Positions 1-58,741 of a DNA stretch of 58,741 nt are shown one piece after another. The position numbers and the translations under genes are program-made. Numbering within the stretch: position 1 is the first letter of the stretch; each line of letters begins with the position of its first letter. Below the pieces are notes generated by a model. It saw nothing but the letters and a program-made list of their open reading frames with translations, ran no database searches and was not told where the DNA came from. Origin of the DNA: a virus (taxonomy: Duplodnaviria; Caudoviricetes); the IMG/VR virus record IMGVR_UViG_3300037761_000042, positions 1 through 58,741 of that record. One strand, given 5' to 3'.

Positions 1-127
1 ATAGTTTAAACTTAATTTCTCTCATAAGTCCTCCTTCGGGGCGAATTGAATCACCCCATATTAGTGAATTTTGGTTTACATAACTAAAACGGTAACTCAG
101 AATCGATTTCAGAATCCGTCATATCAA
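1..127. repeat. Terminal 127-bp direct repeat, left copy; probable circular assembly overlap
   Basis: 1-127 is identical to 58615-58741; the ORFs at 84..641 and 58211..58639 join seamlessly across it. Confidence 0.95.
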
Positions 128-641
128 CATGGTTTGAACTTGTAGAAGAACCGCTTAACCTTTTAATCTCTGGTATAGTAAAATCACCAGTACGAATTTT
201 ATCTGCCGTTCTCACTTGCTTACACTTAACTGACTTTCCAACTTCTCCATCGTTTCTCTCATATTCTTCTTCACCAAACAACCCACCAAACAACTTACCA
301 ACTAGCTTTTTTTCGTCCCAATCCCATTTAAAGCCACTGTTACTACCTTCAATTGCAGTCATAAACCCTTTGAAGTATTTTAGATCATCTTGTTTAACTG
401 TCTGGTAATACATGCCACCCCATTTAGCATCAGAATTTGTGAGTTTCTTTCTCTCAAATGAACGCTTATAAAAGTCCTTGTGTTCACCTTCTGCTATGTC
501 AAAACCAATTCTTAGCAGTGTTCCATAATCCTTATCCTCAGATGTAACCTTTAGTATCTTGCAAACGTAACCTCCAGCTGCTAATGTTTCAAAATCTCCT
601 GTAAATGCAACCGCTTTATCATACCCATCATATTTTTGCAT
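84..641 (-). CDS. Phage single-stranded DNA-binding protein (DUF669-like)
   Basis: Follows the Sak4-like ATPase; acidic C-terminal tail ending DSELPF, typical of SSBs. Confidence 0.65.
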   Translation of the reverse strand: MQKYDGYDKAVAFTGDFETLAAGGYVCKILKVTSEDKDYGTLLRIGFDIAEGEHKDFYKRSFERKKLTNSDAKWGGMYYQTVKQDDLKYFKGFMTAIEGSNSGFKWDWDEKKLVGKLFGGLFGEEEYERNDGEVGKSVKCKQVRTADKIRTGDFTIPEIKRLSGSSTSSNHVDMTDSEIDSELPF

Positions 642-653
642 TGTATTTCCTCC

Positions 654-1274
654 TTATATCTCCCAATATTTTCTTATTGTTTCATCTACCAATTTCAAGT
701 CATTATCAATTTCTAATGTATCAAACATATCTATAGGCGACTTACTAACCGCACCGTTAGCAGATTGTGTAATAAATTTATGATTGTTATTGTCACTTAC
801 ACATCTTAAAACAATGGTGAACATTCCTTCTAAACAAACCTTATCATCAAGCATCTTACCGACTGTTTTGGGCTTTACATCTCCAAACTCATTTACATCT
901 TCGTGCATCATCAGATACACAATTTTCTCAGCTGGAAGTTGAAGTGTGATGAATTGAATTAGATTCCAAAACTTGTCACCTAACTCGTTGTACAAACTAA
1001 AAACTCCATTTCCTTTACCGGCACTTGAATGATTATTCATAAAGTGGTTTGTAATTAAATAACCTGCATCATCAATTACAATTGATTTTTCTTTAGAACC
1101 CTTTAACCATTTTTCTACAATCTCATAATTATCTGATATGCCGCTTGGTATCTTGCCTTTGAATGGAAGGGGCTTGTCTAATACTTTTATTAAATTAAAC
1201 CCCTCTAAACAATTTCTAAGGCTTGTACTCTTGCCACTTCCCGACTTTCCAATAATTAATACTGGTATAGCGAT
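654..1274 (-). CDS. Sak4/AAA_24-family P-loop ATPase (recombinase), extended upstream to an ATC start
   Basis: Frame is open from 1274: IAIPVLIIGKSGSGKSTSLRN (Walker A), IVIDD (Walker B), later KTVGKMLD and EGMFTIVL; SD GAGGGGG 8 nt before ATC. Confidence 0.85.
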   Translation of the reverse strand: MAIPVLIIGKSGSGKSTSLRNCLEGFNLIKVLDKPLPFKGKIPSGISDNYEIVEKWLKGSKEKSIVIDDAGYLITNHFMNNHSSAGKGNGVFSLYNELGDKFWNLIQFITLQLPAEKIVYLMMHEDVNEFGDVKPKTVGKMLDDKVCLEGMFTIVLRCVSDNNNHKFITQSANGAVSKSPIDMFDTLEIDNDLKLVDETIRKYWEI

Positions 1275-1288
1275 AAGCCATTCCCCCT

Positions 1289-1762
1289 CTATTTAATCTG
1301 TAAATTCTGCTTCTCAACCAACTCCACACCCTCAAAAACCTTACCTTTTTGTATGTATTCTTTAATGTCTTTCTTAGGTATTTTTACAACTTCCTCAACT
1401 TCGCAAAATTGCTTATAAAGTTGTTTGAATGTTTCTTCATTGGTGATGTTCAGCCCGATTGATTTTCTGTAGCTAATAGCAACCTTTCCAGTGGCAAACT
1501 TATTCCCTTGCAATATGAAAGTTAGATATTCTTTCAGCTTATCTGTTTTGTTGCCAAGTGATTTCTCTCTGTCTTGTAGTGATTTTCTTTCATTTGTTAC
1601 TGCTATTGCTTCTGCTTCAAGATTTTTAATCCAGAGTGCAATATTTTCGATTTTTGTATCACGATCAATTTTTAGTTGTTCAAACTTTTCGTAATCTAAT
1701 ATTTCACCAGATTCAGAATCAATTAGTCCTTCAATTTCTTGCATAATTTCATACAGTTTCAT
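1289..1762 (-). CDS. Siphovirus Gp157-family protein
   Basis: MKLYEI N-terminus, KIENIA..IKNLEAEA coiled coil, ISYRKS, C-terminal GVELVEKQNLQIK. Confidence 0.85.
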   Translation of the reverse strand: MKLYEIMQEIEGLIDSESGEILDYEKFEQLKIDRDTKIENIALWIKNLEAEAIAVTNERKSLQDREKSLGNKTDKLKEYLTFILQGNKFATGKVAISYRKSIGLNITNEETFKQLYKQFCEVEEVVKIPKKDIKEYIQKGKVFEGVELVEKQNLQIK

Positions 1763-1890
1763 TCTTCAACCTCCTTAAAATATTCACACACATTTTGTCT
1801 ATATTTCAGCTTGCATCTATCGAATTTGATGCAGTTTACATTAGTGCATTTGATTGGCACTGGATTGCCTAGAGTGTCATTCAAATTCAT
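1759..1890 (-). CDS. Small Cys-rich hypothetical protein (43 aa)
   Basis: MNLNDTLGNPVPIKCTNVNCIKFDRCKLKYRQNVCEYFKEVEE; ATGA coupling to gp157; not in the ORF track. Confidence 0.55.
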   Translation of the reverse strand: MNLNDTLGNPVPIKCTNVNCIKFDRCKLKYRQNVCEYFKEVEE

Positions 1891-2173
1891 TAAACACACC
1901 ACTTTCGGGATTTCTATACTTGGCTACTAACAACCTATTTTCTTCCGCGAGCCCTCGGTTTGACTTTTGTTCGGTATCTAACAATAATTTGAGTTTTTTA
2001 ATTTCTTTGTTCATTTCATCTACCTTGTCACTGTACATGTAAACGCTTTCTTGCAAGTCTGCTTTATCTTTTTTATCCTTCTCGGCGTTTTCAATTAACT
2101 TTGCTAAAGCATCCTGTAATCTATCCCAATCAACAAATTTCCAAGGTATGTCTGGTCTAAATTCATTGCTCAT
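1877..2173 (-). CDS. Hypothetical coiled-coil protein
   Basis: Probable start MSNEFRPD after SD GAGGT; heptad-rich. Confidence 0.6.
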   Translation of the reverse strand: MSNEFRPDIPWKFVDWDRLQDALAKLIENAEKDKKDKADLQESVYMYSDKVDEMNKEIKKLKLLLDTEQKSNRGLAEENRLLVAKYRNPESGVFNEFE

Positions 2174-2672
2174 TGTTGACCTCACTTTCACCACTCCCAA
2201 GTAACACATTCTTAGGCAATACAGACTTAATAAAATCAACATCTACTGGTGAATCTGGTTGAATTGGCTTACTGTTGCTTGGAAATTCAATCCCACATAG
2301 TTGCAAAAATTCTATTGCTTTATCTGCATTTCTAATGGTTTTGAGTCTGTTTTCAATAATCTTAAATTGGCTTCTTATCTTCTGGAATTCTTGGTCTTTT
2401 GAATCGAAATAGCGGTTTTGAGCATAGTTAAATAAATCTTCTTTGTAATATCCTCTACTGAAAGAATGGTAGGCCTTTCGATATTTTCGAATTAAATCTT
2501 CGACCTTTTCAATACAGTTTTCAAAACTTTTAAAATCCATTTCCATTTCCGCATTCTCTTCAACTTGCTTTGCAAATTCAGTGTTGCGAGTCACTCTGAA
2601 TTGGCTCATAGCCTCACTTTTTATAAAAGCAACCTTATCTTTAATTTCTGACATTGTGTAATTAGTTTTCAT
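2163..2672 (-). CDS. Hypothetical protein
   Basis: 169-aa ORF within the early operon. Confidence 0.65.
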   Translation of the reverse strand: MKTNYTMSEIKDKVAFIKSEAMSQFRVTRNTEFAKQVEENAEMEMDFKSFENCIEKVEDLIRKYRKAYHSFSRGYYKEDLFNYAQNRYFDSKDQEFQKIRSQFKIIENRLKTIRNADKAIEFLQLCGIEFPSNSKPIQPDSPVDVDFIKSVLPKNVLLGSGESEVNNEQ

Positions 2673-2706
2673 CTTTACATTCCCATCCTCTCATGGTATA
2701 TTTTGT

Positions 2707-2898
2707 TTAGATTGTTTTGTTGAACACCTTTCCCGAGGTGTTTATTTTCTTGTAGTTCTTGCCGTACACTTCAACATGAGGCTGTACGGTTTTTGCTTTC
2801 TTATGTACCTTAGTTCCAAACCATTCCATAAAGTAGTTTGTTGCAAGTCCTAAACTGTAAAACACTGCAAACCAAAAGCCTAGTTCCCATTTACTCAT
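2707..2898 (-). CDS. Small membrane protein
   Basis: N-terminal hydrophobic segment; ATGA coupling to the AbrB-like gene. Confidence 0.55.
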   Translation of the reverse strand: MSKWELGFWFAVFYSLGLATNYFMEWFGTKVHKKAKTVQPHVEVYGKNYKKINTSGKVFNKTI

Positions 2899-3134
2899 TT
2901 ACTAACCAACTCCCTACACTTACTACAAACTTTTTTATCCCATACATCTTTTAAATCATCCATTTCACCGCATAGAGCACAGCCCGGTATATACTTTCTT
3001 AACAATATCGCTTCACCTTCTGTAAATATTTCTAGTCCGTCACCAATTTCAATATCAAAAGTCCTGCGTAATTCAATCGGAATTACTATCCTTCCAAGCT
3101 CATCAACTTTTCTAACGATTCCTAATGATTTCAT
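2895..3134 (-). CDS. abrB: AbrB-family transition-state regulator with C-terminal Cys motifs
   Basis: MKSLGIVRKVDELGRIVIPIELRRT AbrB signature; CALCG...CSKC as in clostridial AbrBs. Confidence 0.9.
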   Translation of the reverse strand: MKSLGIVRKVDELGRIVIPIELRRTFDIEIGDGLEIFTEGEAILLRKYIPGCALCGEMDDLKDVWDKKVCSKCRELVSK

Positions 3135-3349
3135 AATTTTTCTTCCTCCTCAGTTTTATTTGGTATTTCACGATTCATCCACCTTCTAACAATTTGATAC
3201 TGCTTGCATTTAGTGTAGTTCTTGTTACAATAGTTACTGATATGTAATGCTGCATCACCGTGAAATCTATCTTTTTCTAATCCACATTGACAATTAATTA
3301 CGCTTTTTGTGCAACCAGTACAACATGGGCAATCAATACCTTTTAGCAT
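3131..3349 (-). CDS. Cys-rich hypothetical protein
   Basis: 72 aa with many Cys; coupled to its neighbour. Confidence 0.55.
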   Translation of the reverse strand: MLKGIDCPCCTGCTKSVINCQCGLEKDRFHGDAALHISNYCNKNYTKCKQYQIVRRWMNREIPNKTEEEEKL

Positions 3350-3355
3350 GGTGTA

Positions 3356-3499
3356 TCACTCCTTTGACTCTATAGTTGGTTGCGTATCTAGTAACTCCAA
3401 CATGCGGTTAAATTCGTAATTTGTAGGCTTATCTAAAAATATTTCTTCGCATAATTCCCATAGTTCGCTTCTATATGCATCTACATCAATCAATTTCAA
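3356..3499 (-). CDS. Small phage protein of the MxLIDxDA...PTI type (47 aa)
   Basis: TTG start after AAGGAG; MKLIDVDAYRSELWELCEEIFLDKPTNYEFNRMLELLDTQPTIESKE. Confidence 0.6.
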   Translation of the reverse strand: MKLIDVDAYRSELWELCEEIFLDKPTNYEFNRMLELLDTQPTIESKE

Positions 3500-3505
3500 T
3501 GTGCA

Positions 3506-4048
3506 TCACTCCTTTCTAATTCTAATTTCTTTCCCCTCAACTTCGCTCAGCATTGCTTCTGCTTCTTCTTTTGTGACGTAGGTTGGTTCGGTGCGCTGGT
3601 ATAGGAGTTCGCCTTTATAATTCGCATTTAACATGTCATATGTATAGTTAGGATTAAATACTTTAACAATTTCTAATTTGGGTAACCCTTCACATTTCAA
3701 ATCATTGCTGTAATTGTCCAAATTAGACCAGAATTCGTTAGCATTAATAAAAATATCACCATAATAAGTACCTAACATAACTACATATGTACGGCCATTC
3801 CTCAATTCCACCCTCATCCCCGTCCTCAAATCTGCCTTTGTGAATGTTGGTTCGGTTACGGTTACGAGTTCGAATTTAATTTCACTATTTCTTGTGTTGA
3901 AATCTTCAACACTGTCATAGCGGCAAGATTTATCACCATTCTTCCAAGTTGTACTCCCATTTTTAAAATCAAAAATATCCCCTATTTCGCATTGATCTTT
4001 TAAAAGTTCACTGTCGTTTCTTACACACCTAACTTTAAAATTTCCCAT
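3506..4048 (-). CDS. Hypothetical phage protein
   Basis: 180 aa; FTKADLRTGMRVELRNG-type segment common in Firmicutes phages. Confidence 0.65.
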   Translation of the reverse strand: MGNFKVRCVRNDSELLKDQCEIGDIFDFKNGSTTWKNGDKSCRYDSVEDFNTRNSEIKFELVTVTEPTFTKADLRTGMRVELRNGRTYVVMLGTYYGDIFINANEFWSNLDNYSNDLKCEGLPKLEIVKVFNPNYTYDMLNANYKGELLYQRTEPTYVTKEEAEAMLSEVEGKEIRIRKE

Positions 4049-4064
4049 ATTATGCTCCTTCTGC

Positions 4065-4337
4065 CTAATCTAGGCCCTCAAATAATTCGGATAGGTCTAA
4101 CGCCACATCTGGCATTGTATAAAACTGTTCTTTGGATTTTAGTAGCTTGTAAATTTCACATACAACCTGTTGCGCTTCTCCTTCGTCATATGTACCTAAC
4201 ATGTGATTTTTGAATAGTGACTTGCCGTAAACGTTTGAACCATAATACTTACCATTGTTGTACTTATCTTCCGCATAGATTTTAGATAACCAGTTAAAAT
4301 TAAAAATTAGATCTTTGTCTTGACTAAGAATTTTCAT
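4065..4337 (-). CDS. Hypothetical protein
   Basis: Probable start MKILSQDK after AGGAGG. Confidence 0.6.
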   Translation of the reverse strand: MKILSQDKDLIFNFNWLSKIYAEDKYNNGKYYGSNVYGKSLFKNHMLGTYDEGEAQQVVCEIYKLLKSKEQFYTMPDVALDLSELFEGLD

Positions 4338-4347
4338 AAATGGCCTC

Positions 4348-4491
4348 CTAATAAAATAAGTGTGGTTTTGATACCTTAAGTTCATATATTGTTTTATCAG
4401 GAGTTAAGTAAATGCTTAAACGTTGGTAAGTTTCGCAGTATGGTTTTCTTTCACAAGTGGTACAAATTTTAGAGGATAGACAGTTTTTCAT
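4348..4491 (-). CDS. Small hypothetical protein (47 aa, CxxC)
   Basis: MKNCLSSKICTTCERKPYCETY...; fills the gap between neighbours; SD AAAGGA. Confidence 0.45.
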   Translation of the reverse strand: MKNCLSSKICTTCERKPYCETYQRLSIYLTPDKTIYELKVSKPHLFY

Positions 4492-4509
4492 AATTTATCC
4501 TTTCTTGCA

Positions 4510-5337
4510 TTATTCATTTTTATCCAATTCATAAATTATTTTTGCATTATCACACATTTTGTGTAGTCTCCAAGTCTTGCCATCAAAACTAGGTATCAAT
4601 CCAAGATTCCACAAATCAATACATGATTGGAATGGGTTTTTGTCTTCCATGCAGTTAATATATTTCCAATTTGTTATTGCAAAAAATGTTGAAATGTAAG
4701 CCCTAACCGAATCCCTAACCGAAGCCCTAACCGAAGCCCTAACCGAATCCCAAACCGAAGCCCCAACCGAATCCCCAACCGAAGCCCAAACCGAAGCCCT
4801 AACCGAAGCCCAAACCGAATCCCTAACCGAATCCCAAACCGAAGCCCCAACCGAATCCCCAACCGAAGCCCTAACCGAATCCCAAACCGAATCCCTAACC
4901 GAATCCCTAACCGAATCCCTAACCGAATCCCTAACCGAAGCCCACATTATTAACAATGCAATTTCTGATTCATTAACATTGTCACTATGTTGAATGTTTT
5001 TGGGATTAATGATATCTTTTATTTGTAATTCTGGAACAATAGTTTTAAAATCAAGATTAATACATTTTTCTTTAACAATTGCTGAATCATTTTTATTGTT
5101 TATTTGATCTATTGTGAATTCTTTTGTTAAAGGATTGTATTCATACTTGTTGTACATATCCTCTTCTTTGCTAAAAATATTATTATGTGCCATTATGCTG
5201 CTATGGCTGTCTGTTTCAGTTATACGATTTCCTTTGCTATCTTTTAAAGTGCCCTCAATAATCTGTTTGCGTTGTTCGGTGTTAAAGTACATTATTTCTC
5301 CTGCTCCATCCGAAACTACGCTAAAAAAATCACACAT
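4510..5337 (-). CDS. Hypothetical protein with 20 SV[R/W/G][D/A] tetrapeptide repeats
   Basis: 275-aa ORF with SD GAGGGGG; repeats flanked by non-repetitive sequence. Confidence 0.8.
   Translation of the reverse strand: MCDFFSVVSDGAGEIMYFNTEQRKQIIEGTLKDSKGNRITETDSHSSIMAHNNIFSKEEDMYNKYEYNPLTKEFTIDQINNKNDSAIVKEKCINLDFKTIVPELQIKDIINPKNIQHSDNVNESEIALLIMWASVRDSVRDSVRDSVRDSVWDSVRASVGDSVGASVWDSVRDSVWASVRASVWASVGDSVGASVWDSVRASVRASVRDSVRAYISTFFAITNWKYINCMEDKNPFQSCIDLWNLGLIPSFDGKTWRLHKMCDNAKIIYELDKNE
4699..4938 (-). repeat. Coding minisatellite, 20 x 12 bp, TCGGTT[A/T/G]GGG[A/C]T
   Basis: Parsed unit by unit; only positions 7 and 11 vary. Confidence 0.97.
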
Positions 5338-5370
5338 AATTAACCCCCTCAGTTTTATTTTATTTAGAAA

Positions 5371-5472
5371 TTAAAGAAAATAAATTATTATCATTAGTAG
5401 AATCCCAAACGCTGTTAACCCCCAAGAAAACCCATTTGATTTTTCACATTTAGATTCTAACTTTTTAAGCAT
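5371..5472 (-). CDS. Small membrane peptide (33 aa)
   Basis: AGGAGGT SD; MLKKLESKCEKSNGFSWGLTAFGILLMIIIYFL. Confidence 0.5.
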   Translation of the reverse strand: MLKKLESKCEKSNGFSWGLTAFGILLMIIIYFL

Positions 5473-5485
5473 TGCGCTACCTCCT

Positions 5486-6199
5486 TTATGCTACATATTT
5501 GATCGTGTATTCCTTTACTATTGCGGCATATATCTCTTTTAGCTTTGGGTCTGCTTCTAAAATATCCATCTTGTTAATCTTGGCTATTGCCGACTTGCTT
5601 GCACCTTCGAATTTCATTCTGTCTTGTTGATTGCTGAGTCTACGACCTAAATCAACATGTGCTCTTTCTTCTAGTAGTTTGTAGCTTTCTGACCTTAATT
5701 CGCGGTATTTGTCATTCCCTACAGCTTGCACAATTTTGTTAAACATTCGGTTAATATCTTCTCGCCAATTGTCTGGAGTGGTAATTACTGTTTCCTTAAT
5801 TGTAGAAATGGTATCTGCTAATTGTTTTACTTGAAGCTGTTGAGCTGCTACTGTTTGAAATATTTTATTGAACATTTGTAGTTCTGGAGAAAGTCTTGAA
5901 ATATCAATGTTGGTTTGCTCCTGCTTCATAGCCAAGTCAATCAATTTTGCTCTTACCACTGCATCATACCTAGCGGCTAATTGCAAAACACCTTCTTTAG
6001 TTAATATGTAGTATGGAATTGTTCTTCCGGTAGAATCTTGTCTTTCACTCAAACCAAATTTGGTTTCAGTAGCGACTCCTGCATTTTCTAACTTCTCAAT
6101 TTCATCTTTAATGTCTCTAGTGATATGGTGATGTAATTTCCCTGTTACTTCTGCAATCTCCATTGATGTCATTTGGCTGATGTTTGTTAAATTGTTCAT
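5486..6199 (-). CDS. Rha-family phage regulatory/antirepressor protein
   Basis: MTSMEIAEVTGKLHHHITRDI and YILTKEGVLQLAARYD Rha motifs; start MNNLT after AGGAGGT. Confidence 0.85.
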   Translation of the reverse strand: MNNLTNISQMTSMEIAEVTGKLHHHITRDIKDEIEKLENAGVATETKFGLSERQDSTGRTIPYYILTKEGVLQLAARYDAVVRAKLIDLAMKQEQTNIDISRLSPELQMFNKIFQTVAAQQLQVKQLADTISTIKETVITTPDNWREDINRMFNKIVQAVGNDKYRELRSESYKLLEERAHVDLGRRLSNQQDRMKFEGASKSAIAKINKMDILEADPKLKEIYAAIVKEYTIKYVA

Positions 6200-6210
6200 A
6201 TGTACCTCCT

Positions 6211-6318
6211 TTACCATTTAACCTTTTTAAGCAGTTCAATTAATTCGTTCTCTGTAATTTCCTTACCATTGTGTTCAAAAACAACTTGGTATTGTACTTT
6301 CTTAGCTTTTTGGCTCAA
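6211..6318 (-). CDS. Small hypothetical protein (35 aa)
   Basis: TTG start after GGGAG; MSQKAKKVQYQVVFEHNGKEITENELIELLKKVKW. Confidence 0.4.
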   Translation of the reverse strand: MSQKAKKVQYQVVFEHNGKEITENELIELLKKVKW

Positions 6319-6574
6319 TGACTTTTCTCCCTTCTGTAGTAAATTTTTCAAGCGGTACGTCTAATGCCTTAGCTATTGCTACCACATAGTCAAAATTTGG
6401 TTTAGTGCCGTTTTCCATGTTCTGCAATGACTGATATGGTATTTTTGCTTTTTTGGCCAGAGTGCATAATGGAATATTTTTCTGAATACGTAATTCTTTT
6501 ACAATCTCGCCTATAGTGAGTGTTTTGACGTTTTTATTGATTATAGTTCCTCTTGCCAATTTGTATTTTGTCAA
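6302..6574 (-). CDS. Cro-like XRE helix-turn-helix regulator
   Basis: IVKELR...LAKKAKIPYQSLQNMENG.KP HTH; first gene of the leftward operon; SD AGGAGGT. Confidence 0.85.
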   Translation of the reverse strand: MTKYKLARGTIINKNVKTLTIGEIVKELRIQKNIPLCTLAKKAKIPYQSLQNMENGTKPNFDYVVAIAKALDVPLEKFTTEGRKVIEPKS

Positions 6575-6592
6575 AAATATACCTCCTTTCTA

Positions 6593-6621
6593 TTGACTTT
6601 ATACCCGAATTAGGGTATAAT
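6593..6621 (+). promoter_or_regulatory. Sigma-A promoter toward cI, with operator O1 in its spacer
   Basis: TTGACT-17 bp-TATAAT; spacer holds the near-palindrome ATACCCGAATTAGGGTAT (6601-6618). Confidence 0.8.
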
Positions 6622-6706
6622 TCTCCTTGGTTCGATACCAATATTGCGTTTGGAGACTAAGTATTGGTATCTCGTGTAGGTGTTTTAATTGCTTGCTACA
6701 TTTTTT

Positions 6707-6760
6707 ATTATACTCCAATTTGGGCGTTAATCAATGGCGATTATATTCCATTTAGGGCGT
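6707..6760 (-). promoter_or_regulatory. Leftward (lytic) promoter with operators O2 and O3
   Basis: Minus strand TTGATT-16 bp-TATAAT (6734 to 6707); O2 ATACTCCAATTTGGGCGT (6710-6727) and O3 ATATTCCATTTAGGGCGT (6743-6760) align with O1. Confidence 0.7.
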
Positions 6761-6825
6761 TGACATAAAATTAGCTTTGTTTTTCTGCGCCTATATCTGT
6801 AAATCTTTAATTATCGGAGGATATC

Positions 6826-7140
6826 ATGGATTTGAGCGAAAGAATAAACGAACTTTTAAAAGAAAGAAAATGGACTTACTACAAGTTGCATAAAATGAGT
6901 GGTGTTCCTAAGTCTACAGTCGAACATATAGTAAAAGGAACAAGAAAAACTACTTCCCATGAAAACATTCAGAAAATAGCCGATGCATTTAATTTAACTG
7001 TATCTGATTTATTAGGAGAAACAACACCTAACCTAGAAAACTGTTATGTGGAAGTGGCAAAAATTGCACAAGATAGGAAAATTGATCCTGCAAGACTTCT
7101 TGCTATAATAGAATTATTTGAAAAGGATGAAAATAAATGA
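6826..7140 (+). CDS. CI-like XRE repressor without S24 peptidase domain
   Basis: HTH YKLHKMSGVPKSTVEHIVKG...IQKIADAFNLTVSDLLG; divergent from cro; ATGA-coupled to the integrase. Confidence 0.85.
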   Translation: MDLSERINELLKERKWTYYKLHKMSGVPKSTVEHIVKGTRKTTSHENIQKIADAFNLTVSDLLGETTPNLENCYVEVAKIAQDRKIDPARLLAIIELFEKDENK

Positions 7141-8480
7141 TAGCTGCTATATATATAAGGGTCAGTACAGAAATGCAAGTTGAGGACGGCTTTTCCATAT
7201 CGGCTCAAACAAGGTTGTTAACTGATTATTGCCAAAAAGAAGGAATTACGGTTTTTAAAATATACGCTGACGAAGGATTATCTGGGCAAAAAGAAAATAG
7301 GCCTCAGTTTCAAGAGATGCTAAACGATGCTGAAAATAAAAATTTCAATATAATATTAGTACATAAATTCGATAGGTTTGCACGTAAAGTTGAATTAAGT
7401 CAAAGAATTAAAAAGCAACTAAAAAGTGCTGGTGTTAATGTAATAAGCATGACAGAGCCTATAGAAGATTCGCCTATTGGATTTTTTCAAGAGGGAATCA
7501 TGGAATTACTCTCAGAATATTACGTTCGCAATCTTGCAATTGAAGTAAAAAAGGGACTTGTAGAAGCATCAAAGCAAGGTCAAGTGACAGGTCGAGTTCC
7601 ATTTGGATATAATAAAGATATGACTATTAATAATGAACAAGCTACTATAATTAAACAAATATTTGACTGGTATACCAATACCGGATATGGAGTAAATAAA
7701 ATTGCAAATATGTTAAATGAAAATCGAGTACCAGCAGCTTGTGGAAACCACTGGACACAAGTAAGAATAAAACAAATAATTCAAAACGTAAAATATGTTG
7801 GTGATATATATTTTTCTGGTGAAGTTTATTTGGGAAAACATGAGCCAATAATAGATAGAATATCATTTGAAAAAACTCAAGATATTTTTAATAAAAAGAA
7901 AACAGAACGAACTCGTTGTGGCTCTAATTATGAAAAGTTTTTACTCGCAGGAATGTTGCGTTGTGGCATATGTGGTTATCCAATGAGAACTAAGCATACC
8001 AAATATTACCTATGTAGCGAATACGATTCACACTCTATCCCAAAAATATGTGATCATAAAAAATGCCACAACATTATTGATTTAGAAACATCAATTATTG
8101 AGGCTTTTAGGAATCCGCTTACTCAAACAAAAATTATTAACAGCATAAGGAATGTAAACTCAAACGAATTATTATTTAAAAATCGGAAAACTAAAATAAA
8201 GACTGAATTAGAGAAGTCTCGCCAAGCGTTTCTAAAAGGCGTTTTTACGGAAGAAGAATATTTAGCGGATAAAGAGAAGTGCAATAAAGAATTAATTGAA
8301 ATAGGCAAGTTTGAGAGCGTAAAAATACAACATATAAAACCAAGTATAGTAATTAATAATGCAATGGATGATTTTGAGAATACTAGAAGTATATTAGAAC
8401 AAAAAGCAAAACTAAAGAAATTCATAGATAATATAGTAGTTTTCCCATCTGGAGAAATAAAAGTTAACATATACCTTTAA
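7137..8480 (+). CDS. Large serine recombinase (integrase)
   Basis: AIYIRVST catalytic motif, DRFAR, PFGY, Zn-ribbon CGICG...C...C, coiled coil. Confidence 0.95.
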   Translation: MIAAIYIRVSTEMQVEDGFSISAQTRLLTDYCQKEGITVFKIYADEGLSGQKENRPQFQEMLNDAENKNFNIILVHKFDRFARKVELSQRIKKQLKSAGVNVISMTEPIEDSPIGFFQEGIMELLSEYYVRNLAIEVKKGLVEASKQGQVTGRVPFGYNKDMTINNEQATIIKQIFDWYTNTGYGVNKIANMLNENRVPAACGNHWTQVRIKQIIQNVKYVGDIYFSGEVYLGKHEPIIDRISFEKTQDIFNKKKTERTRCGSNYEKFLLAGMLRCGICGYPMRTKHTKYYLCSEYDSHSIPKICDHKKCHNIIDLETSIIEAFRNPLTQTKIINSIRNVNSNELLFKNRKTKIKTELEKSRQAFLKGVFTEEEYLADKEKCNKELIEIGKFESVKIQHIKPSIVINNAMDDFENTRSILEQKAKLKKFIDNIVVFPSGEIKVNIYL

Positions 8481-8517
8481 GAACTCTCGACTTTAGTCGT
8501 ATGTATTTAAAGGAACA
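8470..8517. other. Candidate attP site
   Basis: Dyad CCTTTAA...CGACT-TT-AGTCG...TTAAAGG; both arm pairs are centred on TT at 8493-8494, right after the integrase stop. Confidence 0.7.
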
Positions 8518-8550
8518 ATATTAAGCGGCGTATCACACACCGCTTAATAT
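8518..8550. terminator. Hairpin between the integrase and the convergent 46-aa ORF
   Basis: ATATTAAGCGG...CCGCTTAATAT inverted repeat; extends further with G-U pairs on the minus-strand RNA. Confidence 0.55.
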
Positions 8551-8673
8551 ATCTAGAACAGGTACCTTAACTGTTTCTTGGGCATCGTACAGATATCCAG
8601 TATTTATTATTTCAATTCCATTATAATCAATACTTTTTACATGTTCCAAACCTTCTCCGAAATCAGTTTTCAT
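8533..8673 (-). CDS. 46-aa acidic protein, candidate RDF or antirepressor
   Basis: MKTDFGEGLEHVKSIDYNGIEIINTGYLYDAQETVKVPVLDILSGV; SD GGGGGG; own promoter. Confidence 0.6.
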   Translation of the reverse strand: MKTDFGEGLEHVKSIDYNGIEIINTGYLYDAQETVKVPVLDILSGV

Positions 8674-8726
8674 TATTTTACCCCCCGATAAATTATGTAC
8701 TCTACACTGCTATTCCTTGTCATTTG

Positions 8727-8773
8727 AAACATATGTTCTTTTATAACTATAACACATTCCCAATATTTTACAA
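8727..8773 (-). promoter_or_regulatory. Promoter with LexA (SOS) box for the 46-aa ORF
   Basis: Minus strand TTGTAA-16 bp-TATAGT with extended TG, followed by GAAC-ATAT-GTTT (8738 to 8727). Confidence 0.6.
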
Positions 8774-8951
8774 CAGTTATTTTAAAATAATTAATCTTTT
8801 ACTATAAATCTACATCTAAATGATTCGAAAAATGTAATTTTTTATAGGGGAGATTACCCAATAATGAGTAATTATGCCTATATGTTATACTGAATTTGTC
8901 CTATCAAGAAGGGCGAAATGATGCTGTCGCTCTTTTTGTTGTGGAAATGTG

Positions 8952-8980
8952 TTGACAATGTGGTGCAAATGACGTACAAT
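8952..8980 (+). promoter_or_regulatory. Sigma-A promoter of counter-strand cassette 1
   Basis: TTGACA-17 bp-TACAAT. Confidence 0.75.
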
Positions 8981-9024
8981 ATAAATAGATGATATCAGTC
9001 AATTACGAAAGGAAGGAGGCACAA

Positions 9025-9198
9025 ATGAAACTATTAAAAAGACTATTTTGTAAACATGAATATTACGCAAATTCTTATATTTATGGCGACATGATTAATG
9101 TGTGTAATGGATGCAGGACGGTTGCAAAATGTGCTAAGTGTGGTAAATACAAGTCAGTTCCAGAGCTTTTAAAAGTAGGTGCTAAGATAGATAAGTAA
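9025..9198 (+). CDS. Small Zn-binding protein (LFCKH...CxKCGK)
   Basis: Start MKLLKRLFCKHEY after AAGGAGG. Confidence 0.65.
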   Translation: MKLLKRLFCKHEYYANSYIYGDMINVCNGCRTVAKCAKCGKYKSVPELLKVGAKIDK

Positions 9199-9241
9199 TT
9201 TAATTGTTAATTGCCTAAATAGGCGGATTGGAGAGATAAGC

Positions 9242-9637
9242 ATGGAAGACAATATGAAGAAAGTAGCTTTTGGAAAACAATATAAGTTTGAGGAGGTACA
9301 AAATTTGGTGGACGGTACGAAAATATGGATTGAAAGCGTTTATCCAGAAGAAAATACCTTCTTAGGAATCAAGAAAGTTAATGTTATAACTGACATTAAG
9401 GGTGAAACTGTATGGGCTTTAGCAGCTGATTTTAGAGAACTATGTAAAGCTTATGAATGGAAAGATAAAAACAAAATGAGTAAGCTTTTAAGACTTTTAT
9501 ACAACATACAAATTTTACAAGAGGTTGGGTTACTTGAAGAAGAATTTAATATATTCAATCAAGAAAATCCAGATTTAAGTAGCATAGATGAACTAAATAA
9601 AACAATAGAAACTGAAATGTCATATTGGGAAGAATAA
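9242..9637 (+). CDS. Acidic hypothetical protein
   Basis: 131 aa with SD GGAG. Confidence 0.7.
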   Translation: MEDNMKKVAFGKQYKFEEVQNLVDGTKIWIESVYPEENTFLGIKKVNVITDIKGETVWALAADFRELCKAYEWKDKNKMSKLLRLLYNIQILQEVGLLEEEFNIFNQENPDLSSIDELNKTIETEMSYWEE

Positions 9638-9673
9638 GTCGCAATTTGATTAAACTATGAAAGTAGGTGCTAA

Positions 9674-9835
9674 ATGGCAAGGGTAGATTTTAGAATCAGT
9701 GACGAAGCCAAACGAGAAGCAGAAAAACAAGCTAATAGTATCGGTTTAGATTTAAGCGAATACACTAGGCAATTGTATAAAGTGAATCTAGCCGAACTAG
9801 TCAAAAAAGCTGTGGAGAAGGAGAAGAAGAAATGA
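9674..9835 (+). CDS. Ribbon-helix-helix regulator (RelB/MobC-like, 53 aa)
   Basis: MARVDFRISDEAKREAEKQANSIGLDLSEYTRQL; paralogous to 50515..50670. Confidence 0.75.
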   Translation: MARVDFRISDEAKREAEKQANSIGLDLSEYTRQLYKVNLAELVKKAVEKEKKK

Positions 9836-9975
9836 GTATACCAGATATAGAACTAATCCAATCAATTACTATTGTTATTCGTCACGCGCTAGACCATAGC
9901 GAGCCGTTACCGCTTGATTTAGTTGAGTGGTACAACAAGGCTGTTGAGAGGTTGAAGGAAGGAGAAAAGGTATGA
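9832..9975 (+). CDS. Small hypothetical protein (47 aa)
   Basis: ATGA-coupled on both sides; MSIPDIELIQ...PLDLVEWYN. Confidence 0.6.
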   Translation: MSIPDIELIQSITIVIRHALDHSEPLPLDLVEWYNKAVERLKEGEKV

Positions 9976-10121
9976 AAAAAAGGTTGGCTAAATACGAAGA
10001 TTTAAAAAGAGGTTCTAAAGTATGGGATAGTGAAAGGAAGTGTTGGCAAAAAGTTTTTCATGTTTACTTGTGGGAATCAATCTTGAGAGAAAGTCCAAAC
10101 AAATTTTATATAAACGAATAA
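9972..10121 (+). CDS. Small hypothetical protein (49 aa)
   Basis: MKKRLAKYEDLKRGSKVWDSERKCWQKV...; SD AAGGAG. Confidence 0.55.
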   Translation: MKKRLAKYEDLKRGSKVWDSERKCWQKVFHVYLWESILRESPNKFYINE

Positions 10122-10181
10122 AAAATAAGGCTACCCGATGAAGAATAGCGGTCTAATGCGAAAAAAGTAGAAGGAGATATT

Positions 10182-10322
10182 GTGGAAAAGATAAAAACTA
10201 AGTATATCTGTAAAAAATGCAAACAAAGAATATTTATTGCAGAAGGAGAGTTGATTACAAATGAATTTATGTCAAGTTTTAAAGTCAATTATTACCACCA
10301 AAAGTGCTATAAAAAGAAGTAA
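10182..10322 (+). CDS. Small Zn-binding protein (CxxC...HxxC, 46 aa)
   Basis: GTG start after AAGGAG; ICKKCK...YHQKC. Confidence 0.55.
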   Translation: MEKIKTKYICKKCKQRIFIAEGELITNEFMSSFKVNYYHQKCYKKK

Positions 10323-10482
10323 GCAGAATACATTTTGCTACTGTCCACAGTGTAGAAATGAGTTGGTAGGAAGCAATAGTTTTGCAAGTGATAAAGAACT
10401 TGTTGTGTATAAATGTACGAATTGTGGACATGAATCCAAGTGGTTGTTTGATGCGCCAGTACCAATTCTAATAGATAGGTAA
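10261..10482 (+). CDS. Zn-ribbon protein
   Basis: CPQC...CTNC, ends WLFDAPVPILI. Confidence 0.6.
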   Translation: MNLCQVLKSIITTKSAIKRSKQNTFCYCPQCRNELVGSNSFASDKELVVYKCTNCGHESKWLFDAPVPILIDR

Positions 10483-10512
10483 TTGTGTTATTCAATTAAA
10501 CCATTCTTAAAT

Positions 10513-10548
10513 AAAAAGCCCCCACAATTAAGTGAGGGCTATAATTTT
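10513..10548. terminator. Probable bidirectional terminator between cassette 1 and the lysis genes
   Basis: AAAAAGCCCCCAC-loop-GTGAGGGCT hairpin between convergent operons. Confidence 0.65.
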
Positions 10549-10550
10549 GT

Positions 10551-10736
10551 CTATTTCTGTTCAGTTGGCTTCTTAGTAAAGAAATACGTAACAATCATAG
10601 TAGTTACATTGCTAAACAATAAAAATACTTTCTCGTCGATTTTAGAGCCTGTTATGACTATATATACTAACGTTAGAACTAAAGCTAGAGTAACTATGGT
10701 TTTTACATCTATTAGTTTTGCTAGTTTATCTTTCAT
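10551..10736 (-). CDS. Putative holin (two TM helices)
   Basis: MKDKLAKLIDVKTIVTLALV...MIVTYFFTKK; directly after the endolysin. Confidence 0.7.
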   Translation of the reverse strand: MKDKLAKLIDVKTIVTLALVLTLVYIVITGSKIDEKVFLLFSNVTTMIVTYFFTKKPTEQK

Positions 10737-11377
10737 TCCAATCCCCTCCATGCTTTCGCTATTTTTTTAAATGCTATGTCTAAATATTTTATTTCTTTCG
10801 CTTGTTTGTACCAGTGTTCAAAGCTTAAATCTGCTTTGTTGCAAATAAACTCTAGTGATTCTTTTAGTTCGTCAACTGGCTCAATATACTCGATAAAAGG
10901 GCATTTTAGCCAATGTGTCCACTTAGTAGCACCGATACCGTGTAAAGGTGTTTGAACTACACCATATTTAGTGCCTTTGGATTCAATTACTTGTCCATTG
11001 CTTACGTATACACCGATATGGCCATTTTTTCTCACACATAATCCTGGTATTTCGGGAATGGTTGAAATGTCACCTTTTACGGTAGCTGCATTAAACATTC
11101 CGTTAGCTGACAAGTCTGTTTTCGGATTATAAACTGGTCCAGTGCCAACCCACCATATGTAAGATTTAATTAATCCTACACAATCAGTAACACACTTACC
11201 TATCCAGTTTTTACGGATAAAAGATAAGTATTGAACAATATTTTGTGGGTATTGTACTTGTTTGTTGGCTAAAAGCTTTTCAGTTAGAGTTGTTCCGTAT
11301 GTTCCGTATACATATCCCCATTTTTCGCCTAAAGCCTTTTTGCAATGTTCTACTAAACCTATATTTGTTAATGTCAT
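10733..11377 (-). CDS. Endolysin, NlpC/P60-type peptidase
   Basis: WGYVYGTYG, DCVGLIK (catalytic Cys), GHIGVY (His); start MTLTN. Confidence 0.85.
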   Translation of the reverse strand: MTLTNIGLVEHCKKALGEKWGYVYGTYGTTLTEKLLANKQVQYPQNIVQYLSFIRKNWIGKCVTDCVGLIKSYIWWVGTGPVYNPKTDLSANGMFNAATVKGDISTIPEIPGLCVRKNGHIGVYVSNGQVIESKGTKYGVVQTPLHGIGATKWTHWLKCPFIEYIEPVDELKESLEFICNKADLSFEHWYKQAKEIKYLDIAFKKIAKAWRGLE

Positions 11378-11405
11378 TTTATCGCCTACTTTCCTGTTAA
11401 TTTGC

Positions 11406-11621
11406 TCATAATAATTTACCTTTAATGTATGCCACATCGGTTTTTATTTCGCTTATGTCTTTTTCAATACCTTCGATTTTAACGCCCTGAGCTTCAAAAT
11501 TTTTATTTTTAATTTCTTGTTGTCCTTGTGTATTGCCGATGCGTATAAAAACAGTTAATAATCCTATTACGGTTATTATCAACTGTAACCATTGTAAAGT
11601 CGTTCCTATATTAGCTTGCAT
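11406..11621 (-). CDS. Holin/XhlA-like protein (one TM plus coiled coil)
   Basis: Start MQANIG after AAAGGGGG; TM LIITVIGLLTVFIRI, then coiled coil ending VAYIKGKLL. Confidence 0.6.
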   Translation of the reverse strand: MQANIGTTLQWLQLIITVIGLLTVFIRIGNTQGQQEIKNKNFEAQGVKIEGIEKDISEIKTDVAYIKGKLL

Positions 11622-11976
11622 CAGATTTCCCCCTTTCCGCATATTCGCCCATAATAGCCAAGGCATAAGCAAGACATATGCCAAATATGCACGGTACTGT
11701 AATTGATATGCCGAATGATGGTACTGCGGAAGTTAGAAAGTAAAATACAACCCACGTTAAAATAGTACACCCTATCATTGTTGGAACATGATACGTTTTA
11801 CCGAAAAAAATTCTACCAATAATAAACCCCAAGAATATAAAAATACATTCCCAGGGTCTATTGTTGATTATGGCAATAATTATGATGCCAAATGCTTGCC
11901 AAAATTGAGTTAATATCATGTAAATTACAAATATACTGGTCTTAAGTATAGTGTTTAAGTTTTGAAAAATCTGCAT
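11611..11976 (-). CDS. AgrB-like membrane cysteine peptidase (short form)
   Basis: Polytopic; GRIFFGKTYHVPTMIGC keeps the AgrB R...H-x6-C pattern after a hydrophobic E-x-x-F-x-x-x-x-F helix. Confidence 0.65.
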   Translation of the reverse strand: MQIFQNLNTILKTSIFVIYMILTQFWQAFGIIIIAIINNRPWECIFIFLGFIIGRIFFGKTYHVPTMIGCTILTWVVFYFLTSAVPSFGISITVPCIFGICLAYALAIMGEYAERGKSDAS

Positions 11977-12050
11977 AATACGTCACCGATCTTCCTTAAG
12001 TCTGCCCAAAATGTTGTTTTATTTTTTTTCCCTAGAAACCACCAACCCAT
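11955..12050 (-). CDS. 31-aa peptide between the membrane protein and the AgrB-like gene
   Basis: MGWWFLGKKNKTTFWADLRKIGDVLCRFFKT; SD GGGGTG; overlaps both neighbours. Confidence 0.6.
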   Translation of the reverse strand: MGWWFLGKKNKTTFWADLRKIGDVLCRFFKT

Positions 12051-12579
12051 ATAAATCACCCCGCTTTCTGTTCAAAAAATATAGCAATGTTAAAATTATT
12101 ATTTGGTCTATATTTATTACTGCAAATTGTAACCAATTTGGAAATATAGGAGTAATCGAAGCAATATCTAACCTTAGCCAAATAATAATAAGCTGCACAA
12201 ATACAATAAATAAATTGTTTAAAATAAAACTTACTATAGTTTTAAATTTAGGCACTAAAGCAATACATGTTACAAACAATATTATTCCAGCAATTGCAAC
12301 ATAAAATTCTTTGGACGTATAATATAATATGATTGTAAGTGGCATAAATGGCAATATCTTAAAAAACAATGTTTTAGGCTCGTAGCACGTTACACAGCCC
12401 ACTATCAAATAATATTGAAGAAGCAAAATCAGTAACTTCACTATAAATCCTATTGTAGGATAATTCGAACTGTAATTTGGTATGCTAAATATATCTACAC
12501 CTAACAACTTTAATCCGATTGCACATAACATACTTGCTATTGATAAGATAAAAACAATAATGTTAAATTTATTATTCAT
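12019..12579 (-). CDS. Polytopic membrane protein (about 6 TM)
   Basis: Almost entirely hydrophobic helices; SD AGGAG; no cytoplasmic kinase domain. Confidence 0.75.
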   Translation of the reverse strand: MNNKFNIIVFILSIASMLCAIGLKLLGVDIFSIPNYSSNYPTIGFIVKLLILLLQYYLIVGCVTCYEPKTLFFKILPFMPLTIILYYTSKEFYVAIAGIILFVTCIALVPKFKTIVSFILNNLFIVFVQLIIIWLRLDIASITPIFPNWLQFAVINIDQIIILTLLYFLNRKRGDLYGLVVSREKK

Positions 12580-12678
12580 TTAACGATTCTCCTAGAGTTT
12601 ATTTTTGTGAATATTAATATTTATTGCTAAAAAGGGTTATAATATAATTTAAATATTAGTTTTTTAAGGAGTGATACT

Positions 12679-13221
12679 ATGAAAAAATTTATTATGGGTT
12701 TAGTACTTGGAGTATTAATTATGTCTATAATTCCTGTTAAAGCCGCTATCGAGGAATACATTTGCCACAAAGCAGACTACAAAGTTATGGTTAACGGCAC
12801 TGAATATGCTAACTCAGATTTGCCAATACTTAATTACAAAGGAAATACCTATGTGCCATTTAAAAGCACTTTAGAAGCTGCTGGATTAAACGTAAACTGG
12901 AATGCTAAATTAGGTCAAGCCGAAGTTGCAAGTCCAACAACCACGAATTTAAAAAGCACACCGTCGTTGCCAAGCAAAATTTTTGCGCCAGACGGGATAC
13001 AAGCAAACTTTTATAATGGTAAATATTATATTTTTTTTAGCACATTTACTTCAAAATATTATGATGATAAAAAATATTCAGTTATAAATTATAGAAATAA
13101 AGATGTTTGTTATATAACAAAAAACCAAATTAAAATAATTGACAATATACCATTAGATAAAAAAATTAGGGCTTTTACTTATGAATGTTATATAAACGAT
13201 ATATTGCCGTTGTTGAATTAA
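12679..13221 (+). CDS. Secreted protein with copper-amine-oxidase-N/stalk-like domain (moron)
   Basis: Signal peptide MKKFIMGLVLGVLI...VKA; motif PILNYKGNTYVPFK...GLNVNWN. Confidence 0.7.
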   Translation: MKKFIMGLVLGVLIMSIIPVKAAIEEYICHKADYKVMVNGTEYANSDLPILNYKGNTYVPFKSTLEAAGLNVNWNAKLGQAEVASPTTTNLKSTPSLPSKIFAPDGIQANFYNGKYYIFFSTFTSKYYDDKKYSVINYRNKDVCYITKNQIKIIDNIPLDKKIRAFTYECYINDILPLLN

Positions 13222-15089
13222 GGTATAATCACAGATGACAATGGCGTACTGTTACCATCTAAAAGCGTTAATGTATTTGTGGCAGTATCGTAACTTAATT
13301 TTGTGCCTGCGCCTTGTACAGATCCAGTAAATACAGGGTCTACATACACTGTTAATGCACCGTTTAGAGGTATAAATGAAAAGCCTTGTCCTGCTAGTGC
13401 GTTCTCTATCCTAAGCACTTCTGTTCCGTCATCATAAAGAGATATATCACCATAAGTATTGCCAGCACTGCCCCATGTTGGACCATTTAAATTTCCAGAG
13501 GAATTATACGTTTTAAGTGAATCGTCTGTTAAAACTATTCTTTCGCCAGTTACCGAAGTTCTTATTGTACCACCTGTAATAGTTCCTCCAGTTATTGTTG
13601 AGCTACCTGTCATAGTTATATCTGTAGCCGTAACTGCGCCAGACATACTAGCCTTAAATGGAGCTGTTGAAGCTGATGTTGAACCCAAAAACAAACCATC
13701 AGTAGTATTAAATTGTAATGTATTTGTGCCAGTGCCTACATTAAATCTACCACCTGTCAAAGTTAAATCATTTGCAGTGGCTGAGCCTGACATAGTTACT
13801 CTAAACGGAGCCGAAGAAAATGTTGTATTCCCCATCCACAATCCGTCAGTTTCAGTAAATCTAAACGTATTATTTGAAGTCCCGATTGTAATTACTCCAC
13901 CTGTTAATAAGAGATTATCTGCTGTTACCGCACCCGATGTTGTTACACTAAATGGAGCAGTTCCAACCGATGTTCCTCCTGCAAAAATTTGACTGCCGAT
14001 AATTGTAGATGCATTAACAGTTCCGATAAATACAGCGTTTCCGGCAAGGTACAAATTAGCTGTTCCTGTTGCAGTATCAACTTGCACATAAAACACAGGT
14101 GTATAAGATGCTGTTGTAGTCTGCCTTAAATCAATTTCTATTCCATTTGTAGCATTCATTGATGTTTGTACTAGGTCATCACTTCTGGTAGCCACGAACC
14201 CATTATCAGGGCCTATAGAACAACCATTATAAATATTATCCTTTGCAACTGATGTGGTTTGAATTTGTGTAATAGTATCCGTCAAATCATCAACAAAATT
14301 ACCTATTTCAACCGTACCTTGCATACGCTGTTCGGTATCGTGTAATTCTTTGACTATCCTCAAAGACACTTCTAGGGTTAAATCTTCATCAATTACTTTT
14401 ATTGTATCTCCAAGTTCATAATGTTCTAGGCTTGATACTCCATCATCAATAAATCCCTGTTCAAATTCTAGTTCGGCTGCATTGACTTTATAAGCTATCG
14501 TTGGTAATCCTGCAACTTTTTTACGATTGTCTACTATTCTGCTAACATCAACAAGATTTTTACGATATCTAAATTGGACACCACGATCAGCACCACGTCT
14601 TGTTAAAAGATTAATAGTATACTTGTCAAACTTTAATTCACCATCATATAAAGCGGCTAATTGCATTAAAACTTGTCTTTTATTTGTAGATTCGTTGATG
14701 CTTATAGTTTCACTTGCAGTTATTTGGTTTGTGCCTACTGTAAAGCCTGTGCCACTTAGCAATGTTGTTGCTACAGCTGAAAATAGTCCTGTAGACGTAA
14801 ATCCTGCGGTAAGTGATGCAGATATAAGGCTATAGCTGACATGTTCACACTGGGCGTTTATAAACAATCCAGCTTCTGTCCTTTGTTCCTCGGTATAAAC
14901 AATTTGGAAATAATTATCCTCTACTTCTACTTTATTTTGATAGTTAACATGTGCCGATTTATCATTATCTATTACGGTTGAAAAACTAAATTCAAACTCT
15001 CTATTTATAGCTTCGCTAACAACAGGCGACACCACGTTTTGCAGTATTGCTAATGTTTCATTGCTTGACCCTGTAATTACTCTAACCAA
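13218..15089 (-). CDS. Tail spike/Tal-like protein (prophage endopeptidase tail domain plus Ser/Thr-rich repeats)
   Basis: SEAINREFEFSF, RGADRGVQFRYRKNL, LGDTIKVIDEDL; three APF.V..SG..TA repeats; probable TTG start. Confidence 0.8.
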   Translation of the reverse strand: MVRVITGSSNETLAILQNVVSPVVSEAINREFEFSFSTVIDNDKSAHVNYQNKVEVEDNYFQIVYTEEQRTEAGLFINAQCEHVSYSLISASLTAGFTSTGLFSAVATTLLSGTGFTVGTNQITASETISINESTNKRQVLMQLAALYDGELKFDKYTINLLTRRGADRGVQFRYRKNLVDVSRIVDNRKKVAGLPTIAYKVNAAELEFEQGFIDDGVSSLEHYELGDTIKVIDEDLTLEVSLRIVKELHDTEQRMQGTVEIGNFVDDLTDTITQIQTTSVAKDNIYNGCSIGPDNGFVATRSDDLVQTSMNATNGIEIDLRQTTTASYTPVFYVQVDTATGTANLYLAGNAVFIGTVNASTIIGSQIFAGGTSVGTAPFSVTTSGAVTADNLLLTGGVITIGTSNNTFRFTETDGLWMGNTTFSSAPFRVTMSGSATANDLTLTGGRFNVGTGTNTLQFNTTDGLFLGSTSASTAPFKASMSGAVTATDITMTGSSTITGGTITGGTIRTSVTGERIVLTDDSLKTYNSSGNLNGPTWGSAGNTYGDISLYDDGTEVLRIENALAGQGFSFIPLNGALTVYVDPVFTGSVQGAGTKLSYDTATNTLTLLDGNSTPLSSVIIP

Positions 15090-15113
15090 TGCATCACCTT
15101 CTTTTTGCATAAT

Positions 15114-15142
15114 AAAAGAGAGCTAATTAATTTTAGCTCTCT
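15114..15142 (-). terminator. Intrinsic terminator after the acyltransferase
   Basis: AGAGAGCTAA/TTAGCTCTCT stem followed by a U-tract on the minus strand. Confidence 0.65.
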
Positions 15143-15186
15143 AAGTTTGTTATATTATCCTATTACCTAAATAAACTTCTTTGAAT

Positions 15187-16290
15187 TCATGCTTCATATT
15201 CTATTTCAGAACGTAATTTAACTCTGATTTTTTTAAAGCTTAACATCTTTGTTTTTATAGTTAATAAATTTCTGCTGAATACATCACTTACACACAAAAC
15301 TATTATAAATAAAAATATTTCTGCTAAGTAATTATTCAATCCCATATTATCGGAGTAAAACATTGCACTACCCAATAAATAAGTTGTGTAATATATAATT
15401 AATTGATGTATCATATAAATTGCGTTGCTTATTTTACCCAAATAAACAAAAGGTTTTATAGATATAACCTTAGATATGATCCCACTGTCAAAAGCAAACA
15501 CAAATATAAATAATACTAATACCGGTATATAATAAACCCCATATCTAATGGAATCAATTAGTAATATTTTAGATTTATATGCCAAATATAATAATAATAC
15601 TGAGAATATTTCAATAATTGTAAATACGATTAATCTATTTTTAATTTCAATGCAAATCTTTTCGTTTAATCTTGTGAAAATTAGTCCAATTAGAAATCCT
15701 ATTAAGCAATCTATTAATCTAAAATAAGGTGATACGTACACAAGCCACCATCCAAAAGTATATGCTTCTACATTCCACCTAAAATAATATGACAAGAAAA
15801 AAGCAATACAAAATAGTGCTGTACTTGATAATATTAGTACAAATATATTTCTATCTATCCTTAATATAGTAATTAGTTTATATATAAAAGGTATTACCAA
15901 ATAAAAGAATAAAACATCTGCAATAAACCAAGACAGCCCATTAAACAAAAAAACATCTTTCCCATTAGGGTAGTAACTTTGTACTAGAAATACATTTACT
16001 ATTGCTTGAATAAGGTTAAATTTTTGGTTCATATACCCCATTATTGGAATACTAAGTATAAAAGTTATAATATGTAGTGGATACAACTTAATAAATTTCC
16101 CAACGTAATATTTTTTTAAAGAATTTTTACTTAATATAAATCCTTTTTTGCTAAAGCTACAAGCAGTTGTAAAACCAGATATTATAAAAAAGAATGTAAC
16201 CAATGCCGATCCAAACCCATATGGATAATATAGATGATGAATATAAATTCCAAATGCAGCAAAAAATCTTAACGCATATAAAGCACCCAT
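15187..16290 (-). CDS. Acyltransferase-3 (OafA-like) membrane O-acyltransferase, moron
   Basis: ALRFFAA...HH, FFFIISGF, KLYPLH, NGLSWFI..VLFFY, YLGKISNAIYMIH; visibly more AT-rich than flanks. Confidence 0.9.
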   Translation of the reverse strand: MGALYALRFFAAFGIYIHHLYYPYGFGSALVTFFFIISGFTTACSFSKKGFILSKNSLKKYYVGKFIKLYPLHIITFILSIPIMGYMNQKFNLIQAIVNVFLVQSYYPNGKDVFLFNGLSWFIADVLFFYLVIPFIYKLITILRIDRNIFVLILSSTALFCIAFFLSYYFRWNVEAYTFGWWLVYVSPYFRLIDCLIGFLIGLIFTRLNEKICIEIKNRLIVFTIIEIFSVLLLYLAYKSKILLIDSIRYGVYYIPVLVLFIFVFAFDSGIISKVISIKPFVYLGKISNAIYMIHQLIIYYTTYLLGSAMFYSDNMGLNNYLAEIFLFIIVLCVSDVFSRNLLTIKTKMLSFKKIRVKLRSEIEYEA

Positions 16291-16379
16291 ATATTTCCTC
16301 CTTAATTTAATACGTGTATCTTATCACCATACTATCCATAATTCAACATTTTCAAATAATTATTTAAATTAACATTTAT

Positions 16380-16562
16380 TTATATTTCTCCGCTTAACTT
16401 TTTATTTGAAATATCATCATACTTTCGAACATCTTCTTTTATTTCTCTTTGTTTTGTAAATTCATCTATCTTTTCTTCCAATTCAGCAACGTATATTTGC
16501 GTTTGTCCCAATTGAATGTTAAGCCGTCCAATTTCTTTTTTTAATATAATCGTACTTCCCAT
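16380..16562 (-). CDS. Small coiled-coil protein, possible fibre chaperone
   Basis: 60 aa with SD AGGAGG, after the fibre-like gene. Confidence 0.5.
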   Translation of the reverse strand: MGSTIILKKEIGRLNIQLGQTQIYVAELEEKIDEFTKQREIKEDVRKYDDISNKKLSGEI

Positions 16563-16574
16563 ATAAATCCTCCT

Positions 16575-17570
16575 TTAAACTGCCCTGGTAAATAATTTCC
16601 ATGTTGGGCTTGCTGAAGTATTTGCATTAATATAAAGATCAGCATTAGTTGTATCAATACAAAGAGATCCTTTTGCGGCAAATCCTGCCCCTGTTCCAGA
16701 CACGCCATCTACAGGAACTCCAGCATTTTGAAGTATATTTACATCGTTTGGCATTCTCATTGCATACTGATTAAAACTGAAAGAAAATACACCCTCACAT
16801 GTAAATCTTATATCTGTACCAGCAGTTGATTGTATGTTTGTGTTAATTGAATTTCCACCTAAATTAATTTTTTGTAAAGGACTAACATTTATCGCATATC
16901 CTGATGTATCTAATGTTGTCGCGGTAAAATCAATTCCTATATCAAACTCACCTTGCATTTCTAATCCCATTTTTACAGGCTCAGAACCACCACTTTGTAA
17001 TAATATTCCAGCAGTTGCTTGTGACGTGTTTGTATTATTGTTATTTGACTGTATAACCGCACCATATAAAATAGTTGGGTCTGTACCTTCTGCGGTTGCC
17101 CTTACCTCTATACCTTCACATAAACCGCCACTATAAGACGTTGAATAACCAGCAAATGCTGCTATTTCTCGATAAGTCACAGAAGGACTGACAGTGTCAT
17201 AACCAACACCAGCCGAATCAATGTGTGCAAGATAGCCAACCATTGAGCCTAAGCCTGTAAAGCCGGGATATGTTGCATCTTTTCTCATCCATGCAGAATA
17301 TAATTCTTTTGCGCTACCATTTATATTAGGCACTCCACCATGCATTCCGCCACTTGCTTGAGTAACAAAAACTTGAAATGGAGATTCGTGGAATACAGTT
17401 GTTTCATCCAATGAACACCTATTAAAAAATACTTCTCCTGTGGATTGATGCCAAGTTACATTCCCTGACAAAAGAGTACCTGATATAGTTGCTTTCGATG
17501 TATCTAAATAACTAAAGTTGTCATTAAGCGGTTGTGCTTGTATTTCGCCGCTAATTGTTGTTAATGACAT
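16575..17570 (-). CDS. Tail fibre/receptor-binding-like protein
   Basis: N-terminal AQPLNDNFSYL; C-terminal GVP..G..G.G.AAKGSLCIDTTNADLYIN motif; beta-rich. Confidence 0.6.
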   Translation of the reverse strand: MSLTTISGEIQAQPLNDNFSYLDTSKATISGTLLSGNVTWHQSTGEVFFNRCSLDETTVFHESPFQVFVTQASGGMHGGVPNINGSAKELYSAWMRKDATYPGFTGLGSMVGYLAHIDSAGVGYDTVSPSVTYREIAAFAGYSTSYSGGLCEGIEVRATAEGTDPTILYGAVIQSNNNNTNTSQATAGILLQSGGSEPVKMGLEMQGEFDIGIDFTATTLDTSGYAINVSPLQKINLGGNSINTNIQSTAGTDIRFTCEGVFSFSFNQYAMRMPNDVNILQNAGVPVDGVSGTGAGFAAKGSLCIDTTNADLYINANTSASPTWKLFTRAV

Positions 17571-17580
17571 AATATCACCC

Positions 17581-18216
17581 TCACTTTCCTGCTATAGTAG
17601 CTGTAATAGTTGCTGAGACTCCAGTTATCATTAATTTTGCATATCTAGCTGCTGATGTTGTAGAATAATGAAAATCGCTTGATGTTCCTGCTGTTATAGT
17701 TGCTGTTGCTGCTGTATAGTAAGTTGAATCATCTTGACTTACAAGTAAATTTAATGTAATTGATGCAGTGTTAGTTACCGTACCAAAATAACTAATATTG
17801 TAGTTATATCTTAAATCAACTACAGTCGAAGTTGCCCCAGATGTAATTGTTGCGCCAGAACTCCATGTATTATTTGCTGAGCCGACTACAGGCATGGTCA
17901 ATATATCAACACTACCGCTTGCAGAAAAATTAACAGTTGCAGTACCAGATATAGCCATTGTAGAAGTAGCTGTCAATTGAACACTTCCGGGATTTGATCC
18001 AGAAAATAAATTCGTTGCACCTGCGCTTGTTACTAATTGAACTGTTCCTGGGATTGCATTTGTAAATGTTTCACCAGCTGAATTATAATTAATAATTCTT
18101 ATTGATCCGTTTATGCCCTGAACCTTAGCGTAACTTGCTCCATCCCAATACTGGCTGACTGGACTTAGAGGTTGTGAACCATACGCTATCGCTTCTCTTA
18201 CTAATGTATCTGCCAT
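17581..18216 (-). CDS. Ser/Thr-rich virion protein (jelly-roll-like C-terminus)
   Basis: Tail-module position; LVSQDDSTYY...ARYAKL motif; very high S/T/A content. Confidence 0.65.
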   Translation of the reverse strand: MADTLVREAIAYGSQPLSPVSQYWDGASYAKVQGINGSIRIINYNSAGETFTNAIPGTVQLVTSAGATNLFSGSNPGSVQLTATSTMAISGTATVNFSASGSVDILTMPVVGSANNTWSSGATITSGATSTVVDLRYNYNISYFGTVTNTASITLNLLVSQDDSTYYTAATATITAGTSSDFHYSTTSAARYAKLMITGVSATITATIAGK

Positions 18217-18241
18217 AATAAAACCTCCTTATAACCATCTA

Positions 18242-18730
18242 TTAAATATATTTCCAATTTCTATTATTTAAAATATGACATACCATACCAATTGAAATGT
18301 TAAAAATTTTAGATATTTCAGTTCGTGTTAAATAAGGATAATCATATTTAATTGATTTGACTTCATTTTCAGTTAATTTATGGCTACCATTATTTGCACC
18401 TCTCATTTTTAATCCATGTTTTTTGCCTGTTGATTGTCTACCTTTTTTAATCATATCTGCCATATTATCTTTTTGAGTGCCAATAAAAAGATGATTTGGA
18501 TTTATACATCTCGGATTATCACATTTATGGCAAACACACATATCGTCAGATATTTTGCCTTTATATTTTTGATACATATATCTATGCATCATTATTCTTT
18601 TTCCATTTTCAAAATATCTAGCATATCTATTTTTCTTTGTAATATGACTTGTGCATATCCAACACCCGTTTTCATTAATTTCCCATGTAATTTCTTTTCG
18701 ATTGTTTTTATTATTATAAGGTGCTCCCAT
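18242..18730 (-). CDS. HNH homing endonuclease
   Basis: GCWI, MHR, VCHKCDNPRCINPNHLFIGTQKDNMADM..KGR; C-terminal HTH. Confidence 0.92.
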   Translation of the reverse strand: MGAPYNNKNNRKEITWEINENGCWICTSHITKKNRYARYFENGKRIMMHRYMYQKYKGKISDDMCVCHKCDNPRCINPNHLFIGTQKDNMADMIKKGRQSTGKKHGLKMRGANNGSHKLTENEVKSIKYDYPYLTRTEISKIFNISIGMVCHILNNRNWKYI

Positions 18731-18740
18731 AAAATTCCTC

Positions 18741-19616
18741 CTACAAAAATCTATGTTTCCAATCAAATGTTACTTCTGCCTGTGGATTTGTGCCGTAAAA
18801 AAAGAAGCCGTTTGCTCCGACTTCTAAGTTTAAAAAATCACCTGTCATTTTGTGTAGATAATTACTTCCATTTAGTGTTACTGTCATGTTTTCTGAATCT
18901 ATTATCATTGTACTTCCTGCTGTCATGTTTGCACTTATTGTAAACTCTGCGCTTGTAGTTTCTTGGTATATCCTAGGATTTTCAACCTCTCCATAAATTG
19001 TAATTGTAAATGGAGTTTCAATTGTTGCATGATTATACAAACTTGTCATGTGTGGATTGTAACTCCAAGGAAATCCACACCATTCTCTTGAATCACCATT
19101 TCTAATGTTGAAGAACGGTGCCAAGAATGTCCAATCATAAACCGTTCTAGCATTGGGATAAATCAATCCTTCATCATACAACTCACCAGTATCATATTCC
19201 TCTGTAGTATCATATTCATCTAATAATGCATATGCAAACGGCTCTACTTCAAACTGTACAGTTGCTTCGCCTATCAAAAATAAGTTCTGTAAGCCTATTT
19301 CGGAGTATATTTTACCCACATAGTACTTGTCAGTTTCGTCTGAAAAAACTAGGTTCTTAGTGCCACTAAAGCCACTTAGCCAATATGCTATTTGTCTTGC
19401 TCTTGTACGCAATTCTGCAAAGCTTGTACCGATATATTTAAGTTCAACTTCGATTATGCGCTTTTCGAATGTATTATCTCCGAAATCATACGTGCCATGC
19501 TTTCCCGGTATTACAAGTTCACGCTTACGTAATACCGGGAGCATAGGTCTATTAACACTCTTTGCCACTATCCCATATGTCGAGCTTTTTATAGAATTAT
19601 AAGTAAACCCAATCAA
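18741..19616 (-). CDS. Distal tail protein (Dit, Sipho_tail family)
   Basis: FTYNSIKS, IPGKHG, LVFSDETDKYY, FEVEPFAY; follows the tape measure. Confidence 0.85.
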   Translation of the reverse strand: MIGFTYNSIKSSTYGIVAKSVNRPMLPVLRKRELVIPGKHGTYDFGDNTFEKRIIEVELKYIGTSFAELRTRARQIAYWLSGFSGTKNLVFSDETDKYYVGKIYSEIGLQNLFLIGEATVQFEVEPFAYALLDEYDTTEEYDTGELYDEGLIYPNARTVYDWTFLAPFFNIRNGDSREWCGFPWSYNPHMTSLYNHATIETPFTITIYGEVENPRIYQETTSAEFTISANMTAGSTMIIDSENMTVTLNGSNYLHKMTGDFLNLEVGANGFFFYGTNPQAEVTFDWKHRFL

Positions 19617-19628
19617 ATCATCACCACC

Positions 19629-22598
19629 TTATGTTGCGGCTATTACACCGCCTGCTCTGCTTCGTCCTTGCTGCAAGTTAAAAATTTCCCTTGCTATTAA
19701 TTTGGCATCGTTGTCTGAACGCACATTAAATACTGCGCCTTTGAACATTCCGTCATAGTTCACATTGCCCATCATTTGTTGGGTTTGTTTGTTTGGTATT
19801 ACATCAGACCCTTTTGGAAGATTAACAAGTTCGGGACCACGTTCTCCTACAAGAGCCACACCACCTTTTGCGTTCGTAACTCCGTCTGCATAACCTGGAA
19901 CGCCTAAATTATGCATAGCACCATGAAATTTTTCCATCCCCTTAGCCATAAAATCAAGAACGGGAACACCTTGCCCCAGATACGATGACTCTCTATAGAG
20001 TTTATCCATATCAACTTTTGCTGCGGCTTCTGCTGCTGCTGCGGAAATTCTTAGTTTTGCATCATCTTCAATTTTCTTTTTTTGAGCTAGTATTGCTTTA
20101 TCCTCAGCATCTTGTTCGTCTTTAATTCTTTTTTGTACAGCTTTAAATTTGTCATTTTCAGAATCTTGTTTCATTTTAAGTTGTGTGTCAAGTTTTGCTT
20201 GATAGGTTTCTTTGAATGAATCAATTCTAATATCTTCATTATCCAAAGCTTTTTTTGCTGCATTGTATTTAGCGGTTTCTGATGTTTCTTTTTTAACTCG
20301 TTGCTCGTTAATTTTAGTCATTTCATTATTATGAACAGTAATAAACTTTGTGTATTCATCGTCTAAACTTTTTTTTGCAGCATTGTACTTTAATGTTTCT
20401 TCCTTTTCTTTTTCTTTTCTTTCTCGTTGTGTCTCTGTTATTTTAAAATCAGTTTGTTTTGTAATTTCTATATTTTCATCTTTGATTTGTCCTTGCAGAA
20501 TTATAAGTGCATTTTGTTTTTTCTCATTAGCTTTGGTGACAGCATCTTTGATTTGATTATTTAAAGAATTAATTTGAATTTTGCGGTTTTCAAGTTCCTT
20601 TTCTCTGTTTTGTTTATTAATTTCCTCAGCAAGATTTTTATTAGCAGTTGATCTCTCTTCGTCGGTTTTAGCACCATCAACTTTAGTTTGTAAATTAAGA
20701 ATTTTTTGCTTGTCGAATTGTTCTTTGGCAATTTTATCTTCTTCATCAGTTTTAGCATTAATTTTTTTAATTTCTTCTTGAAATCCCTTAACTTTAGCTG
20801 CTAAATCTTGATTTATAAGACTTACTGATTTTAAATATTCCTCTTCATACATTTTGATTTTTTCATCGTGAACGTCTTTCGCTTTGTCAAGTATGGCATC
20901 ATAAGTATTGCTAAAAGAATCACTTTCCGCAGTAGCAGCATCTTTTGACAACTCTAATATTTCATTTACTAAACTTTTTTGCGTAGAATATTCTTCTTTA
21001 ATCAAGTCAACTTTACTTTTTGATTTTTCTTCAAAAACGCCAAATTCATCTTTAATTTTTTGTATATTTTCTTCATAAGTAGTTTTTATGACATCTTGGT
21101 CTTTTTCATATTGTTCTTTTCTTAATGCCATTTCATCTTTAATTAAATCAATTTTACTTTTATGATCTTTTTCAAATGTTCCATATTCGTCTTGTAGCTG
21201 TTTCATAGTTTTGCTATGAGATGATTCAAGTAAAGATTTTCTTTCGCTTAGATTTTTTTTCATTGATGATTGCGTTTTGTCAATAGATTTAATTTCATTG
21301 TTATATTCAGTTTGAATATTTTGCAATCTTTCATCATGTGCGTTTGATTCTGCATCTTGTTGTTTTTGAAGTGAATCCAATCTTACTTTGTGCTGATCGT
21401 CTATAGCTTGAATAGCAATATCACGTTCTTTAACATACCCATCAATTAATTGTTCCTTCATGTCATTAATTGCTTTTTGTTGTTTCATAACTAAAAAAGA
21501 AATAGCAGTAACTAACAATCCGATTGCTGTAGCAACCGCACCTATGGGATTCGCAGCTAAAACAGCATTTAAACCGCCTTGTGCAAAAGTCATAGCAATA
21601 GTCGAAGCTTTCCAGGCTTTCATAGCGGCATCAATGGTAAATATTACTTTATAAGTGCCGAGAGTAGTAGCCACTCCCACTAGTACTGGTAATAATTTGT
21701 CAAAGCTTAATACTAGTGACTGTACAGCATTTCCTACACCTTCGTTACCAATTCTTTTTGTAAAATCATCTAGTGACTTTACCATTGCTGGTAATACTGT
21801 AGACGTCATATTATTAAATGCAGGCTCAAGAATTTTACCAAAAGTTATCTGAACATTGTCCTTTACTGTTGACATTAAACCCGCAAATGATTTACTTTGT
21901 TTTTCCATCATATTTGGGAATTTTTCTTCCATGCCTGCAACCAACATGTCAATTGATTTTCTAGCTGGTAACAATCCTTTTTCCGATAGTTTCATAACTT
22001 CTGCTGTAGATTTGCCCATTGCTTTAGCCAATATATCCCAAGCAGGAATTCCAGCTTCGGTTAATTGCATCATTTCCTGTGCTGATATTTTACCTTTTGC
22101 TTGCATTTGTCCAAGAGCTGTAGTTATTCTGTTTACTCCATCGGCACCTAACCCCAATCCAGCGGCTGCATCTCCAATATTTTTAAGCATCGAGGGTATT
22201 TTATTAGCTTCAAATCCAAACGCCAACATTTTTTTAGCTGCAGTTGCCAGTTCAGGGAATTCAAAAGGTGTTTCAGCCGCCATTTTAGATAATTTACCAA
22301 GTATGTCATTGGCTTTATCCGCACTACCTAACATCGACTCAAAAGCAATTTTGTTTTGTTCCATTACTTTGTCAAATTCAAACCCAGCTTTTACACTTCC
22401 TTCGAATCCTTTTTTTATAAGGTCAAAAATGGCAAAACCGCCCGCAAATGAAAAAGCGTTTTTTATTCCTTGGGAAAGAGAATTAGCACGCTTTTGAGTA
22501 TCTTCCATTACGCTTGCGGCTTTGTCCATGCTAGTTTTAAAGTTTTTCATGTCAGCTTCAATTCTGACAAGCAATGAACCAATATCCTCAGTTGCCAT
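19629..22598 (-). CDS. Tail tape measure protein
   Basis: 989 aa; AAETPFE, LGQMQAKGKI, ANPIG, C-terminal ALVGERGPELVNLPKGSDVIP. Confidence 0.95.
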   Translation of the reverse strand: MATEDIGSLLVRIEADMKNFKTSMDKAASVMEDTQKRANSLSQGIKNAFSFAGGFAIFDLIKKGFEGSVKAGFEFDKVMEQNKIAFESMLGSADKANDILGKLSKMAAETPFEFPELATAAKKMLAFGFEANKIPSMLKNIGDAAAGLGLGADGVNRITTALGQMQAKGKISAQEMMQLTEAGIPAWDILAKAMGKSTAEVMKLSEKGLLPARKSIDMLVAGMEEKFPNMMEKQSKSFAGLMSTVKDNVQITFGKILEPAFNNMTSTVLPAMVKSLDDFTKRIGNEGVGNAVQSLVLSFDKLLPVLVGVATTLGTYKVIFTIDAAMKAWKASTIAMTFAQGGLNAVLAANPIGAVATAIGLLVTAISFLVMKQQKAINDMKEQLIDGYVKERDIAIQAIDDQHKVRLDSLQKQQDAESNAHDERLQNIQTEYNNEIKSIDKTQSSMKKNLSERKSLLESSHSKTMKQLQDEYGTFEKDHKSKIDLIKDEMALRKEQYEKDQDVIKTTYEENIQKIKDEFGVFEEKSKSKVDLIKEEYSTQKSLVNEILELSKDAATAESDSFSNTYDAILDKAKDVHDEKIKMYEEEYLKSVSLINQDLAAKVKGFQEEIKKINAKTDEEDKIAKEQFDKQKILNLQTKVDGAKTDEERSTANKNLAEEINKQNREKELENRKIQINSLNNQIKDAVTKANEKKQNALIILQGQIKDENIEITKQTDFKITETQRERKEKEKEETLKYNAAKKSLDDEYTKFITVHNNEMTKINEQRVKKETSETAKYNAAKKALDNEDIRIDSFKETYQAKLDTQLKMKQDSENDKFKAVQKRIKDEQDAEDKAILAQKKKIEDDAKLRISAAAAEAAAKVDMDKLYRESSYLGQGVPVLDFMAKGMEKFHGAMHNLGVPGYADGVTNAKGGVALVGERGPELVNLPKGSDVIPNKQTQQMMGNVNYDGMFKGAVFNVRSDNDAKLIAREIFNLQQGRSRAGGVIAAT

Positions 22599-22609
22599 TT
22601 TATCACCCC

Positions 22610-22879
22610 TTAAAATCCTATTTGATCTATATAAACTCCTTGCATTTCGCTTTTGTCGTCATTAAATTCTATTGACGGATTAATAGCTGTTAAAATAAGT
22701 TTTGTTTTTTGATTATCAATTTTATAAAACTCATTTCGCATTGAAATAAATTTTCTTGGAATAGAATCCCAGAACATTTTTTCAGTCCACATCATAAATG
22801 ATGTAGCAATAGTTAACATGTAAACCCAATCCCAGTCAGATTCTTCTTCTATTTCTCCTTCTGGGATTGTGCGTTTCCC
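22610..22879 (-). CDS. Tail assembly chaperone, -1 frameshift extension (gpT-like)
   Basis: GGGAAAC slippery site at 22873-22879; the -1 frame reads KRTIPEGEIEEESDWDWVYMLTIATSF into the 22610..22819 ORF. Confidence 0.8.
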   Translation of the reverse strand, partial: GKRTIPEGEIEEESDWDWVYMLTIATSFMMWTEKMFWDSIPRKFISMRNEFYKIDNQKTKLILTAINPSIEFNDDKSEMQGVYIDQIGF

Positions 22880-23211
22880 TCAGTCACTTGTGGTAAACTA
22901 CCAGTAATTGCCTTTGAAAGTTTTTCGATAAAATAAGGCATTAAATCAAAACGCATCATATTACCAACAGAATCTATAGTTATACTATTATCTTCATGTA
23001 TTAGACCTGCATAAAGCAAAATACATATTTTATCAAGAGAACTTTCGTCGAATTCATAGTTTAACTCTCTCATGCATCCTAAAGCCTTGTAAACTGTTCC
23101 AAATTCTTTTGCTAAAATTTTCATTCCTTTATTTGTAAAAAGTAGTTTATGTTTTTTACCATTAAAAACTATTTCTTCACCCTCATAAGTTATATCTTCA
23201 ATATTTGTCAT
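22849..23211 (-). CDS. Tail assembly chaperone (gpG-like)
   Basis: Between tail tube and tape measure; LLYAGLIHED motif. Confidence 0.8.
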   Translation of the reverse strand: MTNIEDITYEGEEIVFNGKKHKLLFTNKGMKILAKEFGTVYKALGCMRELNYEFDESSLDKICILLYAGLIHEDNSITIDSVGNMMRFDLMPYFIEKLSKAITGSLPQVTEGNAQSQKEK

Positions 23212-23268
23212 AGTATCGCTCCTTTCAAAGCATATAAAAATATAGGGAGGGATTTACCCTCCCATAAA

Positions 23269-24162
23269 TTATGTTGTTTGAAACCAGAATGTAACTGAAC
23301 TTGACAAACTATTACCCGATGCATCTTTTATGCCCGTGCCAAGTATTACATTGTATGTTGCTGCTGCAGTTAGACTTGATGGAGGTGTTAATGTAACAGT
23401 TTCTCCACCAGTTGATAATGACAATGCAGCAGTATAAGTAGTTGCTGATGTTGCTTGTATTAATGTAAAGTTTGAAGCAGTAACCGTGCTCGAAAGTATT
23501 GCTTCACTAAATGTAATAGTAATATTAGTTGTTTGTGTTGCGCTTGTGCTATTAGCTGACGGTATACTACTACTGAATGTAGGTGCTGTACTATCCGCTG
23601 TTGTTCCATACACAGACGTAAACCAATTTGTACCAATTGATGCTGTGTAATCTGTTGCATCATCTCTTGTAGATGATTTATAACGACCGTCATATATTCT
23701 TTGTACAAATTTACCCATCATTGTAGGTGTCTGCCATGCGATAGAATCACCTTTTGTCTCGTGATCCATACTAGGCTTGCTAAATTTACCTTTAAGAAAC
23801 CAGAAATAAGAATATCCGTTATTGCTGCGCTTTGCTCTAAATCCAAATGCAACATCAATAGGCTGATCTGTAGCAAGTTCGCTCATTACACCGCCTGTTA
23901 TTGTATGTCCCATTAATACGGCATAATCTTCTTGCGATATGTCGGCGATACCAACTTCTAGCTCAATTTCTCCAATAGTTTCGGCTGTGTCATAAGGCCC
24001 ATCATCAGCAAATAATGTAGAAACCTCTGAGTTTGGGTTATATGATACAGTTAATGCACCTTTTAACGCTACAGGTGTTTGATAGCTTACACTTGCTGTA
24101 GTGTCTGAATTAAGAACTGAATAAAAAAATCGGTCTAAGCCTATAAGAACTTTTTTGGACAT
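23269..24162 (-). CDS. Major tail protein (phi13-like) with C-terminal Ig-like domain
   Basis: LFADDG, YFWFLKGKFSKP..DHETKGD; C-terminal DSTAPT...ITITFSEAI...Y.V....GIKD.SGN Big-type domain. Confidence 0.9.
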   Translation of the reverse strand: MSKKVLIGLDRFFYSVLNSDTTASVSYQTPVALKGALTVSYNPNSEVSTLFADDGPYDTAETIGEIELEVGIADISQEDYAVLMGHTITGGVMSELATDQPIDVAFGFRAKRSNNGYSYFWFLKGKFSKPSMDHETKGDSIAWQTPTMMGKFVQRIYDGRYKSSTRDDATDYTASIGTNWFTSVYGTTADSTAPTFSSSIPSANSTSATQTTNITITFSEAILSSTVTASNFTLIQATSATTYTAALSLSTGGETVTLTPPSSLTAAATYNVILGTGIKDASGNSLSSSVTFWFQTT

Positions 24163-24176
24163 GTTAATACCTCCTT

Positions 24177-24542
24177 TTAAAAATTAGGGTCAGAATAATC
24201 AAGTCGAAATTGCATCAATTTATGAAGTATCTTAGTATCAGATTCATACAAATCGCGTGATGCTATTCGATTAAAGTTTAATCCAATCATAATAGTGTCA
24301 ACTGCCTGTGCTAATGCCGTAAGACTTGACTTACCCCATAAATCAATTTGATAAATAAATTCGCTTCCTATCTCTTGATCATCTGCATATAAGCTGCCAG
24401 TGTTATCAAGTTCAAAATAACTTGCCACTGGTAGATTGGTAAAATCTGTAGGATGGAAAAAATATATCTTTTGTCCTTGCAAAGTTGACAAGGCTGTTGC
24501 TGTTTGTAGTGCTGTTAAAACAGCTGATTTTATGCTAAACAT
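24177..24542 (-). CDS. Tail terminator/completion protein
   Basis: YQIDLW, DLYESDTKILHK; position. Confidence 0.75.
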   Translation of the reverse strand: MFSIKSAVLTALQTATALSTLQGQKIYFFHPTDFTNLPVASYFELDNTGSLYADDQEIGSEFIYQIDLWGKSSLTALAQAVDTIMIGLNFNRIASRDLYESDTKILHKLMQFRLDYSDPNF

Positions 24543-24925
24543 TACAAATCAGCCCCCTTTTTAAATGCTTTTGCAAGCTCTTTTAATATTTTTTGTTTGT
24601 TATTGTTGTAAGCAGGAAAAAGAAATGGTTGTGCTGATTGTTTTGAAGTTCCGAACTCAACCATTTTGCCATATTTCACATTAGTTCCAACTTCTGCAAC
24701 TGAATTACTACCTTCATCAATAAGCCTATGTGTTATACTTTGCCGTAATCTTCCTGAATCTACTGGACAATTTAATTTAGCATCACGTTCCACAATTAAG
24801 GCACTATTAACTAATGCTTGTTCAATCTCGGTTTCTACGTTTTTACTTATTTCACTAAACTTTTTGGCTAGTTTTGTGCCTTCTCGCATTTTTTTTGTAT
24901 ATCCAGCTGTTTGTTTTCTTGCCAT
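24542..24925 (-). CDS. HK97 gp10-like tail component
   Basis: PVDSGRLRQSI, VGTNVKYG..VEFGTSK..AQPFLFPA. Confidence 0.9.
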   Translation of the reverse strand: MARKQTAGYTKKMREGTKLAKKFSEISKNVETEIEQALVNSALIVERDAKLNCPVDSGRLRQSITHRLIDEGSNSVAEVGTNVKYGKMVEFGTSKQSAQPFLFPAYNNNKQKILKELAKAFKKGADL

Positions 24926-24926
24926 A

Positions 24927-25235
24927 TCAGCTCACCACCGGTCTAACTATGACTTCATAATGATTTGGGTATTTATCAATCCTGTAAATATCATAGATTT
25001 CAGAGCCATATACAACACGACCATTTTCTTGTGCTGCTGTTGACGTCTTAAAAAAAAACAAATTTCTTATTTCAGCATCTGTTATTCCATATTCAGCAAA
25101 TGCTATTTCTCCAGACAATGGTTGCTTATTACTTAATTCTGTTGTTTGTGAAGCTGTCCATGTTTCCACTGACATTCCTTCGCTATCATATGTTGTAGTC
25201 TTGTTTTGAACTGTCACGGTAATATCAAGTCGCAT
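24927..25235 (-). CDS. Head closure (stopper) protein
   Basis: DSEG...ETW, RVVYGSEIYDI; position. Confidence 0.7.
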   Translation of the reverse strand: MRLDITVTVQNKTTTYDSEGMSVETWTASQTTELSNKQPLSGEIAFAEYGITDAEIRNLFFFKTSTAAQENGRVVYGSEIYDIYRIDKYPNHYEVIVRPVVS

Positions 25236-26098
25236 TAAAACACCGCCTTTCTATAGGAGTTTAAAACACTAGAATACTGTTGTATTAATTGGTTATCGTC
25301 CCAAATATATGTCAATTTGCCCTGTGTAAGATGTTTTAAACCGACTGTACCGTCTTGCTGTTCTCCATATAAATCAGCTACCATTGACACAACAGCATTT
25401 TCTAAATCCCAAGGGAAATTTCTTGATGATTCTGGTTGTAAAGTAAATCCAGCACTATAAACTACCTCAATGTTATCAACTGGTGCCGTAAGTTCTCCAA
25501 CTAATCCAGTCAGATACCCATACCATGTCCAACCGTCATTTTTAAATACCATACCTTGGTCAAGATATGTTTGATCACTTGTAACATAGTCTGTTCCAGC
25601 GGTTAATGCTGCACTATCAACTTTTACTGATGTTATCATGTTTATAGGATATTGATTTAAAACAAGCCGTTGCCTACCAGAACCTTTGTAAAATTCGCTG
25701 TAAGTATCTGCAATAAATTTACGATTACAATATTTGGCTACCATGCTTGATACACTGTTTATATTGCGTTCTAGCAGTTTGTCCTTGCTGTAATCCCATG
25801 CAAAATACTTGTAACTTGATATTGTTAATCCAGCGGTAATGGCTGCGGAAACTGTCACATTTCCAACGGAATAATCAATTGTCCAATTTGATGTTGTTAT
25901 AGTACTATCAGCCGTTGTTCCCTGATAAAATGTTTCAAAATAGTTCGGTGCTAAATCACTATGTGCAAAGTTAAACGTTGTATATGCCGTAGAACTCGCT
26001 GTAAGCGTTTCTGAACTCGTTACCGATGTCAGAGTATAAAGATTCAAAAAACTTCTAGCATTGGCCATAGTGGTCAATGCTTGCAAAATTAAGGGCAT
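25235..26098 (-). CDS. Head-tail adaptor with an N-terminal Ser/Thr-rich insertion
   Basis: ALTT...R.FL, YCNRKF, L.QYPI, IEVVYSAGF...P.DL, LNSYR; ~80-aa S/T-rich insert. Confidence 0.75.
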   Translation of the reverse strand: MPLILQALTTMANARSFLNLYTLTSVTSSETLTASSTAYTTFNFAHSDLAPNYFETFYQGTTADSTITTSNWTIDYSVGNVTVSAAITAGLTISSYKYFAWDYSKDKLLERNINSVSSMVAKYCNRKFIADTYSEFYKGSGRQRLVLNQYPINMITSVKVDSAALTAGTDYVTSDQTYLDQGMVFKNDGWTWYGYLTGLVGELTAPVDNIEVVYSAGFTLQPESSRNFPWDLENAVVSMVADLYGEQQDGTVGLKHLTQGKLTYIWDDNQLIQQYSSVLNSYRKAVF

Positions 26099-26221
26099 GT
26101 TCTCACCCCTTCAAATTTAAAAGATAAAGGGGTGATTGCTCACCCCTTGGTTATTACTTCTTTGCCTGATTTTTTTATTAGGATTGATCATTTTATCATC
26201 CTTTTTCATTTAATCAGCTCC

Positions 26222-26647
26222 TTATACTGATGGCTCATTTATTCCATCGCCTAAAATTGCAGCAAGAGATACTGTTACAGTGTTACTAAGCGCTCCACTT
26301 GGTGTAGAATATATTTTTAGATATCTTTCAGCTCCAGCTAAATCTACAAATTCCCCAGCTGTTTGATTCCCACTAAGAGTAGATAAAGTAATTGAAAAGC
26401 TTGCAGTATTAAACGCTGATACCGATGTTCCAGCGCTTGCGGTGTCGTCATAAATAGTTATGGTGGTAGTTTGAGAAGTCAACTGTCCAGTTGCTCCAAA
26501 ATGTTGTAGGTATAGATACATTGACATATACCCCTGTCGATCAATAACTGCGCTAACGTGAGCGCTTGTTGAACCAGCTGAAAGAGCTTCCCCATTAAAA
26601 ACAGGTTTACCAATAACTTGTTCTATTAATTTTCTTCTGCTAGGCAT
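26222..26647 (-). CDS. Probable capsid decoration protein, Ser/Thr-rich
   Basis: After the capsid gene; IDRQGY and DLAGAERYLKI motifs; about 25% S+T by manual count. Confidence 0.65.
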   Translation of the reverse strand: MPSRRKLIEQVIGKPVFNGEALSAGSTSAHVSAVIDRQGYMSMYLYLQHFGATGQLTSQTTTITIYDDTASAGTSVSAFNTASFSITLSTLSGNQTAGEFVDLAGAERYLKIYSTPSGALSNTVTVSLAAILGDGINEPSV

Positions 26648-26672
26648 TGTAATTCCTCCTTATATAAAATAT

Positions 26673-26816
26673 TTAAACTACTTTTAAAATTAAACGTCCT
26701 GCATTATGGAGTTCCATAACAGTTCCTGACAATCCTGCTGTTTCAATAGCTGTCAGTATTGCTGTTGCGTTAGCAGTTGTTATTGAAGCTGCTTCTGCGA
26801 CAATGTGAATTAACAT
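26673..26816 (-). CDS. Small Ala/Thr-rich protein (47 aa)
   Basis: MLIHIVAEAASITTANATAILTAIETAGLSG...; SD GAGGGGTG. Confidence 0.55.
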   Translation of the reverse strand: MLIHIVAEAASITTANATAILTAIETAGLSGTVMELHNAGRLILKVV

Positions 26817-26828
26817 ATTTTCACCCCT

Positions 26829-28034
26829 CTAATTAGTAGGATAATTCCATACAAGGAACGATTCTGGGTGTCTAAGTGCAAAGTCATGTTTTGCTGTGAT
26901 TTTTAATACAGTTTGGTCAAGGCTAAATGCACTCTGTAAAGTAGATCCATCGTACCAAGATGCTTCATTTGATGCCATAAATTCAAATGCCATTTCATCT
27001 CCAAACAGCAATTCGCTGAAATCTCCTAAGAAGATATCAAAATAAGTTGTTCCGGCTGTGCTGTTAGCTGTAGTAATCTGGTTACTCACACGGAATGGGA
27101 ACCCATTTAATGTGCCACGATTCATTTCATCCCTATAAATATACTGGTTAGTAGTAGTTTTTAGGTTATAGAATGTACTCCAAATCTTAGAATTAAAAAT
27201 CCAACCGGTAGACAACATAGGAACATTATTATTCATTAGCTGGCCTATCATTGTTCCTGGAATATCGGCATTAAGTGTGCCAGTGCCAGTTGCAATTGAA
27301 ATGGCTGAGCTTACAGCCGTTATGCTTGGCTTAATACCCATAGGAGTAAAAGCTGTTCCAGTGCCATACATGGCGGTATAATCAAGCTTTAATCTCATTT
27401 GCTGTACCATGTCATCACGAACAATTGCATCAGCTTCAGGACTAGCATTGCGAATTAAATCATTAGAAACAGGTACAAGAGTTACAAGTTTCTTACTATT
27501 TAATTTTACATTTCCAAAAGTCTGTTGTGATTTGGTCGCATTGGAATTTTCGCCAACATAGTACGATGTTGCTCCACCTGTCAATTTTGGCATGTTTAAG
27601 TTTCCACCAGGCATTGGTATTCTTCTAGTTCCTAGTTCCATTACGGCTGTTTTTGACAATAGCAGTGGGATTATATCCCTTGCGTATTGTTCGTTGATAA
27701 GGAAACCACCTTCACTAGGAGTAGTTGCGGAAAGCTGTTTCAACAGTGCCTGTACTTGCTTATCCTCGGGGTACATACCTTTACTGGAATTCTGCCCACC
27801 AGCAGCATAAAACAAAGCTTTGTCAGCATCATTTTTTGCAAGAGTAAGGCACTTTATTGCTCTAGTAAAAGTCATACCTGGCTCTTTCTTTTCTTCTGTT
27901 TCATTTCCCTTTTGTTCAAATATGTTAGAATATTTACGCTGGGTTTCCTCGTACTGTGTTTGTTTTTCTTGGATTGGCGCTAACTGTTCTTTGACAGATT
28001 CGCCTATTACGGTTTTCAATTCGTTTAAATCCAT
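26829..28034 (-). CDS. Major capsid protein (HK97 fold)
   Basis: SEGGFLI, KKLVTLVPVSNDLI, GTG...PMGI, GTLNGFP, FLGDFS, DFALRHPESF. Confidence 0.95.
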   Translation of the reverse strand: MDLNELKTVIGESVKEQLAPIQEKQTQYEETQRKYSNIFEQKGNETEEKKEPGMTFTRAIKCLTLAKNDADKALFYAAGGQNSSKGMYPEDKQVQALLKQLSATTPSEGGFLINEQYARDIIPLLLSKTAVMELGTRRIPMPGGNLNMPKLTGGATSYYVGENSNATKSQQTFGNVKLNSKKLVTLVPVSNDLIRNASPEADAIVRDDMVQQMRLKLDYTAMYGTGTAFTPMGIKPSITAVSSAISIATGTGTLNADIPGTMIGQLMNNNVPMLSTGWIFNSKIWSTFYNLKTTTNQYIYRDEMNRGTLNGFPFRVSNQITTANSTAGTTYFDIFLGDFSELLFGDEMAFEFMASNEASWYDGSTLQSAFSLDQTVLKITAKHDFALRHPESFLVWNYPTN

Positions 28035-28036
28035 GA

Positions 28037-29062
28037 TTAGTTACCTCCTTTAATTTGGGTGTTTAAAATTTCTGTTATAAGTTGTTTGAGTTCCTCTGGT
28101 TTGATATTTAGTTCGTTGTTGTCAGCATCATTTTCAGTCTTTTGGAACTCTATAGCATCGAGGTTTATGTCCTCGTTTGCATCGTCAGGAATTGATTTTT
28201 GGGATAATAAAAGCACTTGAAATTTTATCTCCTCAAGTGCCGTTTTTATTTCTTCTATTTCATTTGACTTGGGTTTGCAGCCTTCTTCCATAAGTTCACC
28301 AGGTGGTTTTTCTGCCATCATTTGACCCATCATATCCATAGCCATTTGCATATGCCCCATTGCTTGTGTCAACATTTCGCGGTTTTTAGCTGATATTGAT
28401 GCGCCAGCTTTTTCTTCGATGGGGTCAATTGATTTTTCTATGTCTTCTTCTTTGGGGATATTGGTTTCTTTTGAAATATCAATTTCTTTTTCAGTTTCTA
28501 GATTCAATGTTTTCAACTCCTTGTCTGAAATTAATCCCTTACTTCTAGCCTCCATTAATGCTGTTGGATTGCTCGGCACCGGAACAAGGCTCAATTCCAA
28601 GAGACTTTGTTTCTTGTATCTCCTACCTTTATAATTGCCCTGTTCATCCTGCATTGGTTCTGCTTCTTTTCCAATAAAACCCACCGATACCGCTGACATA
28701 TATCCATTTTTATACATATTGTAAGCCATGTCTACATTTTTGGCATGTTCAGCTATCATATCTGCATTGCCTGGAAATGAAGTCAATTCTGAAATAGTTG
28801 GAAATTTAACTTCAAATTTTAATTCCTTGCTTTGATAGTCAATATATGTTTTAGTTGACTTAGCATATGGAAATTTTTGGTATTCGTGGAATCCCATTAT
28901 TACTGGATTATTGTTATAGTCAGTTAAATCCCAGCCCATTGCCTCAATTATGTCACCGTCTCTATCCACGTTTTCTGTAGAGCCTGTAAATGCAAGCATT
29001 CTTTCTTCTTCTAATCCTATTTGTTTTACATCAAAGTTAAAAACTTTGCATATTTTATCCAC
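28037..29062 (-). CDS. HK97-family prohead protease
   Basis: STENVDRDGDII, NPVI...H, SVGF, LLELSLVPVPSNPTAL. Confidence 0.92.
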   Translation of the reverse strand: MDKICKVFNFDVKQIGLEEERMLAFTGSTENVDRDGDIIEAMGWDLTDYNNNPVIMGFHEYQKFPYAKSTKTYIDYQSKELKFEVKFPTISELTSFPGNADMIAEHAKNVDMAYNMYKNGYMSAVSVGFIGKEAEPMQDEQGNYKGRRYKKQSLLELSLVPVPSNPTALMEARSKGLISDKELKTLNLETEKEIDISKETNIPKEEDIEKSIDPIEEKAGASISAKNREMLTQAMGHMQMAMDMMGQMMAEKPPGELMEEGCKPKSNEIEEIKTALEEIKFQVLLLSQKSIPDDANEDINLDAIEFQKTENDADNNELNIKPEELKQLITEILNTQIKGGN

Positions 29063-29077
29063 TTTCTCAACCTCCTT

Positions 29078-30307
29078 TTAAAATTCTTCTGCCCATCTAG
29101 TAGAGACTGAAATTTCTGTTGCGTTTGACGATATCGCCGCAAAAGTTAATGTTTCTGTAGGCATAATTGATAAAGATAAATGCTCTATATTTTCAAGCGT
29201 TGTTGAATCTGTTTTGCCTAACTGCAAAGTTAATAGTGTGTTACCACCTGAAATAGTGTCGTTAGCAGTATAATATTCTATTACTGAGTTAACTGCATCA
29301 ATTGCAGTGTATGTAGCAGTTGTAGCAATTGAACTAGCATTTTTTATTAATTTTAAACTTACTATTTTAGTTCCTTCGGTTGCCGCACTAAGAAAATGCA
29401 ATTTAGTTATTACTTTATTTCTTAATGTCTGAAATGCCGACACGCTTCTAAGTGTGAACAAATTTGTCAATGTGTTTGTGGCTGTAATCGAAATGCTTGA
29501 ATTAAAAGACTTAAACCTCAAACAGCAAGCTCCAACATTTTCATTACCAATTATTCCAGCGTCCCAAGAACCCGTCTTTAATGTTACATCGGCTGTACCA
29601 CTCGTTTTAAACACTTGTACACGCATGGGGAGAACGGGATTTCCTATTGTTGTTTCTTCTAGCGAATTAGGAAACTCCATAACATGAAACGTAACCCAAT
29701 AGCCATTTGGATTCATTGTTTCAAAGCTTATCGAACTAAACCCAAGCCATCCATAATTTATGCGCCATAGATTACCTTTTGTAAAATCAGTGATAAAACC
29801 TTCTTCACCTTCACCATTTAATTTATTTCTGTTAAAATTATTTTGTGTAACAGTAAAATCAATACTATTCCTTCTTTTACCGACTACAAAATCAGTCCCA
29901 ATAAATCCAACAAAAAATCCATCATCATCATCAAACGGGCCTATTAATTGATTGCTACCTGCAACGGGTTCAGAAAATATACTAGTGAAATTTGCATATC
30001 CATCATGTCCAGGTATATATCTTACGTGTTTATTAGTCTGTATTGTTGCGCTTGCAGTAGCTCCTGACCCAGTAGACACAACTGCCATATGATCATCTTG
30101 CATAGCTGTTCCTGTGTCGAATGTTGTTGCAAATACATCGTCAGTAGATAAATTGTATTGAAATTGTACTGCTAAACTGTTTATCCTACTTCCGGTAACA
30201 TTGTCACCAAATAGTGTGTTTAATCCTTGTCTTCCTGCTCCATCGGTAAGCTGTACATATCCTGTACCTGTTATCTTTTCACCTCTCCATTGCCAAAATT
30301 CAGCCAT
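29078..30307 (-). CDS. Thr/Ser-rich beta-sheet virion-associated protein
   Basis: 409 aa between portal and protease; RYIPG, Q.NFN..KLNG.G, YGWLG motifs. Confidence 0.65.
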   Translation of the reverse strand: MAEFWQWRGEKITGTGYVQLTDGAGRQGLNTLFGDNVTGSRINSLAVQFQYNLSTDDVFATTFDTGTAMQDDHMAVVSTGSGATASATIQTNKHVRYIPGHDGYANFTSIFSEPVAGSNQLIGPFDDDDGFFVGFIGTDFVVGKRRNSIDFTVTQNNFNRNKLNGEGEEGFITDFTKGNLWRINYGWLGFSSISFETMNPNGYWVTFHVMEFPNSLEETTIGNPVLPMRVQVFKTSGTADVTLKTGSWDAGIIGNENVGACCLRFKSFNSSISITATNTLTNLFTLRSVSAFQTLRNKVITKLHFLSAATEGTKIVSLKLIKNASSIATTATYTAIDAVNSVIEYYTANDTISGGNTLLTLQLGKTDSTTLENIEHLSLSIMPTETLTFAAISSNATEISVSTRWAEEF

Positions 30308-30319
30308 TCATATCACTCC

Positions 30320-30739
30320 CTATAAATTAAGCGGTTGAATTTTTATCGTAACTGAGCTTCCAGCTGTAATTCCCGCGCTTAATGTTGTTGTAAATCCGAT
30401 ATAATCAGGAAATCCAGTAAATCTTTGAATTCTGCTTGATGTTAAAAGCCCGGTTGTCATTTGTGCGGAAGTATCTTTATCTATTATAGATGTCATAGTT
30501 CCGTTGCTTGACAATGCACCCGAAATAACTGTAGCAGTTCCGCCTCCAGTCCCTAAAGTTGATTGAAGCATAATAGAGTTAAATTCAAGCAAAGACGTTT
30601 CGCTTGATGTGTATGTAGTATCAGTTGTTAATGTTGCCGTTACTGTCACGGAAATTACACCTAATGGAGTTCCTCTAATGCTAGTTGTATATGCTGCTCC
30701 GTTGGTAATTGACCCATTCCACTGAAAAAAATTAGACAT
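30320..30739 (-). CDS. Ser/Thr-rich virion-associated protein
   Basis: Start MSNFFQWNG; 49 S+T in the 142-aa ORF by manual count. Confidence 0.7.
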   Translation of the reverse strand: MSNFFQWNGSITNGAAYTTSIRGTPLGVISVTVTATLTTDTTYTSSETSLLEFNSIMLQSTLGTGGGTATVISGALSSNGTMTSIIDKDTSAQMTTGLLTSSRIQRFTGFPDYIGFTTTLSAGITAGSSVTIKIQPLNL

Positions 30740-30893
30740 TGTTATCACCCCATCTTGTATTTATTAACCTTGTAGCGTTGGCATTTACTACTTCAAAATG
30801 TTTTAATAACGCCCTTCTAAATTCAAACATTATGGCATTCATTTCTTTTTGACATGATTCATGTTTGAGCATATCTATTTTATCTGTTAACAT
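30732..30893 (-). CDS. Small hypothetical protein
   Basis: Start MLTDKID after AAGGAG. Confidence 0.55.
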   Translation of the reverse strand: MLTDKIDMLKHESCQKEMNAIMFEFRRALLKHFEVVNANATRLINTRWGDNNV

Positions 30894-30915
30894 ATTAATC
30901 CTCCTTTTTATATAT

Positions 30916-32985
30916 TTAATCAAGTTCGGGAAGTTCAACGCATCTACAGTTGACCAATTCTTTTGCTGATCCGCTTGGATCACCAGGATACATCAAACCA
31001 TTGCTAAACGGTTTATCTATCTCTCGTATCTCTCCATTAATAGCGGCATGACTTTCGCGTTCACGTCCGTCAATTGTTGTTAACCAAGAACGTCTTTGTA
31101 CATTAGCTGCTTTATATGTTTCGTGCGTTCCTGCACCAACCGTGTTATGCGTTTCAGTTTTGGCAATTTTTTCCGTTCTGCTTGTCTTGGCTTCTGTAAA
31201 TATAACTGAGATTCGATCCCTAAGTTTTACTATTGATTCCCCTTGGTCGATACCTTCTGACAATGTTTTTTGCAATTTTTCTTTTGTTGTTGTATTTATG
31301 TCTTTTACTTGGTCTAATCCATGTTCTTTAATCCATTCCGTAAACTTAGGTTGCATAAAATCTTGTGTCAACCCAAATGAAAAAGTTACGTTAACAGTTT
31401 CAAATCCTTCAACTAATGATGCCATCCACAAAGGCGTTAAGGTTGCATAAAACAAATCGTCTTCATTATCCCAATCAACATCATCAACCGATTTTATAGA
31501 TTTCAAAAGTTTGTTGTTCATCCTATCCTGCTGACCTTGGAAAAACTTCTTTGAAGCAGATACAAAAGACCGCTCATTTTTTGTAGCAGCCTTATCGAGT
31601 ATGTACCATAATTGATTCTTGTGTTCAAGCGTTAGCATCTTTTTTTTTATGTTATATTCTGTTACTTCAGTATTAAATTCCGGTTTGTTATCAAGATTTA
31701 TTGTTGCTACAATTGGTGGTATTTCTCTAGGTGGTAAATTTGTTTGTAATGTCTCACCGTTTAATGTAGTCGGTATCATATTGAGCGGAGTGTACAGTAT
31801 TTGTCCTTTGCCATTTGGTAGTGCCTCCCATCCATTGGATAACCTCCACTCATCAACTAATATACCTCCATTTTTAAGCCCCTCAGATGCCTTTTTAAGC
31901 TTAAATTCATCATCCTCTGGTACAACATTATCATGTTCAAGATAAACGCTCTTGTCTAGTTCTGGTACTAGCTGAATGTTTAAAGTATCGTCAATGAATT
32001 TTAATTCTTTCCTAAGTACGTTTTTAGTATACAAATAATATGCAGCATCAATAGTTGAACGGTTGCTGTTTTCAAGAATACCAAACAACTCAGGTGGAAT
32101 GCTAAAATGCTGGTTAGAAACATCACGCAAATATTTACGACTTTCAATAAAATCCATATCCTTGTTAGTTTCCTTAAGAAGTTGAAATTTAGCATCCCAA
32201 TTTAGCCATGCCATTTTATGTTTATTATTGAATCCCCCATATTTTTGTTGCCATGATTCCTCAGTTCTACTTATTGTAGGTTCATCGGCGCCTGGCATCA
32301 TTCCGACCATCGGAGGTATGGCATCGTTGAAGAAATATCTTTTTTGATACTTCGCCATATATTCATCAGTCTCAATTTCATCTCCGATACCCTCTGCCCT
32401 TCCTATCCCTCTTAGATATGGATTATTTACATCTGGCTTTTTGAAATAAACCATATCATATGGTGGCACATATATAGGTTGCGCTTGCATATTCCCCAAT
32501 GGATATATGGTAAAATAATCCTTTGACGTACTCGGTATTTCATTCACCCAACTCGGAGGTATAGGCCATATTTCAGTTACTTTCCCAAGTCCATTCCTCT
32601 CTTTAATCCAAAAAGCCTCGCCACTTGGAAGCATAAGATAAACTTGAGTAATATAAAACAATGCGTATTCCGTTATTGTTTTATTTGAATTAGGGTGTTT
32701 TAGTATTTTTTCGGAGTTTGATCCTTTTATCTTTATTTTTTTAGTATCGTTTTCATTGTATATACCATAACAGGACGTCGCTACATCACTGGCTATTTGA
32801 TGTATAGGATTCATGCGAGGACTTTTATTGTATAACTCAATCCAATCTTCTGTGCTTCTCTTAGGAGGTTCGCCATAAACAGGCATAAATCTTTGTGCCA
32901 TATTTATAAATGATTGATTTGGCAGGCCTGTAAATGCAGCCTTAATTGAACTTATTCTATCCGATAATGTCATTTTACGATTCAT
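30916..32985 (-). CDS. Portal protein fused to a MuF (SPP1 gp7-like) domain
   Basis: HK97-type portal (LMLPSGEAFW, FFNDAIP, FSIPPELFG, DEWR), then IAKTET...W....D.RER.SH...PGDP.....NCRC. Confidence 0.9.
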   Translation of the reverse strand: MNRKMTLSDRISSIKAAFTGLPNQSFINMAQRFMPVYGEPPKRSTEDWIELYNKSPRMNPIHQIASDVATSCYGIYNENDTKKIKIKGSNSEKILKHPNSNKTITEYALFYITQVYLMLPSGEAFWIKERNGLGKVTEIWPIPPSWVNEIPSTSKDYFTIYPLGNMQAQPIYVPPYDMVYFKKPDVNNPYLRGIGRAEGIGDEIETDEYMAKYQKRYFFNDAIPPMVGMMPGADEPTISRTEESWQQKYGGFNNKHKMAWLNWDAKFQLLKETNKDMDFIESRKYLRDVSNQHFSIPPELFGILENSNRSTIDAAYYLYTKNVLRKELKFIDDTLNIQLVPELDKSVYLEHDNVVPEDDEFKLKKASEGLKNGGILVDEWRLSNGWEALPNGKGQILYTPLNMIPTTLNGETLQTNLPPREIPPIVATINLDNKPEFNTEVTEYNIKKKMLTLEHKNQLWYILDKAATKNERSFVSASKKFFQGQQDRMNNKLLKSIKSVDDVDWDNEDDLFYATLTPLWMASLVEGFETVNVTFSFGLTQDFMQPKFTEWIKEHGLDQVKDINTTTKEKLQKTLSEGIDQGESIVKLRDRISVIFTEAKTSRTEKIAKTETHNTVGAGTHETYKAANVQRRSWLTTIDGRERESHAAINGEIREIDKPFSNGLMYPGDPSGSAKELVNCRCVELPELD

Positions 32986-33035
32986 TACATTTATTCACCT
33001 GCCTTTACTTGATGTATTTGTATAAGAAAAAGCAC

Positions 33036-33731
33036 TCATATGCTGAGTGCTAATTGTTGAATTTTAGTTTTTGTATCGTAATTTAAATATTTGAGTATTT
33101 TTCTTTCTTTTTTCTTATCATAAAAACTTTTCATTGGATACCATTCAAAAAAATCACTATTACATTTGCTTGAATTACAAATTGAACAACAAGGTATTAT
33201 ATTATTTTTTGTATATTCTCCGCCTTTTGATAATGGAATAAAATGATCTTGCGTAAGAGGTTGCTCTTTTCCACAATAAGCGCATTTATAATCAAAATGT
33301 TCTTTACAAAATCTCCATTCATTAAAAGAAAAATTAGTTTCAATTTGTTTTTCTAAAGTTCTTCTTTTATGTTTACTCTTTTTTGCATAATATCTTGATC
33401 TTTCTGGATTACTATAATAATAATCTTTAGATTTCTTATTTAATAAATCCTTATTTTCAATATAATATTTTTTGCCCCACTTAGATCTCTTACTAGAATT
33501 AATTTTATTATATTCTTTTTTTATGGCACAGATTTTATCCCTATTTTTTATATGGTATTCTTTCTTTTGTTCGAGTATCTTATTATTATTTTCTTTGTAA
33601 AAATTTTTTACTATTTTTATTCTACATGCTTTACATTCTGGTCTAAAACCATCTTTGCATTCTTTGTGAACATAAAAAAATTCTTCTGTTGCTGGAAATT
33701 CGTTCCCACATTTCTTGCATTTTTTCAACAT
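33036..33731 (-). CDS. HNH endonuclease with N-terminal Zn-binding domain
   Basis: KKCKKC...ECKAC; CAYCG, DHFIPLSKGG, NIIPCCSICNSSK. Confidence 0.9.
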   Translation of the reverse strand: MLKKCKKCGNEFPATEEFFYVHKECKDGFRPECKACRIKIVKNFYKENNNKILEQKKEYHIKNRDKICAIKKEYNKINSSKRSKWGKKYYIENKDLLNKKSKDYYYSNPERSRYYAKKSKHKRRTLEKQIETNFSFNEWRFCKEHFDYKCAYCGKEQPLTQDHFIPLSKGGEYTKNNIIPCCSICNSSKCNSDFFEWYPMKSFYDKKKERKILKYLNYDTKTKIQQLALSI

Positions 33732-33770
33732 AATAAAAACACCTCCTGTAGTGTGTCCTGATTTTATAAA

Positions 33771-33825
33771 ATGAGGCCGGTTCAGGAAAACCGTTTTAAC
33801 TAGGTAGCTACTCCCAGTGCCCCAT
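33771..33825 (-). ncRNA. Three-way-junction leader RNA, copy A
   Basis: P1 AUGGGGC/GCCUCAU, P2 ACUGGG/CCUAGU, P3 CGGUU/AACCG; loop UUCCUG complementary to SD CAGGAG. Confidence 0.6.
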
Positions 33826-33845
33826 ATATATTATATTATATCATA

Positions 33846-35420
33846 TTATTTGATATAATACGAAGGTTTTTTAAGTGTTTTATGTAGCAATTGCAATGAA
33901 TCCGGAGCATCATCGTGCTTGCATTTAGGGCGTATCGAAAAATCTTTGATTTGCTGATTAAACGAAACATTGAGTTTATTAAACAAAATCTTGCCTCCTG
34001 TAATGTCAGGTTCAAGTTTCATAATTCGTATCTCTTTATTATCAGTGGCTTTAACATGCGTAACCATTCTATAACAGTCCGATTCGCATAGTTTTTTAAT
34101 CAATTCATCTTTTAATAGGTCTTTAAATAAATTACTTTCAAGAATGATTTCTTCTATTTCTGGATATTCTTTTACAAATTTAATGATTTCGTCCATAATC
34201 TGATACGGATTATGCAAAGCTAGTTTCCCATCTCTTATAAAATAACCACCATTTAATTCTCCACCAATTACATAAGCACTTGAATCTCCTTTTCCTTCTG
34301 ACGGATCAACAGCAAGTTTTAATTTTTTAATTACCTCAGGCCATTCATCCCAATATGTTAATTTTTTAAATGGTTTATCTCTTGCACTTTGCGGATTGTT
34401 TTGGTCTTCCTTTTGAAATGCATCTTCTCCAAATGCCTCTCTATCTAACATAACACCATAATATGCTCCAGCATATTTCATTTTGTTTTCTGGTGTTTTA
34501 CCTTCCCATAAAACCTTTGTTCCTTTAATCATATCAACTTTATTATTTAAATAAAAAGCATATGCATCATCCATACGGTTTTCATTATTTAAGTTTTGAA
34601 ATATTTTGCGCCATTCTTCCCACAACTTTTCGCCTTTATCATCAGGAAATGAAATAACTCTTTTATAAAACAATGTTTTCCAAGAAGGCATTTGAATCAC
34701 TCGTGCCAAAAGTGCATCAGTAGAAAGTAATGTCCCTATATAAAACATGTCAGTGTCATAATCACCTAAACGTCCTATTTCTTCATTAAAACAAGTTTCT
34801 AATTTTATTCTGAGTGAATCTGAATCTAAGGTGCTTTTATCCTCCAAATCATCAAGAATCACCAAATCTGGTCTACGATCTTTATTTATACCTCTTATAC
34901 CTGATTTCCACCCAGTACAACCTACCCAACAATCATTTTTTAAACAAATATTATCAGCATTCCATACACGCCCTTTTTGCGGGCCAAAATCTTGTATTAC
35001 TTCTACGCTTTCTAAAGCTTTTTTAACTTTGTCTAAAAAATTAGCGGCAGTGTCACCATTTGCACTTATGAAAAAAGTAAATTTTTTCTTTCCATATAAT
35101 GCAGCCCAAGTAGGTATTGCTACAGAAGATAATGTACTTTTCCCATGTCCCCTTGGTGCTATTACTGCCATTTTCTCAGCCGATTCAGATTGAATGGATT
35201 TGGTTAATACATTAAGTATTTCTTTTGCATAGTCTCCAAATTCCTTATCAAAAAGTTCTGCAAGATATGTTCTGCAAAAATACTCCGGATAAATTTCGCC
35301 CAGCATTCGTCTTAATCCACCAGACCCCGTTAACGGAAAGCTAGTTAAAACCAATTCCGCATCATCTCCGAAATGTTTAAATGCATATTCAATTAATAAA
35401 TCTTTTTGATAACTATCCAT
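33846..35420 (-). CDS. terL: Terminase large subunit
   Basis: APRGHGKST (Walker A), LVILDDLE (Walker B), AVDPS nuclease Asp, HDDAPD. Confidence 0.95.
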   Translation of the reverse strand: MDSYQKDLLIEYAFKHFGDDAELVLTSFPLTGSGGLRRMLGEIYPEYFCRTYLAELFDKEFGDYAKEILNVLTKSIQSESAEKMAVIAPRGHGKSTLSSVAIPTWAALYGKKKFTFFISANGDTAANFLDKVKKALESVEVIQDFGPQKGRVWNADNICLKNDCWVGCTGWKSGIRGINKDRRPDLVILDDLEDKSTLDSDSLRIKLETCFNEEIGRLGDYDTDMFYIGTLLSTDALLARVIQMPSWKTLFYKRVISFPDDKGEKLWEEWRKIFQNLNNENRMDDAYAFYLNNKVDMIKGTKVLWEGKTPENKMKYAGAYYGVMLDREAFGEDAFQKEDQNNPQSARDKPFKKLTYWDEWPEVIKKLKLAVDPSEGKGDSSAYVIGGELNGGYFIRDGKLALHNPYQIMDEIIKFVKEYPEIEEIILESNLFKDLLKDELIKKLCESDCYRMVTHVKATDNKEIRIMKLEPDITGGKILFNKLNVSFNQQIKDFSIRPKCKHDDAPDSLQLLHKTLKKPSYYIK

Positions 35421-35443
35421 TAAATCACAGCCTTTCAAGGCAA

Positions 35444-35481
35444 TAAAAAAAGCCGCCTACCCAATTAAGGATAAACGGCTC
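35444..35481 (-). terminator. Intrinsic terminator immediately upstream of terL
   Basis: AGCCGUUUAUCC/GGGUAGGCGGCU stem followed by a U-tract. Confidence 0.75.
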
Positions 35482-35493
35482 ACTAAGGGGGCA

Positions 35494-35694
35494 CTAAAAG
35501 TTTATTTTAATTTCTATTGATATTCCCGATTTTGCTATAGCAGTTTTACCAGCAGAATATATTATTACTGGCTTGGAGCTATTGCCACATCTAGGGCATA
35601 TAACACGATACACAGAATCTGTTCCACTACCCTCTATGTAATGAGCAAGTACTCTTCCACAATCAGGGCAAATAACTTTTTTAAATGTCTGCAT
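35494..35694 (-). CDS. Com-like zinc-ribbon protein
   Basis: KVICPDCGRVLA...RVICPRCG; start MQTFKK. Confidence 0.65.
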   Translation of the reverse strand: MQTFKKVICPDCGRVLAHYIEGSGTDSVYRVICPRCGNSSKPVIIYSAGKTAIAKSGISIEIKINF

Positions 35695-37516
35695 AAAGCT
35701 TTCCTTTCGCCTTAATAAGACTTTGTAAACAAAGTTCTGATATGTCACCAATGTACGAATACCATTCTATAAATTTCACTAATACTTGCATGTAATCAGT
35801 ACAAAACATGGTTGTTTCCATTTCAAATTTCAAATGTACACTTTGAACCACGTGCATAAGAAACTTTTGAAAGGTATCACTGTATTTAGTCTGTATTTCC
35901 ATTCTTGGTGCTATCACTTCTTTGCGTATTTCAGTATATCTTTCAGTATTTGGCTTGTTTTCAAGTTCTTCTTTATACTTTTTGCATAAATCAGCACCTT
36001 TAATACAGTTGTTTATAATTTCTCTGACTTCAACTTCTGTATGTTCAATTATTTCTCTTAATCTTTCTGTATCACTTTTAGCCGTTGTAAAATGTTTAAG
36101 ATTTTCCTTAATTATTTCAACTGGATTGAATGTTTCGGCTATATATCTTTCAATAGTTTCGTCAAATTTGGCAATTTGTGTACCTTGTATATATGCTCCA
36201 CCCTCAGTGCAATTAATTACATGCCCCTTGTGTTGAGCAATATCCATTTCATAAGCTTTCAAGAAATTATACCAACCAGAATTAGTCTTTATTTCATCGG
36301 CATAATTACCTCTTACATTAAAAATTCCTTCACCTTCTGAGGTAAAAGGAACTGGAGTTGCATGAGTTTCATCATTTGGCCCGTATGCTAAGTCTTGCCC
36401 AACTAAGACGATCGGGTCGCAACCTAAAGCCTCTGCAATTTTAAAAGCCATATTAGAGCTACTTAGTTTTATATCAAGTATTCCCCTATCAATTTCTAAC
36501 CATTTAAAATGGTCAAAATTACGGTATGCAATGATTTGTGGCCCATTGTATGATTTATATACATGGTTAAATAAAACAGGACAGGCGGTCATATAAACGT
36601 CTTTTACGGCATCGGGTTCAAAACCATCAAAGAATTGTTGCACTTCGTGTTCCCTTTCGAGGCTTGTAACTATATGCGGCTTAATACCGTTATTCATTAA
36701 AAATTTAAAGCTTGCATCAACGCTTATTATCAACGCTTTATCTTCAAGACCTTTAAGTAAGTGCATATTTTTTTTTAAACTCGGACCCGTTGCAACAATT
36801 ACCGCTGGTTTGCCTTTAAACTTATCATATAGCAAGTTAATTCCTGGATTATTAACAATCTCACTTACATTATCAAGCATATTTTCCAAACCTATCAGCG
36901 AATCTTCTGGACAATTGCCATAATTCTGTATAGTGTGATAAAGGGCTTCAAACAATATTTGCATTGCTCTTATATAATAATCTTTACCTATTTTCATGGG
37001 CGGATATAAAAATACTGGTTGTGTAGCTCCACACATTAACGTCTCTTGAATGTTAATCTGAAAATGTGTTCGTAATACTGTATATAATTGATCTATTGGA
37101 ATTCCGACAAATAAATGTACTCGTGGATTGCTGATTATTTGAGTTAAATCAGTAACATTCATTGCTGCCATAAACATTTCTGGATCTTTTTCAAATATTA
37201 TCAATGCTTGCGATTGAAATTCTTTTGATTTAACAGACATAAAATACATTACTTCATATCCTAAACCAATACCGCAAAATACCGGAACTTTTACATTATC
37301 TAATTCCAAGCCTTTGAATTGCTCTTCGCAATATTGTTGAATATTTCCAATATAGTATGTTTGCCCTCCAACCAAAACATTAGGAATGCAATTTTCATGC
37401 TGTACAAGTTGATATTTTTGTCCAACTTCAACCATAGTTAATATTAATGATAAGTCTGGGTATCTTTGTTGTAATGCGTTCCAGTTATTTTTAAATATCT
37501 CTGGATTAATATTCAT
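35681..37516 (-). CDS. maf: Maf-family (MAF_flag10/DUF115) protein O-nonulosonyltransferase
   Basis: PAVIVATGPSL.KN, IISVDAS, GIKPH.V.S.E, A..LGCDPIVLVGQDLAY, INCTEGGA.I; N-terminal FKNN.NAL and G.GLGY...IIFEKD. Confidence 0.88.
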   Translation of the reverse strand: MNINPEIFKNNWNALQQRYPDLSLILTMVEVGQKYQLVQHENCIPNVLVGGQTYYIGNIQQYCEEQFKGLELDNVKVPVFCGIGLGYEVMYFMSVKSKEFQSQALIIFEKDPEMFMAAMNVTDLTQIISNPRVHLFVGIPIDQLYTVLRTHFQINIQETLMCGATQPVFLYPPMKIGKDYYIRAMQILFEALYHTIQNYGNCPEDSLIGLENMLDNVSEIVNNPGINLLYDKFKGKPAVIVATGPSLKKNMHLLKGLEDKALIISVDASFKFLMNNGIKPHIVTSLEREHEVQQFFDGFEPDAVKDVYMTACPVLFNHVYKSYNGPQIIAYRNFDHFKWLEIDRGILDIKLSSSNMAFKIAEALGCDPIVLVGQDLAYGPNDETHATPVPFTSEGEGIFNVRGNYADEIKTNSGWYNFLKAYEMDIAQHKGHVINCTEGGAYIQGTQIAKFDETIERYIAETFNPVEIIKENLKHFTTAKSDTERLREIIEHTEVEVREIINNCIKGADLCKKYKEELENKPNTERYTEIRKEVIAPRMEIQTKYSDTFQKFLMHVVQSVHLKFEMETTMFCTDYMQVLVKFIEWYSYIGDISELCLQSLIKAKGKLYADI

Positions 37517-38370
37517 TATATCGCTCCAATCGTCTGTTTAATCTCATTTACAGTAAGAAACCATTTATTTGTACCGCTGCTATATCCTGGTTCCATCTCT
37601 TCGTGAATTTTCTCGCCTTGACGTATGCCAATCACTTTATAAGGCATTCCAAAAGATGCTGCAAGGTCGACAATACGAATGCTTGGTAGCTTTGGTATAA
37701 ACAGTTCTCCGCCTTGCATTTTTTCAAGGCTATCAGTAACAAATCTCACCGTATCTGACATTAAAAACCAAAATCTTGTCATTTCTTCGTGGGTAACTGG
37801 CAATTCGTCAACGCCTTGCTCAATTAATTTTTTCCAAACTGGTACGATCGAACCATTCGAACCCACAACATTACCATATCGGCATATTGAAAACCTAATA
37901 TCATCATTCGCCGCATATTTGTTTGCGCCAAGCCAGAGTTTTTCAGCTAAAGCTTTGCTTGTACCATATGTATTTACCGGATTAACTGCTTTGTCAGTTG
38001 ATATAAACAGGCATTTATTTACTTTTCTCTCTATGCAAGCATCAATTACATTTTGAGTTCCTTGTACATTAGTTAGCATTGCTTCGCTTGCGTTATACTC
38101 GCATGATTCAAGGTCTTTTATAGCCGCACAATGCAATACTATATCTACTCCATTAAGTGCTCTCAAAAGCCTGTCTTTGTCTCTTATATCACCGATAAAC
38201 CAACGGTAATTTGACGGATTTCCTAACTCATTTCTTAGATTCATTTGTTTTTGCCAACATCTTGAAAAACATATTACTTTTTGAGGATGTTGATCTAATA
38301 AAAATTTAGAATAAGCCGTTCCGAATGATCCTGTCATCCCAGTTATCAAAATTGTTTTATTTTTAAACAT
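37516..38370 (-). CDS. pseB: UDP-GlcNAc 4,6-dehydratase (inverting), PseB-like
   Basis: ILITG.TGSFG, FIGDIRD, H.AA.K, ISTDKAVNPVN.YG.SK, RYGNVVGS.GS, MTRFW, GIR.GEK.HE. Confidence 0.88.
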   Translation of the reverse strand: MFKNKTILITGMTGSFGTAYSKFLLDQHPQKVICFSRCWQKQMNLRNELGNPSNYRWFIGDIRDKDRLLRALNGVDIVLHCAAIKDLESCEYNASEAMLTNVQGTQNVIDACIERKVNKCLFISTDKAVNPVNTYGTSKALAEKLWLGANKYAANDDIRFSICRYGNVVGSNGSIVPVWKKLIEQGVDELPVTHEEMTRFWFLMSDTVRFVTDSLEKMQGGELFIPKLPSIRIVDLAASFGMPYKVIGIRQGEKIHEEMEPGYSSGTNKWFLTVNEIKQTIGAI

Positions 38371-38875
38371 TTATTGTCGCTCCTTTGTTAATACTTGCCC
38401 AATATGGATGGTGTTTTAATTTTTCTAAGATATATACTTCTCTAGCTTCTGCTTTATTCGGATATACACCTAAATATTTAGGTATTTTGTTAATTACAAT
38501 TTGAGCAACATATTTCCCTGATTTTTTATGAAAATAATATCCCTTTGCTTTTGAATTTTGTTTATTTTCGCTATCAGTTACAATATTTAGATTTTCATCA
38601 CTATTATCAAGCGTATCCATGTTAATATGATCTATTTTTATTTTTGGATCAATTACACTTTTTAAATATCTATGCAGTTTTATGGTAGTCTTTTTATCAT
38701 TTATTCTTATATGTCCATAAACATAATAATTTTTAACTCTTTTATCATAAACAGCATACCATCTGCCCTTGAAATCATTTGCCATGTTTAAATTGCATAA
38801 AGATATTTTTGTTTTAATATTATTTTGCAATAAAATATAAACATAATTTCCATTAATGATTATATTATTTTCCAT
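38363..38875 (-). CDS. HNH-AP2 homing endonuclease
   Basis: LHRY, IDHIN.DTLDN...NL, KGYYFHKKSGKYVAQI...YLG. Confidence 0.9.
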   Translation of the reverse strand: MENNIIINGNYVYILLQNNIKTKISLCNLNMANDFKGRWYAVYDKRVKNYYVYGHIRINDKKTTIKLHRYLKSVIDPKIKIDHINMDTLDNSDENLNIVTDSENKQNSKAKGYYFHKKSGKYVAQIVINKIPKYLGVYPNKAEAREVYILEKLKHHPYWASINKGATINV

Positions 38876-38908
38876 TTTCCGCACCTCCTAAAGCGCCCTA
38901 TTTATGCA

Positions 38909-38963
38909 AGCAAAAAGAGAGGCTAGGAAACCTCTCTTGTCGAGTCGCGAACTCTATTTTGCT
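38909..38963 (-). ncRNA. Three-way-junction leader RNA, copy B
   Basis: P1 AGCAAAA/UUUUGCU, P2 GAGU/ACUC, P3 AAGAGAGG/CCUCUCUU; loop UUCCUA complementary to SD UAGGAG. Confidence 0.6.
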
Positions 38964-39012
38964 ATAGTGTTTTAATTCCTGTTATAAGTATTGTTTTATC
39001 GCTCCAATCCAT
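38962..39012 (-). pseudogene. Orphaned PseB-like N-terminus (MDWSDKTILITGIKTL)
   Basis: Perfect AGGAGG SD; KTILITG is identical to the start of pseB. Confidence 0.65.
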
Positions 39013-39013
39013 A

Positions 39014-39238
39014 TTATTCCTCCTGTGTTCCGAATTCGGCTAATTTTTTAGGAATTATTTTTAACTTTAGTTCAGGGAAGCATATTTCCGTTTTTGTTTC
39101 GGCTTTTATTTCAATTTCTTGTAAACCAGTTAAACGTTTTCCATTAAGATATAACTCTCCCATTCCGTGAGTTTCTTTTTGAATATAAACAAGTATTGGA
39201 GTCTTATCTAATTTTAACTCAAATGGTTTTTCGGTCAT
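39014..39238 (-). CDS. Hypothetical protein
   Basis: 74 aa, coupled to the NeuB-like gene. Confidence 0.55.
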   Translation of the reverse strand: MTEKPFELKLDKTPILVYIQKETHGMGELYLNGKRLTGLQEIEIKAETKTEICFPELKLKIIPKKLAEFGTQEE

Positions 39239-39239
39239 T

Positions 39240-39887
39240 TCAAAGCACCTCCGACAATTGTTTTGGTGTTTTCATAAATGGGCCAGCATCTAATCCAGTA
39301 GAATCTGAAAGACCGTAATGCCATTCAATCACCGCTGGTTCAAATTTCCTAAATAAAGAAAAACATGTTGTATGGTCGCTTATGCCACCGTGAAGCTGAC
39401 TCGGTGAAAAAATAGTTATGTAATCATCATATTTTGCAGGATAGCTTGAAATGCAACGTAAACATATATCGTGCTGTAACGGAAACGCCCAACTATCATT
39501 GAAATACGGTATTGCCGGATTATATTCTCCGATACTAACACATATTTTATATTTTCTTGGTATTTCTCCAATCAAATAATCAAGTTTTCGGTTATTGGCT
39601 ATTTTTATAAAGGGCACATCATACCCCAATAAAAAATCCAGTGAATTTTTATCAAAAACACTAGCTGTAACTTTATATCCCAAACTTGTTCCGTATTCAT
39701 ATGCATAATTAAAGCAATCATGTGTTAGTGGGATATTATCTCCTGCTTTTTCAAAAAGTTGCCATTTGCAGATTATTTCATGCTTGCCTGTGTCAACTGC
39801 TTTTAGTTCGTCATACATTCTTTTTGTATAATCCCAATTATTTTTATTTGTGTTGCCGCTGCCTAAGTCCAGTATAATTTTAGCCAT
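39240..39887 (-). CDS. NeuB/PseI-family nonulosonic acid synthase lacking the C-terminal SAF domain
   Basis: KWQLF, ASVFD, FIKIA, C.S.YP, G.SDHT, IE.H..L....G.D motifs. Confidence 0.8.
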   Translation of the reverse strand: MAKIILDLGSGNTNKNNWDYTKRMYDELKAVDTGKHEIICKWQLFEKAGDNIPLTHDCFNYAYEYGTSLGYKVTASVFDKNSLDFLLGYDVPFIKIANNRKLDYLIGEIPRKYKICVSIGEYNPAIPYFNDSWAFPLQHDICLRCISSYPAKYDDYITIFSPSQLHGGISDHTTCFSLFRKFEPAVIEWHYGLSDSTGLDAGPFMKTPKQLSEVL

Positions 39888-39904
39888 GTTATCACTCCTA
39901 AAGT

Positions 39905-40099
39905 TTATTCTTCAATAATTGCATAAATAAATATGCCCGCAAGTATAAGCAATGTTATTGCTAATGGAATCCAAATTGGGCTTAATATCCACATCCATGA
40001 CCAATCAATATAATGAGTTAGCTTCAGCACAATAAATACAATCGTTAACAAACCGCAAAAACCAATTCCGCCACTAGAGCTATTATTTTTTGTACTCAT
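39905..40099 (-). CDS. Small two-TM phage membrane protein
   Basis: GGIGF.GLLTIVFIVLKL...IDWSW.W.LSPIW. Confidence 0.7.
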   Translation of the reverse strand: MSTKNNSSSGGIGFCGLLTIVFIVLKLTHYIDWSWMWILSPIWIPLAITLLILAGIFIYAIIEE

Positions 40100-40291
40100 A
40101 TTATTCGCCCCTCTTTTATAAATAGTTTGAATTCTGGTAATGCTTCAATTATTTCTATATTGTTCTTTTTACATTTTTTTGCATTCCCATTTATATTTTA
40201 TATCTTTCTCTAGATGCCCAAAACTTATAAATAAGTCAGTATAAATAGTATCACAATGTTTACAAATTAAACTTTCTATTATTCGACTCAT
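40096..40291 (-). pseudogene. Zn-ribbon protein frameshifted in an A7 tract
   Basis: CKHC...WECKK then stop; removing one A restores CKKC and ATGA coupling to the next gene. Confidence 0.55.
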
Positions 40292-40848
40292 TTGTTTATC
40301 GCTCCTTTTCCTATAACGTCTCTTATTGGTGTATCCCAACCTTTTTCTAAAAGATGTATGTATTTTTCTTTATCTCTAAAGTTGTGATATGTAGTTTGCT
40401 TGTACCGCTTTGCTTTGCCATTCCGTATATACGGCCATGCTTTCTCAAATAAATCTTCTATACAGCCAGAAAGTTTTGCGTAAAATGTTCGCAATGTGTC
40501 ATTAATATCATATTTCATATACCGTTGACAAATTATATCTCCTGTATCCAACCCCTCGTCAATAAAATGAACAGTAACGCCTTTTGGCGTATTATCCAAA
40601 AAACTCCACAAGTTAGGATCGGCTCCACGGTTCCACGGCAAATAACTTATGTGCAAATTAATAGCCCTATCCTTAAATTTATCAAGAACGGGCTTTCCTA
40701 TAATGTGCCGATATCCATAACTGATTATAAAATCTTTATCTTTTAATATTTCATCTGTTAATGGCTCTATTGTTTGTGTTACCTCGTCACCATGCGACAT
40801 GAGATATTGTATTAAGTGTATGTGTGGGCTTAGAAATAGTATTTTCAT
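40288..40848 (-). CDS. Formyltransferase (Formyl_trans_N), sugar N-formyltransferase-like
   Basis: IISYGYRHII, INLHISYLPWNRGADPN, GVTVHFIDEGLDTGDII.Q. Confidence 0.9.
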   Translation of the reverse strand: MKILFLSPHIHLIQYLMSHGDEVTQTIEPLTDEILKDKDFIISYGYRHIIGKPVLDKFKDRAINLHISYLPWNRGADPNLWSFLDNTPKGVTVHFIDEGLDTGDIICQRYMKYDINDTLRTFYAKLSGCIEDLFEKAWPYIRNGKAKRYKQTTYHNFRDKEKYIHLLEKGWDTPIRDVIGKGAINK

Positions 40849-40858
40849 TGTATCGCTC

Positions 40859-41194
40859 CTAGTCTTTTATTAAACTTAAACTAAATAATCTATCGATATC
40901 ACTTGGCATATGTCCATCCCATACAGGTGCAGTATTAAATTCCTTAACTTCAAACATGTTCCAATAATCTTTATGATAGTGATATGAATAATCTCCTTCA
41001 GGAGTAAACACGCCAACTATAAAATAATCATCAAACATTGTACCGTCTGAATGTTTCCATGATTTCCAAGCATGGGTTTTGTTTTGATTGCATATAATCG
41101 CAAATAAACACATTCTATGATAATAAAGTTCATCAAATGTATGGTATCCGTCACTTATTTGACCTTTAGCTTCTACATCAAATTCAAATTTCAT
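40859..41194 (-). CDS. Conserved phage protein with WDGH motif
   Basis: SDGYHTFDELY.HR..LF, WKS..H.DG, SYHY, AP.WDGH. Confidence 0.7.
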   Translation of the reverse strand: MKFEFDVEAKGQISDGYHTFDELYYHRMCLFAIICNQNKTHAWKSWKHSDGTMFDDYFIVGVFTPEGDYSYHYHKDYWNMFEVKEFNTAPVWDGHMPSDIDRLFSLSLIKD

Positions 41195-41744
41195 TGTATC
41201 GCTCCTTGTTAAAATTTATATATTCACTGTCATAATATAGGCCGTTCCAATATTTGCGATTAGGTAATATAGCCAACCTTGAATTGTACTTGTTGGCTTG
41301 TTGCATCCAAAATTTGTTATATGGGCTACATTCGTAAACCTCAGTATAAATATTCTCCAAATTCATATTCATAAAACCTTCATGCAGCAATAAATCTAAC
41401 GCTATTTCGCCATACTTGTTTATTAGAAACTTAGTATAAAATATTAAGCTTATTTCTGCATTTCGATTTTCTAAAGATATATTTTCAAGGCCACACATTC
41501 CAATTAATCCAGCATTTTGTTCGGGTATGAGGTTTCCCATAACGTCACGATTTAATACTTGGTTATCATTTTCGACTATTCCCCAATATCTCGAATTGGC
41601 TTGTCTATTGCAAACTACATCAGAATAAAAATTCATTTGCTGCTGCTGTGTTAATGGAAATGATGTTCTTAGCATTGGAAGTTGTTCATTTCGCCATTGC
41701 CTGACTTGTTCACAATCTGATAAGGATAATGCTTTTAGTTTCAT
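41184..41744 (-). CDS. GNAT N-acetyltransferase, PseH/RimL-like
   Basis: D.EQVRQWRN, IG.CGL.NI...NRNAEISL, GF..MNLE.I..EVY; start MKLKAL. Confidence 0.8.
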   Translation of the reverse strand: MKLKALSLSDCEQVRQWRNEQLPMLRTSFPLTQQQQMNFYSDVVCNRQANSRYWGIVENDNQVLNRDVMGNLIPEQNAGLIGMCGLENISLENRNAEISLIFYTKFLINKYGEIALDLLLHEGFMNMNLENIYTEVYECSPYNKFWMQQANKYNSRLAILPNRKYWNGLYYDSEYINFNKERYNEI

Positions 41745-41755
41745 ATTATCGCTCC

Positions 41756-41950
41756 TTAAATCCAATTCATTTTATAAATAGTGTTAGGATCAATTTCTTT
41801 TCCTTTTTTTGTTAAAACCATGTTGCATCCTTCTGCAAAATAATCGTCTGCAAATATTTCAAATAATGCTTCTACGTTTTTCAAGGATAAATTTTTATCT
41901 TTTGTCTGAGTTAATAATTGTATTAATTTATTTGTTTCAATATATTTCAT
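41756..41950 (-). CDS. Hypothetical protein
   Basis: 64 aa; SD AAGGAGCGA; preceded by leader copy C. Confidence 0.55.
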   Translation of the reverse strand: MKYIETNKLIQLLTQTKDKNLSLKNVEALFEIFADDYFAEGCNMVLTKKGKEIDPNTIYKMNWI

Positions 41951-41996
41951 ATTACTCGCTCCTTTATATTATTATTTTTTCGCCCCAATATTTAAA

Positions 41997-42053
41997 TAGC
42001 ACAGGGAAACCGAGGAGCGAATTCGGTTTGTCGGTGATAACCGTCCCTGGCTA
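41997..42053 (-). ncRNA. Three-way-junction leader RNA, copy C
   Basis: P1 UAGC-CAGGGA/UCCCUG-GCUA, P2 CGGU/ACCG, P3 AAACCGA/UCGGUUU; loop UCGCUCC complementary to SD GGAGCGA. Confidence 0.6.
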
Positions 42054-42057
42054 AAAT

Positions 42058-42657
42058 TTACTTTATTTGATTTTCTTTAATCTGTTTTTCTAAAATTAAT
42101 ATGCCGACAGTTCCCCATTGCTGACCGCCTAATACCCGGACGTGATAATTTTTAAACATGGTTTTTAATACAGCATTTATTCTTACGCCTTTGCAGTATA
42201 TCCAAGGATTCACGAAGTACTGTAGACCTTTACTGTTGTTACCTTTATAAATTATATCCGCTTTAATTAATCCGCTTAAAACTTGGCTTAATTTTCCTCT
42301 ACTCATTCCAGATATATCAACTAAATCCTCAAAATCAAGAACTCTTCCATTATCAAATTTTAAGCAGCAATCTTCATAACCTACATAAGTAGCGATGGAA
42401 AATAAAAAAGCCCTATCATAAACTGAAAGGCTTTTCATTAACTCTCTTATTTCTGGTATATGTCCTTTAAAGAAATGTTCAAGATTCCACTCTTGTTTAT
42501 CACCGCTTTTAATAGCTGCGTATTCTCTCATTTCCTTATCCTTTTTACTCTTTAGAGAATTTCTACTAATAATTAAATCACTTTTTTTAATTTTCCTATT
42601 GACATTACCATTTAAATCTGTTAGCAGTCCTACTATTTGCTCATCATCATCCATCAA
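42058..42657 (-). CDS. RepL/MarR-like winged-helix DNA-binding protein
   Basis: EDLVDISGMSRGKLSQVLSGLIKADII HTH and YFVNPWI..KG. Confidence 0.65.
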   Translation of the reverse strand: MMDDDEQIVGLLTDLNGNVNRKIKKSDLIISRNSLKSKKDKEMREYAAIKSGDKQEWNLEHFFKGHIPEIRELMKSLSVYDRAFLFSIATYVGYEDCCLKFDNGRVLDFEDLVDISGMSRGKLSQVLSGLIKADIIYKGNNSKGLQYFVNPWIYCKGVRINAVLKTMFKNYHVRVLGGQQWGTVGILILEKQIKENQIK

Positions 42658-42669
42658 TTTACCTCATTT

Positions 42670-42708
42670 CAGTTCACCACATGAACTAAACAGTTCACCA
42701 CATGAACT
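42670..42708. repeat. Two 18-bp direct repeats, each an interrupted palindrome
   Basis: CAGTTCACCACATGAACT at 42670-42687 and 42691-42708 (AGTTCA-N5-TGAACT). Confidence 0.9.
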
Positions 42709-42879
42709 TGACCAATTGGCTTATAACCCTTTATATAAGCATGTTTTAAGCCTGTTTTTTCGTTTTCTATCCCTCTTTATCTTACATCTTATTTTCTACG
42801 GTAATTCAGTCTCTTTTTAAGCCCTTTTTATTTTTTAAAAAATTTTTAAAGTTGGGTTTAACCAGTCTCCCATTTTAAA

Positions 42880-42939
42880 CATAAGAAAAAGAGAGGTGGA
42901 GTTCCTCTCTTATTGGGCAGCTGACCCTATTTTCTTATG
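42880..42939 (-). ncRNA. Three-way-junction leader RNA, copy D
   Basis: P1 CAUAAGAAAA/UUUUCUUAUG, P2 GGG/CCC, P3 AAGAGAGG/CCUCUCUU; loop CUCC with GGAG just downstream. Confidence 0.55.
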
Positions 42940-43106
42940 AAATTTAACCTCTTTTTGTTTTGAAAAATTTATTTTTGCGCTTAATCGCAAGCTTTCTCGA
43001 AACGATTAGGTAATTAGACCTCCCCACCCTTGATACAAGCCAACTTCCTTAATTACACGAAACTATAATTTTGTTTACTATACGTTACATACAATGGCTG
43101 TATCCC

Positions 43107-43628
43107 TTATGTATCAGTGCTTTCAGCCTTATTCTGTTTCTTCTTTAATTCGTTTATCTTACCTTGTATATCGTCATTAGTTAGTTGGTCACTAGATGTA
43201 GTGGTATTAACTTCTATCTTATCTATCCAACCAAATTGTTTAAGCCCAAATATACCACGAATTGGATTAACTTTGCCTTGTAATGAAGCTTCATCAAGAT
43301 AATTTTCGCATATATCTTTAGCTCTTTTTATACAGTCAGAAAACTCTGGTTTTATTGCATAATCATCTAATGTTTCTCTTGATGTATTTAAACAAACAGC
43401 AAGTCCAGTAACAGTATAAGGCTTTACTTGACGCATCAAAGGATTACCTTCTCTATCAAAGTCTTGTATCCATATATATTCACCAGTATTCTTGCCTTTA
43501 TCATCTTTTATTGATTCTTGATGCCAAACTTCTTCCCAACATGATTTGAAATAACCATCTATTTTCTGTTGTAATTCTTCTACAGAACTAAACTTTAACG
43601 GTCTACCACCCTTTATAGGTACTGTCAT
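43107..43628 (-). CDS. terS: Terminase small subunit
   Basis: GGRPLKF.SVEELQ.KID.YF, PYTVTGLA..L.TSRETL..Y, IF.LK.FGW.DK. Confidence 0.9.
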   Translation of the reverse strand: MTVPIKGGRPLKFSSVEELQQKIDGYFKSCWEEVWHQESIKDDKGKNTGEYIWIQDFDREGNPLMRQVKPYTVTGLAVCLNTSRETLDDYAIKPEFSDCIKRAKDICENYLDEASLQGKVNPIRGIFGLKQFGWIDKIEVNTTTSSDQLTNDDIQGKINELKKKQNKAESTDT

Positions 43629-43836
43629 ATCTTTTCACCTACCTTCCTTATGTTTCAACATATTCACTTGTTCTTGTATTGAGATATTTCCGTTTATTAA
43701 TAACCCTTTGTATCTTTACTGCCTTTGCTCTATTACCTTTTAATAGTTCTTCATTTCTCCATTCTATTAATATTGGATGTGGAGGAACCATTAATTTTAT
43801 ATCATTAATTTTATATCATTCAATTAACCACTTCCT

Positions 43837-44013
43837 TTACCATCTACCTAAAGATACATTTACACCTTGTCTACTCAATATAGTTGTCAATCCTTTTTTA
43901 ACTGCCAATATATCACCTTGTTTCAACTTACCTCTTAAAGTATCGTATTGCTGTTTGGTTAAATTATTGCGATGATTGTTAAGGTAATGTATGTGTTTAG
44001 TTATATGGTTCAT
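43837..44013 (-). CDS. Small conserved phage protein (58 aa)
   Basis: LTKQQYDTLRGKLKQGDILAVKKGL; ATGA-coupled to the aminotransferase. Confidence 0.6.
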   Translation of the reverse strand: MNHITKHIHYLNNHRNNLTKQQYDTLRGKLKQGDILAVKKGLTTILSRQGVNVSLGRW

Positions 44014-45152
44014 GGCATATCTTTCAACCAGGACAATACTATATTCTCCTCAACCTTTTCGCATACTGGACAACAATGTTGGTCATATCCTAATTGTTTG
44101 AATAGTGACATTTTATAAATAGGTTTAACGTAATGTTGCTTTAGATTAAATTTTGAGTTTTTATCCATGAACATAACCGCTATTTTGTTTCCCTTAAATG
44201 CGTATCTATAATAACTATGTTCGCAACCTTCTCTAACCTTTACCGGAAAATACTTAGCATATTCCTGTTGTATCTTTATAATACCTGCTAGCTTCTTTAA
44301 TTGTTCCCTTGCTATGGCTGCGGATAATTCTGTCATGCGAAGATTTAAACCAACCAATTTATTTATATCATACCAATTTAAATCATACACACTATTTTCG
44401 CCTATATTATTCATATTTATTCTATCCATATCATTTACAACAGCCTCTGAATGATTCAGTACAAGTCTTAACTTAAAGGCCAATTCATCATCATTAGTAA
44501 CCACTATTCCGCCCTCACCGCACTGAATAGGCTTATGCACATTTAGGGAGTAAACTCCAATATCTCCTAGTGTTCCAGCATATTTACCTTTGTGCCTAGC
44601 TCCAGCTGCCTGAGCTGCGTCCTCTATGACATATATTTTATGCCCGTATTCTTTTCCTTTGCGTTCAGCTAGTGCATTAATAGCATCAGCATTATATGGC
44701 TGTCCAAATATATCTACTACTATAATAGCCTTTGTATGCCTTGTAATTCGTTCCTCAATGGATTTTACATCTAAGCAGTAGTAATCTTCCTCTATATCTG
44801 CAAAAACAGGCTTAGCACCAAAATGAAGTGGTACAGATGCACTACAAGTCATGCTATATGGGGATACAATAACTTCATCAATTTCGTGCATATAATCGTC
44901 ATATACTTGAGTGTATTTAGGTTGCAATCCAACAGTAGCACAAGCAAGCCATAATCCAGATGTAGCCGAATTACAAGCTATTGCATGTTTAACTCCAAAG
45001 TATTCTGCCCATTCCTTCTCAAGTGCCTTTACTTCCTCGCCACCGTAAAATGATTCACTCCAATTACCCTTATACCCCGATAGTGCCGATGGGTTTTCCA
45101 TTGCCCTGTCCATTACTCTTAATACTGCTTCTCTTTCTTCGCTCCCAATCAT
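44010..45152 (-). CDS. DegT/DnrJ/EryC1/StrS PLP aminotransferase (PseC/SpsC-like)
   Basis: NSATSGL, GAKPVFADI, VIEDAAQA.GA, SLNVHK.I..GEGG, G.NLRMTEL.AA. Confidence 0.93.
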   Translation of the reverse strand: MIGSEEREAVLRVMDRAMENPSALSGYKGNWSESFYGGEEVKALEKEWAEYFGVKHAIACNSATSGLWLACATVGLQPKYTQVYDDYMHEIDEVIVSPYSMTCSASVPLHFGAKPVFADIEEDYYCLDVKSIEERITRHTKAIIVVDIFGQPYNADAINALAERKGKEYGHKIYVIEDAAQAAGARHKGKYAGTLGDIGVYSLNVHKPIQCGEGGIVVTNDDELAFKLRLVLNHSEAVVNDMDRINMNNIGENSVYDLNWYDINKLVGLNLRMTELSAAIAREQLKKLAGIIKIQQEYAKYFPVKVREGCEHSYYRYAFKGNKIAVMFMDKNSKFNLKQHYVKPIYKMSLFKQLGYDQHCCPVCEKVEENIVLSWLKDMP

Positions 45153-45154
45153 TA

Positions 45155-45427
45155 TTATTTTTCCCCTTCCATCGGTAATTTAAGTTTTTTTACTGAATTA
45201 TCTATTTTTTCGTACTCTCTTAATTTTGCAACACAGTTTGTGTACCAATTGTTAATTTCAATACAACTAAGACAATATTTCTTGCGTTCTGCATCTTTAT
45301 TATCATATTGATTTTTTTCAGTAACTTCCTCTAGATGTTCACACGTTTTGCAAGGACATTTATCGGATAAATTAATCCCTTCAAACTGTAACCCTCTTTT
45401 AAAAGCCATTTCAAAATTTTTTATCAT
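45155..45427 (-). CDS. Cys-containing hypothetical protein
   Basis: 90 aa; CPC..C, C..C; AAGGAGCGA SD. Confidence 0.55.
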   Translation of the reverse strand: MIKNFEMAFKRGLQFEGINLSDKCPCKTCEHLEEVTEKNQYDNKDAERKKYCLSCIEINNWYTNCVAKLREYEKIDNSVKKLKLPMEGEK

Positions 45428-45429
45428 TT

Positions 45430-46242
45430 TTATTTCGCTCCTTCCATCAATTTATAACATATTTCAAGTGCTTTTAAGGCATCATCTGCTGTACATTTTA
45501 ACGCTTCTTTACCTTCTAGAAAATTATAAGCATTTTCAACTATATACCAATGTGAAAAATTATAATAATCCCATACTTTTTGTTGATGTAGTCTTTCTTC
45601 AGACCAAAAATGTTTATCAAATAAAATTGAAGCCATCCAAACTCTGCCTGACTCATGTCCACAATATTCTATTTTAGTTGGTATTGTTTTATCACCACAA
45701 AACCAATTAAACAAATCAATTCCATGTGTGGCGGTATGCAACCAACCACGATTGAATAATAATTTGCATTGCTTTATCTCTCCAAATAAGCCCATATCAT
45801 AAAACTTTTTTAACTCTTGATAATATGGCAAAAACCTTCTTGTATAATTCACCATTAGAGGTATGTTTTTAGTCTTATACAGCTTAACAATTCCTTTGGC
45901 CTGTTTTAAATCCTCACAAATGGGTTTTTCACATATAACTAATTTTAGATTTTTTTCTGCAAGTTGCCTTAGCATTGGAAAATGATGGTTGTCCGGTGTT
46001 GCTACAACTGCAATATCAAAAGATTCCTTACATTCTTTTAAGGTCTTATATGTATTAATTCCATAATGCTTTTCTGCAAGCTTTCTCTTTTCTTCGTCTG
46101 GATCGCATGCTCCAATAATTTCAAATCCTTCGTGAATCAAAAATGCTTTGCAATATGAAATTATTTTATTCTCATTTTCGCTTTTTGGTAGGTCTGCTAT
46201 TAGTCCTTGACCGCCCAACCCTATTATCAACACTTTGAACAT
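45430..46242 (-). CDS. Gfo/Idh/MocA-family NAD(P) oxidoreductase
   Basis: IIGLGGQG, VATPD..H, ICEKP, VNYTRRF, H..D. Confidence 0.9.
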   Translation of the reverse strand: MFKVLIIGLGGQGLIADLPKSENENKIISYCKAFLIHEGFEIIGACDPDEEKRKLAEKHYGINTYKTLKECKESFDIAVVATPDNHHFPMLRQLAEKNLKLVICEKPICEDLKQAKGIVKLYKTKNIPLMVNYTRRFLPYYQELKKFYDMGLFGEIKQCKLLFNRGWLHTATHGIDLFNWFCGDKTIPTKIEYCGHESGRVWMASILFDKHFWSEERLHQQKVWDYYNFSHWYIVENAYNFLEGKEALKCTADDALKALEICYKLMEGAK

Positions 46243-47038
46243 TTTGTTTTGCTCCTTCATTTTTATGTGTAGAATACCAGTCTTCAAGTTCTTTGAAGTA
46301 ATCTTTGCGAACTATTTTGCTTACTTTTTCATATTCTACTGGATATTCATTTATCAGGTTTATTACTTGCTGACAAGTCAATGCTAGGTTATAGCCTTGA
46401 GATTCAAAGCTATATATCCATTTAATTAGCTCGTAATCTTCTATTGTGTCTAGCGTAATGTCCAAATCGGGTCTAAATTCTTCACATGGTGCGTCCCAAT
46501 TTTGTACTTTGTAATTTTGCTTAAATTTTGGGTTAAGGTACATTGCAGTTGAAACATGTTGGCGATCAATGCTATTGTCAACCTCATTATTTACTCTCTC
46601 AAGTGCTTCTCGGTTAAACACCCTAATATCAAAGCCCCTTGGAAAGGTTCTTGATATGATATTGCTTGTCATATCGCAATCACTGTTTAAATGCATATTT
46701 ACAAGCGTGTCAATGTGGGCATAATCGATTAGTGAACAATCGGCAGTTATTTCACATATAACATCGACATTATATTGTCTAGCCGCGTTTAATACCCTAT
46801 CCAATACATCTTCTTCGCTACCTCTAAAATAATTACAACCTAGACTTTCACACAGGCTTATAATTGCATCGTCTGCTGGGTTAGTTGTACAGGCTACTAT
46901 TACATCATTAAGGGTTTTTGCGGCCTTTACACGTTCTATTACACGTTGTAACGCTGGCTTGTTTGCAATATCAATAAGTGCTTTTCCCGGAAGTCGTGAG
47001 CTAGTTTGTCGGGCTTGTATTATCGCTGATACTTTCAT
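46172..47038 (-). CDS. SpsF/PseF-family cytidylyltransferase (CMP-nonulosonate synthetase)
   Basis: IIQAR..SSRLPGK.L, FRGSEEDVL.R, ITADC.LID, R.HV, TLDT.EDY. Confidence 0.9.
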   Translation of the reverse strand: MKVSAIIQARQTSSRLPGKALIDIANKPALQRVIERVKAAKTLNDVIVACTTNPADDAIISLCESLGCNYFRGSEEDVLDRVLNAARQYNVDVICEITADCSLIDYAHIDTLVNMHLNSDCDMTSNIISRTFPRGFDIRVFNREALERVNNEVDNSIDRQHVSTAMYLNPKFKQNYKVQNWDAPCEEFRPDLDITLDTIEDYELIKWIYSFESQGYNLALTCQQVINLINEYPVEYEKVSKIVRKDYFKELEDWYSTHKNEGAKQNVQSVDNRVGRSRTNSRPTKKRK

Positions 47039-47922
47039 ATTCCTTCGCTCCTTATTTTTAGACATTCCAATGTTTTTAAATCATCTATACTTGGAATAAC
47101 TTTACAATATAGTCCATTCCAATTAAACTCTGTTGCACCTCGCAAATATTTATTGATGAATATTAAATCTTCATTTGTAGTCGCATTAGGTTTTCGTTTA
47201 GAATGCTCGCTAACCCAATGTTTTAATGCCAATTTTCGATTTTTCCCTTGTGGAATATTTCTAAGTTTAAATAATTCCTTTAAACTTGTTGGATAAATTT
47301 GAATTTTTATTCCAATTACATCATCTATATCTTTTAAATATACATTCCAATGTTTGTTATTAAATAAAGCTATATTTGCTAATGCCCATATAACTTCTTC
47401 CATCCAAGCGTTTGGGCTCAAATTATTATTTAATAATTCAAAATAATCAGCATGCAAAACATAAAACGCTTTTACATATTGAGGATTATCATTTAAAAAA
47501 ACGATTTCATGACATAAAATATTAGTCGAGAATCTCTTGATTCTTCCTCTTGTCTCTTTTGGGTTTGCCCATCTTAATCTCTGTAATAAATAATTATCAG
47601 TAGAAACATGAGAATATCCTATTGTTTCATCTGAAATAACTTTAAAATCAAAATTACTATCAAGTTTTTTAAATAGTTCTACTAAATTTTTTTCTGTTTC
47701 AAAAGATTCATTTACTTGACTTATTTGTTTACCTTTACAAAATGGAATTGCTCCATCAAATTTTTTTATCAAATTTATACAATTATTTGGTGGATTGTTT
47801 ATATAATCTAACATCTCAAATGTTTGCATTTCAAATTGTGAAGGTTCATAAAATTCCTTTAAGCATTTTTTATTTGTGCATTTTCCATCAATAACTAATG
47901 ACCCACAATCACAAAATTTCAT
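47035..47922 (-). CDS. Hypothetical protein
   Basis: 295 aa; N-terminal C.CGS....C...C; no family recognised. Confidence 0.7.
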   Translation of the reverse strand: MKFCDCGSLVIDGKCTNKKCLKEFYEPSQFEMQTFEMLDYINNPPNNCINLIKKFDGAIPFCKGKQISQVNESFETEKNLVELFKKLDSNFDFKVISDETIGYSHVSTDNYLLQRLRWANPKETRGRIKRFSTNILCHEIVFLNDNPQYVKAFYVLHADYFELLNNNLSPNAWMEEVIWALANIALFNNKHWNVYLKDIDDVIGIKIQIYPTSLKELFKLRNIPQGKNRKLALKHWVSEHSKRKPNATTNEDLIFINKYLRGATEFNWNGLYCKVIPSIDDLKTLECLKIRSEGI

Positions 47923-47989
47923 AATTTAATTTGCTCCTTGTATTATTATTTTTAGGCATAATAAAAGGACGTTTTCACGTCCTAGTTAT

Positions 47990-49177
47990 TCAGATAAATA
48001 AATCTTTGTTTTCATTAATAAAACTATCATAAATCCGTTTGTATTCCTCAGGCTCCTTAATCCACATAGCCGAATGATATTCATTGTATTTATAATGTGA
48101 ATCAGCACCATGTTCTGCCCATTCAGAAAGCGAATTAGGCTCTTTGTAGCCGTATTCCTTTGCAATATCGCACATTGCAGTACCGGGAAGAGGCATAAAA
48201 AATGTTGTACTTATATAAAAATTAGGATTAATGGCTTTAATATCTTTTATGTAGGCTATCGTCTGCTTTATATCCTCTGGACTTTCTCCAGGAGTTCCAA
48301 AAATCACACCTGAGCACATTTTTATAGGATATCGGTTCATTATCTCAGCACACTTTTTATAGTTCTCAAGGTGGTTTTTGCCCTTTTTCATGCGCTCAGC
48401 TACTGCTGGACTTCCTGTTTCAAGTCCTATTGTCAATTGTTTAAGTCCGCTATCTACTATTTCGTCAAGCATATCTTTAGGCATTCGACATATTTCATCT
48501 GCCCTGCTGTCTGCTATCCATTGTAAGTTATGCTTTTTCATTAACTTTGATATAAACAATGCTCTATCTGGTTTTGTAAAGACAGTGGCATCAAACATCA
48601 CGCATTCTTTCCATCGATACTGTGACATAAGATAATCAATATCTTTTTCTACTCTCTCAAGTGGTAGAAATTTTATCTTACGCTTTGGAACTGTCGAACA
48701 AAATGTGCAATTGCCTACACACCCATAACTGCTTACATATATGAATCTTTTAGTCTCTGGATTAATATACTTTTCTATATCAATTAACCAAAATGGTATG
48801 GGATTTTCTCCTGTGTCTGTATCTCCTTGTATTACTGCATCTACTACACCAGAATCCAGTGTCTGTTCTGGTAAAATTGTTACATGTGGCCCTGCCCAAA
48901 CTACTTGAACATGTGGAAATCTTTTTTTAATCCATTTTGATATTTTATAAGCTTGTGTTAATTGGTACCCTGTGTAAACAGAACAAATAAAAAAATTAGC
49001 CTTGTATAATTCTTTGGCTAATCTAATATAGCACCCTTTATCTACTCTTTGATCTATTACGACTATATTCTCTTTCTTTGCTGCCATGTTTGTAGCGCCA
49101 GCTAAAAGAGATATAGGCATGTAATGGTAATCTTTATGTGGCTCAAGTTTCGGGTAAAATAGTATTGTTTTGTTCAT
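47990..49177 (-). CDS. B12-binding radical SAM enzyme (class B methyltransferase-like)
   Basis: VVWAGPHVT..P (B12 domain), S.GCVGNCTFC (CxxxCxxC), IGLETGS, I.G.PGE, F.PLPGT. Confidence 0.88.
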   Translation of the reverse strand: MNKTILFYPKLEPHKDYHYMPISLLAGATNMAAKKENIVVIDQRVDKGCYIRLAKELYKANFFICSVYTGYQLTQAYKISKWIKKRFPHVQVVWAGPHVTILPEQTLDSGVVDAVIQGDTDTGENPIPFWLIDIEKYINPETKRFIYVSSYGCVGNCTFCSTVPKRKIKFLPLERVEKDIDYLMSQYRWKECVMFDATVFTKPDRALFISKLMKKHNLQWIADSRADEICRMPKDMLDEIVDSGLKQLTIGLETGSPAVAERMKKGKNHLENYKKCAEIMNRYPIKMCSGVIFGTPGESPEDIKQTIAYIKDIKAINPNFYISTTFFMPLPGTAMCDIAKEYGYKEPNSLSEWAEHGADSHYKYNEYHSAMWIKEPEEYKRIYDSFINENKDLFI

Positions 49178-50003
49178 ATTCAGCTCCAATATAATTATTT
49201 ATTCTGTTTAACATAGTCTTCTTAAAATAATCTTTGTCAAAAAAATACTCTGATATAGGATTAATAACTATATCCCCACCAAATCCACGTTTAAAAAGGC
49301 TTATATTGCGTTCCTTTGCTGTTGGCTGTATAAATAGACTGTTATAATCTTGGCTGCCTAATTCATAGGTTTTAATTCCTTTTTGACGCAATATATCAAA
49401 TGCTATTGATTGCAGATAATGCGCTACATTGTATTGCTTGTATTCTTCAAATGTTGCGCCCATAAAATAATAAGCCCATTCGCCATAATGCAGCAAGTAA
49501 ACATATCCTGCCGTATTGCCTTGATATGTTGCTTTTAATAATGTTCCATATCCTAGTTCTTGCCATTTGCTTAATATTCGGAATGTTTCATCTGGTCTTG
49601 TTGCCTTTCCAGCTATTTTGAAATAATCTTTTTGAAAACGCATATTTACGTTAGATATCTCATAATCAAGATATTTTTGTCCTATTTTGATAGCTGCTCT
49701 GTGCCCCTTGCTAGGTTTAATATTATCCAAATCTAATATGCAAGTATAGCCGCTAATGTTTAAATAACTTTTTATCTGTGAATTAACCTGTATACGCTTG
49801 ATATTATATTGCTGTGCTAGTTCCTTGATATGCTGCAATATTTTTTTATCATCATCAAATCCTGGTGAGTAAAACTCTTGTCCCTCTTGGACTAATGGTA
49901 TAAATTTATTGCTCATAAAAAAAGAATGGTCTATTATTTCCACTCCAATTTTGCTATTTAATAAATAATTTAACCATTCTTCTGTTTCCCAAAATCGCTC
50001 CAT
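49143..50003 (-). CDS. GNAT/FemAB-like acyl- or aminoacyltransferase
   Basis: T.ILDL, AYY..GA, A...L...G...YELG, ISLFKRGFGG. Confidence 0.75.
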   Translation of the reverse strand: MERFWETEEWLNYLLNSKIGVEIIDHSFFMSNKFIPLVQEGQEFYSPGFDDDKKILQHIKELAQQYNIKRIQVNSQIKSYLNISGYTCILDLDNIKPSKGHRAAIKIGQKYLDYEISNVNMRFQKDYFKIAGKATRPDETFRILSKWQELGYGTLLKATYQGNTAGYVYLLHYGEWAYYFMGATFEEYKQYNVAHYLQSIAFDILRQKGIKTYELGSQDYNSLFIQPTAKERNISLFKRGFGGDIVINPISEYFFDKDYFKKTMLNRINNYIGAEYEQNNTILPET

Positions 50004-50033
50004 AATGTACCCTCTATTTTTATTTAAGCAGAT

Positions 50034-50074
50034 AAAAAAGCCTAACCGATATTGCTATAGATTCGGCTAGGCTT
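50034..50074 (-). terminator. Terminator-like hairpin in the late-operon leader
   Basis: AAGCCUAGCCGA/UCGGUUAGGCUU followed by a U-tract. Confidence 0.65.
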
Positions 50075-50125
50075 AAACGCAAATTATAATCTGCTTTGGC
50101 GTTTAGATATACTTTTATTACCCTT

Positions 50126-50160
50126 ATTATAACATATTGACAAGCTTCATTCAGCATCAA
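50126..50160 (-). promoter_or_regulatory. Candidate late promoter
   Basis: Extended -10 TGTTATAAT (50134 to 50126) without a consensus -35; upstream of the whole sugar/packaging operon. Confidence 0.5.
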
Positions 50161-50193
50161 CCGTAACTATTTCAAACTTTATAAAAATATTTT

Positions 50194-50232
50194 AAAATAA
50201 GTGTTGACATGTACGGATAATGTGTGTACAAT
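50194..50232 (+). promoter_or_regulatory. Sigma-A promoter of counter-strand cassette 2
   Basis: AAAATAAGTG-TTGACA-17 bp-TACAAT. Confidence 0.75.
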
Positions 50233-50276
50233 AGAATTATGGAACACACGATAACGAGTTAAAAGGAGATATTAAA

Positions 50277-50513
50277 ATGAGAGTAAATGAGATTAAAAGT
50301 AAATTAGACTTGGTACAGTACGTTAAAGAGCAAATAAATATAGAAATATCGAATGATAACGGAACTTTTAATAATAAGAAAGGCATATTGTACACCAAAA
50401 TACCAGACAAGAAAGAAAGATTGGTTTTATCTCTATTATGTAGTCATAATTTTAGAGTTGAAGAACATCACAATAATTGTTACTGGATATATATAAAAAG
50501 GAGGGTTGCATAA
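50277..50513 (+). CDS. Hypothetical protein
   Basis: 78 aa with SD AAGGAG. Confidence 0.65.
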   Translation: MRVNEIKSKLDLVQYVKEQINIEISNDNGTFNNKKGILYTKIPDKKERLVLSLLCSHNFRVEEHHNNCYWIYIKRRVA

Positions 50514-50514
50514 A

Positions 50515-50670
50515 ATGCCTCGTATAGATATAAGGTTATCGGAAGAAGAAAAGCATCAAGCGCAGAAGCAAGCTAGTAAATTAGGGCTAAATGTAAGTGA
50601 GTACATCAAGCTAATAGTAAAGCTCGATGCAGCAACAAAAATTATCAGCAAATTAAAAGATGAAAAATAA
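50515..50670 (+). CDS. Ribbon-helix-helix regulator (51 aa)
   Basis: MPRIDIRLSEEEKHQAQKQASKLGLNVSEYIKL. Confidence 0.75.
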   Translation: MPRIDIRLSEEEKHQAQKQASKLGLNVSEYIKLIVKLDAATKIISKLKDEK

Positions 50671-50716
50671 GTGTTGACAAGTGTAGACACATGTTGTAAC
50701 ATATAGACATAGACAG
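50664..50716 (+). promoter_or_regulatory. Sigma-A promoter of cassette 3 with TAGACA repeats
   Basis: Same 16-bp AAAATAAGTGTTGACA, then 17 bp and TAACAT; three TAGACA copies. Confidence 0.65.
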
Positions 50717-50750
50717 CGAAACACAAATAAAAATTAGGAGGACAACGAAC

Positions 50751-51047
50751 ATGAAGAATTTATTAGGAACTGAAAAACAAATAGCTTGGGCTACTGAAAT
50801 TAGAGAAACAACTACGGCTTGGATAAATAAAGGAATAGAAAAAGCAACTCCTAATTTTACAGAAAGTAATTTAATAACATTAGAAACTATAAAAGCTGAT
50901 ATGAATAATAATTCAGCATCATACTGGATTGAAAACTTCAAAGGAATTAAAGAAGATAACTTAAAGCCACTTTTCACATATTTAAACAACGCAAAAGTAT
51001 GCGGTCGTAAAATCGGAATGGCAATAAACGAGATAAGATTAGTTTAA
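50751..51047 (+). CDS. Hypothetical protein with GTEKQIAWA..IR motif
   Basis: 98 aa with SD AGGAGG. Confidence 0.75.
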   Translation: MKNLLGTEKQIAWATEIRETTTAWINKGIEKATPNFTESNLITLETIKADMNNNSASYWIENFKGIKEDNLKPLFTYLNNAKVCGRKIGMAINEIRLV

Positions 51048-51095
51048 CATTATTAGCTGCCCATATCGGCTACACGGTGGAGAATAGAGGTTATT

Positions 51096-51311
51096 ATGAA
51101 TAAATTTTACACAGTTGGTCTTAATCAAACTCCAAAGAACAATATTGAAGAGATGAAGAAACTAGTCAAAGCTGCTACTAAGTACGATTTAAATCAAATT
51201 TCCATTGATGCCTACACTGAAAGCTTTATAGATTACAGTATATATAAAAATCAAGTTAACGATAAAAGATTAGGTATCCCTGCAATTGTAAGTGGAAGGT
51301 TAGAGGTCTAA
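51096..51311 (+). CDS. Hypothetical protein
   Basis: 71 aa with SD GAGGT. Confidence 0.6.
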   Translation: MNKFYTVGLNQTPKNNIEEMKKLVKAATKYDLNQISIDAYTESFIDYSIYKNQVNDKRLGIPAIVSGRLEV

Positions 51312-51312
51312 T

Positions 51313-51480
51313 ATGGCTAAAACTACAGCAAACAAAACAATGATAAACCCATACTTGCCTAACGAACTATACGACATAATCCGCACTGAATTTGAAACAA
51401 CAGGTATGCCAATATCAAGAATCGTTGAAAGGCTGTTAAGAAAAGGAATTGCAGCAGAAAAATTGAAGGAGGAAAAATAA
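51313..51480 (+). CDS. Probable ribbon-helix-helix regulator (55 aa)
   Basis: TMINPYLPNELYDIIRTEFETTGMPISRIVERLLRKG. Confidence 0.65.
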   Translation: MAKTTANKTMINPYLPNELYDIIRTEFETTGMPISRIVERLLRKGIAAEKLKEEK

Positions 51481-51481
51481 G

Positions 51482-51688
51482 ATGAAAAATGAAAAATTAA
51501 CTCAAAAAGCAAAGGTTGTAAAGGCTTACGAAAAGTTCTGTCCGCAAAAGTTAGTAGGTTACGTAACACAAGTTGTTGGCTATAAGACTTGCGAAGATTG
51601 GAACTACAATGATTTAGCGGATGAATTTGGTTTTGGTTACATGATGTACTGGGATGAAAAATTACAAAAATTAAGAAATTCTAATTAA
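51482..51688 (+). CDS. Hypothetical protein
   Basis: 68 aa with SD AAGGAGG. Confidence 0.65.
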   Translation: MKNEKLTQKAKVVKAYEKFCPQKLVGYVTQVVGYKTCEDWNYNDLADEFGFGYMMYWDEKLQKLRNSN

Positions 51689-51701
51689 ATTCAAACACTC
51701 C

Positions 51702-51730
51702 AAAAGCCCCACGCAATGTAGGGCTTTTTT
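51702..51730. terminator. Bidirectional terminator
   Basis: AAAAGCCCCAC-loop-GTAGGGCTTTTTT between convergent genes. Confidence 0.75.
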
Positions 51731-51733
51731 ATT

Positions 51734-52183
51734 TTAGTCTATTTTGTTTCTTTCTTCCCAATCTTTAAACTTTCTTTGCACTGTGCTTCGGCTCATATAC
51801 AATTCCTTTGCAATTTCTTCTTCTGTCTTACAATCCACATATTTGTATATCAGTATCAGCCTAATGGTACCGTCCGGGATTGATTCTATGTATCCATACA
51901 CTTTATTTAAATATGCTGTTAAGTCTCCCATTCTTTTGCTGAGCCGATCCGCCAAATCATTTCTTTTCTTCAAACAATTTTCGTCGAGTTGTTCAAACCC
52001 TTCGATTTTAAATGATCTTGTACTGTATGGGAAATGCGCAGAACTCCCAATAACCTTATCTGTTACAATATTATCTGTGTGCGTATAATCACCGTTGTAC
52101 AGGTCTTGAATCTTTTTACGCAATAGATTAATTTCTTTGGTTAAAACCTTGATTTTGCTAAGTTCTTCCTTAGTCATAGACAC
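51734..52183 (-). CDS. Late transcriptional activator (RinA/ArpU-like, sigma r4 HTH)
   Basis: VTDKVIGS...FPY, YIESIPD..IRLIL..KYVD..T.EEIA.EL.MSRSTV.RK. Confidence 0.8.
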   Translation of the reverse strand: MSMTKEELSKIKVLTKEINLLRKKIQDLYNGDYTHTDNIVTDKVIGSSAHFPYSTRSFKIEGFEQLDENCLKKRNDLADRLSKRMGDLTAYLNKVYGYIESIPDGTIRLILIYKYVDCKTEEEIAKELYMSRSTVQRKFKDWEERNKID

Positions 52184-52205
52184 CCACTTTCTATATAAAT
52201 TACAG

Positions 52206-52430
52206 CTAATCTATAGTTTCAAAACACTCCTTAAACATTTTCTTTGGTATTTCTATCCACTCATTAGAGTCGTTTGTTAGCCTAACATCTCCACCAATTA
52301 ACCTAAAATCATCATCTTCTATATCCCATATTGTAAACTCGTCTACTAAAAAATCTTCATTTTCAACTGTAAACCCATCATCGTCGTGAACTCCAACCGA
52401 AAATCCATTAATACACATTGCTTTACTCAT
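52206..52430 (-). CDS. Acidic hypothetical protein
   Basis: 74 aa with SD GAGGAGG. Confidence 0.6.
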   Translation of the reverse strand: MSKAMCINGFSVGVHDDDGFTVENEDFLVDEFTIWDIEDDDFRLIGGDVRLTNDSNEWIEIPKKMFKECFETID

Positions 52431-52519
52431 CTGTATTTCCTCCTCGTCTTATACTGCTTGAAATATATTTTATAGTCCATTAGTCCTCCCTAATTCCCCC
52501 GAATTCGAGGGTTTTAACT

Positions 52520-52888
52520 TTACACAAACGCCTTTTCAACACTCTCCAAACTTCTCTCCAATATCTGAGCTATCTCAACTTTACTGTCACCTTTACTATG
52601 CCATAACCGTATTAAATACCCTGTTTCTTTTGTGTACGGTCTGTCATATCCATTTTTCTGTTCTTTTGTTCCTAGCGGCTGGCCTTTCCTAGCTTCATAT
52701 GTGCATTCTGGACTACAATATTTTCTAACATCTGAATTAACTTGCTTTATCTCTTTGCCACACAGCTCACATTTAACTATGCTAGTACTTTTACTTCTGT
52801 CTTTTTTATAGCACTCTGGGCTGCAGAACTCTTTTTGTTTGCTCGTTAGTGGCATACCGCATATTTTACATTTTCCGTAATATTTCAA
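52520..52888 (-). CDS. Protein with two CxxC...[F/Y]CSxxC Zn fingers and an HTH
   Basis: CKICG...FCSPEC, CELCG...YCSPEC, EIAQILERS. Confidence 0.7.
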   Translation of the reverse strand: MKYYGKCKICGMPLTSKQKEFCSPECYKKDRSKSTSIVKCELCGKEIKQVNSDVRKYCSPECTYEARKGQPLGTKEQKNGYDRPYTKETGYLIRLWHSKGDSKVEIAQILERSLESVEKAFV

Positions 52889-53112
52889 TTTCTAACCACC
52901 TCTATTCTAGTTTTAATTTCTGTTAGCACATCTATTTTATTTTTAAGATTTTCAACCGCTTGTATATCTAGCCGTAAATGTGCCTGTTTGAGATTGTATG
53001 TTGCAGATAATAATTCTTTTGTTATATAATCTATACAAATTTGATTATCCATTTAAACCTCCTTAAAATCGTTTTAAATCACTTTTTACTTTGTACCCTA
53101 GCAAACATATTA

Positions 53113-53640
53113 CTAATCCCATTCTGTCTGTTCTAAAAGGTATTTTGGACTTGCTGTGGGTATTTGAATTGTATTGTGTAATATAAAATTCTCAACATCC
53201 CATTTATAGTTAACTTTTTTCAAGATTCCGTTTATTTTGATTCCAAATCGTTCACACCACACTAAAGGAATGCTTTTTCTTTCGCCATCTGTTATAAAAT
53301 CTATTACATTTGTGGCTGGTATAAAAAATGTTTGGCCAACATCGGCATAATTGACGATAAAACCTGCGACAATGTTTTTATATGTACTAGCTTTTAGTAA
53401 TTCGTCTAATTGGTTTTTTCTAATAGCCGATAGTGGTAAGCTTTTACCTTTATGTGATTTAAGTTCTAACAAATATAAATTTTGTCCATCAAACATCTCG
53501 CAGTCACACATATTAGATTGCTGAAATCTTGTATTCCCTTGGTCACCCCACGCACTCGTGCCATCTCGAAATCTGTAGAAAAATACGTTGGGTGGTATAC
53601 TGTCTTTCCATTGTTGTTCAAAGCGCTTACCACTGTTCAA
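53113..53640 (-). CDS. recU: RecU-like Holliday junction resolvase
   Basis: NSGKRFEQ, CDC, LLELKS, IRKNQL..L; probable TTG start. Confidence 0.75.
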   Translation of the reverse strand: MNSGKRFEQQWKDSIPPNVFFYRFRDGTSAWGDQGNTRFQQSNMCDCEMFDGQNLYLLELKSHKGKSLPLSAIRKNQLDELLKASTYKNIVAGFIVNYADVGQTFFIPATNVIDFITDGERKSIPLVWCERFGIKINGILKKVNYKWDVENFILHNTIQIPTASPKYLLEQTEWD

Positions 53641-53773
53641 AATATCACCATCCCAACTAGCAAAATATATACTAGACAAACTTTTAGCCAATCTTTTTTA
53701 TCATTGCAAAGCATACCAGCTACAAAAAATAGTAAATTTATTAATGTAATTCCGCCTATTTGAATTGGATCAC

Positions 53774-54136
53774 TCATTTTGTAACCTCCTTGTACAAAGG
53801 AATTGTTTCGCATTTATCACAATCGTTACAGAACTCTTTGCACTCTTTCTCTCGTTGTTCTAGTTCTTTTATAGCTTGTTCTAGCGCATAACCAGTATTT
53901 TCATAGTCAATTCTTAAACATTTAATTTCTAGTTTTAGCAATTCGTTTTGACCTTTTAATCTATCTATTTCGGTCATTTCGCACCCTTGCTCCCGTTCCA
54001 GTTTTTCTGTCAAGGCTTGGATTGCTAAAGCAAATGTATTCAAAACTATATCTCTAATTTCTTCGTCTTTCCCATCAACTCTGTTCCTTATACCTTGTAA
54101 GACTTCTATCGCCATTTCTAATTTAATCTCGCTCAT
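53774..54136 (-). CDS. Hypothetical coiled-coil protein
   Basis: 120 aa; AIE.L...ALAIQAL.EKLER. Confidence 0.6.
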   Translation of the reverse strand: MSEIKLEMAIEVLQGIRNRVDGKDEEIRDIVLNTFALAIQALTEKLEREQGCEMTEIDRLKGQNELLKLEIKCLRIDYENTGYALEQAIKELEQREKECKEFCNDCDKCETIPLYKEVTK

Positions 54137-54321
54137 TCTAACCCCTCCAATTCATACGACTTCATACGACATATTTAATTTGCATCTTTTGCAAGTGCTG
54201 CACGGCTCATCATCAAATTCGCTGACTTGGTATCCTACACATTTATCTCCTTGTTTTTCCGGACTTCCTAACTCAAATCTATTGCTTTTGATTAGCCCGC
54301 AATTTTCAATTGTTCTTTTAT

Positions 54322-54870
54322 TCATTCTCCCTCACCTTCCGCCAATGATGGCATGTTAAATTTATTTGCCAACCCCTGTATAATCTGCTTATTGCTGCTC
54401 GGTAGCACTTGATACTCTTTTTCTTGCTTGACTCTAGCTGTATAACTTCGATGGAAATTACTACTTACAACGCTTTGTAAATCTTCTGTGTCCATCTGTG
54501 CCCATTCTCTTAATTGATTTGGGCTACCCACAAGCCGTTGTAATATCGGTGGTAAGTTGTCAAAATTCTCTTGTGCGTAATAGTTAGCCGATTGAATTGC
54601 TTTATAAACTTTGCCCCATGCTTCGAGTTCTGTCATGTCGGGCTTACGTGTGAGTAGAAGGATTTTTTCTTTTACATCTGCGATAGCTGGTGCCCATTTA
54701 GAGGTTGCTAACAGTGCATAAATTGCCTGTTCAACTAACTGTACTGGTTCTTCTTTAAACATAATCACCCATAACTTTATTGCAGCATCTATCTCAGAAT
54801 CATTTTTATAAAAGTTAGGATAAGCAGTTTTTAATATTGCAAGTACCTTTGTTGTTTCAAATTCATTCAC
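54322..54870 (-). CDS. Replicative helicase loader/inhibitor (SPP1 G39P-like)
   Basis: ETTKVLAILKTAYPNF, W...F, P.IADVK, EAW..V..AI. Confidence 0.8.
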   Translation of the reverse strand: MNEFETTKVLAILKTAYPNFYKNDSEIDAAIKLWVIMFKEEPVQLVEQAIYALLATSKWAPAIADVKEKILLLTRKPDMTELEAWGKVYKAIQSANYYAQENFDNLPPILQRLVGSPNQLREWAQMDTEDLQSVVSSNFHRSYTARVKQEKEYQVLPSSNKQIIQGLANKFNMPSLAEGEGE

Positions 54871-55669
54871 TTTGCATCTCTCCCATCTTTTTTAATCTGT
54901 CTAAAAATGGATTGCTGCTTTGCTGCGGTGGATTTTGATGTGTAGTGGTTAGTTTGTCCTTCTCGTTCTTTTCCCACGTCCTAACACAAGCCTTCCAATC
55001 CTTTAGTTTTGTCTTGCCTCTAAACCAGTTACTGGATGCGTAATGATTTACAAACTTTTCAGCATCAACAGTGTTATTTCTTTCTTTGCAATATTCCTGG
55101 ACTTGTTCAATTGTTGGTGGGATGAATTTGTTATTTTTAATAGGTTTTTCGGGTTCATCCACGATACGTGGTACGAAACGTGGTACGATACTGTCATTGT
55201 CATTGTCATTGTGTATGTCATTATCATTTTTATATAGAGACAACATTTCTCTAATAGTATTAATAGTTTCCCTATCATCAGTGGAACCACATATTTTACA
55301 ATAAACAATTCCTAACAGTGAAGTATCTTTTACCAGACTAATATCTTTTGTGATGCAGTCTATTACTGGTTTTCCACCTTTTACAATTGAATATTTAAGG
55401 TAGTTGAATATAGCTATTTCTTGGCTTTCACTTGAATACGCAATAACCTTATATTTACTTTGAAATCTTTCTAACAAGACATTTACTGTGTCTAAGCTAT
55501 AGCCTGTTTCAAAAGCTATTATTTTTCTAGGAAGTTTGTATACTCCCAGTTGTCTTGTTTGTGGATTAGTTAAAAGATACAACCAAAAGTATTTATCTTC
55601 CGGCGAATAGTTATCAATTACCTTTTCGTCTTTCCAAAAATCGGTATCAACTATTCTTTTAATCCCCAT
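54863..55669 (-). CDS. Phage replication initiator
   Basis: RIVDT.FW.D.KV, DKYF.LYLLTNP, F.PPT.EQV.EYC.ER, DWKA.VRTWE. Confidence 0.85.
   Translation of the reverse strand: MGIKRIVDTDFWKDEKVIDNYSPEDKYFWLYLLTNPQTRQLGVYKLPRKIIAFETGYSLDTVNVLLERFQSKYKVIAYSSESQEIAIFNYLKYSIVKGGKPVIDCITKDISLVKDTSLLGIVYCKICGSTDDRETINTIREMLSLYKNDNDIHNDNDNDSIVPRFVPRIVDEPEKPIKNNKFIPPTIEQVQEYCKERNNTVDAEKFVNHYASSNWFRGKTKLKDWKACVRTWEKNEKDKLTTTHQNPPQQSSNPFLDRLKKMGEMQSE
55161..55209. repeat. Iteron-like repeats inside the initiator gene (candidate origin)
   Basis: ACGATACGTGGT-ACGAAACGTGGT-ACGATAC, then TGTCAT x3. Confidence 0.6.
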
Positions 55670-56228
55670 TTTCATCACGCTGCTTTCTCCTGTTAAAACA
55701 GATTCCGCCGATTTTATTAAAAACCAATGTTGCGCTATCTTTTTTCTTGGGATCGTAATATGTTTGAATAGAAATCATTGCGCTGTCATAGACTTCTGAA
55801 AATCCAAACTCTTTTATTTGTTTTTTACAATCATTTCTGCCATACTCAGAATATTTATGACCTGTATACTCATTTAAAAGATTTTCGATTTCATTCACTT
55901 GTGTATCTAGCAGGCTGTTTAGTTCTTTTTTCCATTTCAACATCATATCTAACTGAGATCGTTTTTCATTTAAATCTTTAAGCTGCTGCTGTTGTTTTTT
56001 TATTACTGCATCATCAGATATTTTTCTCTTTCCTTTACCCCTGTTGCAATCAAAACACGATGTAAGTAGATTCATTATGTCGTTGTCTCCACCTCTTGCA
56101 ACTGGATTAATATGGTCTACTTCTAAAACAACATCGGGTGCCATTCTCCCGCAATATTGGCAAGTAAAACTATCTCTTTTAAATACTTCAAACCTTATTT
56201 TTTTACTGATTGTTTTACGCTTTGTCAA
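55659..56228 (-). CDS. HNH endonuclease-domain protein
   Basis: RFEVFKRDSFTCQYCG, LEVDHINPVARGG.N...NL.TSCFDCNRGK. Confidence 0.9.
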   Translation of the reverse strand: MTKRKTISKKIRFEVFKRDSFTCQYCGRMAPDVVLEVDHINPVARGGDNDIMNLLTSCFDCNRGKGKRKISDDAVIKKQQQQLKDLNEKRSQLDMMLKWKKELNSLLDTQVNEIENLLNEYTGHKYSEYGRNDCKKQIKEFGFSEVYDSAMISIQTYYDPKKKDSATLVFNKIGGICFNRRKQRDENGD

Positions 56229-56268
56229 TTTTTAATCACCTACCTTCGTATTTCCGCTATATTGCGAT

Positions 56269-57807
56269 CTAACTCAACTGCTTATTATCTTCATAAATCT
56301 GTGCTATTTCAGCCTGTAGTAGATTCTTGAAGATTGCAGCCAGTACTGTTGAAACAATACTATTGCCAGCTTGCTTATATAGTTGTGAGTTACTAACCCC
56401 TGCATCTACTGCCTTTTGATAATCCTCATCCGTAAATCCCATTAATCTCCAACATTCTTTTGGGGTGAGTTTACGGATTCTATAATTTAGTAACACTTTT
56501 GGTTGCCTATTTCCACCTTCCATAGTTGTAAGTGTTGGTGATATCCCCTTATCCGAATAAACTCTTTTAATACAATCCATTCCCTTTATGTCGAGTTCGC
56601 CTATTTGCAGAACTTTTGCGTTATCAGTTCTAGCTAGTACCGTTGGAGAAATCCCTTCGTCGGAATAGACCCTCCTTTGACGCTCATTGTCATTTATATC
56701 TTCTTTATCAAAACTTCCTATTTGTAATATCCCATGCCTATCCTGGCTTGTAAGTGTAAAACTCGGGTCGCCATCTTCTTTAAATCGTCTGCCGTTTTGC
56801 CTTTTCTCTACTCGATCTGGTGTTATGCAAGGAACGCAAAGCATATTATCTTTCAGTACAGTTGTTAAAGTATTAGCTATTCCATCTGTTCTTGGCGTTG
56901 GTATTCTCATGTTCCCTATTTTTTCATCAACTAATCCTAATTCGTACTCTTTTCTAATTTCTTTGCCATACTCAGTTCTTTCAAATCTCATTACATTCGG
57001 TTCTATGTAAGGAACACAAACCACTTTTTGGTCTTTATAATCTCTAGCACATAAAGCATTTACATTATCTTTCCATCCTACCGTTCTGTGTTCTTTTGAA
57101 CTTAAATTGTAACTAGCCAGAACATCACCTTTAAAGTCTGGTAAAATTCCTTTGTTCCCATAATTAATCTTACTTATCATGTGTTCAACTTTCTCCTGGC
57201 TTATGTAATACTTTTCGTCAACTTCATCTTCAAGAAAATCCTTTAGCCTAAGTCCATTATCAAAGCCGATTGGGAACTCATAACCCTTGTCTACATCTGC
57301 CCTAATTGATATTATAAACACTCTTTCTCTGTTCTGAGGTATTCCATAATCTTTAGCGTTTAAAACCTTGTGATAGTTGTTATAGCCTAGTTCTTTAATG
57401 TCTGCTAACATCTGTTCGAACTCTGCTTTAAACTTCTTTCCAGTGAGGTTTTTAACATTTTCTATAATGCTATACTTCGGTTTTGTTTCTCTAAGTATTC
57501 TTAACCCTTCATAATAAAGACCAGACCTTGTCTCTCCCTCAACTATTCCGGCTTGTTTGCCAGCCACTGAAATATCTGTACAAGGGAAACCCCAAACTAA
57601 CAAATCTGCATATGGTAAATTTCTTCCCCATACTCTTGTAATGTCACCTAAGTTCTTTGATGGATCCACTCCATGAACCGCACAGTAACTTTGTACTGCA
57701 TACTTATCAACTTCGCAAAAATCAACTAATTCAAACGGTATATGTAAATCTCTTAATGCAATCTCAGGTGAACCAATTCCACTAAATAAAGTTCTAACTT
57801 TTAACAT
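56269..57807 (-). CDS. DNA (cytosine-5) methyltransferase with a long multi-TRD variable region
   Basis: LFSGIG, GFPCTD.S.AG, ENVKNL, PQNRERVF, RKLTPKECWRLMGF, YKQAGNS. Confidence 0.95.
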   Translation of the reverse strand: MLKVRTLFSGIGSPEIALRDLHIPFELVDFCEVDKYAVQSYCAVHGVDPSKNLGDITRVWGRNLPYADLLVWGFPCTDISVAGKQAGIVEGETRSGLYYEGLRILRETKPKYSIIENVKNLTGKKFKAEFEQMLADIKELGYNNYHKVLNAKDYGIPQNRERVFIISIRADVDKGYEFPIGFDNGLRLKDFLEDEVDEKYYISQEKVEHMISKINYGNKGILPDFKGDVLASYNLSSKEHRTVGWKDNVNALCARDYKDQKVVCVPYIEPNVMRFERTEYGKEIRKEYELGLVDEKIGNMRIPTPRTDGIANTLTTVLKDNMLCVPCITPDRVEKRQNGRRFKEDGDPSFTLTSQDRHGILQIGSFDKEDINDNERQRRVYSDEGISPTVLARTDNAKVLQIGELDIKGMDCIKRVYSDKGISPTLTTMEGGNRQPKVLLNYRIRKLTPKECWRLMGFTDEDYQKAVDAGVSNSQLYKQAGNSIVSTVLAAIFKNLLQAEIAQIYEDNKQLS

Positions 57808-58046
57808 TTGTTACCCTCCCTCAAAAACCCCTCAATTTCCTTCCTACAACTCGCAATATTTCCACTAGCTAACACATCACGCAATATCGTTTCTGCTGTC
57901 TCTAGACGGTTTAGAAGCTCTAAAGCGTAATCAACTATTGCACCATCACCAGCACAATCAAATCCAGTTTTTTGAAACGAACATTTATTACACGAATCAA
58001 AAGATAAACAATTTCTAAAATCCTCTAATTGTTTTTTATTTAACAT
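57801..58046 (-). CDS. Hypothetical protein
   Basis: 81 aa with Cys cluster; SD AGGAGG. Confidence 0.6.
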   Translation of the reverse strand: MLNKKQLEDFRNCLSFDSCNKCSFQKTGFDCAGDGAIVDYALELLNRLETAETILRDVLASGNIASCRKEIEGFLREGNKC

Positions 58047-58210
58047 CTAACCCCTCCTAATCATCCTTATCCGACCAAATTTATTATCAAACCATTCTTT
58101 TAACTCTCTCCATTTAACCGCAAACTTTTTAGATATGTATTGTGCTGATTTGACTAGTGTGAATGTTAGTAGAAATATAAAGGCTAGTGCTGATAGGATT
58201 ATTATTGTTT

Positions 58211-58639
58211 TCATAAGGTTGCCTCGTAAATGTTTCCTATTACTTCGTAATCATCTTCACAATAATTAATGTCGCCTATCCAACAAATTCCTTTGCCGTT
58301 TTCTTCGCCAGTATAATTTGAGTAAAAACGACTATCTATATCCTCTAAAGTAAATGAACCGTTTTTAAACCCCACTCTTGCAGAAAAATTTTCTTCTACT
58401 TCATTCCCGTCAAAAAACCAGTGAGTGCATTGAACAATATCCCCCTCATAAATCTCCTTGCCGTTTTTGTCTGTAAGGCCTGTGAATTGTAGTATTTCAT
58501 AATACTCAGTAACATTTAATCCATTACAGTATATTTGTCCTGCACTTAAATCAAAATTTAAGCCGTTTGTGTGGCTGCCAGTAAAACTAGGATTGCCAAA
58601 CGGATTCTTGTGCCATAGTTTAAACTTAATTTCTCTCAT
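58211..58639 (-). CDS. yopX: YopX-family protein
   Basis: MREIKF, QFTGLTDKNGKEIYEGDIV, EVIGNIYE. Confidence 0.92.
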   Translation of the reverse strand: MREIKFKLWHKNPFGNPSFTGSHTNGLNFDLSAGQIYCNGLNVTEYYEILQFTGLTDKNGKEIYEGDIVQCTHWFFDGNEVEENFSARVGFKNGSFTLEDIDSRFYSNYTGEENGKGICWIGDINYCEDDYEVIGNIYEATL

Positions 58640-58741
58640 AAGTCCTCCTTCGGGGCGAATTGAATCACCCCATATTAGTGAATTTTGGTTTACATAACTA
58701 AAACGGTAACTCAGAATCGATTTCAGAATCCGTCATATCAA
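58615..58741. repeat. Terminal 127-bp direct repeat, right copy
   Basis: Identical to 1-127. Confidence 0.95.

Follow-up and report, generated by a model that had tools for sequence, protein, structure and literature searches.

The region described here lies on the minus strand of a 58,741-nucleotide stretch of viral DNA (IMG/VR record IMGVR_UViG_3300037761_000042, hereafter the window), which contains four short elements, copies A to D (Table 1). Copies A and B each precede an HNH-type endonuclease gene, as the original prediction of four leader RNAs had proposed and as Pfam and PHROG matches confirm. Copy C precedes a short ORF, and copy D is followed by no minus-strand ORF of at least 40 aa, in agreement with the earlier remark that it has no substantial gene at its Shine-Dalgarno (SD) sequence.

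Table 1. Features of the four leader copies and of the genes next to them; positions are those of the window.
Feature	Position	Strand	Basis or remark
Copy A, extended -10 promoter-like site	33830..33843	-	read from sequence; TGnTATAAT 33843-33835, overlapping second TATAAT 33835-33830
Copy A, three-way junction	33771..33825	-	RNAfold, helix scan, CM R1, covariation
Copy A, P1	33825-33819 with 33777-33771	-	
Copy A, P2	33818-33799	-	loop 33812-33805, self-complementary 6-mer on loop 3' side
Copy A, junction strand	33798-33794	-	
Copy A, P3	33793-33778	-	loop 33788-33783
Copy A, Box1	33756..33761	-	first P3-loop-complementary site, 6 bp, no G-U
Copy A, P4 hairpin	33739..33754	-	33754-33751 with 33742-33739
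Copy A, SD box	33748-33742	-	second P3-loop-complementary site, in P4 loop
Copy A, start codon	33731-33729	-	
HNH endonuclease gene behind leader A	33036..33731	-	231 aa; Pfam HNH 2.6e-09; PHROG
Terminator-like hairpin closing cassette A	33051-33031	-	terminator scan
Vestigial 16-codon ORF	38962..39012	-	repeats N-terminus of PseB-like protein; stop codon overlaps copy B P1
Copy B, three-way junction	38909..38963	-	RNAfold, helix scan, relative L091
Copy B, P1	38963-38957 with 38915-38909	-	A/U-rich
Copy B, P2	38954-38942	-	self-complementary 6-mer 38950-38945
Copy B, P3	38937-38916	-	loop 38930-38923, then U run
Copy B, downstream part	38881..38900	-	Box1 38900-38896; P4 38896-38881; SD box 38891-38884
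Copy B, start codon	38875-38873	-	
HNH_3-type endonuclease gene behind leader B	38363..38875	-	phrog_99 4.2e-23; PF13392 25.2 bits, over cut-off
Copy C, three-way junction	41997..42053	-	RNAfold, helix scan
Copy C, P1	42053-42044 with 42007-41997	-	one bulge
Copy C, P2	42043-42032	-	4-nt loop, not self-complementary
Copy C, P3	42028-42008	-	loop 42022-42014
Copy C, downstream part	41948..41986	-	Box1, SD box and start codon
Copy C, Box1	41986-41979	-	8 bp with loop, one G-U
Copy C, SD box	41962-41954	-	9 bp with loop, one G-U
ORF behind copy C	41950-41756	-	64 aa, start codon 41950-41948, no Pfam family
Copy D, three-way junction	42880..42939	-	RNAfold, helix scan
Copy D, P1	42939-42930 with 42889-42880	-	
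Copy D, P2	42927-42915	-	self-complementary 6-mer 42923-42918
Copy D, P3	42910-42890	-	loop 42903-42897, then U run
Copy D, weak Box1-like site	42872-42867	-	no P4, no ORF

The three-way junction of a closing stem P1 and hairpins P2 and P3 that had been predicted at four sites is present at all of them, with coordinates and sequences in agreement and with RNAfold giving it as the MFE or centroid structure in 4/4 cases. A helix scan of the window also recovers the four elements (33825-33771, 38963-38909, 42049-42002 and 42939-42880). The fold z-scores are weak (A -2.24, B -1.30, C -1.03 and D -1.03), and the loose descriptor of that helix scan matches 95 Y-shapes on the plus strand and 119 on the minus strand of the window. 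Upon addition of two downstream loop-complementary sites to this descriptor, 30 of 258 real minus-strand loci pass as compared with 14-23 of 204-240 loci in six local shuffles, so in these scans of the window real sequence does not stand out from shuffled. Given how frequent loose Y-shapes are, and how often shuffled loci pass, the fold within a single genome is not beyond chance; it is comparison with relatives that establishes the four elements as real. The predicted complementarity between the P3 loop and the downstream SD is present as quoted, and two sites as good as those observed arise in 1, 15 and 0 of 2000 dinucleotide shuffles of the downstream stretch of copies A, B and C, respectively, but the 4-bp match of copy D is at chance level (1321 of 2000). 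Treating the four as one module holds up for copy A, which is canonical and carries every feature of the leader family (CM R1 score of 108.8 bits), but the copies are not equivalent, with B diverged, C atypical and D an orphan. The junction as first drawn also proved to be only part of the architecture, which further includes a second and in many leaders better partner of the P3 loop (Box1), a hairpin presenting the SD (P4) and, in the copy A subfamily, a promoter placing P1 at the transcript 5' end.

The suggestion that the elements might match an existing Rfam motif did not hold, as 0 matches were obtained over the whole window at gathering threshold (Rfam 15) and only three unrelated weak ones (E about 6) over 33600-43200 at E<=10. 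ARAGORN, in its standard and -mt modes, detected neither a tRNA nor an armless tRNA in L063 or any of the four window copies (0 genes). A group I intron was rejected since there is no Rfam match and cassette A lies between genes and has a promoter of its own. Hammerhead and other small ribozymes were rejected because, by eye, the junction strands lack conservation and the length that the ribozyme consensus calls for. Across members these strands are short, A-rich and variable.

We assembled 28 distinct A-type leaders from the 27 loci of one metagenome pattern scan, the window and a Bacillota MAG; the pattern prescribes the junction, the UUCC of the loop and a portion of P2, columns that are thus uninformative, and the leaders are mutually related so that counts among them are not independent events. 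They have in common an extended -10 promoter that stops a few bases short of P1, the junction, P4 with the SD and a start codon, and the promoter, TGnTAnA[AC]T, lies at a fixed distance upstream of P1 in 25/28. In a CM-fitted alignment of 32 sequences (A4), 95.4% of the paired cells are paired and both-side changes occur in 19/21 nested pairs. The covariation score of the nested helices is 0.479, relative to 0.183 upon shuffling, with 0/500 shuffles reaching the real value, and to 0.067-0.139 with slid partners. MAFFT alignments of shortened leaders (A2) and of junction-only diverged members (A5) were discarded as inconsistent with the structure. Neither megablast with the 10-kb region nor blastn with one leader gave a match among 50,697 phage records, literature searches found no description of such a leader, and endonuclease leaders are not discussed in the main text of a report that presents >10,000 structured RNA candidates of viral contigs (PMC10690425). 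The leaders apparently constitute a widespread, previously undescribed RNA family tied to phage homing-endonuclease genes.

The P3 loop matches two downstream sites, with Box1 located just after P1 and a second box over the SD. Counted on a plain MAFFT alignment that is not structure-fitted (A6, 28 sequences), the loop-Box1 pairing has 97.1% of its cells paired and contains two covarying pairs (UA 21/CG 4/UG 3 and GC 21/AU 5/other 2). The loop-SD pairing is 97.5% paired, with pairs of UA 22/CG 4/UG 1/other 1 and GC 13/AU 2/other 2/gaps 11, while slid controls for both pairings are 40-67% paired with zero both-side changes. The predicted covariation of loop and SD is thus supported across the family in two columns of A6; in the remainder a pyrimidine-rich loop stands opposite a purine-rich SD, a match for which little selection is needed, and the outer pair is missing from the SD flank in 11/28 leaders (a gap column). 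Diverged members (L035, L068b, L044b, L088, L091, L100 and window C) keep the two-box rule with other loop sequences. Mean predicted duplex energies are similar for Box1 (-7.41 kcal/mol) and the SD region (-6.84 kcal/mol), and are -5.82 and -5.45 kcal/mol, respectively, when loops are placed on members of another loop class. P4 comprises 4-5 bp and displays the SD in its loop, with only the last SD G in the stem. Inspection by eye of the stretch from P3 to the SD showed no promoter-like site.

The central four bases of the P2 loop, which the search pattern leaves unconstrained, are self-complementary in 28/28 A-type leaders (CATG 20, AGCT 5 and CGCG 3). Window B and D, L076, L044b and L091 carry different self-complementary 6-mers, and four members (window C, L035, L009 and L068b) have short loops that are not self-complementary. 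The self-complementary apex had been noted for three of the window copies and is found in A, B and D, whose palindromes all differ within the one genome.

The comparisons show the family, its four helices and, through covariation, both loop pairings, as well as the association with nuclease genes and the mobility of the cassette. The reading that we favor, with a probability of roughly 0.55, is that a conserved structured 5' leader RNA and the free-standing homing-endonuclease genes of Bacillota phages make up a portable expression cassette, and that the P3 loop of the leader toggles between a decoy and the SD. In the canonical form, copy A, a host-type extended -10 promoter would initiate transcription at the first base of P1 or beside it, and the RNA would fold into the three-way junction followed by an A-rich spacer, Box1 and the short P4 with the SD in its loop. 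Since the P3 loop is unable to pair with Box1 and the SD at once, we take the two pairings as alternatives, of which pairing with the SD would hide the ribosome-binding site and pairing with the Box1 decoy would leave it free. The leader could thereby set or switch endonuclease output from a strong promoter, and the P2-loop 6-mer most likely allows two leaders to kiss, which could shift the balance with transcript concentration. The leaders thus probably tune translation of their genes; this translational effect, its direction and the dimerization are what we infer from sequence.

An unlikely alternative, although the likeliest of the rivals, is that the junction and the loop-Box1 pseudoknot form a compact 5'-terminal structure that stabilizes or insulates the mRNA, for example against 5'-end-dependent decay, with the SD resemblance of Box1 and the loop-SD match as by-products. 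The promoter spacing, which sets P1 at the extreme 5' end of the transcript, is what this would predict. Box1 is also the more stable loop partner in 14/27 leaders (with a tie in 1), which means that the SD match could follow from Box1 resembling an SD, and in L044b neither box is SD-like and both are distant from the likely start. Against this, the SD flank changes along with the loop (CG 4 and AU 2 in the two columns, and also in L100), and every A-type member holds the SD in the P4 loop.

The genes behind the leader encode HNH/HNH_5, HNH_3 (+AP2), GIY-YIG (+NUMOD3), CapR/DUF723/DUF4379 and DUF559/Vsr-like proteins. Two loci with TerL proteins 81-82% identical (L023 and L024) have the leader and an HNH gene between TerL and portal, while a relative with TerL 78% identical (L025) has neither. 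With at least five unrelated nuclease families behind it, and with leader and gene both absent from a close relative, the leader is the portable cis-acting module that had been proposed. Near-identical leader segments occur upstream of unrelated nuclease genes, as would be expected if the promoter-leader block were kept mainly as a DNA recombination handle for swapping nuclease genes, with the RNA fold secondary; PeSL cassettes offer a published precedent for this in the portions available to us (PMC2839356, PMC4122927). We consider this improbable, given that a block of DNA homology should conserve sequence rather than show compensatory changes across the four helices and both loop pairings.

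Proteins of the CsrA type recognize GGA in loops, and the A- and B-type members have GGA in both boxes, about 13 nt apart, the second within the loop of the hairpin that covers the SD. Such a protein, or another host or phage RNA-binding protein, might bind at Box1 and the SD box, with the junction as platform or competitor. This we regard as highly improbable, as the boxes covary with the P3 loop, GGA is lost from both L044b boxes and from Box1 of L068b and of window C, and no such protein is encoded beside the cassettes examined.

Copy B is a diverged member located inside an operon; it carries all family features with a weak CM R1 score (21.2 bits, E 0.045-0.1), and L091, a diverged relative, has a full leader. 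The vestigial ORF upstream of it reads as the mark of a leader B and HNH_3 cassette inserted into the 5' end of the gene for the PseB-like protein. Copy C we class as atypical, as it has the junction and both boxes with no clear P4, and its gene is no recognizable nuclease. Copy D is best described as an orphan leader that consists of the junction alone; the other family features are present in its relative L076, which has a full leader and an HNH_3 gene, although the L076 loop complements are also at chance level (841/2000 shuffles). CM R1 at E<=10 does not match copies C and D, and their membership rests on architecture together with L076 and L009. L009 is the one locus, among 21 loci of ORF199 relatives, in which the CM found a leader; the closest ORF199 relative, L002, has no counterpart of copy C or D.

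A pattern scan for the B/D type gave 15 loci, among which L076 is by eye the sole relative and the other 14 have a generic AT-rich terminator look; an exact 19-mer search with the D-type P3 again returned L076 only. In a terminator scan B and D show a U run directly after a G+C-rich hairpin, A does so weakly and C does not, and the U run after its P3 gives copy B a terminator-like look too. By eye, most relatives have no U run after P3 or P1. An explanation of the elements, or at any rate of B and D, as ordinary intrinsic terminators with A/U tracts that pair by chance around a small extra hairpin in an AT-rich genome would fit these scans, the weak z-scores and the Y-shapes and two-site loci that are frequent even in shuffled strands, but it is the least probable alternative because L091 and L076 keep P1, P2 (with another self-complementary loop), P3, P4 and the nuclease gene, a U run is missing from L091 and the A-type members, and chance folds cannot explain the observed covariation. 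Acting as terminators would not, moreover, prevent B and D from being leaders as well, and in their lineage P3 together with the U run may additionally end or attenuate transcription.

Few selfish genes are as common in phages as those for free-standing homing endonucleases and, to our knowledge, the control of their expression is known mainly from a few T-even examples. One leader common to at least five unrelated nuclease families would make the regulatory part itself a mobile, exchangeable module, and it would serve annotators as a marker for nuclease cassettes and for remnants such as copy D. The architecture combines one loop whose two partners, Box1 and the SD, are nearly isoenergetic with a second loop that stays palindromic through sequence change. 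This would be a compact natural system for ligand-free RNA switches and possibly for mRNA dimerization in bacteria, of which we know few documented cases. A more speculative and doubtful extension is that the leader acts as a protein-free dosage sensor for the selfish gene, in which dimerizing P2 loops hold endonuclease per cell low. Specifically, leader transcripts would accumulate as the phage genome replicates and pair through their self-complementary P2 loops, which would either move the P3 loop from decoy Box1 to the SD or create a nuclease-sensitive helix, so that endonuclease synthesis per cell would stay low at any template number; the differing palindromes of A, B and D would keep these cassettes largely separate. 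As natural compensatory variants exist for every helix, the leader architecture is directly testable.

Several known systems share parts of this design. Copies B and D resemble Rho-independent terminators in having a G+C-rich P3 hairpin and then a U run, but this run is absent in most members, P2 and P1 covary, and Box1, P4, the SD and a gene lie downstream. The preQ1-II and SAM-II riboswitches are SD-sequestering pseudoknots, and the leader likewise has a loop-to-3'-tail pseudoknot that reaches the ribosome-binding site; in contrast to them it has no Rfam match, its variable junction strands show no conserved ligand pocket, and two alternative partners would replace ligand-dependent folding. 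Dimerization loops of the DIS type contain a 6-nt Watson-Crick self-complementary sequence in a 7-8-nt hairpin loop after one or two unpaired bases; the P2 loop of the leader has this arrangement too, and its 6-mer remains a palindrome while the sequence varies between lineages. In HIV-1 the DIS is a kissing-loop dimerization hairpin with a palindromic loop, in the account given by the accessible part of PMC4588261, whereas the leader is part of a bacterial-virus mRNA and not of a retroviral genome, its dimerization is predicted, and four members have the short non-self-complementary loops. The PeSL elements of T4-type phages, described in the available portions of their reports as promoter-terminator composites thought to serve as recombination sites (PMC2839356, PMC4122927), are also a promoter with a structured segment that moves with accessory genes between phage genomes; here the structure is a covarying multi-helix RNA downstream of the promoter, tied to nuclease genes in Bacillota phages. 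There is a functional parallel with the T-even genes I-TevI, I-TevII, I-TevIII, segB and mobE, for which the accessible sections of PMC2988022 describe hairpins that sequester the ribosome-binding site and limit homing-endonuclease translation, and which thus also place the SD of a phage homing endonuclease in a cis-acting RNA structure. The L032 leader follows the T4 layout. As far as those sections describe it, a single long hairpin holds the T-even SD in its stem and a late promoter inside the structure yields transcripts that escape it, whereas the leader family has the SD in the P4 loop and its extended -10 promoter upstream of P1. The leader has no sequence relation to the T-even hairpins and, unlike theirs, its SD would pair with a loop, that of a three-way junction, for which a decoy offers a second partner.

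The fold originally predicted for four minus-strand leaders in the window (copies A to D), a junction of helices P1, P2 and P3, is the RNAfold minimum free energy or centroid structure of each copy. The copy sequences match those given in the original prediction, and an independent helix scan recovered all four at their coordinates with stems well over the minimum length. The RNAfold z-scores are weak (-2.24 for A, -1.30 for B and -1.03 for both C and D). On its own the window proves nothing, because a loose helix descriptor also yields 95 and 119 Y-shapes on its two strands, and because adding two downstream loop-complementary sites (30 of 258 real loci versus 14-23 of 204-240 in shuffles) fails to distinguish real from shuffled window sequence.

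Relatives of copy A were sought with a pattern that combined a segment of P2 with the junction and the four bases that open the loop. It matched 27 loci in metagenomes and two contigs from genomes, a Bacillota MAG being the source of one. The distinct leaders resembling copy A (A-type) number 28 with the window included, and all share one plan: P1, P2 and P3 lead through an A-rich stretch to a short box of purines (Box1), after which the loop of P4, a hairpin of 4-5 bp, displays the SD, and U-rich sequence separates P4 from the start codon. The promoter element TGnTAnA[AC]T, found in 25 of the 28, ends 15-20 bases 5' of the fixed P2 motif, a distance at which transcription would be expected to begin within the first bases of P1. 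At the position of copy A, two viral contigs with 81-82% identical large terminases have a homologous leader together with an HNH gene, with compensatory changes in P2 and P3 and a P2 loop that is altered yet still self-complementary. In a third contig (terminase 78% identical) the terminase directly adjoins the portal, without leader or HNH gene, which indicates that the promoter-leader-gene-terminator unit between terminase and portal is an insertion, in keeping with the portable module first proposed. Matches to R1, a covariance model of the leader, occur at E<=0.01 in 3 of 112 genomes from the class of the Bacillota MAG, and blastn found no leader among 50,697 deposited phage genomes.

For covariation of the nested helices, 32 matches were realigned with R1. 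In this alignment, which is fitted to the model, 95.4% of cells are paired, 19 of 21 nested pairs vary on both sides and the covariation score is 0.479 versus 0.183 for shuffles (none of 500 as high) and 0.067-0.139 with partners slid, with the caveat that the inner pairs of P2, the junction and UUCC were set in advance by the search pattern. P4 covaries in three of four pairs of A6, a MAFFT alignment of the 28 leaders that is blind to structure, and the Bacillota MAG provides one more variant.

The P3 loop of each A-type member has two complementary sites. Measured from the end of the start codon, Box1 lies about 33-35 nt upstream and the second site, which covers the SD, about 20 nt upstream. 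Counted on A6, loop-Box1 is paired in 97.1% of cells, with two covarying columns (UA 21, CG 4, UG 3; GC 21, AU 5, other 2), and loop-SD in 97.5%, with columns that also co-change (UA 22, CG 4, UG 1, other 1; GC 13, AU 2, other 2, gaps 11); slid controls are 40-67% paired with zero double changes. The two duplexes have similar predicted energies (-7.41 kcal/mol with Box1 and -6.84 with the SD region), and loops swapped onto another loop class are weaker than native (-5.82 and -5.45 kcal/mol, respectively). The pairing and energies thus support the loop-SD interaction of the original prediction, which overlooked the first and often better partner, Box1.

The four central bases of the P2 loop, left free by the search pattern, are self-complementary in 28 of 28 A-type leaders (CATG 20, AGCT 5, CGCG 3), where a random tetramer would be so with a chance of 1/16. 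Together with the U and A on either side they make up a 6-mer, located towards the 3' end of a loop of 7-8 nt. To switch between these forms, bases must change in pairs, and intermediate forms were not observed. Four family members have short P2 loops without self-complementarity. Since these bases are unable to pair with each other within one hairpin, loop-loop pairing between two RNAs would be the simplest reading.

Copy A is canonical (R1 108.8 bits). Copy B has all leader parts (21.2 bits, E 0.045-0.1) and lies inside an operon, where no convincing promoter was seen for it; with its HNH_3 gene it forms a cassette inserted in the 5' end of a PseB-like gene. Copy C, missed by R1, has the junction and the window's two best loop complements (8 bp and 9 bp; none of 2000 shuffles did as well), no clear P4 and a P2 loop that is not self-complementary. 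Copy D consists of a junction only. Its SD match of 4 bp is no better than chance (1321 of 2000 shuffles) and, as first noticed, no gene follows, so that it appears to be what is left of a lost cassette. The claim that two copies precede homing endonucleases holds for A (HNH) and B (HNH_3-type); the 64-aa gene behind C has no family.

The window is a complete 58,741-bp IMG/VR virus record with direct terminal repeats. The position of its sugar-modification cassette between the terminase genes is unusual, and the cassette suggests nonulosonic-acid-type glycosylation by the phage. The leader is absent at two further HNH-family genes.

Features of the window, with the terminase region in minus-strand order
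Feature	Position	Strand	Remark
Small terminase subunit gene	43628-43107	minus	
450-nt gap	between small terminase and 199-aa genes	minus	contains copy D
Copy D	42880-42939	minus	
Two 17-nt direct repeats	42670-42707	minus	inverted repeat inside each; just 5' of 199-aa gene; look like an operator; kept before its 78%-identical homologue (L002, about 1755-1795)
199-aa gene	between copy D gap and copy C	minus	function not assigned
Copy C	41997-42053	minus	3' of 199-aa gene; then 64-aa gene
Sugar-modification cassette	35681-41765	minus	GNAT, WDGH, formyltransferase and NeuB-like genes (between 64-aa gene and copy B), PseB-like, Maf/MptE-like
NeuB-like ORF (215 aa), then separate 74-aa ORF	39014-39887	minus	perhaps one NeuB, split or frameshifted
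Vestigial 16-codon ORF with own SD	38962-39012	minus	duplicates PseB-like N-terminus; stop codon overlaps copy B P1
Copy B	38909-38963	minus	then HNH_3-type endonuclease, PseB-like and Maf/MptE-like genes
Intact PseB-like gene restart	38370 (region 38330-38370)	minus	overlaps HNH_3 ORF end
Large terminase subunit gene	35438-33846	minus	
Copy A	33771-33825	minus	3' of large terminase gene; then HNH endonuclease gene, portal
Two further HNH-family genes	55659-56228, about 18242-18730 (minus)		tightly behind or overlapping upstream gene
Tandem array, 11-nt G/T-rich unit	4749-4814		met in helix scan

An R1 search of fetched DNA and whole records gave weaker members, which besides copy B are L100 (34.2 bits), L088 (34.1), L035 (31.9), L091 (27.1), second copies in L068 (26) and L044 (25), L009 (18.3) and L076 (14.4). 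Their loop sequences differ, yet matching boxes are present in each, for example complements of 8 bp (Box1) and 6 bp (SD) in L100 and two boxes of 7-8 bp each in the second copy of L044. Junction, loop and SD box are alike in L091 and copy B. The P1 of L091 is G+C-rich, its P2 loop is self-complementary with a different sequence, it lacks a U run, and its gene is of a zinc-finger HNH-like kind. L076 is truly related to copy D: P3 is the same, P1 carries a compensatory change, and the P2 loop is again self-complementary with another sequence. Box1, a P4 that holds the SD, and an HNH_3 gene come next. In L009 a leader and GIY-YIG gene lie directly 3' of a homologue of the 199-aa gene, the slot of copy C. 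Decayed cassettes were also seen, one with a leader lacking the 3' half of P2 before a two-codon ORF (L099, 1501-1604) and one with an intact leader before a zinc-finger ORF stopped after 12 codons (L039, about 1240-1300).

The leader is not bound to one protein family. A Pfam scan of 29 proteins behind leaders gave HNH/HNH_5 in 8 (and window A), HNH_3 in 3 (one with AP2; also window B), GIY-YIG in 3 (one with NUMOD3), CapR/DUF723/DUF4379/DUF2726 in 2, DUF559/Vsr-like in 1 and no family in 8; a helix-hairpin-helix protein follows one diverged copy. This variety argues against autoregulation by the encoded enzyme. Other leader types also precede HNH genes, one with two hairpins of mutually complementary loops 3' of a TGnTATAAT promoter (L033/L034, about 1270-1440) and one with an anti-SD 5' of the promoter, like the T4 I-TevI layout (L032, about 1430-1500).

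The comparative data show a conserved multi-helix leader at the predicted 5' end of endonuclease transcripts, one loop of which could pair with either of two boxes, one being the SD, and we call the element a putative cis-regulatory mRNA leader for homing endonucleases. Loop-Box1 and loop-SD would be alternatives that set ribosome access, loop-SD being the closed and loop-Box1 the open state, and the equilibrium may be shifted by P2 dimerisation or by a factor acting in trans. For the lineage of B and D, P3 with a U run may also act as a transcription terminator. A plain terminator scan is satisfied by copies B and D and weakly by A. That loop, Box1 and SD flank covary together is less simply explained by plain terminators, and likewise by a 5' stabiliser, a platform for protein binding or a handle for recombination at the DNA level.

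Rfam 15 holds no match to the leader, though an existing motif had been thought possible, and full-text literature searches found no description of one; they did turn up the PeSL (promoter/stem-loop) cassettes reported from T4-type phages. By term search, endonuclease leaders are not treated in the main text of PMC10690425, which catalogues more than 10,000 candidate RNAs from viruses; the supplements of that catalogue might list the motif. Given the lack of an Rfam or literature match and the different layout of the T-even hairpins, such a leader appears not to have been described yet. Those hairpins, as described in PMC2988022, sequester the SD of T-even homing endonucleases and contain an internal late promoter, a layout that differs from the leader found here.
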